This document shows positions 1 to 64,000 of a stretch of 64,000 nucleotides of DNA, piece after piece; positions within the stretch are counted from its first letter, which is position 1; each line of letters starts with the position of its first letter. The notes beneath the pieces are model-generated. The model was not told where the DNA came from, ran no database searches, and worked only from the letters and a program-made list of their open reading frames with translations. Source of the stretch: a bacterium (GTDB lineage: Bacteria > UBA8248 > JACPRG01 > G963555815); contig OZ244653.1 of NCBI GenBank assembly GCA_965218795.1, positions 320,001-384,000 of the forward strand, read 5' to 3'. The position numbers were made by a program, and so were the translations under genes.

Positions 1-513
1 GTCATCTCGGCCGTGGTCAAAGGGCGGAAAGTGAAGGTTCGACTGACGGACCCCACGTCGATGGAACGGGACGTCAGGCTCCCGTCAAACGGCCGGGACC
101 TCCACCTGCAAACCCTCAACACGGGCGTACCGCACGCGGTAGGGTTCGTGGAAGACCTCGAGGGTTGCGATGTGGTGGAGGTGGGCCGCTATGTGCGTCA
201 CCATGCCCGTTTTCAGCCCGCCGGGACCAATATGAATTTTGCCAAGGTGATGGAGCGCGGGCGGATCGCCATCCGGACCTATGAACGGGGAGTGGAGGAC
301 GAGACCCTGGCTTGCGGAACAGGGGCGGTGGCCTCCGCCCTCGCCTCGACGGAACTGGGATTCACCGACTCCCCTGTGGACGTTGTAACGCGGAGCGGCG
401 AAGTGCTTCAGATTAGCTTTCAGAAAGAAGGAGACCGATATTCAGAAGTCCATATGGAGGGAGAAACGACCCTGGTCTATGAGGGGTCACTGAACGAAGA
501 GGCCTGGGAGTAG
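1..513 (+). CDS. dapF: Diaminopimelate epimerase (5' end truncated by window)
   Basis: Motifs NTGVPHAV, GTNMNF and RTYERGVEDETLACGTGA; frame is open from base 1; precedes dapA. Confidence 0.95.
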   Translation, partial: VISAVVKGRKVKVRLTDPTSMERDVRLPSNGRDLHLQTLNTGVPHAVGFVEDLEGCDVVEVGRYVRHHARFQPAGTNMNFAKVMERGRIAIRTYERGVEDETLACGTGAVASALASTELGFTDSPVDVVTRSGEVLQISFQKEGDRYSEVHMEGETTLVYEGSLNEEAWE

Positions 514-548
514 GGGACCGCCGGGTGCTTCGATAAAGGGGAGCCGCC

Positions 549-1424
549 ATGTTTCATGGATCGAATGTCGCCATCGTTACGCCGTTCAATAACAGCGGCG
601 TGGATGAAGAGGCCCTGCGCGGATTGATTGAATGGCACATCGAGAGCGGGACGCACGGAATCGTTTCCTGCGGGACGACCGGCGAGTCCGCCACCCTCTC
701 TCATGAGGAGCACGACCGGGTGGTGGAGTTCACCCTGGAGGTCGTCAATGGGCGAATTCCGGTCATTGCGGGGGCCGGCTCCAATTCGACGCAGGAGGCC
801 ATCCGGCGGACCCGGTACGCCAGATCGGCGGGGGCCGATGGAGCCCTCCTCGTGGTTCCGTATTACAACAAGCCGACCCAGGAAGGTATGTTCCAGCATT
901 TTCGGGCGGTTGCGGAGGCCGTGGACATCCCCGTCATTCTGTACAACGTCCCCGGCCGGACGGTCGCCAACATGCAGCCTGAGACCGTTGCCCGCTTGGC
1001 GGAAATCCCGAATATCGTGGGAATTAAGGAGGCGACCGGCTCGTTGGCTCAAGTCAGCGATGTCATTGGCTTGTGCCCGGAGAAATTCACCGTCCTGTCG
1101 GGCGAAGACTCCGTGGTGTTGCCGATGTATTCGGTCGGCGGGCGGGGCGTTATATCGGTCACGGCGAACGTTGCTCCCAAGGACATGGCAGAGATGTGCG
1201 ACGCGGCGGAAGAGGGCGACTGGCAAAGGGCGCGCGATTTGCACTACAAACTTCGTCCACTGAGCGCCGCGATGTTCTTCGAGACCAACCCCATCCCGGC
1301 GAAGATGGCCCTGAGCCTGATGGGAAAGATTCAGGGCGATCTGCGCCTCCCGTTATGCCCCATGGGTGAGGTCCCTCGCGAAATGCTTGTCGAGACGATG
1401 AAGGCATACGGTTTGCTCAACTGA
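549..1424 (+). CDS. dapA: 4-hydroxy-tetrahydrodipicolinate synthase
   Basis: GTTGES, PYYNKPTQEG, LYNVPGRT and IVGIKEATG motifs; RBS GGGAG. Confidence 0.97.
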   Translation: MFHGSNVAIVTPFNNSGVDEEALRGLIEWHIESGTHGIVSCGTTGESATLSHEEHDRVVEFTLEVVNGRIPVIAGAGSNSTQEAIRRTRYARSAGADGALLVVPYYNKPTQEGMFQHFRAVAEAVDIPVILYNVPGRTVANMQPETVARLAEIPNIVGIKEATGSLAQVSDVIGLCPEKFTVLSGEDSVVLPMYSVGGRGVISVTANVAPKDMAEMCDAAEEGDWQRARDLHYKLRPLSAAMFFETNPIPAKMALSLMGKIQGDLRLPLCPMGEVPREMLVETMKAYGLLN

Positions 1425-1551
1425 GATCCCGAGGTCGCAAGCCTCCCCGGCATTTGGACCGCTCGAAACGAAGAAGTCGGGATCGGGGGGGGAATCGGCG
1501 ATAATCGTCCTGAAGGGAGTGAGATTGAAGAACCCGTTGAGGCCATCGGAG

Positions 1552-3177
1552 ATGAAAAGGAACGTTTTGGCCCTCCTGTTGCTGGTGGTCGCGCTCGGAC
1601 TCGGGTTTCCTTCAGGCACGGTCCGATCCAGTTGGAGAGCTGGGCCCGCTCCCGCATGGGGTCTGGCGGAATCACCCTTCCACGTCATCGAAGAGGCCTT
1701 TTCGATTCTCCGAAAAAACCACCATTCTGATCCGCAACCCCCGAAGATCATACGGGGCGCAATGGATGCGGTGTACGAAAAGGTGAAGGAGGACGAGGGA
1801 GCGGACCGTATCCAACAAACCGAGAAGAACGGGGTTATCACTTGGCAGGTGGGCAAGAAGGCGGTTAAGGTCCCGATCGAGGATCATGTTGAGGCCGACA
1901 TCGAGTCCTTCGAGCGCGCCTTTGAGATGGTGCGAACAGCCTATTATCCCGAAGAGAAAAAGTCGCGCGATTTGGCCTATGCGGCGATCAGGGGCATGAT
2001 GAGGCCGCTCGACCCCCACAGCGCCCTGATGACACCGGAGTCCTTCAGGGAGCTCCAGGTGGAGACCAAGGGGGAGTTCGAAGGCATCGGGATTGAGATC
2101 ACGATCCGGGATGGAAAGCTCACCGTGGTCTCCCCCATTGAAGGGACCCCCGCTCACCGGTTGGGTATCAAGACCAACGATCACATCATCAAGATTGAGG
2201 ACTTTGACACCAAGGGGATCTCCCTCTTGGGAGCCGTCCGGCGGATGCGCGGCCGGAAGGGCACAACGGTTACCATTCAGGTGAGCCGGAAGAATTACGA
2301 CAAGCCGCTCATGTTTACCATCGTTCGCGACATGATCCAGATTCGCACGGTCAAGAGAAAAATGCTCCCGGGGAAGATCGGCTACATCCGCCTGCGGAGC
2401 TTTGTCGAATCATCCAGTACCGAACTGTTTAGGGAGGTGAAGAAGATTAAAAAGGACCAGGCTCGGGGATTGATTCTGGACCTCAGAAACAATCCCGGCG
2501 GCCTGCTTCGCCAGGCGGTTCAGGTTTCCGACATGTTTTTGGGCCGGGGATCCACGATCGTTTATACAAAAGGCAAGCGTCCGCAGCACAATTTGCGCTT
2601 CGTCGACAAGCAGCCCGGTCCCTTTGACAGGATACCGATGGTCGTTCTCGTGAATTCGGGGAGTGCCAGTGCATCGGAAATCGTCACCGGAGCGCTTCAG
2701 GATTTGCAGCGGGCCCTGGTCATCGGGACCCGAACGTTCGGAAAAGGTTCCGTCCAGACCATCATTCCCTTGAGCGACGGTGCAGGGCTCCGAGTGACGA
2801 CGGCGCTGTATTACACTTCCAAAGGCCGTGAGATTCAAGCCAAGGGAATCTTACCGGACGCGATCGTCCGACAGCCCGGTGACACCCGGAGCGATGACTT
2901 CGTTCTGGAAAAGGAATTTCTTCGACGTCGGGGTCAAAAGGCGCCGGCGGGCGACGGGAACAAGAGCAAGCGGGACCCGCCTCATCCCAAACCCAAACCG
3001 GTCAGGCCCATCGAGTTGGGGTCGAAAGACGACCACCAGTTGAATGTTGCGCGCCGCATCCTGGATGAGATGCCGGACCGCCGCGTGGCCCGACTCATGA
3101 TTCGCGCCCGCCAGATTCTCTCTTCGATCGGGAAGGAGCAGACGCGAATCGAGCGGGAGAGGGAGGTCCGACCTTGA
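1552..3177 (+). CDS. ctpA: S41 C-terminal processing protease with PDZ domain
   Basis: Signal peptide, LDPHS, GIGIEI PDZ loop, LDLRNNPGG, SASASEI, TFGKGSVQ; alternative GTG start at 1519. Confidence 0.92.
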   Translation: MKRNVLALLLLVVALGLGFPSGTVRSSWRAGPAPAWGLAESPFHVIEEAFSILRKNHHSDPQPPKIIRGAMDAVYEKVKEDEGADRIQQTEKNGVITWQVGKKAVKVPIEDHVEADIESFERAFEMVRTAYYPEEKKSRDLAYAAIRGMMRPLDPHSALMTPESFRELQVETKGEFEGIGIEITIRDGKLTVVSPIEGTPAHRLGIKTNDHIIKIEDFDTKGISLLGAVRRMRGRKGTTVTIQVSRKNYDKPLMFTIVRDMIQIRTVKRKMLPGKIGYIRLRSFVESSSTELFREVKKIKKDQARGLILDLRNNPGGLLRQAVQVSDMFLGRGSTIVYTKGKRPQHNLRFVDKQPGPFDRIPMVVLVNSGSASASEIVTGALQDLQRALVIGTRTFGKGSVQTIIPLSDGAGLRVTTALYYTSKGREIQAKGILPDAIVRQPGDTRSDDFVLEKEFLRRRGQKAPAGDGNKSKRDPPHPKPKPVRPIELGSKDDHQLNVARRILDEMPDRRVARLMIRARQILSSIGKEQTRIEREREVRP

Positions 3178-3980
3178 TCCGCGCAACCGTTGCAGGCGCG
3201 GCAGGACGGATGGGCGGATGCAATATCCGTGCAATTTGCGAGGCGGATGACTTTGAGCTCGCGGGGGCTTTTGAAGCGCGCGATCATCCCTCCGTTGGAG
3301 AAGATGCAGGTACGGTTGCAGGTGTCGGCCCGTTGGGCGTTCCCGTCCTGGAGAGTATCGAAGAGGCCATCGCAGACGGTGACGTCGTCCTGGATTTCAC
3401 AGCACCGGATGCCTCCCTCGAGAATGCAAGCCAGGCCGCTTCCTTGGGCAAGGCGGCCGTGATCGGCACAACGGGGTTTGAGCCGGACCAAAAGCAAGCC
3501 ATAACGGAATTGGGAGACCGGCTGCGCGCCGTGGTGGCCCCCAACATGAGCGTCGGGGTGAACGTGACCATTGAGTTGGTCAAGGTCGCCGCACGGCTTC
3601 TCGGTGAGGAGTTCGATGTCGAATTGGTGGAGGCCCACCACCATTTCAAGAAGGACGCGCCCAGCGGGACGGCCCTGGCGCTCGCGGAGGCGGCGGCATC
3701 CGCACTGGGACGGGATCTGGCCGAGGTCGGCGTGTACGGTAGACACGGCCAGGTCGGAGAGAGAACCCAGCCGGAAATCGGCGTGATGACTCTCCGGGCG
3801 GGCGACCTCGTCGGCGAGCATACCGTGCTGTTCGGAGGCATCGGAGAGCGCGTTGAGATCGTCCATCGAGCCCACAGCCGTGACAACTTTGCGCGAGGCG
3901 CCCTGCGAGCGGCCCGATGGGTTTTGAATAAACCCGCCTGTATTTATTCCATGGCGGATGTCCTCGGCCTGACGACCTGA
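3174..3980 (+). CDS. dapB: 4-hydroxy-tetrahydrodipicolinate reductase
   Basis: GAAGRMG, GTTG, APNMSVGVN and EAHHHFKKDAPSGTA; TTG start overlaps the ctpA stop. Confidence 0.96.
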   Translation: MIRATVAGAAGRMGGCNIRAICEADDFELAGAFEARDHPSVGEDAGTVAGVGPLGVPVLESIEEAIADGDVVLDFTAPDASLENASQAASLGKAAVIGTTGFEPDQKQAITELGDRLRAVVAPNMSVGVNVTIELVKVAARLLGEEFDVELVEAHHHFKKDAPSGTALALAEAAASALGRDLAEVGVYGRHGQVGERTQPEIGVMTLRAGDLVGEHTVLFGGIGERVEIVHRAHSRDNFARGALRAARWVLNKPACIYSMADVLGLTT

Positions 3981-4100
3981 CCCAGCCTTTTCAGCCGTAG
4001 TCCGGCTTTCTTCCAGAAAGTTTGATTCATTTCATGTTTCTTTCGTTATGCAAGCGGAAATTTCTGCCTCTGCAACCCAACGAGGAGCTAAAGTAAAAAA

Positions 4101-4270
4101 GGAATGATACGCTTGACCAGCCAGGAGTATCATTCTCCGGGGGTTCCCGTGGACCCGTACCTCGCCTCGAGCTCGTCACGCGCCGTGTAAGTCGATTCCT
4201 CTCTCGAGAATGGATCCCGCGGAAGCGGGAATCCAGAAAAAAGGCTTGGCTGGTCAAGCGTATCATTTCC
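4101..4270. mobile_element. Putative MITE with ~23-bp terminal inverted repeats and a TAAAAAA target-site duplication
   Basis: GGAATGATACGCTTGACCAGCCA at 4101-4123; TGGCTGGTCAAGCGTATCATTTCC at 4247-4270; TAAAAAA at 4094-4100 and 4271-4277. Confidence 0.75.
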
Positions 4271-4485
4271 TAAAAAAACAATGGTGGTTACTTCGGGGGA
4301 GGCGGCAACTTTTAGAGACTGAGGGATCGGGTCAACGGAAATTTCTGTCTCATTGGTGCTGGATTCCAGTTCCAGCCCGTCGCCAAGCCTGCAACCATCC
4401 TTCCAAATCCTCGGCACACTCCTTCCGGAAATCGCCTGAGAGCCGTCATCCGTCTGCGGTCTTGATCCTGCTCGCAGGTCCCGGA

Positions 4486-5199
4486 TCAGAACTCCTTCGT
4501 TTCTCCCGGCTGAAAATCGGCCACTTCCAGGTCCGCCACTTGTATCGTCAGTTGCTTGAATTCCTCCACCGTCCCTGTGAGCAGCGGAAACGTCCCGTAA
4601 TGGCAGGGGATGACGATATGGGGCTCCAGCAACCTGCACGCGTAGGCGGCCTCTTTGGGATCCATCGTGAAGTGGCTCCCGATGGGGAGGACGGCCATCG
4701 TCGGGGCATACAATTCGTGAATGATCCGCATGTCCCCGAAGACGTTCGTGTCTCCGGCGAAGTAAACTTTGAAGGCGTTCTCAAATTCAACCACGTATCC
4801 AGCGGGCTCGCCCAGGTAGATGGGCTTGCCGTTATCATCCGCCGAGGAACTGTGCTGGGCGTGGGTCATGGTGAACTTGATGCCTTCGACCGTCTGGGTC
4901 CCTCCTTTGTTCATCCCGCTGGCGTTCTCCACTCCCTGTCCGGCCAGCCATATGGCCAGCTCGTTCTGAGCGACGAGTGTGGGCTTGTGGACCTTGGCGA
5001 TCTCGACCGTATCGCCGACGTGATCGAAATGACCGTGGGTGAGAAGGATGACGTCGCAGGTCTCGACGTTCTTGCACTCATCAGGACAGGAGGGATTCCC
5101 GTTGAGCCAGGGATCCAAGTAAATCGTCTTCCCGCCCGGAGACAGAACCTTGAAACTTCCGTGTCCGAGCCAAGTGATGTTCAAATTCTTGGTTCCCAT
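4486..5199 (-). CDS. Metal-dependent hydrolase, metallo-beta-lactamase fold (UPF0173-like)
   Basis: WLGHGS, THGHFDHVGD, YFAGDT and IPCHYGTF motifs. Confidence 0.9.
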   Translation of the reverse strand: MGTKNLNITWLGHGSFKVLSPGGKTIYLDPWLNGNPSCPDECKNVETCDVILLTHGHFDHVGDTVEIAKVHKPTLVAQNELAIWLAGQGVENASGMNKGGTQTVEGIKFTMTHAQHSSSADDNGKPIYLGEPAGYVVEFENAFKVYFAGDTNVFGDMRIIHELYAPTMAVLPIGSHFTMDPKEAAYACRLLEPHIVIPCHYGTFPLLTGTVEEFKQLTIQVADLEVADFQPGETKEF

Positions 5200-5336
5200 C
5201 GCTTCTCCTCTCCCGACCGAAATGGATACGTTAGAGCCGGTAATGCAAGGCTGTCGAATTTACCGGGTCGGCCCAATGACTTCAAGCCGGCCGGCGGAAC
5301 ATCTCATCCGGTTTGGCCCGGCAGGTCAGGCGGTCC

Positions 5337-5996
5337 TCAAACACATGGGATCTCTTTGAGGTCCGGGGAGACCGAGAACCGCGCCGCCGTTTTTCCCTCG
5401 ATTTCTTCGACGCTGACGCCAGGAGCCTGTTCCAGGAGAACAAGGCCGTTTTCCGTTACGTCCATCACGCAAAGATCCGTGAAAATCATGTCGACGACAC
5501 CCGCCCCGGTCAACGGGAGGTCGCAATGGGGAACGATCTTCGATACTCCCTTTTTCGTCACATGCTCCATCAGGACGAACACCTGCTTGGCCCCCGCCAC
5601 CAAGTCCATGGCGCCGCCCATGCCGGCGACCATCCGTCCGGGGATCATCCAGTTGGCCAAGTCCCCGTTTTCGGCGACCTGCATCGCCCCCAGGATGGTG
5701 GCATCGACGTGACCGCCGCGGATCATGCCGAACGCGGTTGCGCTGTCGCAAAAAGCCGCGCCCGGAAGGACGGTGATGGTCTCCTTGCTGGCGTTGATGA
5801 GATCCGCCTCTTGGGCCCCCTTCTTCGGAAACGGGCCCATCGCCAACACACCGTTTTCCGACTGGAGTGTGACCTGCTTGTCGGATGAGATATAGTTCCC
5901 GACCAGGGTAGGCATTCCGATGCCCAGGTTGATGTAATCCCCGTCCTTCAGCTCCATGGCCGCTCGGGCCGCAATTTGCTCGCGCGACAGGCTCAA
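5337..5996 (-). CDS. 3-oxoacid CoA-transferase subunit B
   Basis: NLGIGMP, catalytic [13 protein letters not shown]. Confidence 0.93.
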
Positions 5997-6703
5997 TCTT
6001 CTCGGGCTCCTTCATCCTGCACCGTCAGAATCTCGATCCGCTTTTCGAACTTCGCCCCTTGAAAGATCCGCTGAACGAAGATTCCCGGCGTGTGGACCTG
6101 ATTGGGGTCCAGCTCGCCGGCGGAGACGAGCTGTTCGACCTCCGCGATCGTGATCCGGCCCGCCATGGCCATCACATGGTTGAAGTTTTGGGCGGTCATC
6201 CGGTAGATCAGGTTGCCGGCCGTGTCCCCCTTCCATGCCTTCACGAATGCGAAATCGGCGGAGAGGGGAAGTTCCAGAACGTACGTTTCGCCGTCGATGA
6301 CCTTCGTCTCTTTGTTTTCCGCAACGATGGTTCCCACGCCGGTCCTGGTGTAGAATCCGCCTACGCCTACGCCCGCGGCCCGGATTCGCTCGGCGAAAGT
6401 CCCCTGCGGAACGAACTCCACTTCGATTTCTCCGGCCAGGTATTGGCGCTCGAGCTCCTTGTTGGCCCCGATCCGGCTGCAGATCATCTTCCGGACGTGT
6501 CGGGCCGACAACCATTTTCCGAGGAACCAGTCGTCGACACCCGCCCCGTTGCTGATCACGGTCAGATCCCGGGCCTTCGTATCACAGACGGCATCAATGA
6601 GCTCTTCCACAGCGCCGCAGATGCCGAATCCGCCCGCCATGATGGTGGCGCCGTCCTGAAGGTCGAAAACCGCCTCTCGCGCGGATTGAAAGACTTGGGC
6701 CAT
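5993..6703 (-). CDS. 3-oxoacid CoA-transferase subunit A
   Basis: [32 protein letters not shown]. Confidence 0.93.
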
Positions 6704-7092
6704 GCAACCTCCCTGATATTCCGGAAAAACTCTGTTGCCCCGTCCGGCAAACCCTGCACATTCTAACAGAAAGAAACCTCGTGACGAGAACCCAACCGGC
6801 GGGAAATCGAATCACCGGCTTGATACCGAGACGGCCGCTTTTTTTACCCTCCCCACTTTTTCAGTCTGTTGCGGGTGTGGGAGGCTTGGGATAACATGAG
6901 TCGTCATTCGGTTGTTGTGAATGACGCACCAGATCGAGACGTGAGACAGAAAAAACGATCCCGCCTCGATGGTCCATCGCAATCGAAGCTCTTGCTTGAA
7001 CAACGCCGTCCGCGGCGATGACGGATACAGGCGGCGCCGATTGGATGAGATCCACAACAGGCCATCGAGCCATCCCATGACACCCAACGGAT

Positions 7093-8271
7093 ATGGATGA
7101 AATCATGATTCTGGACCGGGCAGAGCGTTTAAAGCGGCTTCCTCCTTATCTCTTTGCCGAGATAGACAGGATGAAGTCGGAGGCGGCGAAGACGGGGTTG
7201 GATATCATCAGCTTCGGCATCGGGGATCCGGATTTGCCCACCCCGCCGCACATCATCGAGGCACTCGAAAAAGGAGCTCAGAATCCCGCGAATCATCAAT
7301 ATCCCTCCTATGAGGGAATGATCACCTTTCGGCAGGCGGTGGCGGACTGGTATATGCAGCGATTTGGCGTAGACCTGGACCCCGAACATGAGGTGCTGTC
7401 CCTCATCGGCTCCAAGGAGGGCATCGCGCATATCTCTCTGGCTTTTCTCAATCCCGGGGATGTGGCGATCATCCCGGACCCTGCCTATCCCGTGTATCAC
7501 GCCGGCGCGGTTTTCGCAGGGGGCGAGACAGTCTCGATGCCCTTGGAGGCCGAGAACGATTTTTTGCCCGATTTGGAAGACCTCAAGCGGAGTGTCCTGC
7601 AGCGGGCCAAGTTGCTGTTCCTGAATTACCCCAACAATCCGACGGCGGCCGTGGCGACGGAGGATTTTTTCTCGCAGGCGGTCGAGTTCGCGCGGGAACA
7701 CGAGATCATTCTGGCGCACGATGCGGCTTATTCCGAAATGTACTTCGACGACGTCCAGACCCGGAGCATTATGCAGACGCCGGGTGCCAAAGACGTTGCC
7801 GTTGAATTCCATAGCGTGTCGAAGACCTACAATATGACCGGCTGGCGGATCGGATTCGTCGTCGGCAACGCGGAGGTTCTCGCCGGTCTCGGGGCTGTCA
7901 AGACGAATATTGATTCGGGCGCCTTCCAGGCCGTGCAAGAGGCGGCGATTGCAGCCCTGACGGGCGATCAGTCCTGTGTGGAGGAAATGCGGTCCACGTA
8001 CGAGAAGCGCCGGAACGTCCTGATCGAGGGATTGCAGTCTCTGGGCCTGGAGGTCAACAAGCCGTCCGCGACTTTTTATGTCTGGTTCCCGGCGCCCGCA
8101 CAGTATTCTTCCATAGATTTCACAGCGCACCTCCTGAAGGAGACGGGCGTTGTCGTGACCCCGGGAAACGGCTTCGGCGAAGCCGGGGAGGGATTCGTCA
8201 GGATGACCCTGACCCAGACCGAGGAGCGAATCCGGGAGGCGCTGGAACGAATCCGGAATGCCGGGTTCTGA
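7093..8271 (+). CDS. dapL: LL-diaminopimelate aminotransferase
   Basis: PPYLFAEID, GSKEGIAH, NYPNNPT, SKTYNMTGWR (PLP lysine), NIDSGAF; near the dap genes. Confidence 0.9.
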   Translation: MDEIMILDRAERLKRLPPYLFAEIDRMKSEAAKTGLDIISFGIGDPDLPTPPHIIEALEKGAQNPANHQYPSYEGMITFRQAVADWYMQRFGVDLDPEHEVLSLIGSKEGIAHISLAFLNPGDVAIIPDPAYPVYHAGAVFAGGETVSMPLEAENDFLPDLEDLKRSVLQRAKLLFLNYPNNPTAAVATEDFFSQAVEFAREHEIILAHDAAYSEMYFDDVQTRSIMQTPGAKDVAVEFHSVSKTYNMTGWRIGFVVGNAEVLAGLGAVKTNIDSGAFQAVQEAAIAALTGDQSCVEEMRSTYEKRRNVLIEGLQSLGLEVNKPSATFYVWFPAPAQYSSIDFTAHLLKETGVVVTPGNGFGEAGEGFVRMTLTQTEERIREALERIRNAGF

Positions 8272-8279
8272 GCGCGAAC

Positions 8280-8792
8280 GTGGCTTTCATGCGCGACTCT
8301 GGCCATGTGGTCGCATTCATCGCAATAGGCTCGAACCTGGAGGGTCCGAAGGAACGCTGCGAGGAAGCCGCGGACCGATTGGGCGCGACGACTGGAATTC
8401 GGGTCGTCGCCCAGTCGAGATGGTATCTTACCGACCCTGTGGGCCCCGTCTTACAGCCGGATTTCATCAATGGCGTCCTTCAGGTGGAAACCCGCCTCGA
8501 CCCGCCGGACCTGCTGGGGACGCTGAAAGAGATCGAGTGCAACATGGGCCGAACGACCGTCGTTCGATGGGGTCCCCGCGTGATCGATCTGGATATTCTT
8601 CTCTATGGGAATGAGGTCCGGACCGAGCCGGATCTGACGATCCCGCACCCCGAGATGGGGAATCGCCGCTTCGTTCTGGCTCCATTGTGCGATCTCGCGC
8701 CGGAAGCGAGGCATCCCGGGACCCGGAAGACGTTTCGGGAAATGCTGAATGCCTTGGGAGACGGGCCGCGTGTCGTCCCGCTTCCGGGCTGA
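8280..8792 (+). CDS. folK: 2-amino-4-hydroxy-6-hydroxymethyldihydropteridine diphosphokinase
   Basis: IAIGSNL, RWGPRVIDLDIL, IPHPEM, RRFVL. Confidence 0.95.
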   Translation: MAFMRDSGHVVAFIAIGSNLEGPKERCEEAADRLGATTGIRVVAQSRWYLTDPVGPVLQPDFINGVLQVETRLDPPDLLGTLKEIECNMGRTTVVRWGPRVIDLDILLYGNEVRTEPDLTIPHPEMGNRRFVLAPLCDLAPEARHPGTRKTFREMLNALGDGPRVVPLPG

Positions 8793-8806
8793 AGGCCCCG
8801 CAGGGC

Positions 8807-9439
8807 ATGGAATCAACTCGCTACATTGCCATCGAGGGCCCCATCGGGGTAGGAAAGACGACCTTGGCGGAGCGCTTGGCCGAAGTCATCGGCGCGGTGG
8901 TCCTACGGGAGGTTACCGAAGAGAACCCCTTCTTGTCCCATTTTTATCAGGACCCGAAGCGGTACGCTTTCCAGGTGCAGCTTTTCTTCCTCCTTAGCCG
9001 GTACCGGCAACAATTGGATCTCGCCCAGCTGGACTTGTTCCAGCGGAGCGTGGTGAGTGATTACGTCTTTGCCAAGGACCGCATCTTCGCCTATGCGAAT
9101 TTAGACGAAGACGAGATCGTCCTCTACGAGGAAGTCTATTCCCTCCTCCGCGCCCGTATCCCATCGCCGGACCTCGTTGTCCTGCTCCAGGCCGGAACCG
9201 GCGTTCTGATGGACCGTATCAAGAGCCGTCGTCGTGACTATGAGCGGCACGTCACGCTCGAGTATCTGGATCGGATCAACGAGGTCTACAATCGTTATTT
9301 CTTCCGCTACACAGAAACGCCACTCCTGGTCGTCAACACGGATTCCATCGACTTCGTTCACCGACAAGCGGATTTTGATGATCTTGTCCACGAGATTATG
9401 AACTTTATGCCGGGCACAACGATCTATGCGCCCAGGTGA
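8807..9439 (+). CDS. Deoxynucleoside kinase
   Basis: IAIEGPIGVGKTT P-loop, ENPFL, QLFFLLSR; usual position after folK. Confidence 0.92.
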   Translation: MESTRYIAIEGPIGVGKTTLAERLAEVIGAVVLREVTEENPFLSHFYQDPKRYAFQVQLFFLLSRYRQQLDLAQLDLFQRSVVSDYVFAKDRIFAYANLDEDEIVLYEEVYSLLRARIPSPDLVVLLQAGTGVLMDRIKSRRRDYERHVTLEYLDRINEVYNRYFFRYTETPLLVVNTDSIDFVHRQADFDDLVHEIMNFMPGTTIYAPR

Positions 9440-9526
9440 AGGTTTCGGGGGCTCACCCATGCAGGAAAGGGGTCGGCCGTCCGACGGAGCCATCGAACCC
9501 GCTGAGCCGGGAAGCATGACTGCAAG

Positions 9527-10366
9527 ATGAAGGTCCTGACGACGGCCCGGGAGATGAACCAGACCGTCCTCGCGCTTCGAGAGAAGGGGAAAACCTTGGG
9601 TCTGGTCCCCACGATGGGGATGTTTCACGCAGGCCACCTGAGCCTCATGCGGCGCGCGCGGGAAGAAAACGATGCGGTGATCGTCTCCCTGTTCGTCAAC
9701 CCGACGCAGTTCGGGCCGGGCGAAGATTATGAAAGTTACCCGAGGGAGCCGGAGATCGATCTTCAATTGGCCGAAAGGGAAGGGGTCGCTCTGGTGTTTC
9801 AGCCTTCGGTGGAAGAAATCTATCCTCCTGAAGACCGAACGGTGGTCGAGGTGCAGGAACTTTCCGATTTCCTTTGCGGTGCGAACCGCCCGGGACATTT
9901 CCGGGGGGTTACGACCGTCGTGGCTAAATTGCTGGCGGTTTGCGGCCCGCACCGGGCCTATTTCGGGAAAAAAGACTACCAGCAGTGGGTGATCATTCGC
10001 CGTATGGTATGGGACCTCGGATTGGGCGTGGAAATTGTTGGCTGTCCGATCATTCGTGAGCCGGACGGCCTCGCTTGCTCTTCGCGGAATGCGTATCTGA
10101 ACCCCGAGGACCGCGCCCGCGCTCCGGGTCTTCACCAGGCCCTGGAGCGAATCCGGGCAGGTGTCGCGGCCGGTCAGACAGAAACATCCGCATTGGTGAG
10201 CGACGCCAGAAATATTCTGGAAGATTACAACCTTCGGGAAGATTATTTGGCCGTTGTCGACCCCGAATCGCTCCAGGGCCTTGGCCGAATCCAGGGGCCG
10301 GCAGTTGCCTTGGGGGCCATCTGGTGCGGCAAGGCCCGCCTGATTGATAATGTTGAATTGATTTGA
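9527..10366 (+). CDS. panC: Pantoate--beta-alanine ligase
   Basis: VPTMG-x2-HAGH, FVNPTQF, RPGHFRGV, FGKKDYQQ, SSRN, RLIDN. Confidence 0.96.
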   Translation: MKVLTTAREMNQTVLALREKGKTLGLVPTMGMFHAGHLSLMRRAREENDAVIVSLFVNPTQFGPGEDYESYPREPEIDLQLAEREGVALVFQPSVEEIYPPEDRTVVEVQELSDFLCGANRPGHFRGVTTVVAKLLAVCGPHRAYFGKKDYQQWVIIRRMVWDLGLGVEIVGCPIIREPDGLACSSRNAYLNPEDRARAPGLHQALERIRAGVAAGQTETSALVSDARNILEDYNLREDYLAVVDPESLQGLGRIQGPAVALGAIWCGKARLIDNVELI

Positions 10367-10944
10367 CCGGGGCGTCGTCGGGGTCCGTACCCCGACCCAT
10401 CTTCCCGCCTGCATTTGAAGCGCACCCATTGGTTTGAGCTTTTTACCCTGCAGGACTCGCCCATTCATGTCTCATATCATGGCGTCCCGGTTTCGGGAGG
10501 GGGAAATTCGGAATGAGTGCGTCCTCGCGCGCTTTTATGTTAGCGGGGTGAAGCCATAGGGCGTCGCCGAAGTCGTCGCTGCAAGACCTGGGTTTTGGCT
10601 TTCGCGGGCGCCGGATTGTATTCTCTCATCCTTACATGGCTCTTCAGCATCTCAACTCCGGTTCCATACGGTTCGTGACACGTCGCGGATGGTCCTTGTC
10701 CCGGCCGGGACCTTTCATTGGGGTCCCGCGCCGGGGAAAGGGTCTACTTTCCCCATCGGCCAAGAATAGCCAATATCGAATAATGTTCCGAGATAATCGA
10801 AGGATTTCGGATAAACTAACTTTCAATGCAGAGTCAGGTCGGAGGGCGCTGTGCAGGCCGATAACCGGAAAGAAGTGAAATTGAAAGGGAACCAGTGAAA
10901 AGCCTGGAGACGGGCCCTGTTGAACCGCCTTGAAGATTCGGCAT

Positions 10945-10972
10945 TTGACATCTTCCACAGGGTAAATATTTT
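10945..10972 (+). promoter_or_regulatory. Candidate sigma70 promoter for the TPR-exbBD-tonB operon
   Basis: TTGACA-N16-TATTTT in an AT-rich patch about 90 bp upstream of the first TPR gene. Confidence 0.4.
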
Positions 10973-11062
10973 ATTTACAAAGCTCATTTTTTTCCGAAAT
11001 AGGGTAGTTGCGGGGGTCATCGTACGCAGGGCCCAATTGCTCATGGATCCGCGAAGAGATAA

Positions 11063-13585
11063 GTGACGGGGTGGGCGGTGAGAAACCTTCGAATCCAATG
11101 GATAATGCTGACCGCAGTGTTGGCACTGACGCCCCTCGGCCAGACAACGGTGTGGGCCCAAGCGGATGATTTCCGATTAGGCCTCCGCGCCCTTGAAGAC
11201 GGGCACCTGGACGCCGCCGTCATCGCCCTTGATACGTACTTGAAGGCCCATCCCCAAGGCCCTCACCGGGCCGAAGCCCAGTTCTTTAGGGCCGAGGCCT
11301 ACCTTGATGAGGGGAAATTCGACGAAGCCCGCGCGGCATACCTGGTGTTCTTGAAAGAGAATCCCGAGCACCCCTATCGATTGGCCGCTCAATACCGCTT
11401 GGGAAAAATTGGAATGGCCCAAGGCCGGATGGGAGCCGCCGCCGAGCACTTCTCCCGCGTTAACGAGGGTCCGCTGGCGGATGAAGCCTTGTATATTCTC
11501 GGAGGAATCCGATTTCGTCAGAAGAAATGGAACGAAACCGCCCGGACTCTTTCAAGCCTGCTGAGGGATCATCCCAAGAGCCGATGGGCCGTTCGGGCCC
11601 GATACGTTCTGGGGATGGCGCATTTCAGGCGGGGAGAGGGGGACGCCGCGGTCAAACTGCTGGAGGCTTATCTTCAGTCTCGGGGTCGGGGAAGGAAGGA
11701 ATCCTTGTGGGCCCACGCTGTGGCGGGAGAGGTTTATCAGCAGCGGGGGAAATGCGATACGGCAAAGCGGCACTTTGAGGTTGTCTTGAGAGAAGATATC
11801 CGATTTCCCCCGCGAGCGGGATCGGTGTTGGCGCTTGCCGAGTGCTACTATGAGAAAAAGGATTATATCTCCGCCGCGAAACAGTACGACCGCTATCTTC
11901 AGGACTACGGAGAATCTCCGCAATCCGCCCTGGCCCGAATTCGGGCGGGTCACAGCCACCTCTTGGCGGGGAAGCATGAAAAGGCTCTTGAGAACCTTCA
12001 GCAGGTCAAGAAAGAAGAAGTTCCGGACGACTACGGACAATGGGTGATGTACTGGACCGCCCGGTCCCAGGACCTTTCCGGTGATCAGGACTCGGCCCTC
12101 AAAAGCTATGAAGCCCTCACCGCCTCCTACCCGCAGGGCGTCCCCGCTTTGAACGCCGCCGCCAAGGCGGCTGCGATGCGTCTTTCGAGGCGGGAATACA
12201 AGGCGGCCATTGAGCACTTGGCCGTTCTCAGAAAATCGAATGTTCACGCCCAGGCGAATTGGGCCTTACGGATGACGGGTGAGTCCCAGTACGGGCTTGG
12301 ACGGTACGATGAGGCCTTCACCACGTTCGAGGAGGTGCTGCCCGAGGTTCGCGAGGAGCAGGTCCGAAAGGATATCCTGCGCAAACTTGCCATCTCGGCC
12401 TTTCGCACAAAGAGGAACCCGGAAGCCCTCCGGTACCTGAACCGTTGGCTGGAAACCGAGGGGACCGGATCGGACAATGGGAATCGGGAATGGCCCTCCC
12501 GCCGGTTTGAAGCCCTGAACTTTCTGGCCATTGTTCAGACTCGGATGGGTATGCTCAATGAGGTGGCCGAGACCTGGCGGAATCTGGAAGCCGAAGTCCC
12601 CGACGGCTGGGACGAGAAGAGCCGGGCCCAAAAGGCCGAGTTCTCCGCCAACCGCGGTCTGGTGCTGTTCCGTCAGAAAGAATACTTCAGCGCCGATGAC
12701 CAATTCCGCGAGTGGCTCAACCGATATCCAGCGGAAAAGGACCGGCCGAAAGTCCTCCTTCATCTTGGATTGGCGGCGCTTCAAATCGGAAAGAATTCCG
12801 ATGCGGTCGGACACCTGAAGACGTTTCTGAAGGAGAACCCGGACCATCAGAGCGCGCGGGAAGCCCTCTATGCGGTGGCGCTTGGGGCGCTTCGCACGAA
12901 CGATTACGTCACCTCGTCCGAACTGTTGACCCAATGGGTGGACGAAGCCGGGAAACAAACCGAGCCGAACAGGCTGAAAGAAGGTTGGTTTCTTCTGGCC
13001 GCTTCGCGGTTCGCCTCGGCGGATTGGAAAGGAGCCGCCAAGGCCTATCATCGAATCCTGAACCGTTATCCCTCCGAGAAGCGGCGCAAGATGGTCCTAG
13101 GGAAATTGGAGATCATTTACGGTAACTTGACCGATAAGGACGGGGTCGAGGCCACACTTCGGTGGATGGACGTCCATGCGTCCCGATTTGATCAGAAAGA
13201 GGAGATGTTTCTCCGTCTGGGCAAGAAGCGTCTCGCGCTGAAAGGGGGCGACCGCGCTTCGGAGTATTTTCAAGTGGCGGCCGGTTCCAAGGATCCCGCA
13301 ATCAATGGGGATGCGAGCTTCCGGTTGGCCCGGATATTGGTAGACCGGGGGGACCATCAGGAGGCGCTGCGACTACTTGAAGAGATCCCCGAGGTCGTGT
13401 TCAAGGCCGCCGATTGGCGGGCGGAGGCGGAATTTCTCCGGGGCGTTGCCTACGAGGCGCGCAAGAATTGGGACAAAGCCGTCAATGCTTACCGAGTGGC
13501 GGCCCGGCAGACTTCCAGCCCCGATATCGCCGGGGAGGCGCTTCGGCGAATGGGCAAGATCGAAACGGTCCGGTGGAAACAATGA
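11063..13585 (+). CDS. Large secreted tetratricopeptide-repeat protein
   Basis: N-terminal signal-like segment ending VWAQA, then many CpoB/BamD-type TPR units (..HP.S..A..A.Y.LG). Confidence 0.88.
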   Translation: MTGWAVRNLRIQWIMLTAVLALTPLGQTTVWAQADDFRLGLRALEDGHLDAAVIALDTYLKAHPQGPHRAEAQFFRAEAYLDEGKFDEARAAYLVFLKENPEHPYRLAAQYRLGKIGMAQGRMGAAAEHFSRVNEGPLADEALYILGGIRFRQKKWNETARTLSSLLRDHPKSRWAVRARYVLGMAHFRRGEGDAAVKLLEAYLQSRGRGRKESLWAHAVAGEVYQQRGKCDTAKRHFEVVLREDIRFPPRAGSVLALAECYYEKKDYISAAKQYDRYLQDYGESPQSALARIRAGHSHLLAGKHEKALENLQQVKKEEVPDDYGQWVMYWTARSQDLSGDQDSALKSYEALTASYPQGVPALNAAAKAAAMRLSRREYKAAIEHLAVLRKSNVHAQANWALRMTGESQYGLGRYDEAFTTFEEVLPEVREEQVRKDILRKLAISAFRTKRNPEALRYLNRWLETEGTGSDNGNREWPSRRFEALNFLAIVQTRMGMLNEVAETWRNLEAEVPDGWDEKSRAQKAEFSANRGLVLFRQKEYFSADDQFREWLNRYPAEKDRPKVLLHLGLAALQIGKNSDAVGHLKTFLKENPDHQSAREALYAVALGALRTNDYVTSSELLTQWVDEAGKQTEPNRLKEGWFLLAASRFASADWKGAAKAYHRILNRYPSEKRRKMVLGKLEIIYGNLTDKDGVEATLRWMDVHASRFDQKEEMFLRLGKKRLALKGGDRASEYFQVAAGSKDPAINGDASFRLARILVDRGDHQEALRLLEEIPEVVFKAADWRAEAEFLRGVAYEARKNWDKAVNAYRVAARQTSSPDIAGEALRRMGKIETVRWKQ

Positions 13586-16500
13586 GCCTGCGCGCGCAGA
13601 TCCTTCGGTCATGGATGTTCGCAGCCGCCTTTTGGGCGGCATGCGTCCCGGCCGGCGGGCAGGCGCAGACGGGAAATCTCGGTCTGAAGATCCCGGAGGT
13701 TGTCATTGTCGGGGGGGATGTCCCCGTCATTCGGGGCAAAAGACCGGTTCGTCCCGTCCCGGAGAAGCTCCCGCCGGCCCGCTGGTTGGAGCCCCTCTCC
13801 GCAGAAGCGAGAGTCCCCGCTCTTCAACCCCAGCTGTTCGAGCCCGGGCCCCCGTCGGTCCGTCGCCCGGCAAAACCCGATGACTGCTATGCCGACGTGT
13901 TGCCGTCCGGGGCTCTCGTACGGGAGGAAGGCGCAGCGGCCTACTTTCGGGCAGGGTACCTCGCGTTTCTCTCAAACCGAACGGCTGAGGCGGAGGAACG
14001 TTTTCGGGCAGGATTGAAAGCCAATCCCGATTCAGTCTCCACATCCTTTCTGGGTTATTGGCTCGGGGAGAGCCTGCTCCGCCGCAAGGCGGAAGAGCAG
14101 GCCCGGGCGGTCTGGCGCCGTGTCGCCGATGAGCCGGCGGGACCCTATGCGGGAACCGCTGCCTATCGGCTGGGTCTGCTGGCCTACGGCGGTCGGGATT
14201 ATGTCGAAGCCCTGAAGTGGATGGAGCGGGTGGCCGCCCGGTTCCCTGGTCATCCTCACACGGCGGAGGCTCACCTCGCTGCGGCGGAACTCTCCCTGCG
14301 GATGAACGACCTGCCGCGGGCGTCGTGGCATTTTGCCGGTGCCCGCGATGCGGCGGATGGAAACACGGCGGATCTGCAAAGGACGGCATTGCTTCGAGGG
14401 GGCCTGACGTATTACCGGTTGGGACGGTATGAAGAGGCTCCCCCGATGCTCCAAGCCTATCTCAAGCTGGGCGGTACGGACATGGAGGGCCTACGCTCCG
14501 CCGGCATTGCGCTGGGATGGTCTCATTATTTCAACCGGCGGTACGGCGAGGCAGTCCGGTCCTTCCGGGAGGCGGCCGAGACGAGCGCGGTGGCCTCTCA
14601 CCGTGGGGCGAAGTCGGAGGTTTTATTCGGCTGGTTGATGAGCGCCGTTTCGCAGGACGAAGAGAATGAGGTCCGGGCGGCGTGGGATCGATTCGATGCC
14701 GACCGGCCCTCGGGAAGCAGTTTTCTTCAGGGCGCGTTGAGGTTTGCGGGATGGCAATTTCGTAAGGGGCGGTATCGGGAGAGCGCCGAAACGATTCAGA
14801 AGGCCATACAGAACGCGGGGGGGCGGGGAACGCCGGTGAAAGCGGACCCTGCCGGCCTGCTGGCTCGGGCCCGTCTCCTCCTGGCCCATAGTTTCTACAA
14901 CGTGGATGGTCAGCGAAGCCAAGCCGCCGCGGTCTTCGAGTCACTGACGGGTTCGGGTGATGCAATGTCGGGTTCACTCCCGAAAGCGCTCGGAGCCGGA
15001 GCCTCTTATGGACTCATGCTCTCTCGACTGGGGACCGGCGGGCTCGGCGGAGCGGCTGCCGCCGCGGATGATTTTCTAACCAAGTTCCCCAAGGACGGGA
15101 GGGCCCCCGATGTCCACTTCTGGAAAGGGGAGGCCCTCCTCCGACTCAATCGTTTGGCGGAAGCCAGGGAAGCGTTCGGCAAGATCCCCCCAAATCATGC
15201 GATTGGACCGTTGGCCGCCCTTGAGCGCGCCTATACGTACTATGAAGAAGGCCTCTGGAAAGAGGCCATTCCCGCCTTTGCCGAATCGGCGAGGCTTCTT
15301 CGGGAGAATCCCGGCTTAAGGGCGGAGGCGATGGCCCGCGAAGCGGACGCCCGTTACAACACGCAGGATTACATCGGGGCAGAAGAATTGTACCGAAGCG
15401 TTCTGAAGGATTCTCCGGCGGGCCCTGCTGCGGAATCAGCCGCGCTGCATTTGGGCGAGTTGAGGTTTCACCAAACGGAGTATGAAGAGGCCGAGGCCGC
15501 TTTTTCCGAGTTTCTACGGCGTTGGCCGAAAAGCTCCCGCGCGGATGAGGCGCAGTACTGGAAAGGGTTGAGCCGAATTCGTCAGGGCCGCTTCGCTCTG
15601 GCCCGGGTGTCGCTGTCGCGCCTCGTTCGCGATTATCCGAAGAGCCGGTTCCTCACGTCCGCCCAGTTGCAGATCGGCCATGCCTACTACAACGAAGGCC
15701 GGTTCGATGACGCCGCGGCCACCTACAATCGCGTTCTCTCCCGCAATCCGTCCGTCACGGAGGCGCACGAGGCGAGGTATGGGATCGTCCTGACCCAGAT
15801 GGTGTCGGGAAGCACCGAAAAATTTATCGACGACGTGCGCGAATTCATCGATAAGGAGCCCGACAGCGAGCTCGTGGCAACGCTTGAGTTCCAGGTTGCG
15901 GAGATCTATCTCGCCCAAAGACGACACCGAGACGCGCTGGCGTCCTATGTCCGGGTCCTCATGAGGGGAGGACAGGAGTCCGACGTCGCTCTCTTTCGCA
16001 TCGGCGAGATTAAGCGCCTGGAGAAAAAGCCCGACGAAGCCGTGGAGTATTTTCACGATTTGCTGGAGCGGTTCCCGGAAAGCCGTATCCGGGCGGACGC
16101 GCGGTACCAGTTGGCCGAGTCGCTCGAGGCGTCCGGGGATTGCGAACAGGCGCTTGGCGAATACCGCGTTTTCCTTGCGCAAAACCCCGGACATTCTCTG
16201 GCGGGGCGGGCCCGGTACCGGGGGGGTATCTGTGCAAACCGGCTCAAGAACGACGATGCTGCCGTACAGCTCTTCTCGGAAGTCCTCCGGAGCGGGGAAT
16301 CGCCGGAGCTGATGGCCAGAAGCCGTTACGAGCTGGGGCGAATCGAGAAAAAGAGAGGGCATTTCAAACTGGCCCTGGAACATATCGAGGCCGCTCTCAA
16401 GGCGGGGACAATCCCGAATTCGGGCGGAGAGTTGCAGTTCGAAGTGGGGAGCCTGCGGGAAACCCTCAAGCAGTATCCGCAGGCCGTGGTAGAATATTTG

Positions 16501-16728
16501 AAGGTCATCTACTTGTATCCTCAGGAAAAGAAGCTCGGAAACCGCGCCCGGCTGAAGGTGGCGGGAATCTACGAAAAACAGGGAAAGTTCAAGCAGGCCG
16601 TGAGTCTATACCGGAAAGTGAAGAAGGGAGCGACTGAAGTGCCCGTCCGCGAGCAGGCCCGGAAACGGCTTCTCTTACTTCGTCGCCCGCAGGGAAAGTC
16701 CGCAGAGCCGTCGGAGTCGCGTCCATGA
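13582..16728 (+). CDS. Large secreted tetratricopeptide-repeat protein with a Pro-rich N-terminus
   Basis: ATGA overlap with the upstream stop; signal peptide ending GQAQ; tandem TPRs; C-terminal EYLKVIYLYP. Confidence 0.88.
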   Translation: MSLRAQILRSWMFAAAFWAACVPAGGQAQTGNLGLKIPEVVIVGGDVPVIRGKRPVRPVPEKLPPARWLEPLSAEARVPALQPQLFEPGPPSVRRPAKPDDCYADVLPSGALVREEGAAAYFRAGYLAFLSNRTAEAEERFRAGLKANPDSVSTSFLGYWLGESLLRRKAEEQARAVWRRVADEPAGPYAGTAAYRLGLLAYGGRDYVEALKWMERVAARFPGHPHTAEAHLAAAELSLRMNDLPRASWHFAGARDAADGNTADLQRTALLRGGLTYYRLGRYEEAPPMLQAYLKLGGTDMEGLRSAGIALGWSHYFNRRYGEAVRSFREAAETSAVASHRGAKSEVLFGWLMSAVSQDEENEVRAAWDRFDADRPSGSSFLQGALRFAGWQFRKGRYRESAETIQKAIQNAGGRGTPVKADPAGLLARARLLLAHSFYNVDGQRSQAAAVFESLTGSGDAMSGSLPKALGAGASYGLMLSRLGTGGLGGAAAAADDFLTKFPKDGRAPDVHFWKGEALLRLNRLAEAREAFGKIPPNHAIGPLAALERAYTYYEEGLWKEAIPAFAESARLLRENPGLRAEAMAREADARYNTQDYIGAEELYRSVLKDSPAGPAAESAALHLGELRFHQTEYEEAEAAFSEFLRRWPKSSRADEAQYWKGLSRIRQGRFALARVSLSRLVRDYPKSRFLTSAQLQIGHAYYNEGRFDDAAATYNRVLSRNPSVTEAHEARYGIVLTQMVSGSTEKFIDDVREFIDKEPDSELVATLEFQVAEIYLAQRRHRDALASYVRVLMRGGQESDVALFRIGEIKRLEKKPDEAVEYFHDLLERFPESRIRADARYQLAESLEASGDCEQALGEYRVFLAQNPGHSLAGRARYRGGICANRLKNDDAAVQLFSEVLRSGESPELMARSRYELGRIEKKRGHFKLALEHIEAALKAGTIPNSGGELQFEVGSLRETLKQYPQAVVEYLKVIYLYPQEKKLGNRARLKVAGIYEKQGKFKQAVSLYRKVKKGATEVPVREQARKRLLLLRRPQGKSAEPSESRP

Positions 16729-17324
16729 TCGAGTTCCTGATAGGCGGCGGGCTGTTGATGATCCCAATAGTTTTCTGTTCCGTCGTGGCTCTGGGGATCG
16801 TCATCGAGCGGCTTTTCAACCTGCGGGCCAGCCGGATCATCCGTACGGACGTGATGGAAGAGGTGGAATCCATGCTCCGGGAAAGGCGGATCCCCGACGC
16901 CAGCATGATCCTCCGGCGGACTTCTTCGGTATTGTCGCGAATTCTTCTCGTGGTCATCTTGAACCATGAAAAGGATCGCGCCGAGATCAAGGAGTTAATC
17001 GAAGACGCGGGACGGCAAGAAATCCCGGTTCTCGAGCGTTACCTGAACCTTTTGGGGACGCTGGCCGGAATCACGCCACTGTTGGGTCTTCTCGGAACCG
17101 TTACGGGGATGATTCGCGTATTCGAGGTGATCTCGGCCGCCGGTGTGGGCCATCCCACCGCTCTGGCAGGGGGCATCTCCGAAGCGCTGATTACGACGGC
17201 GGCGGGGCTCACGGTGGCGATTCCCGCGTTGGTGTTCCACAGCTATTTTGTGAACAAGGCGGACAGTATGGTTTTGGAGATGGAGAAACATTCCCTCCGG
17301 CTCCTGGAAATCCTGAAGCGGTAG
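16725..17324 (+). CDS. exbB: MotA/TolQ/ExbB proton channel protein
   Basis: PLLGLLGTVTGMI and GISEALITTAAGLTVAIP. Confidence 0.9.
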   Translation: MIEFLIGGGLLMIPIVFCSVVALGIVIERLFNLRASRIIRTDVMEEVESMLRERRIPDASMILRRTSSVLSRILLVVILNHEKDRAEIKELIEDAGRQEIPVLERYLNLLGTLAGITPLLGLLGTVTGMIRVFEVISAAGVGHPTALAGGISEALITTAAGLTVAIPALVFHSYFVNKADSMVLEMEKHSLRLLEILKR

Positions 17325-17348
17325 CTTCGCTTTCCCCCCGAGGCGACC

Positions 17349-17765
17349 ATGCAATTTCGCCGGAAAAGACGGCATACAGTCATCCCCAACCTTCTTCCAC
17401 TCATTGACGTTGTCCTGCTCCTGCTGATCTTTTTCATGATTTCCTCCACCTTCGTCGTCCAGCCGGGAATCCGCATCAACCTGCCGAAGTCCAGCATCGC
17501 GGAGCGGAAAGAGATTGAGGACGTTACGCTGGTCCTCACGAAGGATGAGGCGCTCTTTCTGAACAACGAAAAAGTGTCCATCCCGGCCTTGTGGGGACGG
17601 CTGGTCGATATCTTCCGGAGACGGCCCAACTTCATGCTCGTCATCAAGGCGGACAAGGAGGTGACCCATGGGCGCGTGGTGGAGGTGATGGACATCGCCA
17701 AACAGGCGGGCGTAAACCGCTTGGCCATCGCCACACAGCCCAAACCGAGAAAGGCCGCACCTTGA
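17349..17765 (+). CDS. exbD: ExbD/TolR family protein
   Basis: PLIDVVLLLLIFFM with the conserved Asp; IKADKEV..G.VVEVMD. Confidence 0.9.
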   Translation: MQFRRKRRHTVIPNLLPLIDVVLLLLIFFMISSTFVVQPGIRINLPKSSIAERKEIEDVTLVLTKDEALFLNNEKVSIPALWGRLVDIFRRRPNFMLVIKADKEVTHGRVVEVMDIAKQAGVNRLAIATQPKPRKAAP

Positions 17766-18676
17766 AACTCGGATGGGGATTCCTGAGCGGGGTAGTGGCA
17801 TCGCTGGCGATCCATGCCGGACTCGTCTTTTCCGTCCCGCCGCCCGATTCCGACGCCGTGGTTCGCGAGCCCATCCACGTGGTGGAATTGCGGAGGCTCG
17901 AGATTCCGCTTCCGGCTCTGCCGCCTCTTCCCAAGAAGGATGTGGAGGAAACGCAGGATTTCGGCCCGCCGCCCGTTCTGCCGCAACCGAAGGCGCCCGA
18001 GCCCCTACCGACGGGATTGAGTCCGAGGGACATGTCCATCGCCACCGGGTTGCCTGACGTGAAAGCGCCGCTTCCTTCTCCCTCGGAAATGGAAGCTCCC
18101 GCAAGAAGAGAAACCGCCTTCGTCGCGCCGCCCGAAACAATCGGAGAGGGAGACGCGCCCCAAGGGACGCCTTCGGGGACCGTACTGCTGGGACCCATCA
18201 GTCTGCCGTCCGCCCTTCCGCCGGTGGGTGAGGAACAAGCCGGCTCGATTCGCTCGCTGCGAAGCCGGCTGATCCGCCGGGTGCTGGAACGATCTGCTCC
18301 CGCCGAAAGATCCGGCGCAAAGATCCTTGGGCCGGCCGCCGATCGAAAGCTGGTTTTCCGGCCTCCTCCCCCCCGGTGGCCACAGAGTGCGCAGGGCGAG
18401 CTCGAGCTGAAGTTTTGGGTATTGGCCGATGGAACGGTCGGCCGAGTGGTCCTGCTCGTTCGAGGTCCGTTGGCCTTGGAGACCGCGGCCATACAGCATA
18501 TTAAGCGATGGAAGTTCAATTCCGTCCCGGTGGATGCTGCGGCCAGCGAACACGAACAGTGGGGAACCATTCGCTTCCGGTTTCTATCGGCCGCGGCGAA
18601 GCCGGTTCCCACCCTCCTCCGGTCGTTGCCTCCGAAGTTGCGGGAAGACGAACTCCCCGAAGCTCAAACTCCGTGA
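17762..18676 (+). CDS. tonB: TonB-family energy transducer
   Basis: TTGA overlap; N-terminal TM helix with S-x3-H (ASLAIH); Pro-rich linker; TonB C-terminal domain (FWVLADGTV...RWKF...TIRFRF). Confidence 0.78.
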   Translation: MKLGWGFLSGVVASLAIHAGLVFSVPPPDSDAVVREPIHVVELRRLEIPLPALPPLPKKDVEETQDFGPPPVLPQPKAPEPLPTGLSPRDMSIATGLPDVKAPLPSPSEMEAPARRETAFVAPPETIGEGDAPQGTPSGTVLLGPISLPSALPPVGEEQAGSIRSLRSRLIRRVLERSAPAERSGAKILGPAADRKLVFRPPPPRWPQSAQGELELKFWVLADGTVGRVVLLVRGPLALETAAIQHIKRWKFNSVPVDAAASEHEQWGTIRFRFLSAAAKPVPTLLRSLPPKLREDELPEAQTP

Positions 18677-18712
18677 AGCGCCGCTTCGGGGTTTCCCGGG
18701 TAGGTTCTCCCC

Positions 18713-20055
18713 TCATGCGAGCCGGGAAATGACCTCGCTGAATTTTCTGCGGATGTTTCTGTAATGCGGGTCGCGTTGCGGATAACCCATCCGGATGAGG
18801 AAGAGAGGCTCGTGGTCGCTTGGTGGGATCGAGAGGATGGACCGCAACTGCGCCTTGGGTCCCTCCTGGACAATGGTTGAGGTTTGAAACTGAAGGCTGG
18901 CACCTACGGCCGTGGCCGTGAGCCAGAGCGACTGGATGGCCGCGCCGACTCCCGTCAGGATCCCCCTCCGATAATGCTCATCGGACTCGATCCGCCCGTC
19001 CGCGTTGTTCAGGACAGCGGTCAGAATGCGCCGGTGGTTTCAGGAGGGATCTCCGCTCTTCGGATGAGAAAGCGGTGGACCCCCAGCGACATGGCCAGCG
19101 GCGCAAGGGGGGTCTTGATGCCGAGTCGGGCGATGGACTTCTTGATCCCGGTCAGACCGAAGTGTTCGATGAACTCTCCGTCGCCGCGTCTTTCCCATTC
19201 CTTTCTCGTGAAACGCATCCACGCACAGGTTTCCGTGAACCGTCCCCGGTCTCCGGTCGCCTGGACCCAGGCCCGCTCCTGAAGCCGCGTCAAAGCCATG
19301 GTTCGGTCTTCATCTTCGGCCAGGACGAGTTGAGCGGCATCGGCGCCGTGAGCGTTGAGGGCCCTTTGCGCAGCCCGAAGGAGATGGAGAGAGTCACTCG
19401 GCCAGGGGTCATGCCGAAGAAAGGGAACCCTGTCGGACTGTCGAGATCGAAGGCATTCCAGGGCATCAGGAGCCGAAGATGGACGGGGTGGTGAGTCGTC
19501 CCTTCTCACCTCATTTTCGTGGGAGTCCAGGCGGTACACCAGTAAGGGGAGTGGGGGGGCGGGCGAGGGCTCTCCGTGGGTCCCGAGCTCAAACAGGGTA
19601 TACGGCTCCAAATGATCGGCGAACGAGAAACTCTTCGGTCGCCAGGCTTTCTCGCTTTCCCCCGAAGGTCCCCAGACGATGCTGTTCACCCCGAGCGCGG
19701 CCGAAACCAGCTGAACGTTCAGGCAGAGCGTCCCCAAGCCGATGTAGGATTCGGTCCCGAGGGGGTTTGCGACCGGCAGCATCCGGCTCCGATCCAGATG
19801 ACAAAGGATCCAGGTCCGGTGAGCCCCGGCCTCGGGGTGAGCCGAGAACGCTTCCGCCGTTTCCTGGATGGCGTCCGGCCCGGTCAGGACCTGGAGGGCC
19901 CACGGCTGCATGTTATAAGCGGAAGCCCCCCATCGGGCTGCTTCCAGGATTTGATTCAGTTGGTCCTCGGAAAGGGGCCTTCCTTCGGAAGCCGCGGATC
20001 GGGCGGTGTTCCTTGGACGGGTCAGTCCCTTCTCAAGCGCCTCGAAAACGTTCAT
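18713..20055 (-). pseudogene. Frameshifted two-domain nitroreductase (Acg-like); could be a sequencing error
   Basis: ORF 19021-20055 (AARWGASAYNMQPW) stops at TGA; the -1 frame continues ILTAVL...GAAIQSLWLTATAVG...LIRMGYP to TGA at 18713; the 1343-bp span is one base short of a whole number of codons. Confidence 0.8.
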
Positions 20056-20214
20056 AGCGGCTATTCTACCAGAGGAATATCGTGCGGGGGTTCGCTTCCG
20101 AGCATGATGTGGGACTGGAAAGGCCGGGAAGTGCGGCGGAAACCGGCTGTGCTATCATCCATGTGGCCTCGCCCGCGCCGGATTCTTGGGGCGACGAAAT
20201 GGATGGAGGCGTGA

Positions 20215-20901
20215 ATGGGAAAGGCAACGATCATTTCCAACGTGATGGATGCGGTGAAGGACATTCGGGACGGTTCTGCCGTCATGCTGGGCGGTTTCGG
20301 GGGGGCGGGCGCGCCGGACCGTCTGATCGACGCTTTGTGCGAGACGAGCGTCAGGGACCTTGTCGTCATCTCAAACCATTGCGGCAAGGGCGACCGGGGT
20401 CTCGCGCGCCTTCTCGCTGAAGGGCACGTGAGGAAGATGGTTTCGACTTACGCTTTTCACCGCGATGCCTACGTATTCCGGGATCTCTATGAGAGGGGTG
20501 AGGTGACGCTTGAGATGATGCCACAGGGGACGCTGGCCGAGCGAATCCGGGCCGCCGGAGCGGGCATCCCCGCGTTCTATACTCCGACGGGCGCAGGGAC
20601 CGTCCTGACCGAGGATCGAGAGGTCAGAAAATTCGACGACCGGGAATGCCTCCTGGAGACGGCCCTTCACGCCGATTTCGCCCTCATCCATGCCCGGAAG
20701 GCCGACCGGCTCGGAAATCTCGTCTACAGGAAGACCGCCAGGAACTTCAACCCCATCATGGCGGCCGTCGCCGGCGTTACGATTGCGGAGGCCGAGGAGC
20801 TCGTTGAGGTTGGGGAGTTGGACCCCGAAGCCGTTATTACGCCGTTTCTGTATGTCGACCGTCTGGTCGACGTGGGAAGGAGCGATGAAAGGCTTAACTG
20901 A
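20215..20901 (+). CDS. 3-oxoacid CoA-transferase subunit A (PcaI/AtoD-like)
   Basis: [35 protein letters not shown]. Confidence 0.93.
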   Translation: MGKATIISNVMDAVKDIRDGSAVMLGGFGGAGAPDRLIDALCETSVRDLVVISNHCGKGDRGLARLLAEGHVRKMVSTYAFHRDAYVFRDLYERGEVTLEMMPQGTLAERIRAAGAGIPAFYTPTGAGTVLTEDREVRKFDDRECLLETALHADFALIHARKADRLGNLVYRKTARNFNPIMAAVAGVTIAEAEELVEVGELDPEAVITPFLYVDRLVDVGRSDERLN

Positions 20902-21544
20902 AGAACAGATGGCCCGGCGGATGGCCCGCGCCATCCCGGATGGCGCGATTGTCAACCTGGGAATCGGGATGGCGACCTTGGTGGGCGATTTCCTGTCCTC
21001 CGAGCGGGACGTGTACGTGCAGGTCGAGAACGGCGCTCTGGGTATCGGCCTACGGGCGGAGCCGGGGGAGGTCGCCCTCGATTTGCTCAATCCTTCGAGG
21101 GAACACGTGACCCTTCTGTCCGGGGGCTCTTTCTTTCATCATGCCGACGCTTTCGCAATGATTCGGGGCGGTCATATCGACGTGAGTGTGATGGGGGCTC
21201 TCCAGGTGAGCGAAAAGGGCGACTTGGCGAACTGGGCCGTTCCCGGAAAGGCGACTGGAGGCATCGGCGGAGCCATGGACCTCGCGGCCGGGGCGAAGCG
21301 GGTTTACATTCTCATGACCCACACCAAAAAGGACGGTGGGCCGAAAATCCTGACGGAGTGCACCTACCCGCTGACGGCTCCGGGCGTTGTGGACCTGATC
21401 ATAACGGACTTGGCCGTCATCGAAGTGGCTCCGGAGGGCCTCGTCCTTCTGGAGCGGACGCCGGGAACCTCCGTGGAGGAGATACAAGCGAGAACGGGGG
21501 CTTCTCTCATCATCGGGGAGGAAGTGGGAACAATCGAAGCATAG
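20885..21544 (+). CDS. 3-oxoacid CoA-transferase subunit B (PcaJ/AtoA-like)
   Basis: VNLGIGM, VENG, IRGGHID, GGAMDLA. Confidence 0.93.
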   Translation: MKGLTEEQMARRMARAIPDGAIVNLGIGMATLVGDFLSSERDVYVQVENGALGIGLRAEPGEVALDLLNPSREHVTLLSGGSFFHHADAFAMIRGGHIDVSVMGALQVSEKGDLANWAVPGKATGGIGGAMDLAAGAKRVYILMTHTKKDGGPKILTECTYPLTAPGVVDLIITDLAVIEVAPEGLVLLERTPGTSVEEIQARTGASLIIGEEVGTIEA

Positions 21545-21598
21545 TCTGTATAGATAGGGTATTCACCTGACAGTTGCCGTTCCTGGTCGGGATCAGTG

Positions 21599-21784
21599 CA
21601 GGCGGGGGAGTCCGGAATCACTCCTCCGGTGCCGGACGGTTCGGCTCGTGGGCCTTCTCGAGGAATGCGGCCCAGGTCACACCCTGATCCATCCGGTACG
21701 TAGTCCGGCAGTACAGGGGTCCGTAAAATCGCCCGATGGGCGAGAAATCCGCCGAGACGCGATCGCCGTCCATCAGCTCATCGG
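21599..21784. repeat. Direct repeat copy 1 (186 bp): duplicated 3' end of the flavin reductase gene
   Basis: Aligns without gaps to 23063-23248 (offset 1464); 5 mismatches by eye. Confidence 0.95.
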
Positions 21785-21812
21785 TAATGCACTGCGCTAG
21801 TGTGAACAGGCC

Positions 21813-22928
21813 CTAGTCCGATACTTTTTTCTGGGCCGCCGCGAATCGCTCTCGATCTCGTTGCGCCAGGCAGACCTTGCAGGTAGGGTTCAGATTGCCA
21901 CTCAGAATTTCCTGCCGGATCTGCTGCATCCCGTCGCCGTTCCAGACATCGGTCAGAGTCGTGTCCTTAATATTACCGACCACCAGACTCTTACCAAAAA
22001 ACGTGCAGCAAGGGGTTATATCGCCGTTTGCCCAAACATGCAGGCTGTTGAAGGGATAGGCGCAGTAGGTTTCATCGATATCCTCGTTGCGGATATTCTC
22101 GATCTCCTTGATAGTCCCGGTGGCCCGCAACTCGTCCACGTAGCTGAAATCGATCATCTCTTGAAGGTCCACGTAGTCGACAAGATCGCGCCATGTTTCG
22201 ACAAATTCGTCGGCTTCATCGATATTGAGTTCCTGTACGCAAAAACAGAGTCTTATGATCGGCAAATCGGAATTCTTGCGGCGTTTCGCCTCGATCAGGC
22301 GACGCACGTTTGAAGTTACGCGCTCGAACTCGTCCTTACCCCTGATTTTTTGATAGGTTTCACGTGTCGTTGCGTCGATCGATATTTCGACACGGGCAAT
22401 CTTGTTGTCGACGACGAAATCGCAGATTTCATCGTTTAGAAGCACGCCGTTTGTGCCCAGGAATACGTCCATCACTCCGGCGCTGCGAATTCGACTCAGC
22501 ACGTCCTGAATCTGTTTGTAAAGCAACACTTCGGAACCCAATCCAACGACCATAGCCGGAAGATTATGCGCTTTGCATTCCTCAAGCACCCGGTCGATGT
22601 CAGCGACACCGAGCATGAATTTCTTTTCTTTGTGATTGATCGTGTAACACATGATGCAGTCGAGATTGCACCGATTGACAAGTTCCAGTGATACGGTCAA
22701 CGGGAACTCAGGCCACTCGCCGCTCTTGTCGTAGTTGAGGCTCGCACGATAGGACTGACGATAGGCCTCGAATGCTGATCCGAAATTACGAATGAGTAGC
22801 TCTTCTACATCGGTAAATTTCTTAGAGGAAATATGGTTCACGTCCATCCGCTGTTGTTTGTCTGTCTGCGTCGCACTGGATTTCGGTAGTGCTTCGGCCG
22901 TATCATGCGCCGTGTCGTAACTCGGCAT
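21813..22928 (-). CDS. Radical SAM/SPASM(twitch) domain protein
   Basis: CNLDCIMC motif; C-terminal CAYPF...GDITPCC...CKVC; start uncertain (22952, 22928 or 22847). Confidence 0.9.
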   Translation of the reverse strand: MPSYDTAHDTAEALPKSSATQTDKQQRMDVNHISSKKFTDVEELLIRNFGSAFEAYRQSYRASLNYDKSGEWPEFPLTVSLELVNRCNLDCIMCYTINHKEKKFMLGVADIDRVLEECKAHNLPAMVVGLGSEVLLYKQIQDVLSRIRSAGVMDVFLGTNGVLLNDEICDFVVDNKIARVEISIDATTRETYQKIRGKDEFERVTSNVRRLIEAKRRKNSDLPIIRLCFCVQELNIDEADEFVETWRDLVDYVDLQEMIDFSYVDELRATGTIKEIENIRNEDIDETYCAYPFNSLHVWANGDITPCCTFFGKSLVVGNIKDTTLTDVWNGDGMQQIRQEILSGNLNPTCKVCLAQRDRERFAAAQKKVSD

Positions 22929-23018
22929 GTTTCTCAGTGAGCCTCCAGGCATTCGGGGAGTTTGAACTGCCCTCAGTGTAGAGAGCCGTCAAAAATTCAC
23001 CGATACATTCATATCTCA

Positions 23019-23047
23019 AACGTAGCCATCCATTGCACGATTGTCAA
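23019..23047 (-). promoter_or_regulatory. Sigma70-like promoter for the radical SAM gene
   Basis: Minus strand TTGACA-N17-TACGTT. Confidence 0.6.
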
Positions 23048-23062
23048 TAGGTCCGCCTCGAT

Positions 23063-23248
23063 CAGGCGGGGAAATCCGGAATCACTCCTCCGGTGCCGGA
23101 CGGTTCGGCTCGTGGACCTTCTCGAGGAATGCGGCCCAGGTCACACCCTGATCCATCCGGTCCGTGGTCCGGCAGTACAGGGGTCCGTAAAATCGCCCGA
23201 TGGGCGAGAAATCCGCCGAGACGCGATCGCCGTCCATCAGCTCATCGG
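23063..23248. repeat. Direct repeat copy 2 (within the intact flavin reductase 3' end)
   Basis: Matches 21599-21784. Confidence 0.95.
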
Positions 23249-23732
23249 CGACGTGGAAGCGGACGACCTCCCCGAACAGCACCGCCCATCCCGGGTCTGT
23301 ATCTCCGAAGAAGACCGACTCTTTCAGCCTGCACTCCATTTGGACCGGTGACTCGGCGATGCGAGGAGGGGCCACCTCGAGGCTGGGGATTCGCGTTAGC
23401 CCCGCTTCCTCGATTTCCGAAACCGCAGGTCCGTAATCCTGCGCCGAGACCAGGACGGATTCAAGCAGTTCTTCGGTCACGACGTTGACGACAAATTCCC
23501 TTGTCTCCAGGATGTTCCGGCGGGTGTCTTTTTCCTTGCCTTCCCTGGGGCCGGTGGAGACGGAGATGATCGGAGGAGAGGAGCAGTGCGCCATGAAGAA
23601 GCTGAACGGGGCCAGGTTGGCTACACCCTCGGCGCTGAGGCTGGCGACCCATGCAATGGGCCGGGGGACCACGCAAGCCTGAAGCAACCGGTAGACCTGC
23701 CTCGCGTCCGCCTTTTTGGGGTCCAGGTCCAT
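23082..23732 (-). CDS. Flavin reductase-like FMN-binding protein (DIM6/NTAB family)
   Basis: VVPRPIAWV, NLAPFSFF, KDTRRNI, PPRIAESPVQMEC. Confidence 0.9.
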   Translation of the reverse strand: MDLDPKKADARQVYRLLQACVVPRPIAWVASLSAEGVANLAPFSFFMAHCSSPPIISVSTGPREGKEKDTRRNILETREFVVNVVTEELLESVLVSAQDYGPAVSEIEEAGLTRIPSLEVAPPRIAESPVQMECRLKESVFFGDTDPGWAVLFGEVVRFHVADELMDGDRVSADFSPIGRFYGPLYCRTTDRMDQGVTWAAFLEKVHEPNRPAPEE

Positions 23733-23831
23733 GGATTTGAAGAGCTTCGTTGGGATGGGGCCGAATCAACGTACGAAGCGGGCCTTGCGTTCGCCGGATT
23801 CCATCGAAGTTGTCCCCGGCGTCGCCGTCCA

Positions 23832-24329
23832 TCAGCTTTCGACTGGCCTGAGCTCGAGGGGCATCACACCGTCCAGGCGCGTTCTTCCGCACATGTGGGC
23901 CAGTTCGTACAGGTTTTCCGTGACCTGTCCAAAAACAGTCAGCCTGTGGGGACCCGAGGGCATGCGGAATCCGCACACCCCGTAGATCAGGGCGATTTCC
24001 TGTTCCTCCACGTCGTATGTAAGGTGACCCGGCGCGCCGTAGGTCATGATGTTTTCCAGGTGGTCTACCGGGAGACGGACCTTCTCGACGTACCGGATCA
24101 TGTCGCCCGACCAGGCCGCATGGATGGCGTGACCCTGCACGGGGAGGCTCCGCCAGAAGGCATCGCAGGTGGCCGGCGCCCCTTTCTCGATCAGCAGGCC
24201 CCTCGCTGTAATGCCGTTAAGGTCGATCTCGAAGCGCCGGGCGTCCGGTTCCGGGATGAGATGGCGCGCCCATTTTTGGTTCCAGGCCTCATCCCAGTCC
24301 CGCTGGAGTCTCTCCTTGTCCAGATTCAT
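23832..24329 (-). CDS. DUF3830-like (cyclophilin-like fold) protein
   Basis: APATCDAFWRSLP...HAAWSG...LEN...PG...EIALIYG pattern. Confidence 0.7.
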   Translation of the reverse strand: MNLDKERLQRDWDEAWNQKWARHLIPEPDARRFEIDLNGITARGLLIEKGAPATCDAFWRSLPVQGHAIHAAWSGDMIRYVEKVRLPVDHLENIMTYGAPGHLTYDVEEQEIALIYGVCGFRMPSGPHRLTVFGQVTENLYELAHMCGRTRLDGVMPLELRPVES

Positions 24330-24440
24330 GCGTGGGTCGCCCTCATTCCAGGAAGGGGTATCCGGTTCTCCGAGCAGGATGGCCCGGTCCGGCGAACGAT
24401 GTGTTTCGAAAATCCGTCCTTTGGAAGCAGCCCTCGTATT

Positions 24441-24827
24441 TTATCCGTTTCGGCCGTCCCTTGCGATGGGACGTTTTCGTATGGCTTGGCCCATGCCAAC
24501 GGGCGGAGAGAAAATCCCCAGAAAGCAGACGGTCGTTGCGCCCGGATTGGTGTGTTGGTGCACGGTTCCCGGAGGGATGAACAACAGACTGCCCGGCGTG
24601 AGCCGAAATTCCTCGCCCGCTGGCGTGACGATCATCTGCTCTCCTTCCAGTACGTAGATGATCTCCTCTTCGTGCCGGAAATGAACGTCGCTTTTTGCGC
24701 CGGGTGGGAGCTCGGCATGACAGACCATGACGTTGGAAGTCCCGGTGACTTCATCCGCCAGGACCTTGGTCAACCGGCCTCCGGGGGCTTCATAAGCCGG
24801 TTCATCACGTATGTTCACGAGCCGCAT
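24441..24827 (-). CDS. Cupin domain protein
   Basis: HFRHEEEIIYVLEG and FIPPGTVHQHTN cupin motifs. Confidence 0.88.
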   Translation of the reverse strand: MRLVNIRDEPAYEAPGGRLTKVLADEVTGTSNVMVCHAELPPGAKSDVHFRHEEEIIYVLEGEQMIVTPAGEEFRLTPGSLLFIPPGTVHQHTNPGATTVCFLGIFSPPVGMGQAIRKRPIARDGRNG

Positions 24828-24902
24828 GCGGGAACTTTCCCTTTTTGAATGGTCTGGAAGCGTTCTGCCTGGTGCGGGAAGGGAAATTCAAAATGTTGCG
24901 AT

Positions 24903-25049
24903 TCATAGGTTGCGAGAGGTGCCGTCACCGGGGTTGAATTTGTACCCAAGCGGTACGCAATGCGGACTGCCGTTATTGTTCGTCGTCGAAACACGCGCCA
25001 TCATCGGTTGAGCAGGAACTCGCCCAGGTCTGTCGGGCGTGAAGGCCAT
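24903..25049 (-). pseudogene. Remnant of a pyridoxamine 5'-phosphate oxidase-like (PPOX class) gene
   Basis: MARVSTTNNNGSPHCVPLGY resembles the PPOX N-terminal motif; DLGEFL lies in an adjacent frame; premature stop. Confidence 0.55.
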
Positions 25050-25177
25050 TTCAGGTTCTTCTCCCTCGGTGATCCATTGAATCATGACTCCATGATACGC
25101 GATGATGAACTTGAAGACAAAGGGCGCGAAAGCGCTCTTGATTTCCACGAGTCAGCGAGTTGCCGATGAATATGAAT

Positions 25178-25450
25178 TCAGGCCCACTCCGGGGGATCGG
25201 GGGGAAGTCCGAAGCGCACCTCCTGAAAATTTCCGATATAGGCGATGGCGGTGGGTATGAGAAAGAAAGGAGAGATCCACCAGGCGAAAGGCAGAGGAAT
25301 AAAGGCGGCGACCAGGAAGATCAATCCCTCCCCGAGGCTTTTGTGCCGAAGCTGGTGCAATCCGGGAATGAGATACAGATGCCACCTTCTTGATTGTTTT
25401 GCAGAGACGTCCTTCGGCCCGGCTTCCGGCTCCCGCTGATTCAGGCTCAA
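25178..25450 (-). CDS. Small hypothetical membrane protein
   Basis: TTGA overlap with the udg stop; IPGLHQ followed by a hydrophobic hairpin. Confidence 0.55.
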   Translation of the reverse strand: MSLNQREPEAGPKDVSAKQSRRWHLYLIPGLHQLRHKSLGEGLIFLVAAFIPLPFAWWISPFFLIPTAIAYIGNFQEVRFGLPPDPPEWA

Positions 25451-26268
25451 GACGGATTCTTGTCCGCCGAGGGGAGCGGCGGAAGCCCCAGGGCCTGATG
25501 GACCTTCTGAAGGTCTTCCCACACCGCCCGTTTCTGGGATGGATTGCGGAGCAGGTAGGCGGGATGGAAAGTGGGCATGACGGGAATCCCCTGGTACTCC
25601 CGGAAGTGGCCCCGCAGGCTGGAGATCCGATCATCCGTGGCCAGCAGGGTTTGGGCGGCGAACTTCCCCATGGCCAGGATCATCTTCGGTCGAAGTGACA
25701 GGAGCTGCCGGATGAGGAACGGCTCGCAGGATTCGACTTCATCCGGAAGGGGATTTCGATTTTCGGGCGGTCTGCACTTGATGACATTGCAGATGTACAC
25801 TTCCTCGCGCGACAGACCGATCGCCTCCAGCATCCGGGTCAGGAGTTGACCGGCGCGGCCCACGAAGGGCTCACCCTGATGATCCTCATCGCGGCCCGGG
25901 GCCTCTCCGACGATGACCAGATCGGCATCGGGATTCCCGACGCCGAATACGATGCTTTTTCGTTTCTCGCAAAGACGGCATCGGGTGCAGTCACCCAAGT
26001 CCGTGCGGATGTCCTCCATGGATTCATCGGACGCGGCTATGCCGACCCTGCCTTCCGGCTTGGGCTTCCCGGAGACGGATGGGATTTTCGCTGATCGGGG
26101 GCGTTCGCCTCGAGGCGACGGAGGGCGCCCGGACGGAATGGCTTGGTTCGTTTCGAGGAGAGCCGAATCGACATCGAACTCTCTGGTTCCGGAAGCGGCT
26201 TCGGCCTCCACGTACGATTGAAGATCCCGAACGGCCTCGGCCAGAAGCTCTCTCGGCGACTGGGTCAA
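25447..26268 (-). CDS. udg: Uracil-DNA glycosylase, family 4 (Fe-S)
   Basis: CTRCRLC, VGEAPG, PFVGRAG, KCRPPENR, TFHPAYLLR. Confidence 0.93.
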   Translation of the reverse strand: MTQSPRELLAEAVRDLQSYVEAEAASGTREFDVDSALLETNQAIPSGRPPSPRGERPRSAKIPSVSGKPKPEGRVGIAASDESMEDIRTDLGDCTRCRLCEKRKSIVFGVGNPDADLVIVGEAPGRDEDHQGEPFVGRAGQLLTRMLEAIGLSREEVYICNVIKCRPPENRNPLPDEVESCEPFLIRQLLSLRPKMILAMGKFAAQTLLATDDRISSLRGHFREYQGIPVMPTFHPAYLLRNPSQKRAVWEDLQKVHQALGLPPLPSADKNPS

Positions 26269-27551
26269 GATGCACCACCTCGGAGCCTTCGGACGTTGCC
26301 TTCTCCGGAAACCCCCAGCAGGTTCCGCACCTTGTCGAGGATGACTGCCGCCAAGGCGTTCTTGTCGAGACGATCGACCGTCGTCTGCAGGCCGTCGCGG
26401 TCCAGGAGGACGGCGGATGATGCATCCGAGCCCATCGCCCCATCGGCGCCTCCCACGGGATTGGCGACAACCAGGTCCAGATTTTTCCTTCGCAGCTTGT
26501 CCCTGGCGTTGTCGATCAAATCCTCGGTCTCGGCGGCGAAGCCGACGAGCAGCGGCCTTTTCGTACGCTTTCCGGCATCTTCCAGAATGTCCTGCGTTCG
26601 CTCGAGGGTCAGCGTGACCTCCCCGCTGGATTTCTTGAATTTACCGGCCTGCGTGTTTTTGGGCCGGTAGTCGGCCACCGCCGCTGCCATGATCAGGACG
26701 TCGGTCTGGTCCAGGGAGTTCATGACGGCCCGGCGCATGTCCTCGGCCGATTCCACCCGCACCATATCAACGCCGGCGGGCGGGGGCTGGGAGGTCGGTC
26801 CGCTGATCAGCGTGACCTGCGCCCCGCGGCGTCCCGCCTCGTGCGCGAGGGCGTACCCCATCTTTCCGCTGGATTCATTGGATAGATACCGGATGGCGTC
26901 CCAGCGTTCCCGGGTGGGGCCGGCCGTGATCACCATCCGCCTGTGCGTAAACTCCTCGGAGCGGGCGATGAGGCGGGCGGCGGCCTCGACGATGGTATCG
27001 GGTTCGGCCATCCGCCCCGGCCCTTCTTTTTCTTCGGGCGATGCCAGCGGACCGGTCTCCGGACCGGCGAACGCCACGCCGCGGGCGGCGAGCATGTTCA
27101 TGTTTTCCTGAACCGCGGGATTCCGGAACATCCATGAGTTCATCGCCGGTGCGGCCAGAACGGGGCACGGAGCGGCCAACAGAGCAGTGGACAGGAAATC
27201 ATCGGCGATTCCCCCCGCGTACTTTCCCAACAGGCTGGCTGTCGCGGGTGCGATGATGAACAGGTCGGCCGGCGGTTGTTCACGTCGACCCTGCGTCACC
27301 CACAGATGATCCAGTGGATCCTGATCGGGTTGGGAGAAGGGATCGCTCAAGACCGGATGGCTCGAGAGAGTCCGGAAAGTCAGGGGGCCGACGAACTCCG
27401 TGGCGCTCCGGGTCATGACGACCTGGACGTCCCCTCCCTCCTTGACGAGGCGACGAAGGATCTCCACGGCCTTATAGGCCGCGATTCCCCCGCTGACCCC
27501 CAGGACGATCCGTCTTCCCGAGAAACGTCGAGCCTCTTTACCCGATAGCAA
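26265..27551 (-). CDS. coaBC: Phosphopantothenoylcysteine decarboxylase/ligase
   Basis: GGIAAYKA, APAMN, TAGPTRE, SSGKMG, AAAVADY, GFAAET. Confidence 0.96.
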   Translation of the reverse strand: MLSGKEARRFSGRRIVLGVSGGIAAYKAVEILRRLVKEGGDVQVVMTRSATEFVGPLTFRTLSSHPVLSDPFSQPDQDPLDHLWVTQGRREQPPADLFIIAPATASLLGKYAGGIADDFLSTALLAAPCPVLAAPAMNSWMFRNPAVQENMNMLAARGVAFAGPETGPLASPEEKEGPGRMAEPDTIVEAAARLIARSEEFTHRRMVITAGPTRERWDAIRYLSNESSGKMGYALAHEAGRRGAQVTLISGPTSQPPPAGVDMVRVESAEDMRRAVMNSLDQTDVLIMAAAVADYRPKNTQAGKFKKSSGEVTLTLERTQDILEDAGKRTKRPLLVGFAAETEDLIDNARDKLRRKNLDLVVANPVGGADGAMGSDASSAVLLDRDGLQTTVDRLDKNALAAVILDKVRNLLGVSGEGNVRRLRGGAS

Positions 27552-27573
27552 GGGGTCGCTCCCTTTGGGAGGC

Positions 27574-28167
27574 TTAGGGCGAATTCCGCCGGACGCGGCG
27601 TCGTTCAGCGATAATGATGGACTTCAACTCCGCCACGGAATGTTCGAGATCGTGGTTGACGATGGTGTAATCGTACTCGTTGCGCCAGGCCAGCTCGCTC
27701 TTGGCGTGTTGGAGACGCCGCTCGATGACCTCTTCTGAGTCCGCTTTTCTCTCCCTCAGCCTGTTTTCCAGGAGTTCGAGAGAAGGGGGCTGAATGAAAA
27801 TCGTCACCGCCTCACGGAACTTGCGGCTGACGCTTCGGGCTCCCTGAATCTCAATGGCCATGATCGTATCGATTCCCTTCGCCCGGTTCTCTTGAATCGA
27901 GTCGGCTGGCGTCCCGTAAAGATTGCCGTAGACTTCGGCCCATTCGAGAAGACGGTCTTCCGCGATCCTTCGCTCGAATTCCGGTCGATCCAGGAAGACG
28001 TAATCGACCAGATCCCGCTCGCCGGGACGGGGGGGACGCGTCGTGCACGAGACGGACCGCTTGAGATTGGGGACGGATTCAACGGCGCCGATTACGATCG
28101 ACGTCTTCCCCCCCCCGGAAGGGGAAGACACCACAAAGATCAGGCCTTTCCCTTTTCCCTTCTCCAC
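27574..28167 (-). CDS. gmk: Guanylate kinase
   Basis: SPSGGGKT, TTRPPRPGE, EWAEVYGNLYGT. Confidence 0.96.
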   Translation of the reverse strand: MEKGKGKGLIFVVSSPSGGGKTSIVIGAVESVPNLKRSVSCTTRPPRPGERDLVDYVFLDRPEFERRIAEDRLLEWAEVYGNLYGTPADSIQENRAKGIDTIMAIEIQGARSVSRKFREAVTIFIQPPSLELLENRLRERKADSEEVIERRLQHAKSELAWRNEYDYTIVNHDLEHSVAELKSIIIAERRRVRRNSP

Positions 28168-28202
28168 GGATTCATCGGTCCTTCTTCACAGCGCGAACGT
28201 AT

Positions 28203-29084
28203 TTATTCAAGATTCTGGGCCTGTTCGCGGATTTTTTCCAGCACCCCTTTTAGGTCGATCACCAGTGCCGAAACGCGCGTATCCAGCGCCTTGGACCCCA
28301 CGGTATTCGCCTCTCGGTGCATTTCCTGCAAGAGGAAGTCCAGCTTGCGCCCGGCGGGACTGCCGACGACCAACTGATCCCGGAACTGTCCGATATGGCT
28401 TTCGAGCCGGGTGACCTCCTCCGACGTATCGCTGCGCTGAGTCAAGAAGACGATCTCCTGCTCCAGGCGGCCTGGATCGGGCTGAACGTCCCCGTCCAAT
28501 AAGCCATCTAAACGATTCCGTAACCGCTCCCGATATTCTTCGACCGTCGACGGGACGGTTTCCTTGAGTTGCGTCACCAGGCCGTCGACTTCATTGACCC
28601 GGTTGGAGATGTCTTCGGCGAGGGCCATTCCCTCCGTCCGCCGCATCTCTTCCAGACTGCCGAGGGCTTCGTCCAACGCATGCCGGATGGATTCGGAAGG
28701 AGCTTCTTCGGCCCCCCCGTTCTCATCGGTGAGAAAGATTTCCCGGATTCGGGCCAGGGATTCCACGGTTATTTCCCCGGACAGTCCGAACTCTTCTTTC
28801 AGGGACTTGAGTCCGGCCACATATTGATCGGCGACGGCGCGGTCCAGGCGGATTTCGCGGCCCGCTGCAGGGTTCCCTGAAATCGTGATCGATACGTCAA
28901 ACTTGCCCCGGTCAAACCGTGCCCGGACGGTTTCCCGGATCACCGGCTCAAGGGAGGCGAGGACGCGGGAGGCTTTCACGGTGACCTCAAAATAGCGGTG
29001 GTTCACGGACCGGACTTCAACGATGGCCGTTTGATTTTGATTCTCTGCCGTTCCCTTTCCCCAACCCGTCATGCTGCGCCACAT
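28203..29084 (-). CDS. yicC: YicC/YloC family endoribonuclease
   Basis: SMTG.G, RSVNHRY, GRKLDFLLQEMHREANTVGSK, REQAQNLE. Confidence 0.95.
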   Translation of the reverse strand: MWRSMTGWGKGTAENQNQTAIVEVRSVNHRYFEVTVKASRVLASLEPVIRETVRARFDRGKFDVSITISGNPAAGREIRLDRAVADQYVAGLKSLKEEFGLSGEITVESLARIREIFLTDENGGAEEAPSESIRHALDEALGSLEEMRRTEGMALAEDISNRVNEVDGLVTQLKETVPSTVEEYRERLRNRLDGLLDGDVQPDPGRLEQEIVFLTQRSDTSEEVTRLESHIGQFRDQLVVGSPAGRKLDFLLQEMHREANTVGSKALDTRVSALVIDLKGVLEKIREQAQNLE

Positions 29085-29232
29085 AAATACGCTCCGTCGG
29101 CCAAAATACCCCTGTAGGCCGGTTAGTGGTTTAAAAACAAATACATATCAGTGTTTTACCCCAATGTCAAATACAAATTTCCATTTGAACGTTTCATCAG
29201 ACCTGTTTATATTTAGTATGAAAGGAGAATCT

Positions 29233-31344
29233 ATGGATTCATTTTCGTTGAAGGCGATTGCGACAGAACTCGATACTTATCTGCGCGGCGGAACCATTGA
29301 AAAGGTCAGCCAACCCCAAAAATCGATGATCCTGCTGGAGATCAAGCCCCCCCGGCTCTCGAGCAGGGCTTCAAAGGAAATTTTTCAGTCTCTCCCCCGA
29401 CTCAGTCCGAAGAAACCCTTCCGCCTCCTGATCTCTGTAGATCACAAGTTGCCCAGAGTTCATCTGACAGGGTCGGAGTTCGAGAACCCGAAGACCGCTC
29501 CGCCGTTTTGTATGTTGTTGCGAAAGTATATTGTCGGAGGAAGGGTCGTGAGCATGACGCTTCGGGGTGTCGAGCGGGTTTTGAATCTGGTCGTTGAGAA
29601 AAGGGATCCCGTCGGCAGGATCCAGCGATTCACCCTGATCGGGGAGATAATGGGTCGCCACAGCAACTTGTTCGTCCTGGATTCCCGTACGGGGATCATC
29701 CTCGATGTTCTGAAACCGGTTTCTCCGTCCAAGAGCAGCGTCCGGGATCTGCAACGGAACGCCCCATACGCCTCCCCGCCGGAGCAGGAAAAAGAAGATC
29801 CCCTGAGCATCGGCGAGGACCGATTCATCGAGTTGAGCGAACGGGCTCGCAAGAGAAGCAAGGGGAAATCCGTCTCGCCCCGTTGGTTGGTGGACACGTT
29901 TGCGGGATTCAGTCCCGATGTGGCCGGCTACATCGCCGACGGGGGCAAGAAGGGTTCGTTATGGGAGGTTTTCCAGGACACTCGGGAACGGTTCCTGGAG
30001 GGACGGTTTTCGCCGGGCATCATGACCCTCGAGGAAGGCGATGAGGGGGCCTTGTGGGTTCTTCCGGTTCCCGAGGGTATGCGCCTCGGCCCTTTCAAGA
30101 GCGCAAATGCGGCGGCCGATGAGCTCTACGGCCGGTCTTGGCAAAACAAAAGACTGGAGGAGGCCCGGAGCGCTCTTCGCAAGAAAACGACCGTCGTGGT
30201 GAAGAGGAAGCGTAGAGCGGCGGAGCAGGTTCGAGGTGAAATGGCCCGTGCCGAAGAGGCGGATGCTCATCAGCGAAAGGGAGAGCTCCTGTTGACGAAC
30301 CTGGAATCCGTTCCCCGGGGCGTCGAGTCCATTCGACTGCGGGATTCGGTCAGCGGCGATGAAGTTGAGATTCCTCTGGACGTCAAGCTGAAACCCCAAC
30401 AAAACGCCGAGTGGTATTTCTCCCGAGCCAAGAAGCTTCGCCGCGCGGCCGGCCACGGCCGGGGCCGGCTGAAAGAGCTGGAGGGGGAGATCAGGAAATT
30501 TGAATCTCTCATTCGGCGGATGGATTCCGCGGAGGGGCTCGATTCCCTGGACCCCATCGCGACGGAGGTTCAGCAACTCTCCCAGGACAAGAAGGAGAAG
30601 GAATCGGTTCGGAAGAAGAGCGTCGAAGACAAATCCGATCGAGGTCGCAAAGGAGGCGGGGAGCCCGCCGAGAAGAGTCCCCAAAGAAAGAAGACGAGGG
30701 CCGAAGAAAAGTCGGGTGTTGCGGGTTCTCAGCCCCGCGCCGGGGAAAAAGATTCCGTCCAAAGAAAGCGTGTCGAGGGAATCGCCGCAGCGCAGCCGGG
30801 GAAGAAAGGAGACCGCTCCGACAAGTCCGATCAACCCGCCCCAAAAGACGGGACCCGTCGAAGTCTCGAGGACACCCGCACGCCGGAGGATCCTCCCAAG
30901 GCCGCGGCCACGAGAAAGAAATCGAGCGATTACCGAAGTTTCAATCTGGAGGGGGGCTGGGAGATTCTTGTGGGTAAAAACGATCGCGGCAACGATCACC
31001 TCCTCCGCCGGGTTGCGAAAGGAGAGGACCTTTGGTTGCATGCCCAGGGGTTGCCCGGCTCTCACGTGATCGTCCACCACGGGGAGCGAGGCCGGGAGGT
31101 TCCTCCCGACGTGGTGGAGAATGCCGCCCAGCTTGCCGCTTATTACAGCAAAGGGAAAACCTCGGGAAAACAAGCTGTCGATTATCTGCCCGTCAAGCGG
31201 CTGCGGCGGATCAAGGGGGGGAGGCCCGGTCAGGTGACCTTCAACGGCCAGCGGACCATTACGGTCTCACCCAACATCCCCCCGGGGTTGCGTGAATCCG
31301 GCAATCCGTCCCATGATCAGACGGCTGTTGACGAGGCTGTCTAA
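29233..31344 (+). CDS. rqcH: Rqc2/FbpA (NFACT) ribosome quality-control protein
   Basis: RBS AAGGAG; FCMLLRKY, EIMGRHSN, NAEWYF..AKK; NFACT-R motifs VGKN...ND, WLHAQGLPGSHV, AAYYS. Confidence 0.88.
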   Translation: MDSFSLKAIATELDTYLRGGTIEKVSQPQKSMILLEIKPPRLSSRASKEIFQSLPRLSPKKPFRLLISVDHKLPRVHLTGSEFENPKTAPPFCMLLRKYIVGGRVVSMTLRGVERVLNLVVEKRDPVGRIQRFTLIGEIMGRHSNLFVLDSRTGIILDVLKPVSPSKSSVRDLQRNAPYASPPEQEKEDPLSIGEDRFIELSERARKRSKGKSVSPRWLVDTFAGFSPDVAGYIADGGKKGSLWEVFQDTRERFLEGRFSPGIMTLEEGDEGALWVLPVPEGMRLGPFKSANAAADELYGRSWQNKRLEEARSALRKKTTVVVKRKRRAAEQVRGEMARAEEADAHQRKGELLLTNLESVPRGVESIRLRDSVSGDEVEIPLDVKLKPQQNAEWYFSRAKKLRRAAGHGRGRLKELEGEIRKFESLIRRMDSAEGLDSLDPIATEVQQLSQDKKEKESVRKKSVEDKSDRGRKGGGEPAEKSPQRKKTRAEEKSGVAGSQPRAGEKDSVQRKRVEGIAAAQPGKKGDRSDKSDQPAPKDGTRRSLEDTRTPEDPPKAAATRKKSSDYRSFNLEGGWEILVGKNDRGNDHLLRRVAKGEDLWLHAQGLPGSHVIVHHGERGREVPPDVVENAAQLAAYYSKGKTSGKQAVDYLPVKRLRRIKGGRPGQVTFNGQRTITVSPNIPPGLRESGNPSHDQTAVDEAV

Positions 31345-31427
31345 GTTCTGAATCCGTATCATCCGAAAACGGCACTCCGGGTTCAGGTTCCTCCGGGCCT
31401 TTTTGTGCGGAAGCAAGGAGGTAGGAA

Positions 31428-32315
31428 TTGTTCGCGTCTGCGCCCGTTCTCGCCCTCATCACGGCGTTTTGTATCGGAACGGCCGACTTCTCCACACATT
31501 ACGGTCTTCGCCACGTCAAGCCTTTGCGGGGCTCTTTCTTCGGCCTCTGCTTCCAATGGCTTACGACCCTGGTCATCCTCCTGATTCTGGGTGAATCCTG
31601 GGAGATCAAGGACTGGCGCGGGCCGATTTACTTCTTCTTGGCGGGAATCCTCCATCCCGGAGCCTTTTACGTTCTTCTCTTGATTTCCATTCAGCGTCTG
31701 GGCCCCGCCCGGGCCATCACGTTCAAGGGAACCTCTCCTTTCTGGGGCGTGGCTATTGCGGTGGCGTTTCTCGGGGAACGGCCGAACCTGGCGATCTATG
31801 CCGGACTGTTTCTGGTCGGGTTCGGCGTGATGTATCTGACCTCGGAGCGAAGCGGGAAGATCGGTGCGACCGAGCATGCGCTTTGGCCTCTGGCAGCGGC
31901 GTTTTTCTCCGGACTCGCCCCCAATCTGGCGAAAGTTGCGCTTCGTTATCTGGAGAGTCCCTTCCTCGGGGTCATCTTTGCGGTCGGAGGCGGGATCGTC
32001 GCAATCTTCATAGCCAACAGTCTGCTTTCCGGACGGGAGGAAGGTCAATTCTGGCTGAAGTCAGTTCCCCTGAACAGGGCTCTCCTGTTTTTGCCGCTTG
32101 GTTTTTTCTCGTCGATTGGATTTATCGTGTACTATTCCGCGCTGCAGGTCGGACAAGTAGCGGTTGTGATCCCATTGGTGCAAACGGCGCCCTTCTTCGC
32201 GATTATCCTGTCCCGACTGCTCATACAAAAACACGAGGGTGTGAACCTTCGTCTGGTCGTGTCGGCTGTCGCCGTCGTCCTTGGAGCCTTTTTCATTACG
32301 GTGGGCCGAGGCTGA
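31428..32315 (+). CDS. EamA/DMT family transporter (paralog 1)
   Basis: About 10 TM segments; LGPARA..., FLGERP; RBS GGAGG before TTG. Confidence 0.88.
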   Translation: MFASAPVLALITAFCIGTADFSTHYGLRHVKPLRGSFFGLCFQWLTTLVILLILGESWEIKDWRGPIYFFLAGILHPGAFYVLLLISIQRLGPARAITFKGTSPFWGVAIAVAFLGERPNLAIYAGLFLVGFGVMYLTSERSGKIGATEHALWPLAAAFFSGLAPNLAKVALRYLESPFLGVIFAVGGGIVAIFIANSLLSGREEGQFWLKSVPLNRALLFLPLGFFSSIGFIVYYSALQVGQVAVVIPLVQTAPFFAIILSRLLIQKHEGVNLRLVVSAVAVVLGAFFITVGRG

Positions 32316-32448
32316 GCCAGGCGCCCCTCACTCTGTTGCGTTCAGCTCCCCGGCCGGATTCTGTTGAGAGCGGCCGCGGGATTTTTTCTTCTTCCTTCGG
32401 CAATCGCCGACAGGCGGTCAAGAACCTCTTTTCCAATGGCCCGACTTC

Positions 32449-33327
32449 ATGGAAGCGACCCTCTTTGCTCTTTTGACCGCCGTGTGCATTGGAGCGGGAG
32501 ATTTTTCCGGACATTTCGGCCTCCGACACCTCAAGGCGCTTCCCGGCGCCTTCTTCGCCCTGTGCTTCCAACTCATCACGATTTCAATCGCGATCGTTCT
32601 GCTGATCTCTTGGGAGATTGCAGACTGGCGGGGGCCGGTCTTTATGCTGTTTTCCGGGATTCTCCACCCCGGGGTATTTTTCTTTGTGCTTCTTACGGCC
32701 ATCGATCGGCTGGGTCCGGCGCGCGCCGTGACCCTGAAGGCGACCTCCCCCTTTTTCGGGGTGGCCGTCGCAATCTTCCTCCTGGGAGAGCGGCCCGATT
32801 TTCAAGTATTCGCGGGCCTTTTTCTCGCCGGGGGAGGCGTCATGTACCTGTCCTCGGAGAAGAGAGAGAAGGTCTCGGGCAAGTGGGGCTTCATTTTCCC
32901 GCTCACCGCGGCTTTCCTGAGCGGACTCGCTCCCAACGTGGCCAAGATCGGTCTGCGATATCTGCCGAACCCCATGCTGGGACCTTTCTTCGCCGTCAGT
33001 GGCGGCATTGTAACGCTGTTCATCGTCAATACGTTTCTCTCGCGTGGCGAAGAAGGGGCTTTCTGGCTGTGGAACTCACCGGCCAAGGGCATTGTCATGT
33101 TCATCCCGATGGGCATACTTGCGGCCTCGGGATGGATTTTCTACTTTACGGCGCTCCTGTACGGTCCCGTCTCTCAAGTCATGCCGCTCGTTCACACGGC
33201 GCCATTCGTAGCGATGTTGCTCTCGAGAATCCTGATCCAGGAGCACGAGCGCGTGAATTTGCGACTGGTCTTATCGGCGCTCAGCATTTTTGCAGGCGTG
33301 TTCTTGATCACCATGGGGAAGGCGTGA
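32449..33327 (+). CDS. EamA/DMT family transporter (paralog 2)
   Basis: Same motifs as paralog 1 (GILHPG, SGLAPN, HERVNLRLV). Confidence 0.88.
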   Translation: MEATLFALLTAVCIGAGDFSGHFGLRHLKALPGAFFALCFQLITISIAIVLLISWEIADWRGPVFMLFSGILHPGVFFFVLLTAIDRLGPARAVTLKATSPFFGVAVAIFLLGERPDFQVFAGLFLAGGGVMYLSSEKREKVSGKWGFIFPLTAAFLSGLAPNVAKIGLRYLPNPMLGPFFAVSGGIVTLFIVNTFLSRGEEGAFWLWNSPAKGIVMFIPMGILAASGWIFYFTALLYGPVSQVMPLVHTAPFVAMLLSRILIQEHERVNLRLVLSALSIFAGVFLITMGKA

Positions 33328-33439
33328 ATACAGCCTTGGATTTTCGTTGTTTGCGGATTATCATGGAGACTCTTCCAGTCGGCTATCCCATCTGAAGACG
33401 GGACATTGGAACGATCCTCCAGAAGAAAGGGGGGAAGCG

Positions 33440-34282
33440 ATGACCTTTACACTGGCCCTGATTCAACCCATGGGCTACCCGCCGCCCGATGACGAGAACA
33501 ACGTGGCGGACGCGGTGGAATACGTCGAAAAGGCGGCCGCCGCGGGAGCCGAATTCGTTGTGTTTCCGGAATCCTATCCTGGCCCGTGGCGTATGCCCGC
33601 GACGTTCGATCCCACAGAGGCCATGACCGATGTGGCCAAGCGGTGCGGCGTCTACGTGCAGTACGGAAGCCTGGAGCCCATCGACGAGGAGGAACGAACC
33701 GCCTACAGCGTGGTGGTGCTGGCTCGACCGGGCGGAGGAACCCCGGGTCTTTACCGCAGGACGCACCCGCCGGGCCCGTGGATTTATACCGGGGGGCGGT
33801 ACTGGGATTACAACTACGTCGCGGGCGATGAGTTTCCCGTTTTCGAGACCGAGCACGGTGAGGCGGGTTTGGCGCTTTGCAGTGAGGTGTACATGCCCGA
33901 GGTGACCCGTGCGCTCGCCTTGCGCGGGGCGGAGATCCTTTTCCTTCCGGCGGGGGTCGACAAGCAGGCGCTTTGGGGGACGTGGCGGAACCTCATTTGG
34001 TCACGGGCCATCGAGAATCTCGCAGTGGTCGTGACGACCCAGAACCTTTTTACGCCGCGGGAAAAGGGACTCGCCATGGTCGCGACCCCCGAGGAAATCG
34101 TGTTCGAGACGACCCAGAGCGGTATGTTCCTGGTGGATGTCGATCTGGACCGGGTTCGGGAGTTGCGGGTGCTGAGGGATGAGGTCGATTCCATCAGCAT
34201 GAATGCGGCCAAGGCCGGCGTCCTGTCTCAATGGCAGCGGCCCGACATGTACGAGAAAATTTTTCCCAGCCCGACGGGCTAG
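33440..34282 (+). CDS. Carbon-nitrogen hydrolase (nitrilase superfamily) protein
   Basis: VVFPE, LCSEVYMPE, LRGAEILFLP, SRAIEN. Confidence 0.88.
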   Translation: MTFTLALIQPMGYPPPDDENNVADAVEYVEKAAAAGAEFVVFPESYPGPWRMPATFDPTEAMTDVAKRCGVYVQYGSLEPIDEEERTAYSVVVLARPGGGTPGLYRRTHPPGPWIYTGGRYWDYNYVAGDEFPVFETEHGEAGLALCSEVYMPEVTRALALRGAEILFLPAGVDKQALWGTWRNLIWSRAIENLAVVVTTQNLFTPREKGLAMVATPEEIVFETTQSGMFLVDVDLDRVRELRVLRDEVDSISMNAAKAGVLSQWQRPDMYEKIFPSPTG

Positions 34283-34343
34283 ACCATCCGCATAGCTGGC
34301 GAGGCACGCCGGAGGGCGCGCCGATTCAACCCGGGAAGGTGTC

Positions 34344-35222
34344 ATGTCCGCATCGGCGTTTGCCCTCCTGGCCGCGGTCATCATCGGGGTCGCAGAATTC
34401 CTTGCGCACTTTGGCCTCCGGCGAGTGAAGCCTCTCGCGGGCGTCTGGCTGGCCACGGGGTATGCAATCCCCACCCTGCTCGTTATTTTGGCTCTTCGCG
34501 GGCGATGGGGAGTCGGGGCCTGGGAGGGAGTCGCGCTGTTCGTCCTCGTCGGGATCCTCCATCCGGGCGGCTACTTTTTCGCGCTATTCAATGCCATTCA
34601 ACGGATCGGACCATCGCGGGCCATCACGATTCGGGCTACCTCCCCCCTGTTTGCCGTCGTCTTCGCAGTCGGATTTTTGGGCGAGAGGCCAACCCTCCCC
34701 GTGTATCTGGGTATTGTCCTGATCATCTTCGGCGTGATGTTCCTGACTTGGGGTGGAGAAAAAGTGAAGGCCCAGCGCACGGGGTGGTGGTTCGGAATTT
34801 TGGCCTCTTTCTTCTCTGGATTGGCCCCGGCCTTCACCAAAGGCGCGTTGCGATACTGGGACGACCCCATTTTGGGCGTATTGTTCGCGCTCATCAGCGG
34901 ATTGATCTGCATCACTGCGGTCAATTCCTTTGTCGAGCGAACGTCCGAGGAGGGCCTGTGGGTACGGACCATTCCCTCCAGGGCCTATCTCCTGTTCCTC
35001 CCCACCGGAATCTTGACGGGCGCGGCGTATAGCTCCTGGTTCTTCGCCCTCTCATTGGGTCCCGTCTCCACAGTCATCCCGATCATGCAGATGTCGCCGC
35101 TGTTCGCCATCCTGATGTCCCGATTCTTTCTTCAAAAGGAAGAACGCGTCAACACGCGGCTTGTGACGTCCGCGCTCGTGATCATTTGCGGGGCCGTACT
35201 CATCACGCTGGGGCGCGCATGA
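34344..35222 (+). CDS. EamA/DMT family transporter (paralog 3)
   Basis: HFGLR, GILHPG, IGPSRAITI, FLGERP. Confidence 0.88.
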   Translation: MSASAFALLAAVIIGVAEFLAHFGLRRVKPLAGVWLATGYAIPTLLVILALRGRWGVGAWEGVALFVLVGILHPGGYFFALFNAIQRIGPSRAITIRATSPLFAVVFAVGFLGERPTLPVYLGIVLIIFGVMFLTWGGEKVKAQRTGWWFGILASFFSGLAPAFTKGALRYWDDPILGVLFALISGLICITAVNSFVERTSEEGLWVRTIPSRAYLLFLPTGILTGAAYSSWFFALSLGPVSTVIPIMQMSPLFAILMSRFFLQKEERVNTRLVTSALVIICGAVLITLGRA

Positions 35223-36820
35223 CATCCTCCGAACCTCGTCAAAAATTGCCTTACTTTGTCCGGGGGGATCTGGACGGGTTCTTCGGTCTGCTGCTCGATA
35301 ACCTCGTCAATATGATGCTCATCGTCAGCCTGTGCACTGGCCTGCTGGGCATGCCCCCGTCGCTGGTGTTCGGTCGGATCCTGCCCGGCGCGGCGGTATC
35401 CATCCTTCTGGGCAACCTCTTTTACGCCTGGCAGGCACGGCGTGTGGCCCTCCGCCACGGGCGGGATGATGTGACCGCCTTGCCGTACGGCATCAACACG
35501 GTGTCCTTCTTTGCCTTTATCTTTTTCATCATGCTCCCGGTGTATCGGGCGACGGGGGACGGGGTGCTGGCGTGGAGGGTCGGGCTGCTGGCCTGCTTCG
35601 TGAGCGGCTTGATCGAGTTCTTGGGGGCTTTCATCGGAGAATGGATTCGCAGGATGACGCCGCGGGCAGCGCTGCTCTCGACACTCGCGGGAATTGCCGT
35701 GACGTTCATCGCGGTCGAGTTCGCATTCAAGATATTTGAGTCGCCCCTCGTCGCCTTGGTACCTCTGGCCATTCTGCTCCTGCAATACCTCTCCCGGGTG
35801 ACCCTTCCGTGGAAGCTGCCGGCGGGTCTCTGGGCCGTCGCGGTCGGAACGGCTTTGGCCTGGGCGCTGGGCGAAGTCAGGGGGGGAGAAGGGGAGATGG
35901 GCGCAGGGATTTTCCCGCCCGTATCCTCCGTCGGGGACCTTTTCTCCACCATGACGGGGGGCAACCTGTTGCCCTATCTGGCGGTCATCATCCCGATGGG
36001 CGTGATGAACGTCGTGGGTTCCTTGATGAATATCGAAAGCGCGGAGGCCGGCGGCGATCCGTTTGACACCCGCTCCTCTCTGGCCGTCAACGGGATCGGA
36101 AGCGTCCTGGGCTCGCTGCTGGGGAGCTGTTTTCCCACGACGATTTACATCGGCCACCCCGGATGGAAGGCCTTGGGGGCGCGGACGGGGTATTCGACGT
36201 TGAACGGTGTGGTCATCACGGTTCTGTGTCTGACGGGTACCGTTCATTGGGTCTTCGCCGGCGTGCCGCAGGCGGCCGCGATCGGCATTCTGGTCTGGAT
36301 TGGCATCGTGATGGTCGCCCAGGCGTTTCAGAGCGTGCCCGGCCGTCACGCGCCCGCGGTGGCTGTGGGTCTGTTCCCGGCGCTGGCCGCTTGGGGGCTG
36401 CTGTTGGTTCAGGGCGCCCTGGAGTTGGCGGGAACGTCCCTGTCCGCGCTCGGCCGGAAGGCTTTCGAGGGGTCGCTGGCGATTCGCGGTATGATTGTTC
36501 TGGAGCGCGGGTTCCTGTTCAGCTCGATGATCCTCGCGGCCATCTCGGTGTTTCTGACTGACCGCCGGTTTCGGACGGCGTCCGGGTGGGCGCTCTGTGC
36601 CGCAGTCTTATCGTTCTTCGGCGTGATTCACGCCTACGAGATTGCCCCCGGGGGAGTCGTCAGCCGGTTCGGCTTCGCCGTCGCGCCGCGCATTGCGCTG
36701 GGCTATCTTTTGATGTCCGCGCTTTTTTTCGGCGTTGGGCTCTGGTGGGGGAAGAAAGAACCGGGGAGCTGGCCGGAAGACTCAATCAACTCGAAGCTCG
36801 ATAGAAGGCCCGAGGGATAA
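35219..36820 (+). CDS. NCS2/AzgA-like xanthine/uracil-family permease
   Basis: GDLDGFFGL, VTALPYGINT, ESAEAGGD, PTTIYIGHPGWKALGAR; polytopic. Confidence 0.85.
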   Translation: MTSSEPRQKLPYFVRGDLDGFFGLLLDNLVNMMLIVSLCTGLLGMPPSLVFGRILPGAAVSILLGNLFYAWQARRVALRHGRDDVTALPYGINTVSFFAFIFFIMLPVYRATGDGVLAWRVGLLACFVSGLIEFLGAFIGEWIRRMTPRAALLSTLAGIAVTFIAVEFAFKIFESPLVALVPLAILLLQYLSRVTLPWKLPAGLWAVAVGTALAWALGEVRGGEGEMGAGIFPPVSSVGDLFSTMTGGNLLPYLAVIIPMGVMNVVGSLMNIESAEAGGDPFDTRSSLAVNGIGSVLGSLLGSCFPTTIYIGHPGWKALGARTGYSTLNGVVITVLCLTGTVHWVFAGVPQAAAIGILVWIGIVMVAQAFQSVPGRHAPAVAVGLFPALAAWGLLLVQGALELAGTSLSALGRKAFEGSLAIRGMIVLERGFLFSSMILAAISVFLTDRRFRTASGWALCAAVLSFFGVIHAYEIAPGGVVSRFGFAVAPRIALGYLLMSALFFGVGLWWGKKEPGSWPEDSINSKLDRRPEG

Positions 36821-36841
36821 TCCCTTTTGAGGGGTCAGCGC

Positions 36842-37456
36842 ATGCCCGATGAGATGAACCGGAAGGATTTCCTGAAGAAAGGATGGATGGGCCTGTTCGC
36901 GCCCTTCTTCCAGGAGGTGGACAAGGACGCATGGCTCCCCCCGGAGGATTTTACGGAACCCAGCCGCCCCATGCGGCCTCCGGGGGCGATCCGGGAGCCC
37001 GAATTCCTCGAGACCTGCCACCGCTGTGGAAAGTGCGTCGAAGCCTGTCCCGCCGACGCCATCCGTCTCGCCTACGATGGTGAGGCCCTGCCCGCGCAGA
37101 CCCCCATTGTCGTCGCCGCTGAGTCCCCCTGCGTGGTTTGCGATTCGCTGGCCTGTATGGACACGTGTCCTTCGGGGGCGCTTCTGCCTGTGCCCCGTGA
37201 ATCCATCAAAATGGGCGTGGCCCGCGTCAACAGGGAAACCTGTTTTGCGTGGAACGGGGAAGATCCGGAATGCCAGGTCTGCGTCGATATGTGCCCGTTC
37301 AAGGGCTCCGCAATCACGATAGACGATTCGAGCCCGGACGGCACGACGGGTCCCGTGGTTCACGATGAAGCATGCACGGGGTGCGGCGCTTGCGAGTACT
37401 ACTGCCCTGATGGGCGATCGGCCATCATCGTCGACCCGCTCATCAGGCGCACCTGA
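36842..37456 (+). CDS. MauM/NapG-family 4Fe-4S ferredoxin
   Basis: RPPGA, C-x2-CGKC-x3-CP, further Cys clusters, CTGCGAC; N-terminus MNRKDFLK. Confidence 0.85.
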   Translation: MPDEMNRKDFLKKGWMGLFAPFFQEVDKDAWLPPEDFTEPSRPMRPPGAIREPEFLETCHRCGKCVEACPADAIRLAYDGEALPAQTPIVVAAESPCVVCDSLACMDTCPSGALLPVPRESIKMGVARVNRETCFAWNGEDPECQVCVDMCPFKGSAITIDDSSPDGTTGPVVHDEACTGCGACEYYCPDGRSAIIVDPLIRRT

Positions 37457-37486
37457 TCCTCACCATTTTATTGTATTCGGAAATAA

Positions 37487-39208
37487 TCAGGCGGATTCAG
37501 ACGAGGTGGAGAGGCCCTTGATCGTCATTTCCAACTCTTCGTAGATCTCCCTCATCTCGTCCTTGATTGTAGCCGGCAGGTGACTCAGACGCTCCCTGGC
37601 GTCGGCGAGGACTTGGGCCGCATGCGCCAACCCTTCCTGCCGTTCCTGCTGATACGCCTCGCGCACTCGCTGGATGGCCGTTCGGACAAAACCGCTGAAT
37701 TCGGCCGCGGCCAGCCTTTCCTGCGTCAGCTCGTAGAAATGCAGGCCGACGATCCCCTGCCGGACGCCGTCGACGAACCGGGAGGGATACTTGCAGAGTA
37801 TGCGGAAGAGAAACTTTCCATACGACCAGCCGTATTTCGAGGTTGGAATCATCAGGAGGGACCTCAGGAAGGCCCAGAACCTGCGGAAGGTGAAGGGCGC
37901 GTTGGCGATGAGGTTGCCTTCCAGGTTCTCGTACATGGTTTCGACCCTGCGGAAGTAGTTCTCCGGCTTCCCGTAGATTTCATGCAGGACGTTCTTGTAC
38001 GCTTTCACCAGGGCGTCCGGATCCTGGATCGTCCGGAAATTGAATGCGAATTCAAAGGTGTTGTTGCCTTCGCGTGTGGCGTCGGTCTCCAGGAGGCGAT
38101 CTTCATCTTTGAGCCGGTCGTACAGGGGGCTGCTCGGTATGGCCGTCAGCAGGCCGGCCATGGCGACGGGAACCCCCGAGTCCTGAATGAAGTCAATCAG
38201 GTGACGGTCGATATCGAGGGGGTCGTTGTCGAACCCGATGATGAAGCCGGCCATGACTTCCATTCCGGCCTTCTGGATCTTATGGACGGATTCCAGGAGA
38301 TCGTATTTGACGTTCTGAAGCTTCTTGGTTTCCTTCAGGCTGTCGTCGATGGGCGTCTCAATGCCCAGGAATACGCTGTCGAACCCGGCCTCATTCATGA
38401 GTTCCATCAGTTCCTCGTCCCCCGCCAGATTGACGCTGGCCTGGGTGTAGAACTGAAAGGCCATGTCGTGCTTTTTCTGCCACTCGATCACGTGAGGCAG
38501 GATCTGCCGGCAGGATTTCTTGTTCCCGATGAAGTTGTCATCCACCCAGAACACACTGCCGCGCCAATTCCGCGCGTAGATGAGATCAAGCTCCTCCAGC
38601 GTGCGCTCGATCGATTTGTAGCGGGTCGTCTTGCCGAAAAGGGTCGGAATGTCGCAGAACTCACACTTGAAGGGGCACCCGCGCGACATTTGCAGGGCCA
38701 TTGATACATAGTTCTTCATGTTCAGGATGTCGTAGCGGGGGAGCGGGGCCTCGCTGATACCCGGCGAATCGTCTCGAAGATCCAACACGATGCGCTCGTC
38801 CGCCTTGAGAATTTCGTTCAGGCCATTGAGAAAAGTCGGGCTTTCCGCCTCACCCAGAACCAGATGGGCCTCGGGGGGAAGCTCCTGGCTGGAGGACGTG
38901 GCGTCCGGTCCGCCGATGACGACGGGCACGCCGGCCTTCCCGCACCGGCGGACGATCTCCTGGACATAGGGGCGTTGGATCATCATCCCGCCGGTCAGGA
39001 CGATATCCGCCCAGCCGAGGTCGCGGTCGGACAGATTCTGAACGTTCTGATCGACCAGCCGAACCTCGTAATCCTCGGGCAGCATCCCCGCCACGGTCAA
39101 AAGACCCAGGGGGGGGTGCGTCGCGCGGATTCCCAGAAATCGGAGCGCCCTCTGATAGCCCCAGAAAGTCTCCGGGAAGTTCGGGTAGATCATCAAGACT
39201 CGCGGCAT
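37487..39208 (-). CDS. B12-binding radical SAM protein (DUF4070-type C-terminus)
   Basis: PPLGLLTVA B12-binding domain, SRGCPFKCEFC, VDDNFIGN, GFIIGFDND. Confidence 0.9.
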   Translation of the reverse strand: MPRVLMIYPNFPETFWGYQRALRFLGIRATHPPLGLLTVAGMLPEDYEVRLVDQNVQNLSDRDLGWADIVLTGGMMIQRPYVQEIVRRCGKAGVPVVIGGPDATSSSQELPPEAHLVLGEAESPTFLNGLNEILKADERIVLDLRDDSPGISEAPLPRYDILNMKNYVSMALQMSRGCPFKCEFCDIPTLFGKTTRYKSIERTLEELDLIYARNWRGSVFWVDDNFIGNKKSCRQILPHVIEWQKKHDMAFQFYTQASVNLAGDEELMELMNEAGFDSVFLGIETPIDDSLKETKKLQNVKYDLLESVHKIQKAGMEVMAGFIIGFDNDPLDIDRHLIDFIQDSGVPVAMAGLLTAIPSSPLYDRLKDEDRLLETDATREGNNTFEFAFNFRTIQDPDALVKAYKNVLHEIYGKPENYFRRVETMYENLEGNLIANAPFTFRRFWAFLRSLLMIPTSKYGWSYGKFLFRILCKYPSRFVDGVRQGIVGLHFYELTQERLAAAEFSGFVRTAIQRVREAYQQERQEGLAHAAQVLADARERLSHLPATIKDEMREIYEELEMTIKGLSTSSESA

Positions 39209-39325
39209 GATTTCTCCTGTTCGCAGACTTTATACACGGGTTTCTCGCTTCCCCCCAGTATCTCAATGGTTCCACGGTTGTACGGCCAGCGCAGAGACAA
39301 AGGCGGGCTGACAGTTGCGACGGGG

Positions 39326-41620
39326 CTACGCCGTCGCTGACCCTTTCTCTTCTAATCCCATCATCACCTTTTCCGGCGTGATTGGCAAGGATGCAATTCG
39401 CACGCCAACGGCGTGATAGATGGCGTTCGAGACGGCCGCGGCCGTAGGCACGATCGCGGGCTCGCCTACGCCTTTGGCGCCGTAGGGGCCTGTCGGCTCG
39501 GACGATTCGACGAAAAAGCTCTCGATATCCGGAACGTCCTGCATGGTGGGAATTCGATAATCGTAAAAATTGGGGTTGACCACGCTGCCGTCCCCCATGG
39601 TGATGTCTTCCATGAGGGCGTACCCCAGCCCTTGGGCCACGCCGCCCTCGACTTGGCCCTCGATCGCCAGCTCATTGATCACCCTGCCCACGTCGTGGCC
39701 CGCGATAAACCGCAGGATCTTCACGAATCCGGTCTCCGTATCCACTTCCACCTCCGCGACGTGGGCGGCAAAGGAATACCCGGTGGAAACGTTGCCGTAC
39801 TTGTTCGGCGCAGGAATCACGACGTCGGGGGGAGAAAAGGATCCGATGCCCATGATGGGATTGCCCGCCGCGGAAAAGGTCGCCGTGCGGGCCACCTCTC
39901 CGACGGTGATCTTCCGATCTGGATGCGCCTTGACGTAAACCTCTCCGGACGCGAGGTCCAGGTCGTCCGGGCTGCACTCGAGCAGGTTCGCCGCATGGTC
40001 CACAATCTGACGCTTCGCATCCCGGGCGGCGTTCAGGACCGCGTTGCCTCCCAGCGTCGTCGTCCGGCTGGCGAAGGCCCCCAGGCAGGCGGGCGTGATG
40101 TCGGTGTCCACATTGGAAACCCGCACCGACTCCATCGGCAGGGACAACTCCTGGGCCGCGATTTGGGCCATGACGGTCCGGGAGCCCTGCCCGTAATCCA
40201 CTTCTCCGGTCAGGACATAGACGTTCCCGTCCTCATTGACCTGGACCTGTGCGGAGGAGCCGTCGAATTCCTTGAAGAACCCCCGAAATCCGGAAACGTG
40301 AATGCAGCTGGCCAAACCGACGCCCCGGCGATACCTGCCATTGACGCCCGAGGCATCCCTTCTTCGCTCGGGCCATTCAATCGACCTCATTGCGTTTTCA
40401 ATGCATTCCCTGAGTCCGGTGCTGCCAATATAGAACCCGTGGGTCGTCGTGTCGTCCTTTTGGACGATATTTTTGAGGCGCAGATCGGCCGGGTCCATCC
40501 CAAGCTCTTCGGCGAGCATGTCCATGGTGGACTCCAGGGCGAAGGCCCCTTGTGCGTTGCCGAACCCGCGGAATCCTCCGGAAGGCGCTTTGTTCGTATA
40601 GACCAGCCGATACCGGCTCCGGATGTTGGGAATCCGGTACATGTTGTCGATGCGGTAGGCCGCGATGCCGGTGATGGCCGGGGCGTAATCCGTATAGGCG
40701 CCGTTGTCGGCGAGAACGTCCGCATCCTTGGCCAATAGGTAACCCTGCTCGTCCGCCGCCAGCTTGTTGTAGATCGTCATGGCCACGCGGGGCCGGGTGG
40801 CCATGAACTCATCTCCCCGCGTGTGGTCGATGCGGACCGGTTTTTTTGCGTCCTTGGCCAGCAGCGCGGTGATGAGGTGCATGCGGTGCTCCATCTTGGC
40901 GCCGAACCCCCCGCCGATGAACGAGTGAATGATCCGGACGTCCTGCGAGGACATTCCGAGGATCTCAGCGTAGCGCATCTTGCACATCCAAGGGTTTTGG
41001 ACGCCCAGGTGAAGCGTCAGCCGGCCCGTGGGGTCGTACTCGGCCACGGCCGCCATGGGTTCCATGTAGCACTGGTGGACGCTCGATGTCCGGTAGGTGT
41101 TTTCGGCGACGGCCGCGGCCCGGGCGAAGGCGTCGTTCGGGTCCCCGTGGAGGATGTCACCCTGATTGGCGATGTTGTTCTCCACGTCATGGAGGGCGGG
41201 CGCGCCGTGCCGGACCGCCTCGGCGGGCTCAGTCACGAAGGGAAGCTCCTCATACTCGATTTCGATCAGCTCCAACGCCTCTTCCGCAGTATCCGGGTCG
41301 ATAGCGGCGACGGCGGCGATTTCTTCACCCGCGAAACGGACCTTGTCTTTGGAGAGGATGTATTCGTCGGCGATGATGGGTCCGTGCATGATGTTGCGTG
41401 GATCGTCCCCGGTCACGACGGCCTTCACCCCCCGAAGGGCGCGAGCCTTGGAAGCGTTGACGTTCAGGATGCGGGCGTGCGGATAAGGGCTCCGGAGGAT
41501 TTTTCCCCAGAGCATGCCGGGAAGATTCAGATCCGTGACGTACCGGCCGGCCCCCTGGGCCTTTTGCGGCGCTTCCACGGAAGGAACCCGTTTTCCGATA
41601 TAGGTGGTTGAGTCCGGCAT
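39326..41620 (-). CDS. Xanthine dehydrogenase-family molybdopterin-binding large subunit
   Basis: LRSPYPHA, GGGFGAK, GFRGFG, GQGS, FASRTT, GQVEGG, GAKGVGE. Confidence 0.93.
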   Translation of the reverse strand: MPDSTTYIGKRVPSVEAPQKAQGAGRYVTDLNLPGMLWGKILRSPYPHARILNVNASKARALRGVKAVVTGDDPRNIMHGPIIADEYILSKDKVRFAGEEIAAVAAIDPDTAEEALELIEIEYEELPFVTEPAEAVRHGAPALHDVENNIANQGDILHGDPNDAFARAAAVAENTYRTSSVHQCYMEPMAAVAEYDPTGRLTLHLGVQNPWMCKMRYAEILGMSSQDVRIIHSFIGGGFGAKMEHRMHLITALLAKDAKKPVRIDHTRGDEFMATRPRVAMTIYNKLAADEQGYLLAKDADVLADNGAYTDYAPAITGIAAYRIDNMYRIPNIRSRYRLVYTNKAPSGGFRGFGNAQGAFALESTMDMLAEELGMDPADLRLKNIVQKDDTTTHGFYIGSTGLRECIENAMRSIEWPERRRDASGVNGRYRRGVGLASCIHVSGFRGFFKEFDGSSAQVQVNEDGNVYVLTGEVDYGQGSRTVMAQIAAQELSLPMESVRVSNVDTDITPACLGAFASRTTTLGGNAVLNAARDAKRQIVDHAANLLECSPDDLDLASGEVYVKAHPDRKITVGEVARTATFSAAGNPIMGIGSFSPPDVVIPAPNKYGNVSTGYSFAAHVAEVEVDTETGFVKILRFIAGHDVGRVINELAIEGQVEGGVAQGLGYALMEDITMGDGSVVNPNFYDYRIPTMQDVPDIESFFVESSEPTGPYGAKGVGEPAIVPTAAAVSNAIYHAVGVRIASLPITPEKVMMGLEEKGSATA

Positions 41621-42003
41621 CGGCTATCCTCCTCTTGGATTGATTGTATGAGGCAATCTGGATGAGCGCAACCGGGAAAATGACGTTCAACCTCATCTTG
41701 CCGGAATTTAACGCTTTTTGGGGGTCACTCATGGAAGATTCCGGAAAGAGCCGATGGCTCGGCGTTCTGCCCGGACATCGAGCATTACGCGTCTGGTCAG
41801 ATAGAGGAAGGCCCCCATGTCGAACGCAGTCCCCTCTATCGATTCCCCAGGGGAGCGCGGAAGCTTCGGCCCCTGCATGGAGCCTGGCGCCGGGCAATAC
41901 AACCAACGGAGCAGGCCAAAGCCTGCGCGCTGCCTCCGAAGCCGGGCGGATAGGGATCGCTCGAATCGTGGAAGGGGGAGCACCCATTGCGCTGACGCCG
42001 GCT

Positions 42004-43056
42004 TCAAGAGCTCAGGCAGGATTCAATCACGGCCAACGCCCGGTCGATTTCCTCTTCGGTGACGTCCAGGTGGGTGAGGGCTCGGAAACGGGTTCCGCCG
42101 AGCATGCTCACCAGAACGCCGCGATCTTTCAGGGCCGCCGCCAGGTCCTTGGCCTTCTTTCCCGATCTGGCGATGTCGAAGACGACGATGTTCGTCGGCG
42201 TCGTCCCGAACGGCAGATCGACGTTCGGCATTGAGGCCATGCCTTCGGCCAGCTTCTTCGCCTTGGCGTGATCTTCCGCCAGCCGTTCGACGTGGTTCTT
42301 CAGCGCGTAGAGACCGGCCGCCGCCAGGATTCCCGCCTGCCGCATCCCGCCGCCGAGCATCTGCCGGACCCTTCGGGCTTCCTCGATCAGGTCCTTGGGA
42401 CCGGCGACCAGCGACCCGAAGGGCGCGCCGAGTCCCTTCGACAAGCAAAAGGAAAGGGTATCGGCGTTCCGCGCGATCTCCGCGACGGGCACGTCGGACG
42501 CAACGCTGGCATTGAACACCCGCGCGCCGTCCATGTGAAGCGGTATGCCCTGGTTATCGGACACCTTCTTGATCGCGCGCAGGGTGTCCATGGAATAAAC
42601 GGTCCCGCCGCCCCGGTTGTGGGTGTTCTCCACGCAGATGAGGCCCGTGCGGGCGCGGGGGAGGATTGGAGGCTGAACCGCCTCTTCCACCCGCTCTGCG
42701 GAAAGAAGGCCTCCATCCGTCTGGACGGGCCGGCATTGAACGCCGGAGACGGCCGCGGTGCCCCCGGATTCGAAGTTGTAGATGTGAGACGCTGCGTCGG
42801 CGATCAACTCATCCCCCTGTCGTGCGTGCAGACGGACCGCAATCTGGTTGGCCATGGTTCCCGACGTGACGAACAATGCGGCTTCTTTTCCTGCGACCTG
42901 GGCGGCAGCCTCCTCCAGCGCGTTGATGGTGGGATCTTCCCGGTAGGCATCGTCCCCGACGTCGGCCTCCGCCATGGCGCGCAGCATCCCTGAGGTCGGA
43001 CGGGTGACGGTGTCGCTCCGGATATCGATCGGTTTCGAATGGTTCACGCTAGTCAT
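42004..43056 (-). CDS. ltaE: Low-specificity L-threonine aldolase
   Basis: RSDTVT, SGTMAN, ENTHN, HMDGARVFNA, CLSKGLGAP, GGGMRQ. Confidence 0.92.
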   Translation of the reverse strand: MTSVNHSKPIDIRSDTVTRPTSGMLRAMAEADVGDDAYREDPTINALEEAAAQVAGKEAALFVTSGTMANQIAVRLHARQGDELIADAASHIYNFESGGTAAVSGVQCRPVQTDGGLLSAERVEEAVQPPILPRARTGLICVENTHNRGGGTVYSMDTLRAIKKVSDNQGIPLHMDGARVFNASVASDVPVAEIARNADTLSFCLSKGLGAPFGSLVAGPKDLIEEARRVRQMLGGGMRQAGILAAAGLYALKNHVERLAEDHAKAKKLAEGMASMPNVDLPFGTTPTNIVVFDIARSGKKAKDLAAALKDRGVLVSMLGGTRFRALTHLDVTEEEIDRALAVIESCLSS

Positions 43057-44038
43057 CCTTGAAGAGAGGGAGAAAATGCTTGGCCATCAGATCGATCTGA
43101 TCGGGTTCGGTCGAGGTGGGGTGAATGATGATGTACTGGAGCCCGAAGTCCTTGAGGTCCTGGAGGGTCGCGCACATGTCGTCGATCGTCCCGGTCAGGT
43201 AGCAGTCCTGAAGATGGTCCCAGCTTCTATGGGTCCCCATGGCGAACTCGAAGTGGGGGCGCTGGATGTCGAGGCATTGATCGCGGTCATTGGACTCTAC
43301 CATGTGGGTGAACTGAACATGGGCGAGCTGAAGGGTCTGGGGGTCCCGGCCGACGGAGGCCACGTAATCCCGGGCCGCCGTCAGGTCGCGCTTCACCCAA
43401 TCCTTATAGCCGGTGTTTCGGACGACGAACGTGTCCGCCTTGGCGATGCGTCGGAGAACGCTCTTTGCGATCGTCGTCTTGTCGGGGGAGAGGTCCGTCG
43501 AGATGCGTGATCCCCCCGCCACCCAGACCTCCGGCACCTTGGGCGGAAGCGGATCGATTCGCACATCCTTGAACCGGTAGAACTGCCCCTCGAACGATGC
43601 GTTCTCCTGCGTCAGCAGAATGTTCACCGCGTCGAGTATCTCATCGGTGCGGGCCCCGCGCTCGGAGATGTCCGTTCCCGTCACCTCGAATTCCCGGTCG
43701 TACCACCCCGGCCCGATACCGAAGACATACCGCCCGCCGGACAGGAAGTCGAGGGTGGCAATCTCTTTGGCCAACAGGACGGGGTTCCGCAGGGGCAGGA
43801 CGAGTATGGAGGTGCCGATCCGAATGCGCTTCGTCACCGCGGCCACGTGAGACAGAAGCGACATGGGCTCCAGCCAGGAGACCCCATAGAGGCCGGCGGC
43901 GTGGAGGAGGTGGTCGATGACCCACACGCCGTCAAAGCCCAGGTCCTCGGCCTTGCGGGCGTACTCGCGTATCCCTTCGGCTTCGGTGTAATCCATCTTG
44001 TGGCGGGAGAAGGAAGGGATCCATGCGCCGAATTTCAT
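43049..44038 (-). CDS. LLM (luciferase-like) flavin/F420-dependent oxidoreductase
   Basis: AEDLGFDGVWVIDH, LRNPVLLAKEIATLDFLSGGR, GIGPGW...EF. Confidence 0.9.
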   Translation of the reverse strand: MKFGAWIPSFSRHKMDYTEAEGIREYARKAEDLGFDGVWVIDHLLHAAGLYGVSWLEPMSLLSHVAAVTKRIRIGTSILVLPLRNPVLLAKEIATLDFLSGGRYVFGIGPGWYDREFEVTGTDISERGARTDEILDAVNILLTQENASFEGQFYRFKDVRIDPLPPKVPEVWVAGGSRISTDLSPDKTTIAKSVLRRIAKADTFVVRNTGYKDWVKRDLTAARDYVASVGRDPQTLQLAHVQFTHMVESNDRDQCLDIQRPHFEFAMGTHRSWDHLQDCYLTGTIDDMCATLQDLKDFGLQYIIIHPTSTEPDQIDLMAKHFLPLFKDD

Positions 44039-44194
44039 GGGGCCTTGTCCTTTCTTCAGCGTAGGGGCCGGGCTCCGTACCGGCCAACGCAGAGGAATCC
44101 GCGGCCTGAGCGGTCGCCCCGGTCCCCGCTTCGGGCACAGCCCTCCACCCGGACCGGGGCTGCCATATGACGAGAATTCTTGCAACCAATGTAC

Positions 44195-45169
44195 TCACTC
44201 ACCCCGGGATTCTCTTTCCACGAACATGGACAGGCGGTAACGGTCGCGCTCCTTGAGCCACAGCAGCAATTTCTCGTCCCGTTCCCGCAATAATTCCTCC
44301 CTGGATTGGCCGGCGTAATGATAGAATCCCGCGCCCGATTTCAGCCCCAGGTCTCCCCCGTCCACCATTTCCCGGACAACGGCCGGAACCTCCTTGGTAT
44401 CCGATATCTCCGGGAACATGCTCTCCCAGACCAGGCGGAAGGTGTCCAGTCCGCCGAAGTCCGGCACCTGCATCGGGTCCAGAATGGGAAAGCGGAGGGA
44501 TATGCCCTCGCGCATGACGGCGTCGATACCCTCCGCGTCCGTGACGCCGTCCTGAATCAGCGAAACGCACTCGCGGTAAAGGGCGGAGGCCAGGCGCACG
44601 CCGATGAAGCCCGGGATGCACTTGCGGATCAGGACCGGGGCGCTGCCGAGCGATTTCAGGATGTCCATCATCTCCTCAGCCGTTTCGTCTCCCGTTTCGG
44701 GCCCGAGGACGACCTCGACGAGGGGAACGAGATAGGCCGGATTCCAGAAGTGGGCGATGATGAGGCGTTGGGGGCGCGGGAAACCCGGAGCCAGCTCATA
44801 GATGTTCAGCCCCGAGGTCGTGCTCGCCACAAGGGCTTGCGGCGGAGCCTCTTGGCCGATGTCTTTGTATATCTCCCGTTTGGCGTCGGGAGACTCGGGG
44901 ATGGCTTCGAAGATCAGGTCTTGGCCCGCAAGGCCCGCGGCGAGGTCCGTGGTGACCGATACCCTCGCCAGGACGGTCTCCACGCAGCCCTCGGGCCCCG
45001 CTCCGTGACGGGTCAGGAGCTCGAGGTTCTTGGCGATTTGGCCCCGGGCTCTTTCCAGAGACCCCTGCCGGCGGGCGATCAGCGTGGTGTCCCACCCGTG
45101 GTGGGCGAACAACTGGCCGATCCCGTGCCCCATCGTGCCCGCACCGACGACGGCCATCCGCTGGGTCAA
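44195..45169 (-). CDS. 3-hydroxyacyl-CoA dehydrogenase family protein
   Basis: VVGAGTMGHGI, EAIPE, HFWNP..VPLVE, PGFI, DFGGLD. Confidence 0.9.
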   Translation of the reverse strand: MTQRMAVVGAGTMGHGIGQLFAHHGWDTTLIARRQGSLERARGQIAKNLELLTRHGAGPEGCVETVLARVSVTTDLAAGLAGQDLIFEAIPESPDAKREIYKDIGQEAPPQALVASTTSGLNIYELAPGFPRPQRLIIAHFWNPAYLVPLVEVVLGPETGDETAEEMMDILKSLGSAPVLIRKCIPGFIGVRLASALYRECVSLIQDGVTDAEGIDAVMREGISLRFPILDPMQVPDFGGLDTFRLVWESMFPEISDTKEVPAVVREMVDGGDLGLKSGAGFYHYAGQSREELLRERDEKLLLWLKERDRYRLSMFVERESRGE

Positions 45170-45599
45170 TCGTCTGTCTCCGTCCGACTTGTCGGGTGGT
45201 GCTCGATTGAACGTCCTGCCCTTATCGTATGCGGACTTGAAACAGGGCGCAACATGGCTTTGTGAATTTCCATCGGCAATGCGCTCTGCCTGTTGACTCG
45301 GGTTTTGAGCGATGGGCTTGTTTCTCTGGGAAGGATGGAATCGCCCCGAGTCCTTACTTTTTGTAGGGTCAATACATGATGAAGCCCTGTCTCTTTAGAG
45401 AAACGGACCGAGCATGACGGAGATTCATCCCCCCTTCAGTTTTGAAGAACCCAGCTTGCTTGCGTGGATCAAGATGTTTTACGAGCGCTATCGCGGCGAC
45501 GCAAAATTCCGGAAACGGTTTCGCGAAGACCCCCCGGGGACCATCGACAAACGGAAGCGTGTCGCGACTTGCATCCCGCAATTCGCGTCCTGCGGGAGA

Positions 45600-46373
45600 T
45601 TATTCCCGAGGCCCCAGGTGTCGGCTGAACCAGTCGACGATCAGCGAGGCGCACTCGTCCACATGCCGGTCCTCTGAAAACCGGTGGTCCGCACCGCCGA
45701 TGATATGGATGGATTTCCCGCCCCCGGCGGCGTGGAAAAGATCCATGGCCTCCTTCGGCGGAATCAGCTCGTCCTCCTGGCCGTGGATGAGGAGAACCGC
45801 TGCCCTGGTCTTGGCGACGGCTCCCAGGACGTCCTGTTTCTTCGCATCGTCGATGAGCTGTAGTCCGATGTTCCCGAGCGGCGTGTCGATGAAGCCCTGC
45901 TCGCGGTAGATAGTCTCGCTGTTCGGGTTGTATTCTCCCGGTCGAGCCAGGGAGGCCATTAAAACCATGACCTCGACCTGGGGGTCCTGGGCGGCATAGA
46001 GCGCCGCGACGGCGCTGCCCATGCTGGACCCGATCAGCCCCAGCGGGCCGTTGGTTCTCGTACGCACGTAATCGACTGCGGACCGAAGGTCCTCCACCTC
46101 TCCCGTGAACGTCATCTCCTCCAGACTGCCTTCGGATTCGCCCACGAAGGAAAAATCGAACCGCAGGACTACGAAACCCCTCTCGGCAAGTCCATCGGCG
46201 AACCGCTTATGCTTGCTGCTGTCTTTGTTGGACAGCATCCCGTGACAGACCAGAACGGCCGGAGGATCCTTCTGCTCCGAAGAGGGGTCGGTATCCAGAT
46301 ATCCGCGAATTCTCTGGTTCCTGGCGTTGGGGAAGATGACGCGCTCTGTCTTTGGCGTGAACGGCCTCGGCAT
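45600..46373 (-). CDS. Alpha/beta fold hydrolase
   Basis: VCHG, RFDFS.VGESEG, GSSMG nucleophile elbow, IHGQEDE, GADHRF. Confidence 0.9.
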   Translation of the reverse strand: MPRPFTPKTERVIFPNARNQRIRGYLDTDPSSEQKDPPAVLVCHGMLSNKDSSKHKRFADGLAERGFVVLRFDFSFVGESEGSLEEMTFTGEVEDLRSAVDYVRTRTNGPLGLIGSSMGSAVAALYAAQDPQVEVMVLMASLARPGEYNPNSETIYREQGFIDTPLGNIGLQLIDDAKKQDVLGAVAKTRAAVLLIHGQEDELIPPKEAMDLFHAAGGGKSIHIIGGADHRFSEDRHVDECASLIVDWFSRHLGPRE

Positions 46374-46596
46374 GATGTGTCTCCCGGATTGATTCAGCCG
46401 GCATCTTAACATGCTCGAATTCCACCCTTCTTCCGTGCGGGAACGTTTCGCTCTGCATCCCGCACTCATTCGGAGAGGTTGATCACTGCGGCGGCCCGCT
46501 TGTGAAAGAATTGATTCCGTGGCAGAATTGCCCAATGAGTAAGGAGTTCAACCTGGGAATCAGACTTTCACGGATTCCGTCTTCTGAAGGTTCCTC

Positions 46597-47889
46597 ATGG
46601 CGCGAAAAAGTACGTTCACGACGCGCGGCTGGATGATCATCGCCGCGGGCTTTACGCTGATGGGCCTGGGCACGGGCGTCAGCTTCACGATTGGTGTCTT
46701 TCTGAAGCCCCTGGCTCAGGAGTTCTCGTGGACCCGGTCCGAGATCGCCCTGGCCTATTCGATCAATATGCTGGTCCTCGGGGCTTTCTCCTTCGTCATG
46801 GGCGCGATGTCCGACCGGTGGGGTGCGACGCGCGTTCTTCTGGCCGGATCATTGATCATGGCCCTGGGGATGTACCTCAACCGGCATCTCTCATCCATCT
46901 GGCAGCTCTATGTCTTCTACGGCCTGCTCATGGGAATGGGGAAGGCGGCGTTCCATTCCCCCCTCATGTCCTACATCGCACGGATCTTCGACAAGCGGCG
47001 GGGCCTGGCCGTCGGCCTCATTTTTTCGGGGACGGGCATCGGCCTGTTCGTCCTGGCCCCGCTGACCCGCTACCTCATCTCCACCGTCGGCTGGCGGATG
47101 ACCTTTGCCAGTCTGTCCCTGTCACTCGTCGTGATCGGCCTGCCCGCCCTTTGGTATTTCCGGGAAAAACAGGGGCAGGTGGTCGAGCGCTGGGACGAAG
47201 AACCCGTTGCCATTGCGTCGGGTGAGATGGTTCAAGCCGAGGTGAGCCCGGAGCCCGAACCGCCTGAGAAGTTCCATTGGAGGAACCGCTCCTATTGGGT
47301 CATGTGCGGCCTGCATTACTTTGACTGCGTTTGCCACTCCGTTCCTCTGGTTCACGTGGTGGCGTACGCGACGGACAGGAGCATCTCGCCGGAACAGGGG
47401 GCGGGCGTACTGGGAATCGTCGGGCTGGCGGCCATCGCAGGACGGGTCATTATTCCATCCCTGACCGACCGAATCGGCTCGAGAAACGGGCTTCTTCTGA
47501 CGCTGATCCTCCAAACGGGGATGATCCCATTCCTCATGGTCTCCGACACCCTGATCATGTTTTATGTTTTCGCCGTGATCTTCGGAATCGGATGGGGCGG
47601 CAACAGCCCGATGTACCCGCTCCTGACCCGGGAATACTTCGGGTCGAGACGCCTGGGCGCCATTTACGGGGGAACCATTGTGGCGGCCAGCCTGGGAATG
47701 GCGGCTGGCGGCTACATGGGCGGCCTGTTGTTCGATATTTCGGGAAGCTATCAGGCTTCCCTCTGGTTCAGCCTCACCGCGGGGGTCATTTCGATTGCGA
47801 TCATCCCATTCCTGAAGCCTTTGAGGCGGAGGAAGGAGAAGGAGCCGGTTCTGGTTCCGGTGTCCGCGCCCGCGGCGCTGAAGGCGTAG
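46597..47889 (+). CDS. MFS transporter (OFA/MCT-like)
   Basis: About 12 TM segments; GAMSDRWG, TDRIG, REYFG. Confidence 0.92.
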   Translation: MARKSTFTTRGWMIIAAGFTLMGLGTGVSFTIGVFLKPLAQEFSWTRSEIALAYSINMLVLGAFSFVMGAMSDRWGATRVLLAGSLIMALGMYLNRHLSSIWQLYVFYGLLMGMGKAAFHSPLMSYIARIFDKRRGLAVGLIFSGTGIGLFVLAPLTRYLISTVGWRMTFASLSLSLVVIGLPALWYFREKQGQVVERWDEEPVAIASGEMVQAEVSPEPEPPEKFHWRNRSYWVMCGLHYFDCVCHSVPLVHVVAYATDRSISPEQGAGVLGIVGLAAIAGRVIIPSLTDRIGSRNGLLLTLILQTGMIPFLMVSDTLIMFYVFAVIFGIGWGGNSPMYPLLTREYFGSRRLGAIYGGTIVAASLGMAAGGYMGGLLFDISGSYQASLWFSLTAGVISIAIIPFLKPLRRRKEKEPVLVPVSAPAALKA

Positions 47890-47940
47890 CCTCTTCGATT
47901 GCGGGCGGGCGTTTTCGAACCCGGATTATCCATCGACTCC

Positions 47941-47979
47941 AATAAAAAAAGCGGAGCTTTATGCCCCGCTTTTTTTATT
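47941..47979. terminator. Bidirectional Rho-independent terminator
   Basis: AATAAAAAAAGCGG...CCGCTTTTTTTATT between convergent genes. Confidence 0.85.
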
Positions 47980-48009
47980 GGTAAGCCGGAATCTTTCCGA
48001 CATTTCACA

Positions 48010-49392
48010 TCAATACTTCAGCTTGGCTTTTTCCCCGTCCGCGAGAATCAGCAGGATTCCATCTTCGGGGTGGAGGTACTTTTTCGCCACCCGGAGGATG
48101 TCTTGCCGGGTCACGGCGCGGATCAGACTCGGGAAGCGATCGATATAATCCAACCCCAGGTTGTACAGCTCAACGTTGGTGTAGAAGGACGCCAGATTCC
48201 GGTTGCCCGCCAGGCCCAGAGGGAAGCTTCCCGTGATGAAGGCCTTGGCGTCGGCCAATTCCTTCTCGGAAACCGGTTCTTTCCGCATTCGGCGAATCTG
48301 CTCGAAGAGCGCGTCCAGCGCGCGGTTGGCCGTTTCATTCCGGGTCCCCAGACCGGCCCGAAAAGTCCCCGCCTGAAGCCCGTAGGAGAAATAGCTCCAG
48401 GCGCTGTAGGCCAGACCCTGCTCCTCGCGGATGGTCTTGAGGATTCGTGACTCGAATCCGCCGCCGCCCAGAATGTAGTTCATGACCCGGACCGCGTAAT
48501 AGTCCGGATTGTTCCGGAGCGGCCCCGGATGGCCAAAAAGCACACGTGCCTGCGCGACGGGCCGCTGAATTTTTTCGACCTTCCGGCTGCCCGGAAATTT
48601 CGGCCGCGCAAAAGATTTTGTCGGGGGCCGAGAACCCACCCAGCCGGCCAGGGATTTCAGGAGGAGTTCTTCGGCCGCCTTCCGGCCGATGTCACCGACA
48701 ACAATGGCGATCGCCCCCTTGGGCCGGTAGTGGTCCCGGTGGAATCGCACAAGGTCATCCCGCCGGATGCGGCGGAGCGAATCCACTTCGCCGACCAGCC
48801 GGCGTCCATACGGATGGGAACCGTAGAGCGCGCGCCGGAAGGCCACCCTCGCCTGGGAGCCGGGATCTTGCTTGCTTCGCTCGATCCTCCCGATGGTCTC
48901 CTTGACCTCCCGCTGGAGTTCCTTTTCCGGAAACGAGGGGTGCAGAAGCATCTCTGCAAAGAGCTGCATGCCCCGCTCCAGGTCGGTGGTGGCGACGGTC
49001 ATTCCGCCGCTTGACGTATCCCTTCCCCCGCTGAAGCCGATCCGCCCCCCCAGCTCTTCGATCGCTTCCTGAAGCCCGACCGCCGTGCGGTCAGCCGTTC
49101 CCTCGGACATGAGATTCGCGGTCAGTGCGGCCAGTCCGGCCTTCTCTGCCGGTTCGTCGACGGCGCCGGCGCGGAAGGTGATGCGCAGGGTCACAAGCGG
49201 GAGCGAGCGCTGCTCGACGTGCAGGAGGATCATCCCGTTGGGGAGGACCGAGCGCGTGGCCCGGTACGAGGCCAAGGCGGGGGTATGGAGCCAAGCGGCG
49301 AATAGGAACCCTGCCGAGATGAGAGGAATCAATCGTCTCCCGCGGGGAAGCCGTGAGAGTTTGGATGCGGGTCGAACGTTGATCGTCTTCAT
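48010..49392 (-). CDS. M16 family peptidase, non-catalytic subunit
   Basis: LPNG, ILGGGGFESR, REEQGLAYS; lacks HXXEH; ATGA coupling to its partner. Confidence 0.88.
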   Translation of the reverse strand: MKTINVRPASKLSRLPRGRRLIPLISAGFLFAAWLHTPALASYRATRSVLPNGMILLHVEQRSLPLVTLRITFRAGAVDEPAEKAGLAALTANLMSEGTADRTAVGLQEAIEELGGRIGFSGGRDTSSGGMTVATTDLERGMQLFAEMLLHPSFPEKELQREVKETIGRIERSKQDPGSQARVAFRRALYGSHPYGRRLVGEVDSLRRIRRDDLVRFHRDHYRPKGAIAIVVGDIGRKAAEELLLKSLAGWVGSRPPTKSFARPKFPGSRKVEKIQRPVAQARVLFGHPGPLRNNPDYYAVRVMNYILGGGGFESRILKTIREEQGLAYSAWSYFSYGLQAGTFRAGLGTRNETANRALDALFEQIRRMRKEPVSEKELADAKAFITGSFPLGLAGNRNLASFYTNVELYNLGLDYIDRFPSLIRAVTRQDILRVAKKYLHPEDGILLILADGEKAKLKY

Positions 49393-50792
49393 CGGGTGTG
49401 TTCCTGTCCGCGAGTCCCGCCCGGCATGCGCCTGCGCCGCTGGCCTTCCATCGGGAGCGGATGCAGGATGCCGACCGTACGGTTCTCGACAACGAGATAT
49501 TTTTTGGCCACTCGCTGGACGTCTTCGGCCGTGACTGTTGCAATCTTGGGGAGGTACTCGTCCAGCCAGCGCCATGACCCCGCAATCTCCGAACGGCCCA
49601 GGGACATGGCCCGGTAAAATTGCGAGTCCAGGCGAATCACGTATTCCGCAGCGAGGCGGCGCTTGATCCGGTTCATCTCGGCCGCGGTGGGCGGCTCGTG
49701 CTTGAGCTTTTCGACCTGTTCCCAGATATCGACTTCAACCTCCTGGACTTGGACGCCCGGCGCGGGCTGGGCATACACCGTAAACAGGTCCGGGTCGATT
49801 GAAATTCCCGGATGTCCCGCACCAATGGATATGACCTTCTGCTTCTCCCGCTGGATGACCCGATCGAGTCGGGCGGCCCGGCTGCCTCCCAGGATCTCTC
49901 CAAGGACGTCGAGCGCATACGAATCGTCGTTCTTGTAGGAAGGCACATGAAAGGCCGCCGCGAAGTAGGGGAGCCGGGCGGGACGCTTTACCTGGATGCG
50001 CCGCTCTCCCTTTTGCGCGGGCTCCCTTGACGTCACCGGCGGGGGAGCCGGTCCGCGGGGGACGGGGCCGAAATGTTTCCGGATTTGTCCGAGGATCTTC
50101 TCCTCCTGGAAATCCCCGACCGCAACGATGAATGCGTTGTTGGGAGCGTAATAAGTGCGGTAAAAATCCTTGGCCTCCTTCACGGTCAATCGCTGGATGT
50201 CCGTTTCCCATCCGATGACCGGATAACCATATGGGTGGGCCTGGAAAGCGGCTCCCCGGAGGTTTTCCCAAAGGAGGGAGTTCGGCTGGTCGTCAACGCG
50301 CCGCCGGCGTTCCTCCTGCACGACGTTCCGTTCAAGCAGGAACTCCTTCGGGTCCAGGAGGAGGTTCTTCATCCGGTCCGCCTCCAACTCGATGGCGACC
50401 TCCACCCGAGCGGCAGCGATTCGTTCGAAGTAGGCGGTGTAATCCTGGCTCGTGAAGGCGTTGTGCCGCCCGCCGTTTCGCTGGACGATGTTGGAAAATG
50501 CCTTGGCCCCGTATTTCGGTGTCCCCTTGAACATCATGTGCTCGAGGAGGTGGGCGAGACCGGTCCTGCCGGGCAGCTCGTTCCGCGCGCCCACTCGATA
50601 CCAGATCATGAACGTCACGACGGGCGCTCGGGAATCCCTAAGTAGAAGAACCTTTAATCCGTTGGAGAGCGTTTCCTCCTTCACTTTCCAGGGGACTTTT
50701 GGGATGGCCCCTACTGAGAACGCCTGAGCCGTGCTCAGAAAAAATCCGGTGGCCACCAACAGAAGGGCGGTGAACAAAAGCTTTCTTTTCAT
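49389..50792 (-). CDS. M16 family zinc peptidase, catalytic subunit (secreted)
   Basis: GLAHLLEHMMFKGT, NAFTS.DYT.Y, YYAPNNA; signal peptide. Confidence 0.93.
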   Translation of the reverse strand: MKRKLLFTALLLVATGFFLSTAQAFSVGAIPKVPWKVKEETLSNGLKVLLLRDSRAPVVTFMIWYRVGARNELPGRTGLAHLLEHMMFKGTPKYGAKAFSNIVQRNGGRHNAFTSQDYTAYFERIAAARVEVAIELEADRMKNLLLDPKEFLLERNVVQEERRRRVDDQPNSLLWENLRGAAFQAHPYGYPVIGWETDIQRLTVKEAKDFYRTYYAPNNAFIVAVGDFQEEKILGQIRKHFGPVPRGPAPPPVTSREPAQKGERRIQVKRPARLPYFAAAFHVPSYKNDDSYALDVLGEILGGSRAARLDRVIQREKQKVISIGAGHPGISIDPDLFTVYAQPAPGVQVQEVEVDIWEQVEKLKHEPPTAAEMNRIKRRLAAEYVIRLDSQFYRAMSLGRSEIAGSWRWLDEYLPKIATVTAEDVQRVAKKYLVVENRTVGILHPLPMEGQRRRRMPGGTRGQEHTR

Positions 50793-50968
50793 CCTGGACG
50801 CCTCAATTCCGCAAGCTGACAGGAAGCAGGGCCTGATCCCCGATTTTTGACTCTGCTTGGAAGATATAGACTATGAAGTGAGGAGTCGCAAGGGTGGAAT
50901 GACCGCATGCAGGCGATGGCACAGTGCGGGAGTTGGCGCGCGAACTGTGCCAACGTATCGGAGACCTG

Positions 50969-51103
50969 CCCCCGAGTGTTTTAGTCGGGAAATGGATTTC
51001 CGCTTGCGCAGGAATGACAGAAGCAGGACCATGCAGACCCCCCCCGTCTTATCATTCCCACCCCCGACGAAAGCCTTCGGGGACAGGCTGCGGCGGGAAT
51101 CCA
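50969..51103. repeat. Cluster of palindromic intergenic repeats (GTCATTCC..GGAATCCA type)
   Basis: TGGATTTCCGCTTGCGCAGGAATGAC at 50993-51018; TCATTCCC...GCGGGAATCCA at 51052-51103 with a nested CCCCGA..TCGGGG hairpin; related hairpin at 4211-4235. Confidence 0.65.
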
Positions 51104-51486
51104 CACCGAACGACCCCATCCGGGATATCGAAACCAGGGCCGAAGGCCCATCGAAACCATCAGCCTGCTCGTTAGCCAAGATGGTTAAGAAGACAGTTTT
51201 TTTAGGTTTTTAAACAGACGAAGACCTGGCCACTCCTTCCACCTTCTTCATTACACTGATCGGCCATGCCTTTGGAAAACAGAACAGTCATCTTTACAGA
51301 GTCTTGGCCGTTTTTCGAAAGGAGATTGAATGAATGCGATTTTCTTGCAAGATCAGCGAAAGAACATTGGCTTGGCAATATCCCTTCCCGTGATACGATT
51401 TTCCGAGAAGGGGATGTGAGTACCACGAAAAAACGAAAGTATGGGTTCCACCGGATAAGAACGAGAAACGGAAGGGAGAGCCGGAA

Positions 51487-52158
51487 ATGAGCATTTTCCT
51501 CTTATTGCTCATCATCGCTGTGTTGATGGTAGTCGTACGATCCGGGGCGATCGCCCTGGAACTCACAGGGGTTCCCAAGACCATTGCCCGGTTTCAAGCT
51601 CTTTCCGCACTGACCGGCACGGGATTCACGACCCGTGAGGCGGAGACGGTCGTCCAACATCCGTTACGCCGGCGGATCATTTCCGTCCTGATGATTGTGG
51701 GCAACATCGGGGTTGTCACCATAGTCTCCACTTTCGTGATTGCGCTTCAGGGCGGAGGCCCGATTCGGCCATCCATCAACCTCATCATCCTGGGAATCGG
51801 AGTCTATGTGTTTTATCGTCTCGCAACACACAGGCGGTTTCTTTCGATCATCTCGATTTGGATCCGACGAAAGCTGAAAGAGGCGTTGCCGCTGGAAACG
51901 GATGTTCTCGTCGATGAAGTAATGCATCAAGGATTGGGATTCGGGATATCCAGATTAACTATCAGCGGGAATTCAGGGATCGCAGGGAAGACCGTGGAAG
52001 AGTCGGGAATCCGGGAACAGGAGGCGATCATTCTGTCCATCGAGCGGGACGGGGCTTTCATTCCGGTCCCCAAGGCTGCCCGGCAAATCGAAGAAGGAGA
52101 CCGTCTGCTTTGCTACGGAAGGACAGAGTCTTTGCGGCGATTGGTCGAGACGGCCTGA
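51487..52158 (+). CDS. Membrane protein with C-terminal TrkA-C (RCK-C) domain
   Basis: ARFQALSALTGTGFTTREAE...HPLRRRI; C-terminal ILSIERDG.FIPVP....IEEGD. Confidence 0.85.
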   Translation: MSIFLLLLIIAVLMVVVRSGAIALELTGVPKTIARFQALSALTGTGFTTREAETVVQHPLRRRIISVLMIVGNIGVVTIVSTFVIALQGGGPIRPSINLIILGIGVYVFYRLATHRRFLSIISIWIRRKLKEALPLETDVLVDEVMHQGLGFGISRLTISGNSGIAGKTVEESGIREQEAIILSIERDGAFIPVPKAARQIEEGDRLLCYGRTESLRRLVETA

Positions 52159-52391
52159 CTTCCTCCGCCCCGCCCACCGTTCAATTCTAGACCTCATGCA
52201 GAACCCGATGGCATTGCATACCGAACCCCTGGTCCAGCTGCATCACTGCGAGTCTCTGGACAAAGAGCCGTCTTCTTCGGTCGGGCCATTCGGCGATGTC
52301 AGACTGAGCGGCTGAGACGAAGACAAAGGGCGGTAAACTGAAAATCCAGTAAAGCGTATTATCCATTGAATGCCTGACACGTCCTGCCTCA

Positions 52392-55037
52392 TCAACCCGT
52401 GTTCCGCATGCCTGCCGCTATGCCGTTGATGGTGACCAGCAGGGCGTTCTGGAGCTGCAGGTCGTCTTGGGAGGTACGGAGGCGGTGAAGCACCTCCACT
52501 TGAACGATGTTGATGGGGTCGACGTAAGGGTTTCTCACATCAATCGAACGCCGGAGGACCGGGTTGGTTTCCAGAAGGTGTTGATGGTCGGTCACTTCCA
52601 GGACGGCCTGAACCGTGTCGTGGAAACGTGCCCGAAGAGCCTCCCCAGAGGCCCTGAGCCCCCTGGGGACCAGACGCTCGTCGTAGCGGGCCGCGATCTG
52701 CACGTCCGCCTTGGCGAGTGCCATCTCAATGAGGTCGATCGTGGACCGAAAGAACGGCCAGTCTCGGTACATCTCCCGTAATCCTTCCCTGTTTCCATTC
52801 GCGATCGCGTCCTGGAGCACCTCGCCCACGCCGAGCCAGGAGGGGAGCATCAGCCGGTTCTGGGTCCACGCAAAATTCCAGGGGATAGCGCGCAACGAAA
52901 GAATCCCCTTGTCGGCCTTCCGGCGGCCCGGCCGACTCCCGATGTTCAGATGTTCAAACTCGCCCTCGGGCGTGGCGGCATGGAAATAGGCCGGAAAATC
53001 GGGGTCTTCGTAGACGACGTTCCGGTATTGTTTCATGGCCTTTGTCGAAAGCCTCTCCATCCTCTTTCTCCAGACTTCCGAAGGGGGCTTGGGAGGCACT
53101 AAGGTCGCCTCCGTTACGGCCGAGGTGTATATCTCGAGGGTGCGCAGGGCGATTCCCAGCAGGCCGAACTTGCTCTGAATGACCTCGCCTTGTTCCGTCA
53201 CGCGAAGCCGGGCGTTCACGGAACCGGGCGCCTGGGAGAGGATGGCCCCGTGGGCCGGCCCGCCACCCCGTCCAATGGTCCCTCCCCGACCGTGGAAGAG
53301 CGTGAACTCGACACGGTGTTTCCGGCAGGTCGCCACGACCTGTTCCTGCGCCTTGTACAACTCCCACCCGGCCGTGAGAAGGCCAGCTTCTTTGGCCGAA
53401 TCGGAATACCCGATCATGACCTGGACGTCGTCTTGGACCAGGGCCCGGTAGACCGGGATCGACAGCAGGCGATCCAGAGTTTTCTCTGCGGCACGCAGGG
53501 CATTCATGGATTCAAACAGGGGGACGACCTGCATCGGATGACGGATTCCGGTGTAGCGTATCAGGTACTCGACGGCAAGGATGTCCGAGGGCCGATGGGC
53601 CATGGAGATGATGTAAGAGCCCAGCGATTCCTGGTTGAGATTAGCGGCCACGAAGAAGGTCTCGAAAACATCGCGGACGTGATCCTCCATGTCAACGGTG
53701 AGCCGAGAGGGGGCAGGTCCCTGTTCGAGCTGTTGCACCAGAAACTCGGTTCGCTTCTCCTCATCCCAGGACGCGTAGGAGCCCAGACCCAGGGATTGCG
53801 TGACGGCGTCCATGGCTTCGGTGTGCCTTCCCGCTTCCTGGCGCAGTTCAAGTCGCACCAAGGATAGGCCGAAGCAGTTCAGCCTCCGGATCAGATCCAG
53901 CAGGCGCCCGTCGGCTATGATGCCTGCGCCCGTCTCCTGAAGCGAGCGATAGCAAAGTAGGAGGGGCTCCGCCAATTCGTCTGAAATTTCATAACCCTCC
54001 GAATCCAAACCCGTTTTATCCGCGATCTGCTTTTCCGCGTTCTCCAGGGTGACCTGCAGACGCCTCCTGACCTCGCGGAGCAGTGTCCGGTAGGGCTCCC
54101 GCGAGGCGCCGACGCGCTTTCGTAACTCGTCGCTGCATTTCACGAGGGAGAGTTCACCCAGTAGGGCCTGCACCTCCCGGGAGTACAGATCCGCTGCGAT
54201 CCATCGGGCCAGGCCGCAGACCTGCCGGGTCACCTCCGGCGTGACGTTCGGGTTCCCGTCCCGGTCCCCGCCTATCCACGAACCGAAGCGGATGGGCGCG
54301 GCGTGGAGGGGGAGGGGACTCCCTGTGTGCTTTCGCAGGCAGGTCTCCAGGGTACGAAGGAAGGCGGGAATTGCGTCCCAGAGGGTTTGCTCGAAATAAT
54401 ACAGTCCGCCCCGGGCCTCATCCAGGGGCGTGGGTCTCTCCCCTCGAATCTCCTCGGTCAGCCAGATGGAGAGAATGGTTCTCCGGATCCCCTCCAGCAG
54501 GCCCTCCCTCCGTGGTTCGGTCAAGTCTTGCCGGTCGAGCTCGCCGAGGGCGGTCGCGATCTGGTTGTGTTTTTGCAGGAGGGTTCTCCGCGTGATCTCG
54601 GTGGGATGACCCGTGAGGACCAGCTCGATGTTCAGCTTGCAGATGATGGAGTGCAGCCTCTCAGGGGGGATTCCAGAGGCAATCAGCCGGCCGAAGGACT
54701 CCTCACACGAGCCCGACTGGGGTCTTTCAGTGGAATCCCGCCGGTAATCCCGACGTCTTCGGACCCGGTGGTGCTGCTCCGCGATGTTGGCCAAATTCAG
54801 AAAATGGGAAAACGCCCGGGCCACGGAAAGCGCCTTTCCGACCGGAAGGGAGGAAAGAATCCCGATCAACCGGGCATTGTCTTCGTCATGTCCTTCCCGG
54901 GCCCCCTTGGACAGAGCCCGAACGGATTCAACGGTTTGAAACAGGTCATCGCCCTCTTGTCCGCGAAGGATATCACCCAACAAGGCCCCCAGGAGGCGAA
55001 CGTCACTGCGGAGCCGGGCATCGGTGGTCTGGTTCAT
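52392..55037 (-). CDS. ppc: Phosphoenolpyruvate carboxylase
   Basis: GSWIGGDRDGNP, VMIGYSDS, FHGRGGTIGRGG, LRAIPW, GMRNTG C-terminus. Confidence 0.97.
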   Translation of the reverse strand: MNQTTDARLRSDVRLLGALLGDILRGQEGDDLFQTVESVRALSKGAREGHDEDNARLIGILSSLPVGKALSVARAFSHFLNLANIAEQHHRVRRRRDYRRDSTERPQSGSCEESFGRLIASGIPPERLHSIICKLNIELVLTGHPTEITRRTLLQKHNQIATALGELDRQDLTEPRREGLLEGIRRTILSIWLTEEIRGERPTPLDEARGGLYYFEQTLWDAIPAFLRTLETCLRKHTGSPLPLHAAPIRFGSWIGGDRDGNPNVTPEVTRQVCGLARWIAADLYSREVQALLGELSLVKCSDELRKRVGASREPYRTLLREVRRRLQVTLENAEKQIADKTGLDSEGYEISDELAEPLLLCYRSLQETGAGIIADGRLLDLIRRLNCFGLSLVRLELRQEAGRHTEAMDAVTQSLGLGSYASWDEEKRTEFLVQQLEQGPAPSRLTVDMEDHVRDVFETFFVAANLNQESLGSYIISMAHRPSDILAVEYLIRYTGIRHPMQVVPLFESMNALRAAEKTLDRLLSIPVYRALVQDDVQVMIGYSDSAKEAGLLTAGWELYKAQEQVVATCRKHRVEFTLFHGRGGTIGRGGGPAHGAILSQAPGSVNARLRVTEQGEVIQSKFGLLGIALRTLEIYTSAVTEATLVPPKPPSEVWRKRMERLSTKAMKQYRNVVYEDPDFPAYFHAATPEGEFEHLNIGSRPGRRKADKGILSLRAIPWNFAWTQNRLMLPSWLGVGEVLQDAIANGNREGLREMYRDWPFFRSTIDLIEMALAKADVQIAARYDERLVPRGLRASGEALRARFHDTVQAVLEVTDHQHLLETNPVLRRSIDVRNPYVDPINIVQVEVLHRLRTSQDDLQLQNALLVTINGIAAGMRNTG

Positions 55038-55331
55038 CGCGATCTAGGGCAATCGAGTTCGGTCTATGCCTGGACAGGCGGGAACAATCTCAATGACAGG
55101 CTATCGGAGGTTCGATCGGGAGGCAACTGACCTTTTATCTTGTTTCCGAGTCAGACTGGAAGGGGTAGGCTGTCTGAGGAAGAAAGGGGGTCGGCATGAG
55201 CAGGAAGAAATCGAAAACAATCGTCTCTGCCCGGCGTGTGTCGAGGTTCTGGCGGCGGCAGAGACGTCGCCGTCCTCGTTTCCTGAAAACGGACGGACCC
55301 GGGGCCCTGCCATCGGCGGCCTCGGAATCTG

Positions 55332-56138
55332 TCACCAGGCCAGCCAGCCTCCGTCCACTGGGAGGATGTGCCCGGTGACCAGTCCGGATGCCGCAGAGAC
55401 GAGAAAGATCGCCGCCCCCTTGAGCTCATCAGGCATTCCGATCCGCTGCATGGGCATCCGCTCGTTGACGTGCTCTCGAAAGGCGTCGCCCCAAAGAGGA
55501 GATTCCTCGCCCCCCAGGTCGGTCTTGAAGACGCCCGGGGCGATTGCGTTGACGCGAATCCCATCCTTCGCCCATTCCACCGCGAGCTGGCGGGTCAGAT
55601 TGGCGACGGCTCCCTTGGAGGCGGCATAGGCCGCCACGGGAAAGCTGGGGCCTGCCGCCAGTCCCCAAATCGAGCTGATGTTGACGATGCTGCCGCCTCC
55701 TCGCGCCTTCAGGTGGGGATAGACCGCTTGGCTGCACCAGAAAACACCGTCCAGGTTGATGGACATGAGGGTTCGCCAGTGATCGACCGGCATGTCCTGG
55801 GCGGGGTAGGGGCCGTTGTGTGTCCGGCTTCCAACGCCCGCATTGTTGATGAGGATGTCGATCCCCCCCAGCGAGTCGGCGATCTCGTTCATCGTGGAGA
55901 ACACGTCATCCCGATCCGAGACGTCCACGAGATGGAGGTGGGCGGCGTATCCTTCATCTTGAAGTGTCTGGACGCTCGTCCGGCCTTCTTCCTCCAGGCG
56001 GTCGGCCAGGACGACCTCCGCGCCCGCTTCAGCCAGCCCCGTGGCCATTCCCAGGCCCAGCCCCCTGGCGCCGCCCGTGACGATTGCGACCTTGCCCTTC
56101 AAACTGAAGATTTCAGGAAACGAATGCGGTGAGGACAT
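55332..56138 (-). CDS. SDR family oxidoreductase (KduD/Gno-like)
   Basis: TGGARGLG, NNAG, YAASK, VDGGW. Confidence 0.92.
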   Translation of the reverse strand: MSSPHSFPEIFSLKGKVAIVTGGARGLGLGMATGLAEAGAEVVLADRLEEEGRTSVQTLQDEGYAAHLHLVDVSDRDDVFSTMNEIADSLGGIDILINNAGVGSRTHNGPYPAQDMPVDHWRTLMSINLDGVFWCSQAVYPHLKARGGGSIVNISSIWGLAAGPSFPVAAYAASKGAVANLTRQLAVEWAKDGIRVNAIAPGVFKTDLGGEESPLWGDAFREHVNERMPMQRIGMPDELKGAAIFLVSAASGLVTGHILPVDGGWLAW

Positions 56139-56433
56139 GGATGTTCATCCTTCCAGCCGTGGCTTGATGAATCGAGCGAGCTCGATTCGGGTGAATTGGG
56201 TCCACAATGTCTCTTTCCTCGAAGTATAGCGCATCGGACATCAGGACGGGCGCTTCATGTCTTTCTACGAATTCGCCATTCCCGATATGGCGCGGGGATG
56301 CCTGGTGCCGGTTGCGGGACACTGCGTTCGGTCAAGCGGATTTTCCACTTGGTCCATGAATGCGCCGGTCGATTGGACAATCAATTCTGCTACGCGTTAC
56401 ACTGCGTCATCACGTCACAGAGGAGGACATTGG

Positions 56434-57102
56434 ATGGTCATGGACAGTGCCGATTTCGCCAAGAAGATGATCAAGCGGGCGGAAGAATTCGCGGCGATCA
56501 TGCAGGACAACGTGTATCAGGACCGGACCCCTTTGTCCGAGGAGCGCACGATCGGCTTGCTGAAATCCCAAATGTACCGAGAGTATTATCTTGGCGTCCT
56601 CCCTCCCTCCAAACAACTGATCATGATCCCTGACTCGGAGGTGGAGTTGAAGGTTCTGATCACCCGTCAGTTGTGCGAGGAGTTTCTCCATTACCGGGTG
56701 CTCTCCGAACGGCTGGAGGAGATGGGAGCCAACGGGAGTTTGAGCGCGTATGACCCCCTCCCGCAGGACTTGGGCATGTACCGCCTCACCTTCGAGTATC
56801 AGACGCCCTGGGAAATTGCGGCCTCCCTCCAGGTCTTCGGCGAGACCATCCTGATCACGAGCCAGAAGTGGATGATCGATGTCGTCGATGAGCGGAGCGC
56901 AAAAATCATGCGGGACGAGATCCTGGTTCATGAGGGGACGCACGTCCGGAACGGGAGGCTGGTCCTGGAGAGGTACGCGACGACGGAAGACATCCAGCGG
57001 CGCGTGGAGGAGATTGGCGATATCAAATATCAGCAGATCTGCAAATCGTACGGTCTGTCCATGCTCAAGTCGTTCGACATGGCGGCCGGCCAGGGGGCCT
57101 GA
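56434..57102 (+). CDS. Ferritin-like (di-iron four-helix bundle) protein
   Basis: RBS AGGAGG; two ExxH motifs (EEFLH, HEGTH) with an intervening Glu (FGE). Confidence 0.7.
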   Translation: MVMDSADFAKKMIKRAEEFAAIMQDNVYQDRTPLSEERTIGLLKSQMYREYYLGVLPPSKQLIMIPDSEVELKVLITRQLCEEFLHYRVLSERLEEMGANGSLSAYDPLPQDLGMYRLTFEYQTPWEIAASLQVFGETILITSQKWMIDVVDERSAKIMRDEILVHEGTHVRNGRLVLERYATTEDIQRRVEEIGDIKYQQICKSYGLSMLKSFDMAAGQGA

Positions 57103-57147
57103 TAGCCATCCCGGAGGATGAAGGTCATCGATGGAGGAGGCCGATTC

Positions 57148-57783
57148 ATGTACAAAGCCCCGGACGATCTGGAAGATTACCTGAGAAAACTCTTTCGGGG
57201 GGTGCTGACAAACGCGCAGCGGCTGTCCAGGGACGCCGTGTCCCTGTTTGAGCAGGGGGGCTACCCGTCGGCTCAGTTCCTCGCGCTCAGCGCTATGGAA
57301 GAGATGGCGAAGCTCCAGGTGCTCCGGCAGCCTTTCATCTACGTCCGTTCGGAAGAAGATATGGAGAAAGCCCTCGGCGACCTGGCGTCCAGGCTCGCCG
57401 AGCATCGGGAGAAGACGACCACCTGGTTTCAGGCGGCTCCTTATATGGACGTCGAAGACCCCAAGGAGTGGGCTCACGTGGTGGATATGGTCTCCCGCAT
57501 GGTCCGAACCTGGGGCCGCGACGAGTTGATTCATAAGCGGCTGTCCAGCCTCAGCGTGGATTCAGACGTATCCGCCAGGGAGGTTTCCAGTCCGCCCGCT
57601 GCCGTGACGAGAGTCGATGCGTACTACTTCATTTGCGCCGCGCAGGAGATGATCGTCGATTACGGGGACAAAGCGGTGGACCCCTTCCCCCTTGAGGGCG
57701 CAGACCCGTTTGAGAGCTTTGAGCTATGGAAGTCGGCGGACGAGGCATTGAAGGACTTCATGCGCAGGCATGCTGTCCGCTGA
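57148..57783 (+). CDS. AbiV-family (HEPN) protein
   Basis: NAQRLSRDAVSL...AQFLALSAMEEMAK, HREK, R-x5-VD; RBS GGAGGAGG. Confidence 0.7.
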   Translation: MYKAPDDLEDYLRKLFRGVLTNAQRLSRDAVSLFEQGGYPSAQFLALSAMEEMAKLQVLRQPFIYVRSEEDMEKALGDLASRLAEHREKTTTWFQAAPYMDVEDPKEWAHVVDMVSRMVRTWGRDELIHKRLSSLSVDSDVSAREVSSPPAAVTRVDAYYFICAAQEMIVDYGDKAVDPFPLEGADPFESFELWKSADEALKDFMRRHAVR

Positions 57784-57958
57784 GCGAAGGCGGCCCGTCT
57801 GCGTTTCGTGCCGTCCCGATCGACAATCCATGACCCTTCCAGCCGGCCGGGTGCTCCGGCTTGGCCTTCCAACGACCGTCCGCTCTTGAACCGGCAGGTG
57901 AGAGCTTCCATTTCTTCTCGCACTTGGCGGCTCAGATGACCGGCAAGGATTTCTCTCG

Positions 57959-59521
57959 ATGAGCCCCATGCGGCCGATGATCGTTTGCAGGCGTGGCGCG
58001 GTGTCCGCGGGCGACCCACAGGCGGCTGCCGCCGGGTTGCGCGTCCTCATGGAGGGGGGCAACGCAGTGGACGCGGCCGTGGCCGCGGCTGCCGTGTTGA
58101 CGGTTGTCCATCCCCAAGCGTGCGGGATCGGCGGGGACGGCTTCATGCTCATCGGCGGGGAAGGGGGGGTGACCGGGATCAACGCCTGCGGACCCGCTCC
58201 TATGGCCACCGAGAAATCGTTGTATGCGGAAGAAATCCCTGAACACGGACCGCGATGCTCCACGGTCCCGGGTGTCGTGGACGGTTGGGCGAGGGCCCTT
58301 GCGGACTATGGAACCATGTCCCTCGCCGATGTTCTTGCGCCCGCAATCGACTTTGCCGAGGCGGGATTCCCCGTCCACCCGCGTTTCACTGAGTGGCTCA
58401 ATCGGAGCGGCGGGACTCTGATGGAGGGAGGCGCGCATGATTCTCCTTTCATGCCCGGGGGCGGGATTCCGAAACTGGGCACATTAGTCCGTCAACCGGA
58501 ACTGGGAGATTGCCTTCGCGCCATCTCAGAGGGAGGACGGGACGCCTATTACAAAGGGGAGGTGGCCCGACGGCTTGTCTCCGGGATTTGCGAAGCGGGT
58601 GGATATTTCTCCGAGGAGGATCTCGCATCCTACGCCTGCCGGGTCGTAGAGCCCCTAAGCGTCCCGTATCGGGACGTGACGCTCTGCCAGGTACCGCCCA
58701 ACTCCTGGGGCCTTCTGATGCTCATGCAGCTCCGCGTCCTCAACGGACTGGACGTGCCCGCTATGGGCCACAACTCGGCCCAACTGCTCCACTGGCTGAT
58801 CGAGACCCAGAGGGTCTGTTTCGCCTCGGGCCGGCCGCACATCGCCGACCCCGACTTTTCGGATATCCCTGTGGATCGATTGTTGTCAGAAGAACACGCC
58901 AAGGAACTTCGCGATTCGATTGATCCGCAAAGTGCGGGCGGAACGGCCCCGGGCGAGCCCAAGGGGGGAACGTCCTACGTCACGGCCATGGACGACCGGG
59001 GTCATGCCGTCTCACACATATTGAGCGTGTTTCATCCGTTCGGGTCGGGTTTTATCCCAAAGGGAACCGGAATTCTGATGAACAACCGTCTCTCCGGGTT
59101 CACGCTGGAGGCGGGACATCCCAACGAACTGGCCCCGGGCAAGCGGCCTGCTCACACGCTGAGCCCGGCGATGGCGGTGAAAGACGGAAGGCCCTTCCTC
59201 TCCTTTGGGACTCCCGGGGCGGCCGCACAAACCGTCACCCTGACTCAGCTTGTCATCAATATGGTGGATTTCGGGATGGACGTTCAGACGGCCATCGAGG
59301 CGCCCCGGTGGGCAGTCGACCGGGCGGGAAACCGGTTGGTCGAAGACAGGATGGACCCTTCCGTCCGGAATGAGCTGGAAGCCATGGGCCATGATTTCAT
59401 TCCCTCGGACAGCAGCCCCTTGATGTTCGGATCGGCCAAGATTGTGATGCGTGATCCCGAGACGGGGACGCTTTTCGCCGGCGCGGACTTCCGACGGTAC
59501 GGTTACGCGGTGGGGTATTAG
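57959..59521 (+). CDS. ggt: Gamma-glutamyltransferase (cytoplasmic YwrD-like)
   Basis: GGNAVDAAVA, CGIGGDGF, VPG, autocleavage site GGTS, PGKRPAHTLSP. Confidence 0.92.
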   Translation: MSPMRPMIVCRRGAVSAGDPQAAAAGLRVLMEGGNAVDAAVAAAAVLTVVHPQACGIGGDGFMLIGGEGGVTGINACGPAPMATEKSLYAEEIPEHGPRCSTVPGVVDGWARALADYGTMSLADVLAPAIDFAEAGFPVHPRFTEWLNRSGGTLMEGGAHDSPFMPGGGIPKLGTLVRQPELGDCLRAISEGGRDAYYKGEVARRLVSGICEAGGYFSEEDLASYACRVVEPLSVPYRDVTLCQVPPNSWGLLMLMQLRVLNGLDVPAMGHNSAQLLHWLIETQRVCFASGRPHIADPDFSDIPVDRLLSEEHAKELRDSIDPQSAGGTAPGEPKGGTSYVTAMDDRGHAVSHILSVFHPFGSGFIPKGTGILMNNRLSGFTLEAGHPNELAPGKRPAHTLSPAMAVKDGRPFLSFGTPGAAAQTVTLTQLVINMVDFGMDVQTAIEAPRWAVDRAGNRLVEDRMDPSVRNELEAMGHDFIPSDSSPLMFGSAKIVMRDPETGTLFAGADFRRYGYAVGY

Positions 59522-59557
59522 GGCAGATACGGGGGCAGATACGGGAGGATCAGCTTC

Positions 59558-60721
59558 TTGTCCGCTTCATTGGACCCGGCGCGTCTTCTTGAAACGCTCA
59601 AGCGGCTCATCGCGTACCCCAGCCCCCAGCCTGACATCGAGAAGGTACGGGCTTTTATCCAGGAGTCGGTTCGTCCCGAGCTTCCCGTAGATGGCTTCGA
59701 TAGCGTGTTCCAGGATGCAGGCGGGAGCGTCGGCTGGTGGATGCAGGGCAGGTCCGGTGACGATCCGCCGCTCGTCCTCTGCGCCTATGCGGGGAACTTC
59801 CCGGCTGAATCCATGCCCGACCCTTATGGGCCGAAGGAAGTCGTCGGAGACTCCTATGGTCAGGACGGCCCGTGTATGTGGGGCAGGGGGACATGTGAGC
59901 AGATTGGGGCGCTGGCTTCGGCTATCGAAGCGGTCAGGACTTTTGTCGCCGGCCGGCCGGATTCCATGAGGCGGTCCCTTCTGTTCCTGGTCAACACGGC
60001 CGGAGAGACCGGGAGCCACGAGGCCGTATCGAGCTTTTTCGACGAGGCCGCCTTCGCCGGGATTGGCCCCGGCGACGCCGTCATCCTCATGGGGACGAAC
60101 AACGAAGTCTGCCTTGGGAACAAAGGGCGGGTTGATGTGCCCATCGAGATCACCGGCAAGGTCTGCCACAGCAGCACGCCCGATCTGGGAGTGAACGCCC
60201 TTGAGGCCTTGGCCGTCTGCATCGATCGATTGAAGGACGTGAAGCTGCCCCCGGCCGACCCGGACCTCGGCCCTGTCACGCTTGTGGCCACGGGCGCGGA
60301 GACATTTCCCAAGGCGAGCCACACGATTCCGGAGCGGGCGCTCGGAATGCTGGACCGCAGGCTGTTGCCCGGTGAAGAGCCGGAGCCCGCCGTCGAGGCG
60401 ATTCGGGAGGCCCTGGGCGGCCACTCTCCGGCCGGGCTCGATGTGCGGTTCGGGAAGTTCCAGTACGCCAACAAGGTTTCCGCGAGCGCGTCGCTTCCAT
60501 CGGCGGCGGATGCGGCGGTTCATTTCAGGCGGGGCGCTTCTCATCCTTACTACATGAATGCGGCCCTGGATGCCGGGTATTTCTACGTCCGAGGGCATCA
60601 GGCCCTCTGCCTCGGTCCGGGCGACATGGCCCTTGCACATACAGACGCCGAGATGGTGAGGATTCGGGACGTAATCGACGGCGCGGGGATCTATCTGGAT
60701 ATCCTGAAAGGGTTGCTTTAA
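59558..60721 (+). CDS. M20 (ArgE/DapE-like) family protein with atypical metal ligands
   Basis: WGRG, GKVCHSSTPDLGVNA dimerisation domain, DRRLLPGE, GPGD...AHT. Confidence 0.78.
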   Translation: MSASLDPARLLETLKRLIAYPSPQPDIEKVRAFIQESVRPELPVDGFDSVFQDAGGSVGWWMQGRSGDDPPLVLCAYAGNFPAESMPDPYGPKEVVGDSYGQDGPCMWGRGTCEQIGALASAIEAVRTFVAGRPDSMRRSLLFLVNTAGETGSHEAVSSFFDEAAFAGIGPGDAVILMGTNNEVCLGNKGRVDVPIEITGKVCHSSTPDLGVNALEALAVCIDRLKDVKLPPADPDLGPVTLVATGAETFPKASHTIPERALGMLDRRLLPGEEPEPAVEAIREALGGHSPAGLDVRFGKFQYANKVSASASLPSAADAAVHFRRGASHPYYMNAALDAGYFYVRGHQALCLGPGDMALAHTDAEMVRIRDVIDGAGIYLDILKGLL

Positions 60722-60770
60722 GGGGTGCAATCCGGCGGATAGGGTGGTTCAGGGTGGCTTTTTCCAATCG

Positions 60771-62021
60771 TTATTTCCTGACTCCCGATAAATTGAGCAG
60801 CGCGTGTAGCATGACGTTGGTTCCGGTCTCGATGTCCTTCCAACGGGAGAGCTCGTCCGGGCAGTGGCTCCGGCCGTTGACGCTGGGGATGAAGAAAAGT
60901 CCCGATGGCGCAAAGCCGGCCAGAACCTGTGCGTCATGACCCGCGCCGCTGTGCATGTCCCGCCACTTGGCGCCGACGGTGTCGGATCCCTTTTGCAACG
61001 CGCCGCGGACTTTTGACGACATCTTGACCGATTTCGCGGCCAGGGTCTGTTCCATCGTCATCTTGAGGCCGTGCTTCCCGGCGAGATCACGCAGATTCTC
61101 CCGGATGGCCTTGCGCATCCGCACCAGAACCGGCATGGAAAGGTCCCGCAGGTCCACTGTGAAGCGGGCGTGCCCGGGAACGATGTTGGACGCTCCAGGG
61201 CCTAACTCGATGTAGCCGACGGTGGCGACAGTGATGGGGGACCCGTGTTTCTCGACGAGTTTACGGAGCCCGGCGGCGAACTCTGCGGCGCCAAGGTAGG
61301 CATCGTGGCGCAGCCGGAAGGGCGTTGTTCCCGCATGGTCCGGCCGGCCCCGGAGGGTAACCTCGAACTTCCAAAGCCCGACGATCCCCGTGACGACTCC
61401 AATCTCATAACCGGTATCTTCCAAGACCAGTCCCTGTTCGACGTGAAGCTCGACGTAGGCGCGATAATCTTTCCGATGGGCGGCGGTCCTCAGGGATGCG
61501 GCGGGGGGAAAGCCGGCCTTCTTCATGGCCTCCGTGAGCTGGGCCCCTTTCGGATCGCGAGAGGCGTCGAGTTCGTCCTTCGTCAACACCCCGGTCATCG
61601 CCTTGCTGCCGAAAAATCCCCCAAACCTGCCTTCCTCATCGGTGAAGGCGACGACTTCAATGGGATGGCGGATGGCGATATCGGCCTCCTGAATCGTCCG
61701 GACGGCCTCGAGGACTGACAGGACGCCCAGAGATCCGTCAAACCGGCCTCCGTTGGGAACCGAGTCGATGTGCGAGCCGGCCAGGACGGCTGGTGCCGAT
61801 CGGTTCGAGACAACCAATCGGCCGAATATGTTCCCCGCCCCGTCGACCCGCGTTTTCAGGCCGGCGGCCTTCAGCCTGCTCAACAACCACTTTCTCGCCC
61901 GGAGCTCGTTCGGAGAGAAGGCCGGCCGGTGGACGCCGCCCTCAGCCGTCCGGCCGATTCGGGCCAGGTCTTCCAGATCCTTCCTGATCCGTTTGGCGTT
62001 GATGCGGAGGTTTGCCGTCAT
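60771..62021 (-). CDS. Zn-dependent amidohydrolase (allantoate amidohydrolase / N-carbamoylase family)
   Basis: GSHIDSVPNGGRFDG, FTDEEG, ELHVEQG, HAGTTP, SGAGHDAQ. Confidence 0.92.
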   Translation of the reverse strand: MTANLRINAKRIRKDLEDLARIGRTAEGGVHRPAFSPNELRARKWLLSRLKAAGLKTRVDGAGNIFGRLVVSNRSAPAVLAGSHIDSVPNGGRFDGSLGVLSVLEAVRTIQEADIAIRHPIEVVAFTDEEGRFGGFFGSKAMTGVLTKDELDASRDPKGAQLTEAMKKAGFPPAASLRTAAHRKDYRAYVELHVEQGLVLEDTGYEIGVVTGIVGLWKFEVTLRGRPDHAGTTPFRLRHDAYLGAAEFAAGLRKLVEKHGSPITVATVGYIELGPGASNIVPGHARFTVDLRDLSMPVLVRMRKAIRENLRDLAGKHGLKMTMEQTLAAKSVKMSSKVRGALQKGSDTVGAKWRDMHSGAGHDAQVLAGFAPSGLFFIPSVNGRSHCPDELSRWKDIETGTNVMLHALLNLSGVRK

Positions 62022-62075
62022 GAGGAAATTTCCTCCAGGGGCCGATGCGCGGGAGAGCCGCGGAGGGGCGCCCCG

Positions 62076-62786
62076 TTATAGGGAGCCCTTGAGGGCGCCG
62101 TTGCCGGCCGAGTCGAGTATCGATAGGAATGCGGCCGAATCGCTCAGGTCATCGAAGAGGAAATCCGGTTCCGTCGCGCGCAGGGTCTCGGCATCGGCCC
62201 CTCCGGTGGCCACCGCTATGGTTTTTAGGCCGGCGGTCTTGCCGGCCTCGACGTCCCGGGGCGTATCTCCGATGAGCCAAATGGACGGCCTGGCTCCGTC
62301 GGGCAACAGGGCCATGCCGCGCCCCACCGCGGCTTGAACGATGTCCGAGCGTTCGACGGCGTCCGAGCCGAAACCGCCGAATGGGAATCGGTGATTCAGC
62401 TTGGCGCGCCCGAGTTTGGCCCGGGCGCCCTTTTCAATGTTGCCGGTGGCCAGCCCGACGAACGTATTCTTCCGAACCGAGAGCCGAGCAAGCAGACGGC
62501 CGACCCCCGGCAGCACCCGGAACCGGTCGGCTTCCTGCAGGGTGCCGCGAAGCTCCAGGAGGTAGAGACCATAAAACCTGGCCAGCTCAGCGGGCGTCGG
62601 AGGGATCTCCCTCTGCTTCCGGTACACCGTCTCCACGATGTCGGGGTCCGTCTTTCCGTGCAGAGAGACCCCGTTGAGGGAGTCTTCCCATGAATACGCC
62701 TTGGCGAAAGCGCGGTTCAGGGCCTCCCGGCCCGCACCGCCCGAATCGATCAGTGTGCCGTCGATGTCGAACAGGACGATTTGCAT
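62076..62786 (-). CDS. HAD family hydrolase
   Basis: LFDIDGTL, LATGN, IGDTPRD. Confidence 0.9.
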   Translation of the reverse strand: MQIVLFDIDGTLIDSGGAGREALNRAFAKAYSWEDSLNGVSLHGKTDPDIVETVYRKQREIPPTPAELARFYGLYLLELRGTLQEADRFRVLPGVGRLLARLSVRKNTFVGLATGNIEKGARAKLGRAKLNHRFPFGGFGSDAVERSDIVQAAVGRGMALLPDGARPSIWLIGDTPRDVEAGKTAGLKTIAVATGGADAETLRATEPDFLFDDLSDSAAFLSILDSAGNGALKGSL

Positions 62787-62817
62787 GGAATGGGGCATCT
62801 CGGCGGGGACTCTTCTG

Positions 62818-63783
62818 TCAGGGATCGAAAGGCGCGCCTTTTCCGAGGGAAACCGCAGATTCGTAAATGCAACGGCCGACAGCGACATCTTCCAAGGCCA
62901 TCCCCTGGGAACAGAAAAGGGTGATCTCATCATCGGATTCCCGGCCGGGCCTCTTGCCCGCGACGATTTCGCCCAAGTCCTCGACCTCTTCCCAGGAGAG
63001 CGCACCTTCCTCTACGGGGATGATGAGATCGCCGGCCTCGAGCCGGGCCACCTGCAGGGTGTCCACCGTCTTGCGGCTGCACCTCAGAACCGAGGCCGTG
63101 TCCATCTCGCGGCGGTTGTTCCAGTTGGACCCGACCGCATTGATGTGGGTTCCCGGCCGGATCCAGTCCGCCAGCACGACGGGATCCTTCGCCCGGGTCG
63201 CCGTGACGATGATGTCGGCGTCCCGTACACAGGCCTCCGCCGACGGTGCGGGCTCGACGGGAATCCCAAGGCTCGCTTCCATTTCCCGGCAGAAGGTCCG
63301 GCAGCGTCCTTCGTCACGCCCGAAGGCCAGGACCCGCTCAATCGGACGGACCTCTTTCAAGGCCGAGAGTTGGCCCCGCGCCTGCCACCCCGTGCCAATC
63401 ATACCGACATGACGGGAGTCTTTCCGCGCCAGGTAGCGGCTGGCCACGCCGCTGGCTGCACCGGTCCGCAACTGTCCCAGCTTGTTAGCCTGCATCACGG
63501 CCAGGGGAGAGCCGTCGTCATCGTAAAGGAGCACCGTGAAACGGACGCCTCCTTTCGAAGAGGTATACACCTTGACTCCCGTTGCTCCTCCCCCGAGTTT
63601 TCCCAGGTCAGCGGAGCCCGCGGCCATGAAGTGCAGGACGGATTCTCCTCCCATCACTCGTCTTCTGGGCTGGTTTTGGGCCATCCCCTCGCCAAACAGG
63701 CGGAAGCATTCCTCGACCGCCTCGACGGCCGTCTTCATATCGAGCAACTCAGTCACATCGGCTTCGGACAGGTATATAGCCAT
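62818..63783 (-). CDS. Ornithine cyclodeaminase/mu-crystallin family protein
   Basis: LRTGAASG, IGTGWQA, GTHINAVGS, GMALEDV. Confidence 0.92.
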   Translation of the reverse strand: MAIYLSEADVTELLDMKTAVEAVEECFRLFGEGMAQNQPRRRVMGGESVLHFMAAGSADLGKLGGGATGVKVYTSSKGGVRFTVLLYDDDGSPLAVMQANKLGQLRTGAASGVASRYLARKDSRHVGMIGTGWQARGQLSALKEVRPIERVLAFGRDEGRCRTFCREMEASLGIPVEPAPSAEACVRDADIIVTATRAKDPVVLADWIRPGTHINAVGSNWNNRREMDTASVLRCSRKTVDTLQVARLEAGDLIIPVEEGALSWEEVEDLGEIVAGKRPGRESDDEITLFCSQGMALEDVAVGRCIYESAVSLGKGAPFDP

Positions 63784-63811
63784 GAGAGAGCTCGGCTGAT
63801 CTTATCGAGGC

Positions 63812-63847
63812 AAAAAAGAAGCCGGGAACCCACTGCCTTCCCCGGCC
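63812..63847 (-). terminator. Rho-independent terminator after tRNA-Cys
   Basis: Minus strand GCCGGG...CCCGGC stem followed by TTCTTTTTT. Confidence 0.7.
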
Positions 63848-63859
63848 ATTTCGGAACAC

Positions 63860-63933
63860 TGGAGGCGGCACCCGGATTCGAACCGGGGATCAAGGCTTTG
63901 CAGGCCTCTGCCTTACCACTTGGCTATGCCGCC
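63860..63933 (-). tRNA. tRNA-Cys (GCA)
   Basis: GGCGGCATAGCCAAGTGGTAAGGCAGAGGCCTGCAAAGCCTTGATCCCCGGTTCGAATCCGGGTGCCGCCTCCA: cloverleaf with GCA anticodon and CCA end. Confidence 0.97.
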
Positions 63934-63986
63934 CCTACGAATTTTTGACTTCCCAGGGCATCTGCTCCACGGGAAGCGTATTTCAA

Positions 63987-64000
63987 TGGAGCGGGAAACG
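63987..64000 (-). tRNA. 3' end of a probable tRNA-Gly (truncated by window)
   Basis: Minus strand CGTTTCCCGCTCCA is typical of tRNA-Gly(GCC) 3' ends; the Gly-Cys order is common. Confidence 0.65.

Follow-up and report, generated by a model that had tools for sequence, protein, structure and literature searches.

A radical SAM/SPASM gene between duplicated ends of a flavin-reductase gene: probable horizontal capture beside a broken insertion sequence

INTRODUCTION

Integrative elements classically leave behind a direct repeat of the 3' end of the gene into which they insert, and this repeat restores the gene. Gene mobilisation by insertion sequences (IS) includes composite transposons and IS26-type translocatable units. 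Homology-facilitated illegitimate recombination (HFIR) was described for naturally transformable bacteria and for conjugation in Escherichia coli. According to one study (PMC3240628), HFIR joints mostly carry 3 to 10 bp of microhomology, classical HFIR usually results in loss of recipient DNA and not in its duplication, and duplications of 109 to 950 bp of the homologous locus around the insert were ascribed to single crossovers of circular molecules.

Here we describe a bacterial locus which can be set beside each of these systems. It lies within the window, by which we mean the whole stretch of 64 kb that was analysed, numbered from its first letter, and it comprises a single radical SAM/SPASM gene framed by two copies of the 3' end of a flavin-reductase gene. 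Judging from sequence comparisons, we consider it probably a chromosomal scar, now fixed, that the horizontal capture of a gene has left behind, and not a mobile element. As in HFIR, homology would have acted on one side and an illegitimate joint lies on the other, about 1 kb of foreign DNA was trapped without a dedicated recombinase, and the microhomology at the illegitimate joint, here called J1, amounts to 12 of 14 positions with 8 consecutive matches, against the 3 to 10 bp reported in PMC3240628. Unlike in HFIR, no recipient DNA was lost, 186 nt were duplicated, and the event is a natural, fixed one. The single-crossover ("SCO") class of Campbell type resembles the locus in that the insert lies between direct duplications, whose 186 nt fall within the 109 to 950 bp given in PMC3240628, but here there is no plasmid or replicon, and a circle would need a microhomology deletion in the donor chromosome. 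With islands and integrative elements at gene 3' ends, the locus shares the duplicated target 3' end, the intact gene, and a cargo of foreign composition; it differs from them in having neither an integrase nor a short exact att core, in the IS stump at one border, and in a cargo of one gene. IS-mediated mobilisation likewise involves an IS copy located beside the cargo gene and taking part in a rearrangement, whereas here only 27 nt of one IS end are present, the joint is internal to the IS, and no second end occurs in the 64 kb.

Most single-gene transfers across distant bacteria leave no readable record of how the DNA entered. In the present locus the far-side junction is legible to the base, as a 186-nt duplicated homology segment followed, via the 12/14 patch, by the IS stump.

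RESULTS AND DISCUSSION

The duplicated gene end and its cargo

Alignment confirmed the direct repeats reported in an earlier note on this DNA. Copy A (21599 to 21784) and copy B (23063 to 23248), both on the minus strand, are 186 nt long, lie at an offset of 1464 nt, and are 97% identical, with five mismatches (2.7% difference) at repeat positions 10, 12, 54, 100, and 104; the homology stops abruptly on either side. Each copy holds 164 coding bases (54.7 codons) of the flavin-reductase gene, the stop codon, and 19 downstream bases, in agreement with the earlier estimate of about 55 codons plus downstream sequence. The two amino acid differences (D/Y and V/A) and the silent site that had been noticed correspond to D191Y, V206A, and one synonymous change, to which two noncoding differences are to be added. 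Copy B is the 3' end used by the intact flavin-reductase gene (23082 to 23732, minus strand), the insertion target, which encodes 216 amino acids (PF01613 at 3.5e-22) and has orthologues with 68 to 75% identity in four genomes of the same family. Copy A is a displaced, nonfunctional 3' fragment of that gene, and carries Y where copy B and all four orthologues have D.

The radical SAM/SPASM gene (21813 to 22952, minus strand; 379 codons from the first ATG, PF04055 at 1.2e-17 and PF13186 at 1.1e-13) is the sole ORF between the repeat copies, and the description of a single gene more AT-rich than its surroundings holds, since GC content in 200-nt windows is 0.47 to 0.55 between the repeats versus 0.59 to 0.66 outside. 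The gene itself has a GC content of 0.508 and a GC3 of 0.62, compared to 0.63 and 0.78 in the flavin-reductase gene and to a genome GC of 0.605. It is preceded by a foreign upstream region of 110 nt (22953 to 23062, minus strand; GC 0.47), which has no match elsewhere in the genome. The unit as a whole occurs once in the genome. Genome self-comparison yielded 121 direct-repeat pairs of 60 to 800 nt within 12 kb, and among the nine of those pairs compared by composition a low-GC interior was found in this locus alone. A candidate scar near genome position 714000 turned out to have a different history, as it consists of tandem short-chain dehydrogenase paralogues plus a 162-nt aminotransferase fragment.

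On the other side of the insert, the gene of the CoA-transferase B subunit (20885 to 21544, plus strand; PF01144 at 1.5e-39) is convergent with the flavin-reductase gene and is separated from copy A by a host intergenic spacer (21545 to 21598) which contigs bridge into copy A. The earlier note proposed a search for an empty site in relatives, and one is present in G001, a genome of the same genus, in the order cupin, DUF3830, flavin reductase, about 80 nt, CoA-transferase B. No radical SAM hit was obtained at the G001 locus, where the flavin-reductase gene directly faces the CoA-transferase gene. The spacer toward the CoA-transferase gene is retained in the window (73 nt versus about 80 nt in G001), so that recipient sequence was not deleted and 186 nt were duplicated. 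The flanks are syntenic with G001 and consist of core genes up to the repeat borders.

Relatives of the radical SAM gene

The cysteines of the CxxxCxxC motif (C95, C99, and C102) and of the SPASM domain (C297, C315, C316, C358, and C361) are invariant among the 23 sequences aligned. In length and in the order of its domains the protein agrees with its homologues, most of which start at the equivalent of M37. In the host genome there is no DNA paralogue of the gene; the best match has 28% identity in 40 relatives and 29% across all 50 other genomes of the host's phylum that were compared. In a CoaBC search, the sole taxon label among the 120 matches listed was that of a "Candidatus Tectomicrobia" MAG at 52%, too weak a basis for placing the host lineage. 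The nearest homologues, 55 to 59% identical, are instead sited in flagellin-glycosylation islands of Rhodospirillales, and 28 of the 35 homologue loci found are alphaproteobacterial. In the tree, the protein falls in a clade with 81/81 support whose other 28 rows are 27 Alphaproteobacteria and 1 member of the Planctomycetota. In the comparison of gene and host phylogenies that had been suggested, the relatives of the gene do not follow the phylogeny of the host (at most 29% identity in the host phylum, clade mostly of Alphaproteobacteria). By all these features the radical SAM gene is evidently intact and horizontally acquired.

An insertion sequence stump fused to the displaced repeat

New in this analysis is a 27-nt tail of an IS5-family element fused to flavin-reductase sequence beside copy A. 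It is the right end of the element (21787 to 21813, plus strand), that is, its last 27 nt including the right inverted repeat; the remainder of the element, which measures roughly 815 nt in full, is missing. Positions 21787 to 21816, which comprise this tail, a TA, and the next base, are identical in 30 of 30 positions to the end and adjoining flank of the IS copy near genome position 1389700. The same TA flanks most other IS copies; here, at 21814 to 21815, it forms together with the last C of the IS the present TAG stop codon of the radical SAM gene. The IS, from this arrangement, had evidently inserted at a TA exactly where the radical SAM gene ends. The element is present in multiple copies in the genome, and the full copies encode DUF4096 and DDE_Tnp_1, the second ORF scoring above the NF033580 cutoff, and feature inverted repeats and TA flanks. 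Some other copies carry internal deletions, and in one of these short sequence identities were read at the deletion ends.

Junction J1 (21776 to 21789) is a 14-nt patch with 12 matches between flavin-reductase and IS sequence, of which the opening 8 are consecutive. In a three-way comparison, the window agrees with the flavin-reductase sequence as far as 21784 and with the IS beginning at 21787; in between, 21785 to 21786 reads TA where both parents have CG, which makes the joint an imperfect one. All 11 right ends of this IS in the genome have the IS version of the patch, and at a fixed register 12 or more matches in 14 would arise by chance with a probability of 3e-6. Since the fusion of IS stump and flavin-reductase sequence sits inside this patch, J1 is deemed a scar of illegitimate recombination and not an att core, and the non-tRNA att site suggested earlier is not supported at the border between copy A and the insert. 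Transposase chemistry did not make J1 either, because the joint lies inside the IS and not at its terminus. At the other junction (23062|23063), the arguable overlap is only 3 nt (CAG), or GATCAG with a 5-nt indel.

No integrase, recombinase, or transposase was found among the 26 ORFs scanned (about 7 to 39 kb of the window, within about 13 kb of the insert), and nothing was returned by the tRNA search over 10000 to 35000 or by the Rfam search over 21000 to 24000 at E values up to 1. The previous characterization as an integrase-free, one-gene foreign insertion flanked by a duplicated target-gene 3' end therefore stands. The suggestion that it is the remnant of a larger element is not supported, in view of the syntenic core flanks and the lack of an integrase, transposase, tRNA, or second IS end within about 13 kb. 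A composite transposon was rejected, as a 16-nt IS-end pattern with up to 3 mismatches matched only the known stump in the 64 kb; a likeness to a left IS end near 23048 to 23057 (7/10 by eye) was not significant. An integron cassette was rejected as well, there being no integrase and, in an inverted-repeat search of 19000 to 26000, none of the four inverted pairs lying at the cassette borders.

Occurrence in natural populations

Contigs of four runs from four studies carry both the spacer/copy A and the upstream-region/copy B junctions, and those covering 20800 to 21640 run from the spacer into copy A in all four. A 3620-nt contig of run X5 joins copy B to the body of the flavin-reductase gene, showing the two to be contiguous. 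The word spanning J1 occurs in contigs of three of the four runs (X1, X7, and X12); on its copy A side, contigs extend 27 to 30 nt into the repeat, below the 31 nt needed to score a bridge. The filled site is present in 4/4 runs, and no contig joins spacer, repeat, and gene body. Neither excision (skipping) nor circle (back-joining) joints were detected in the contigs of the four runs, an assembly product from which rare forms are dropped. As the junction sequences recur in four independent runs, misassembly, which the earlier note had named as a refutation, does not account for the locus. The inserted gene is genuine, old, and shared among strains.

Between strains the insert differs by 0.1 to 0.5%; the radical SAM gene has no indels across the four runs, and its strain differences are two silent changes and one replacement. 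Position 23072 is as in copy A in three of the four runs, and in X1 the depth of a 174-nt repeat contig, about double that of the flanks, suggests that both copies are identical. These sequences suggest that exchange between the repeat copies (gene conversion) has taken place in some strains. In metagenome scans, a 23-nt word from the repeat gave no matches, and one from the radical SAM gene matched once (L070), through a coincidental identity of 24 nt with no further resemblance. The collection scanned thereby yielded neither a donor nor a strain with the site empty.

Origin of the locus

We favor the view, which we hold with some confidence and no more, that the enzyme gene came from a distant bacterial group and was captured by ordinary recombination at a broken IS, with no dedicated mobile element. 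Homology-assisted capture is the likeliest origin, whether through one-sided homologous recombination or through the single crossover of a small circle. The incoming DNA would have consisted of an IS end, the radical SAM gene, its upstream region, and a homologous flavin-reductase 3' end, and would have been joined at its flavin-reductase end by homologous recombination and at its IS end by illegitimate joining guided by microhomology. Along one route, the donor would have been a related strain in which the gene already followed the flavin reductase, and a linear fragment of its DNA would have entered by HFIR; the illegitimate joint would then lie 186 nt upstream of the end of the homology, and therefore 186 nt of the donor would be added and not exchanged. 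Along the other, a 1464-bp circle would have been cut from such a donor by recombination between the two patches, and a single crossover of Campbell type would then have integrated it. Host recombination functions would suffice for either route, and under both the 2.7% difference between the copies would be an allelic difference, afterwards blurred by gene conversion. This two-step history is inferred, because the searches turned up neither the donor arrangement (flavin reductase, radical SAM gene, full IS) nor a near-identical strain whose site is empty. The locus would then be an instructive natural scar of an already known process, illustrating, in a form that has become fixed in several populations, a route of capture which has chiefly been studied in laboratory crosses. 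The IS would have aided transfer as recombining DNA and not via its transposase.

Duplication and insertion could also have arisen together within the host, by one-step template switching of the MMBIR or fork-stalling type: replication would have jumped at the 12/14 patch to a foreign molecule bearing the IS end and the radical SAM gene, copied 1.28 kb, and returned 186 nt behind its point of departure. The microhomology of J1 and the possible short overlap at the other junction would fit such a path, the same cell could plausibly have contained an IS-tagged template, the IS family being resident, and other IS copies have internal deletions, one of them with short identities at its ends. The two copies would, however, have begun identical, and their 5/186 differences (2.7%) exceed the 0.1 to 0.5% seen between strains, though copy A would be free to decay; the source template, moreover, was not found in the genome. 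We consider template switching unlikely. Rather improbable, in our judgment, is the still-active cassette envisaged when the locus was first noticed, whereby RecA-type recombination at the 186-nt repeats would regularly free a 1464-bp circle that reintegrates or spreads. The topology of the repeats permits excision or amplification by homologous recombination, the copies appear to exchange sequence in some strains, and PMC3240628 describes experiments in which circles with short homology integrate by single crossover. Yet the unit is single in the genome, the site is filled in all four runs, no skipping or back-joining joint was seen in their contigs (which drop rare forms), and a circle of this kind would have no replication or transfer function. 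Improbable, too, is a "homology-borne minicircle", in which the circle, released by host recombination and bearing the flavin-reductase end as its address, would after lysis and uptake reinsert in any related strain through a single crossover. If that were true, microhomology deletion beside an IS would be a general, recombinase-free maker of single-gene vehicles, and the locus would display birth scar and integrated state alike.

A remnant of a site-specific integrative element with its att site in the flavin-reductase 3' end has in its favor that a gene-restoring direct repeat of a 3' end is the classic product of such elements, but it is very improbable, given that no integrase or recombinase occurs among the 26 ORFs within about 13 kb and no tRNA was found, that core-gene synteny reaches the repeats while one border is an IS-stump fusion at microhomology, and that the repeat is 186 nt at 97% and not a short exact core. 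Repeats with few mismatches can mislead assemblers, and two strain variants might in principle have been merged via the shared 186-nt stretch; the genome is, however, a single 5.17-Mb contig, the spacer/copy A and upstream/copy B junctions recur in four runs, copy B is joined to the gene body in X5, the J1 word is present in three of four runs, and no contig links spacer, repeat, and gene body, which leaves an assembly artifact hardly conceivable. Compared to these alternatives, capture by homology on one side and microhomology on the other is the reading we retain, and it holds a lesson for genome scans, namely, that a foreign gene framed by a duplicated gene end is not necessarily the sign of an integrase element.

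Transcription and predicted function

The sequence TTGACA-N17-TACGTT reported earlier is indeed present in the upstream region on the minus strand (23047 to 23019), with a perfect -35 hexamer (23047 to 23042) and a weak -10-like hexamer (23024 to 23019), whereas the label "self-promoted" is not demonstrated, one promoter-like site being found in the region versus 1.1 expected from shuffles. The consensus promoter scan misses this particular sequence because its -10 hexamer matches at just three of six positions. No intrinsic terminator was called between the flavin-reductase and radical SAM genes. Transcripts of the radical SAM gene probably arise by read-through out of the flavin-reductase gene, by initiation in the imported region ahead of it, or in both ways. 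Two metatranscriptome rows labeled sponge metagenome contained 6 to 7% of the words, which is evidence neither for habitat nor for expression.

Of 64 NCBIfam models matching the protein, none among the 25 best scoring reached its curated cutoff, the best giving 103 bits versus 170. A literature search returned no relevant paper tying radical SAM to flagellin glycosylation and Maf, and "radical SAM" did not appear among the matches listed for nonulosonic, pseudaminic, or legionaminic acid. In the host genome, no flagellin gene was found, and the radical SAM gene is solitary and distant from the host's own NeuB-type clusters. The Maf family had no match in the host, although the control matched no genome either. 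Members of the subfamily occur in gene clusters for flagellin glycosylation and nonulosonic acids, both in Rhodospirillales and in some Patescibacteria. On the basis of the neighborhoods of its relatives (9 of 35 loci), the enzyme most likely modifies a sugar of the nonulosonic acid type. As a by-product, the analysis locates an uncharacterized radical SAM/SPASM subfamily in the flagellin-glycosylation islands of Rhodospirillales.

Layout of the repeat-flanked radical SAM gene

The intact flavin-reductase gene (216 amino acids, PF01613, 23732 to 23082) ends in copy B of the repeat (23063 to 23248), which comprises its last 164 coding bases, the stop codon, and 19 downstream bases. It is followed by a radical SAM/SPASM gene of 379 codons (PF04055 and PF13186, 22952 to 21813) and then by copy A (21599 to 21784), identified by repeat comparison as a 3' fragment without gene body, all three lying on the minus strand. 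The repeat search returned the two 186-nt copies as direct repeats with a spacing of 1464 nt and 97% identity, and base-by-base comparison placed five mismatches at repeat positions 10, 12, 54, 100, and 104, with similarity stopping immediately outside both repeat ends. Of the five, three are coding (V206A, D191Y, and a silent change) and two noncoding. GC in 200-nt windows is 0.47 to 0.55 between the repeats versus 0.59 to 0.66 outside, and the radical SAM gene has a GC of 0.508 and a GC3 of 0.62, compared with 0.63 and 0.78 for the flavin reductase and a genome GC of 0.605. An earlier note on this DNA is thereby confirmed in describing a duplicated 3' end around a single radical SAM gene, an AT-richer interior, and two amino acid differences (D/Y and V/A) plus one silent change between the copies.

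The same note assigned the gene its own promoter. The motif TTGACA-N17-TACGTT is present, but the promoter scan, which detected no enrichment of promoter-like sites in the region, does not call it because the -10 hexamer matches at only three of six positions. Since the terminator scan called no terminator between the flavin-reductase and radical SAM genes, transcription by read-through from the former would be equally possible. At 23053 to 23069, a hairpin (6-bp stem, 5-nt loop, no T-run after it) straddles the boundary of the foreign upstream region with copy B, one arm on each side; it could be due to chance or could be the flavin-reductase terminator of a donor arrangement. Elsewhere in the window, at a distance of 15 kb, there is another radical SAM gene, unrelated to the first and similar to the host in composition (37487 to 39208; domains B12-binding, radical SAM, and DUF4070), and the interval between the cupin and uracil-DNA-glycosylase genes (24830 to 25450) has a lower GC (~0.53) and two ORFs without a Pfam match; it measures ~0.6 kb here versus ~3.5 kb in the same-genus genome G001.

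An IS5-family stump at junction J1

In a whole-genome search with the entire feature, window bases 21776 to 21826 recurred at nine other places, which are the right ends of an ~815-nt element. It is bounded by terminal inverted repeats, flanked by TA at most places, and has two ORFs that overlap around an A-run. These ORFs carry DUF4096 and DDE_Tnp_1 domains and match NF033580, the NCBIfam IS5-family model, and the genome holds 11 right ends of this insertion sequence (IS) and left-half matches at 14 places, including the query copy. Comparison with these copies identified the last 27 nt of the IS, followed by TA, as a stump at 21787 to 21813; the 64-kb window holds no further IS end. The present stop codon of the radical SAM gene consists of the terminal C of the IS plus TA, and therefore the IS inserted at the extreme end of the gene. 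The C-terminal tails of homologues are variable, and the window's protein keeps all conserved blocks.

The stump is joined to copy A at junction J1 (21776 to 21789), where a three-way comparison found flavin-reductase and IS sequences matching at 12 of 14 positions, the first eight consecutively. Up to 21784 the window has the flavin-reductase sequence, from 21787 onward that of the IS, and at 21785 and 21786 it has TA versus CG in both parents. The chance of such a match at fixed register is 3e-6, and the patch is of the IS version in each of the 11 right ends. J1 is a microhomology-guided illegitimate joint. Its position 27 nt within the IS rules out a transposase as its maker.

Copies of the IS (L002 to L008) lie near genome positions 1389700, 3074800, 3110700, 3329800, 4578900, and 5046900, with at least 11 intact right ends in the genome. 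Several have internal deletions (near genome positions 3074219 to 3074830, 3871845 to 3872503, and 998610 to 999105), and because the last of these shows short sequence identity at its deletion ends, this IS may frequently undergo microhomology deletion in the host genome.

The insertion in other sequencing runs

The host genome is a single contig of 5,174,045 bases. Logan contigs from four runs of four studies (X1, X5, X7, and X12) were placed on 20800 to 24100; one run is possibly the source sample, so three independent studies are counted. All four runs have a contig over 20800 to 21640, which crosses the border of spacer and copy A and includes two bases private to copy A, and another that covers the IS stump, the radical SAM gene, and its upstream region and extends 42 nt into copy B (to 23104); in X5, the gene body is continuous with copy B (23075 to 24100). 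On the copy A side of J1, contigs reach 27 to 30 nt (X7 and X12 from 21758, X1 from 21755), below the 31-nt requirement; the first words of the J1 contigs in these three runs are specific to J1. No joint, indel, empty-site, or back-joined form is listed in the four runs, where contigs cannot exclude rare forms. The insert varies by 0 to 7 letters per ~1.3 kb between runs, the listed changes within the radical SAM gene being two silent ones and one replacement (G320S). This is a genuine insertion of foreign DNA, and not a recent one.

Empty site and foreign origin of the gene

In G001, the gene order is gmk, coaBC, UDG, further genes, cupin, DUF3830, flavin reductase, and, after ~80 nt, CoA-transferase B/A; there was no radical SAM hit. 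This arrangement is the empty site that the earlier note had proposed looking for in relatives. In three other family members with a flavin-reductase orthologue, the downstream genes differ.

Apart from its first 30 to 40 nt, the 1278-nt interior occurs only once in the genome. The best protein match to the radical SAM enzyme reaches 28% identity among 40 relatives and 29% among 50 other genomes of the host's phylum, and the best nonself matches in a collection of 5.8 billion proteins reach 55 to 59%. Species genomes yielded 35 loci: 28 from Alphaproteobacteria (mainly Rhodospirillales), five from Patescibacteria, one from Planctomycetota, and one outlier at 26%. A 33-row tree, from which L058 (partial), L068, and L069 were left out, places the window's protein at the end of a long branch (0.79) in a clade with 81/81 support, within a part of it where the branching is not resolved. 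The 28 rows that share this clade with it belong to 27 Alphaproteobacteria and one Planctomycetota; this tree points to no nameable donor. On these grounds, the radical SAM gene came from outside the host lineage.

Origin of the insertion

The earlier note offered two readings, an integrase-free one-gene island that could excise or amplify as a 1464-bp circle, or the remnant of a larger element using a non-tRNA att site. The integrase-free insertion of a single gene is borne out, its mobility as a circle being hypothetical: no integrase, recombinase, or transposase occurs among the 26 ORFs between ~7 and 39 kb. There is likewise no tRNA gene in 10000 to 35000 and no Rfam match in 21000 to 24000, and the flanking genes are syntenic core genes right up to the repeats. 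Neither an att-type integrative element nor a larger remnant is therefore supported. What has to be explained is a foreign segment, a flanking duplication of the homology segment, and one illegitimate joint, and homology-assisted illegitimate recombination involving the IS is the most likely origin, the locus being most likely a well-preserved natural scar of it.

Two homology-assisted routes would yield precisely this structure. In route (a), the donor would be a linear fragment from a related strain carrying, in order, the IS patch, the stump, the radical SAM gene, its upstream region, and the end and body of the flavin reductase. Homologous pairing would occur on the gene-body side, while on the other side the donor's IS patch would be joined illegitimately to the recipient's flavin-reductase patch; because the latter precedes the end of homology by 186 nt, the donor's 186 nt would be added rather than exchanged. 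In route (b), the two patches, direct repeats 1464 nt apart in such a donor, would recombine into a 1464-bp circle, which would enter the empty site via a single crossover. Under both routes, copies A and B would be alleles of donor and recipient, which the 2.7% difference between them fits. The main rival, a one-step template switch inside the host, predicts copies that were identical at the start. Both routes find support in a study of homology-facilitated illegitimate recombination (PMC3240628), which describes joints with microhomology of usually 3 to 10 bp, normally with deletions. Of 60 clones, 56 had part of the homologous locus duplicated, and in 14 sequenced clones these duplications measured 109 to 950 bp and were attributed to single crossover of circular molecules. 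The routes are not separable, since neither the donor arrangement nor a near-identical strain with an empty site was found among relatives, phylum genomes, run contigs, or metagenome scans. The locus is a new example of a process already known. Its interest is moderate and concerns the ways in which single genes pass between phyla; it also cautions that a duplicated gene end is not always an att site.

Exchange between the copies

Copy A has Y where copy B and four of four orthologues have D, as would be expected of a relic. Position 23072 is as in copy A in three of the four runs, and X1 has a single 174-nt repeat contig at ~2x flanking depth, with copy B-type depth down to 3.5, which suggests, as inferred from contig depth, that both repeat copies are identical in that run. 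By position 23072 and the X1 contig, the copies still exchange sequence. The 174-nt contig of X1 (21611 to 21784 and 23131 to 23241) has Y at the conserved D191 position, and the flavin reductase in use there would, given identical copies, carry the "relic" allele. The site is filled in all four runs despite the 186-nt direct repeats, a persistence compatible with selection for the gene, though no proof of it.

Possible function of the radical SAM enzyme

No NCBIfam model matches the protein at its cutoff. At 10 homologous loci, 83 ORFs were predicted, and 45 of them, from nine loci, were scanned. Maf-type flagellin glycosyltransferases (PF20157 and PF01973) occur at four of the nine loci, and flagellin and AMP-binding enzymes at three each; nucleotide-sugar/nonulosonic-acid genes (DegT, PseB-like, CMP-transferase, and GFO/IDH) are found in L059 and L061, the two loci farthest from the query. 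The nearest subfamily (L035 to L063, public MAGs) adjoins Maf glycosyltransferase and flagellin genes in Rhodospirillales, and in Patescibacteria MAGs the same subfamily lies within a nonulosonic-acid operon. The host genome has no flagellin gene; it has three strong NeuB-type synthase genes with CMP-transferases nearby. That the enzyme modifies a nonulosonic-acid-type sugar is no more than a reasonable guess. Among the literature matches listed, there was no characterized member of the subfamily and no link of a radical SAM enzyme to nonulosonic-acid or flagellin-glycosylation pathways.

Other direct repeats in the host genome

At L071 (712000 to 717500 of the host contig), two 98% identical copies of a 162-nt stretch from inside a class IV aminotransferase gene (1995 to 2156 and 3388 to 3549 of the locus, 1393 nt start to start) lie between two tandem short-chain dehydrogenase paralogues. 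Their interior has host-like GC, and the arrangement resembles a tandem duplication in decay rather than an insertion of foreign DNA. Two further pairs of direct repeats are 100% identical, one of 584 nt with a spacing of 1035 nt (near genome 2529785 to 2531403) and one of 423 nt with a spacing of 3764 nt (near genome 1157600 to 1161786).
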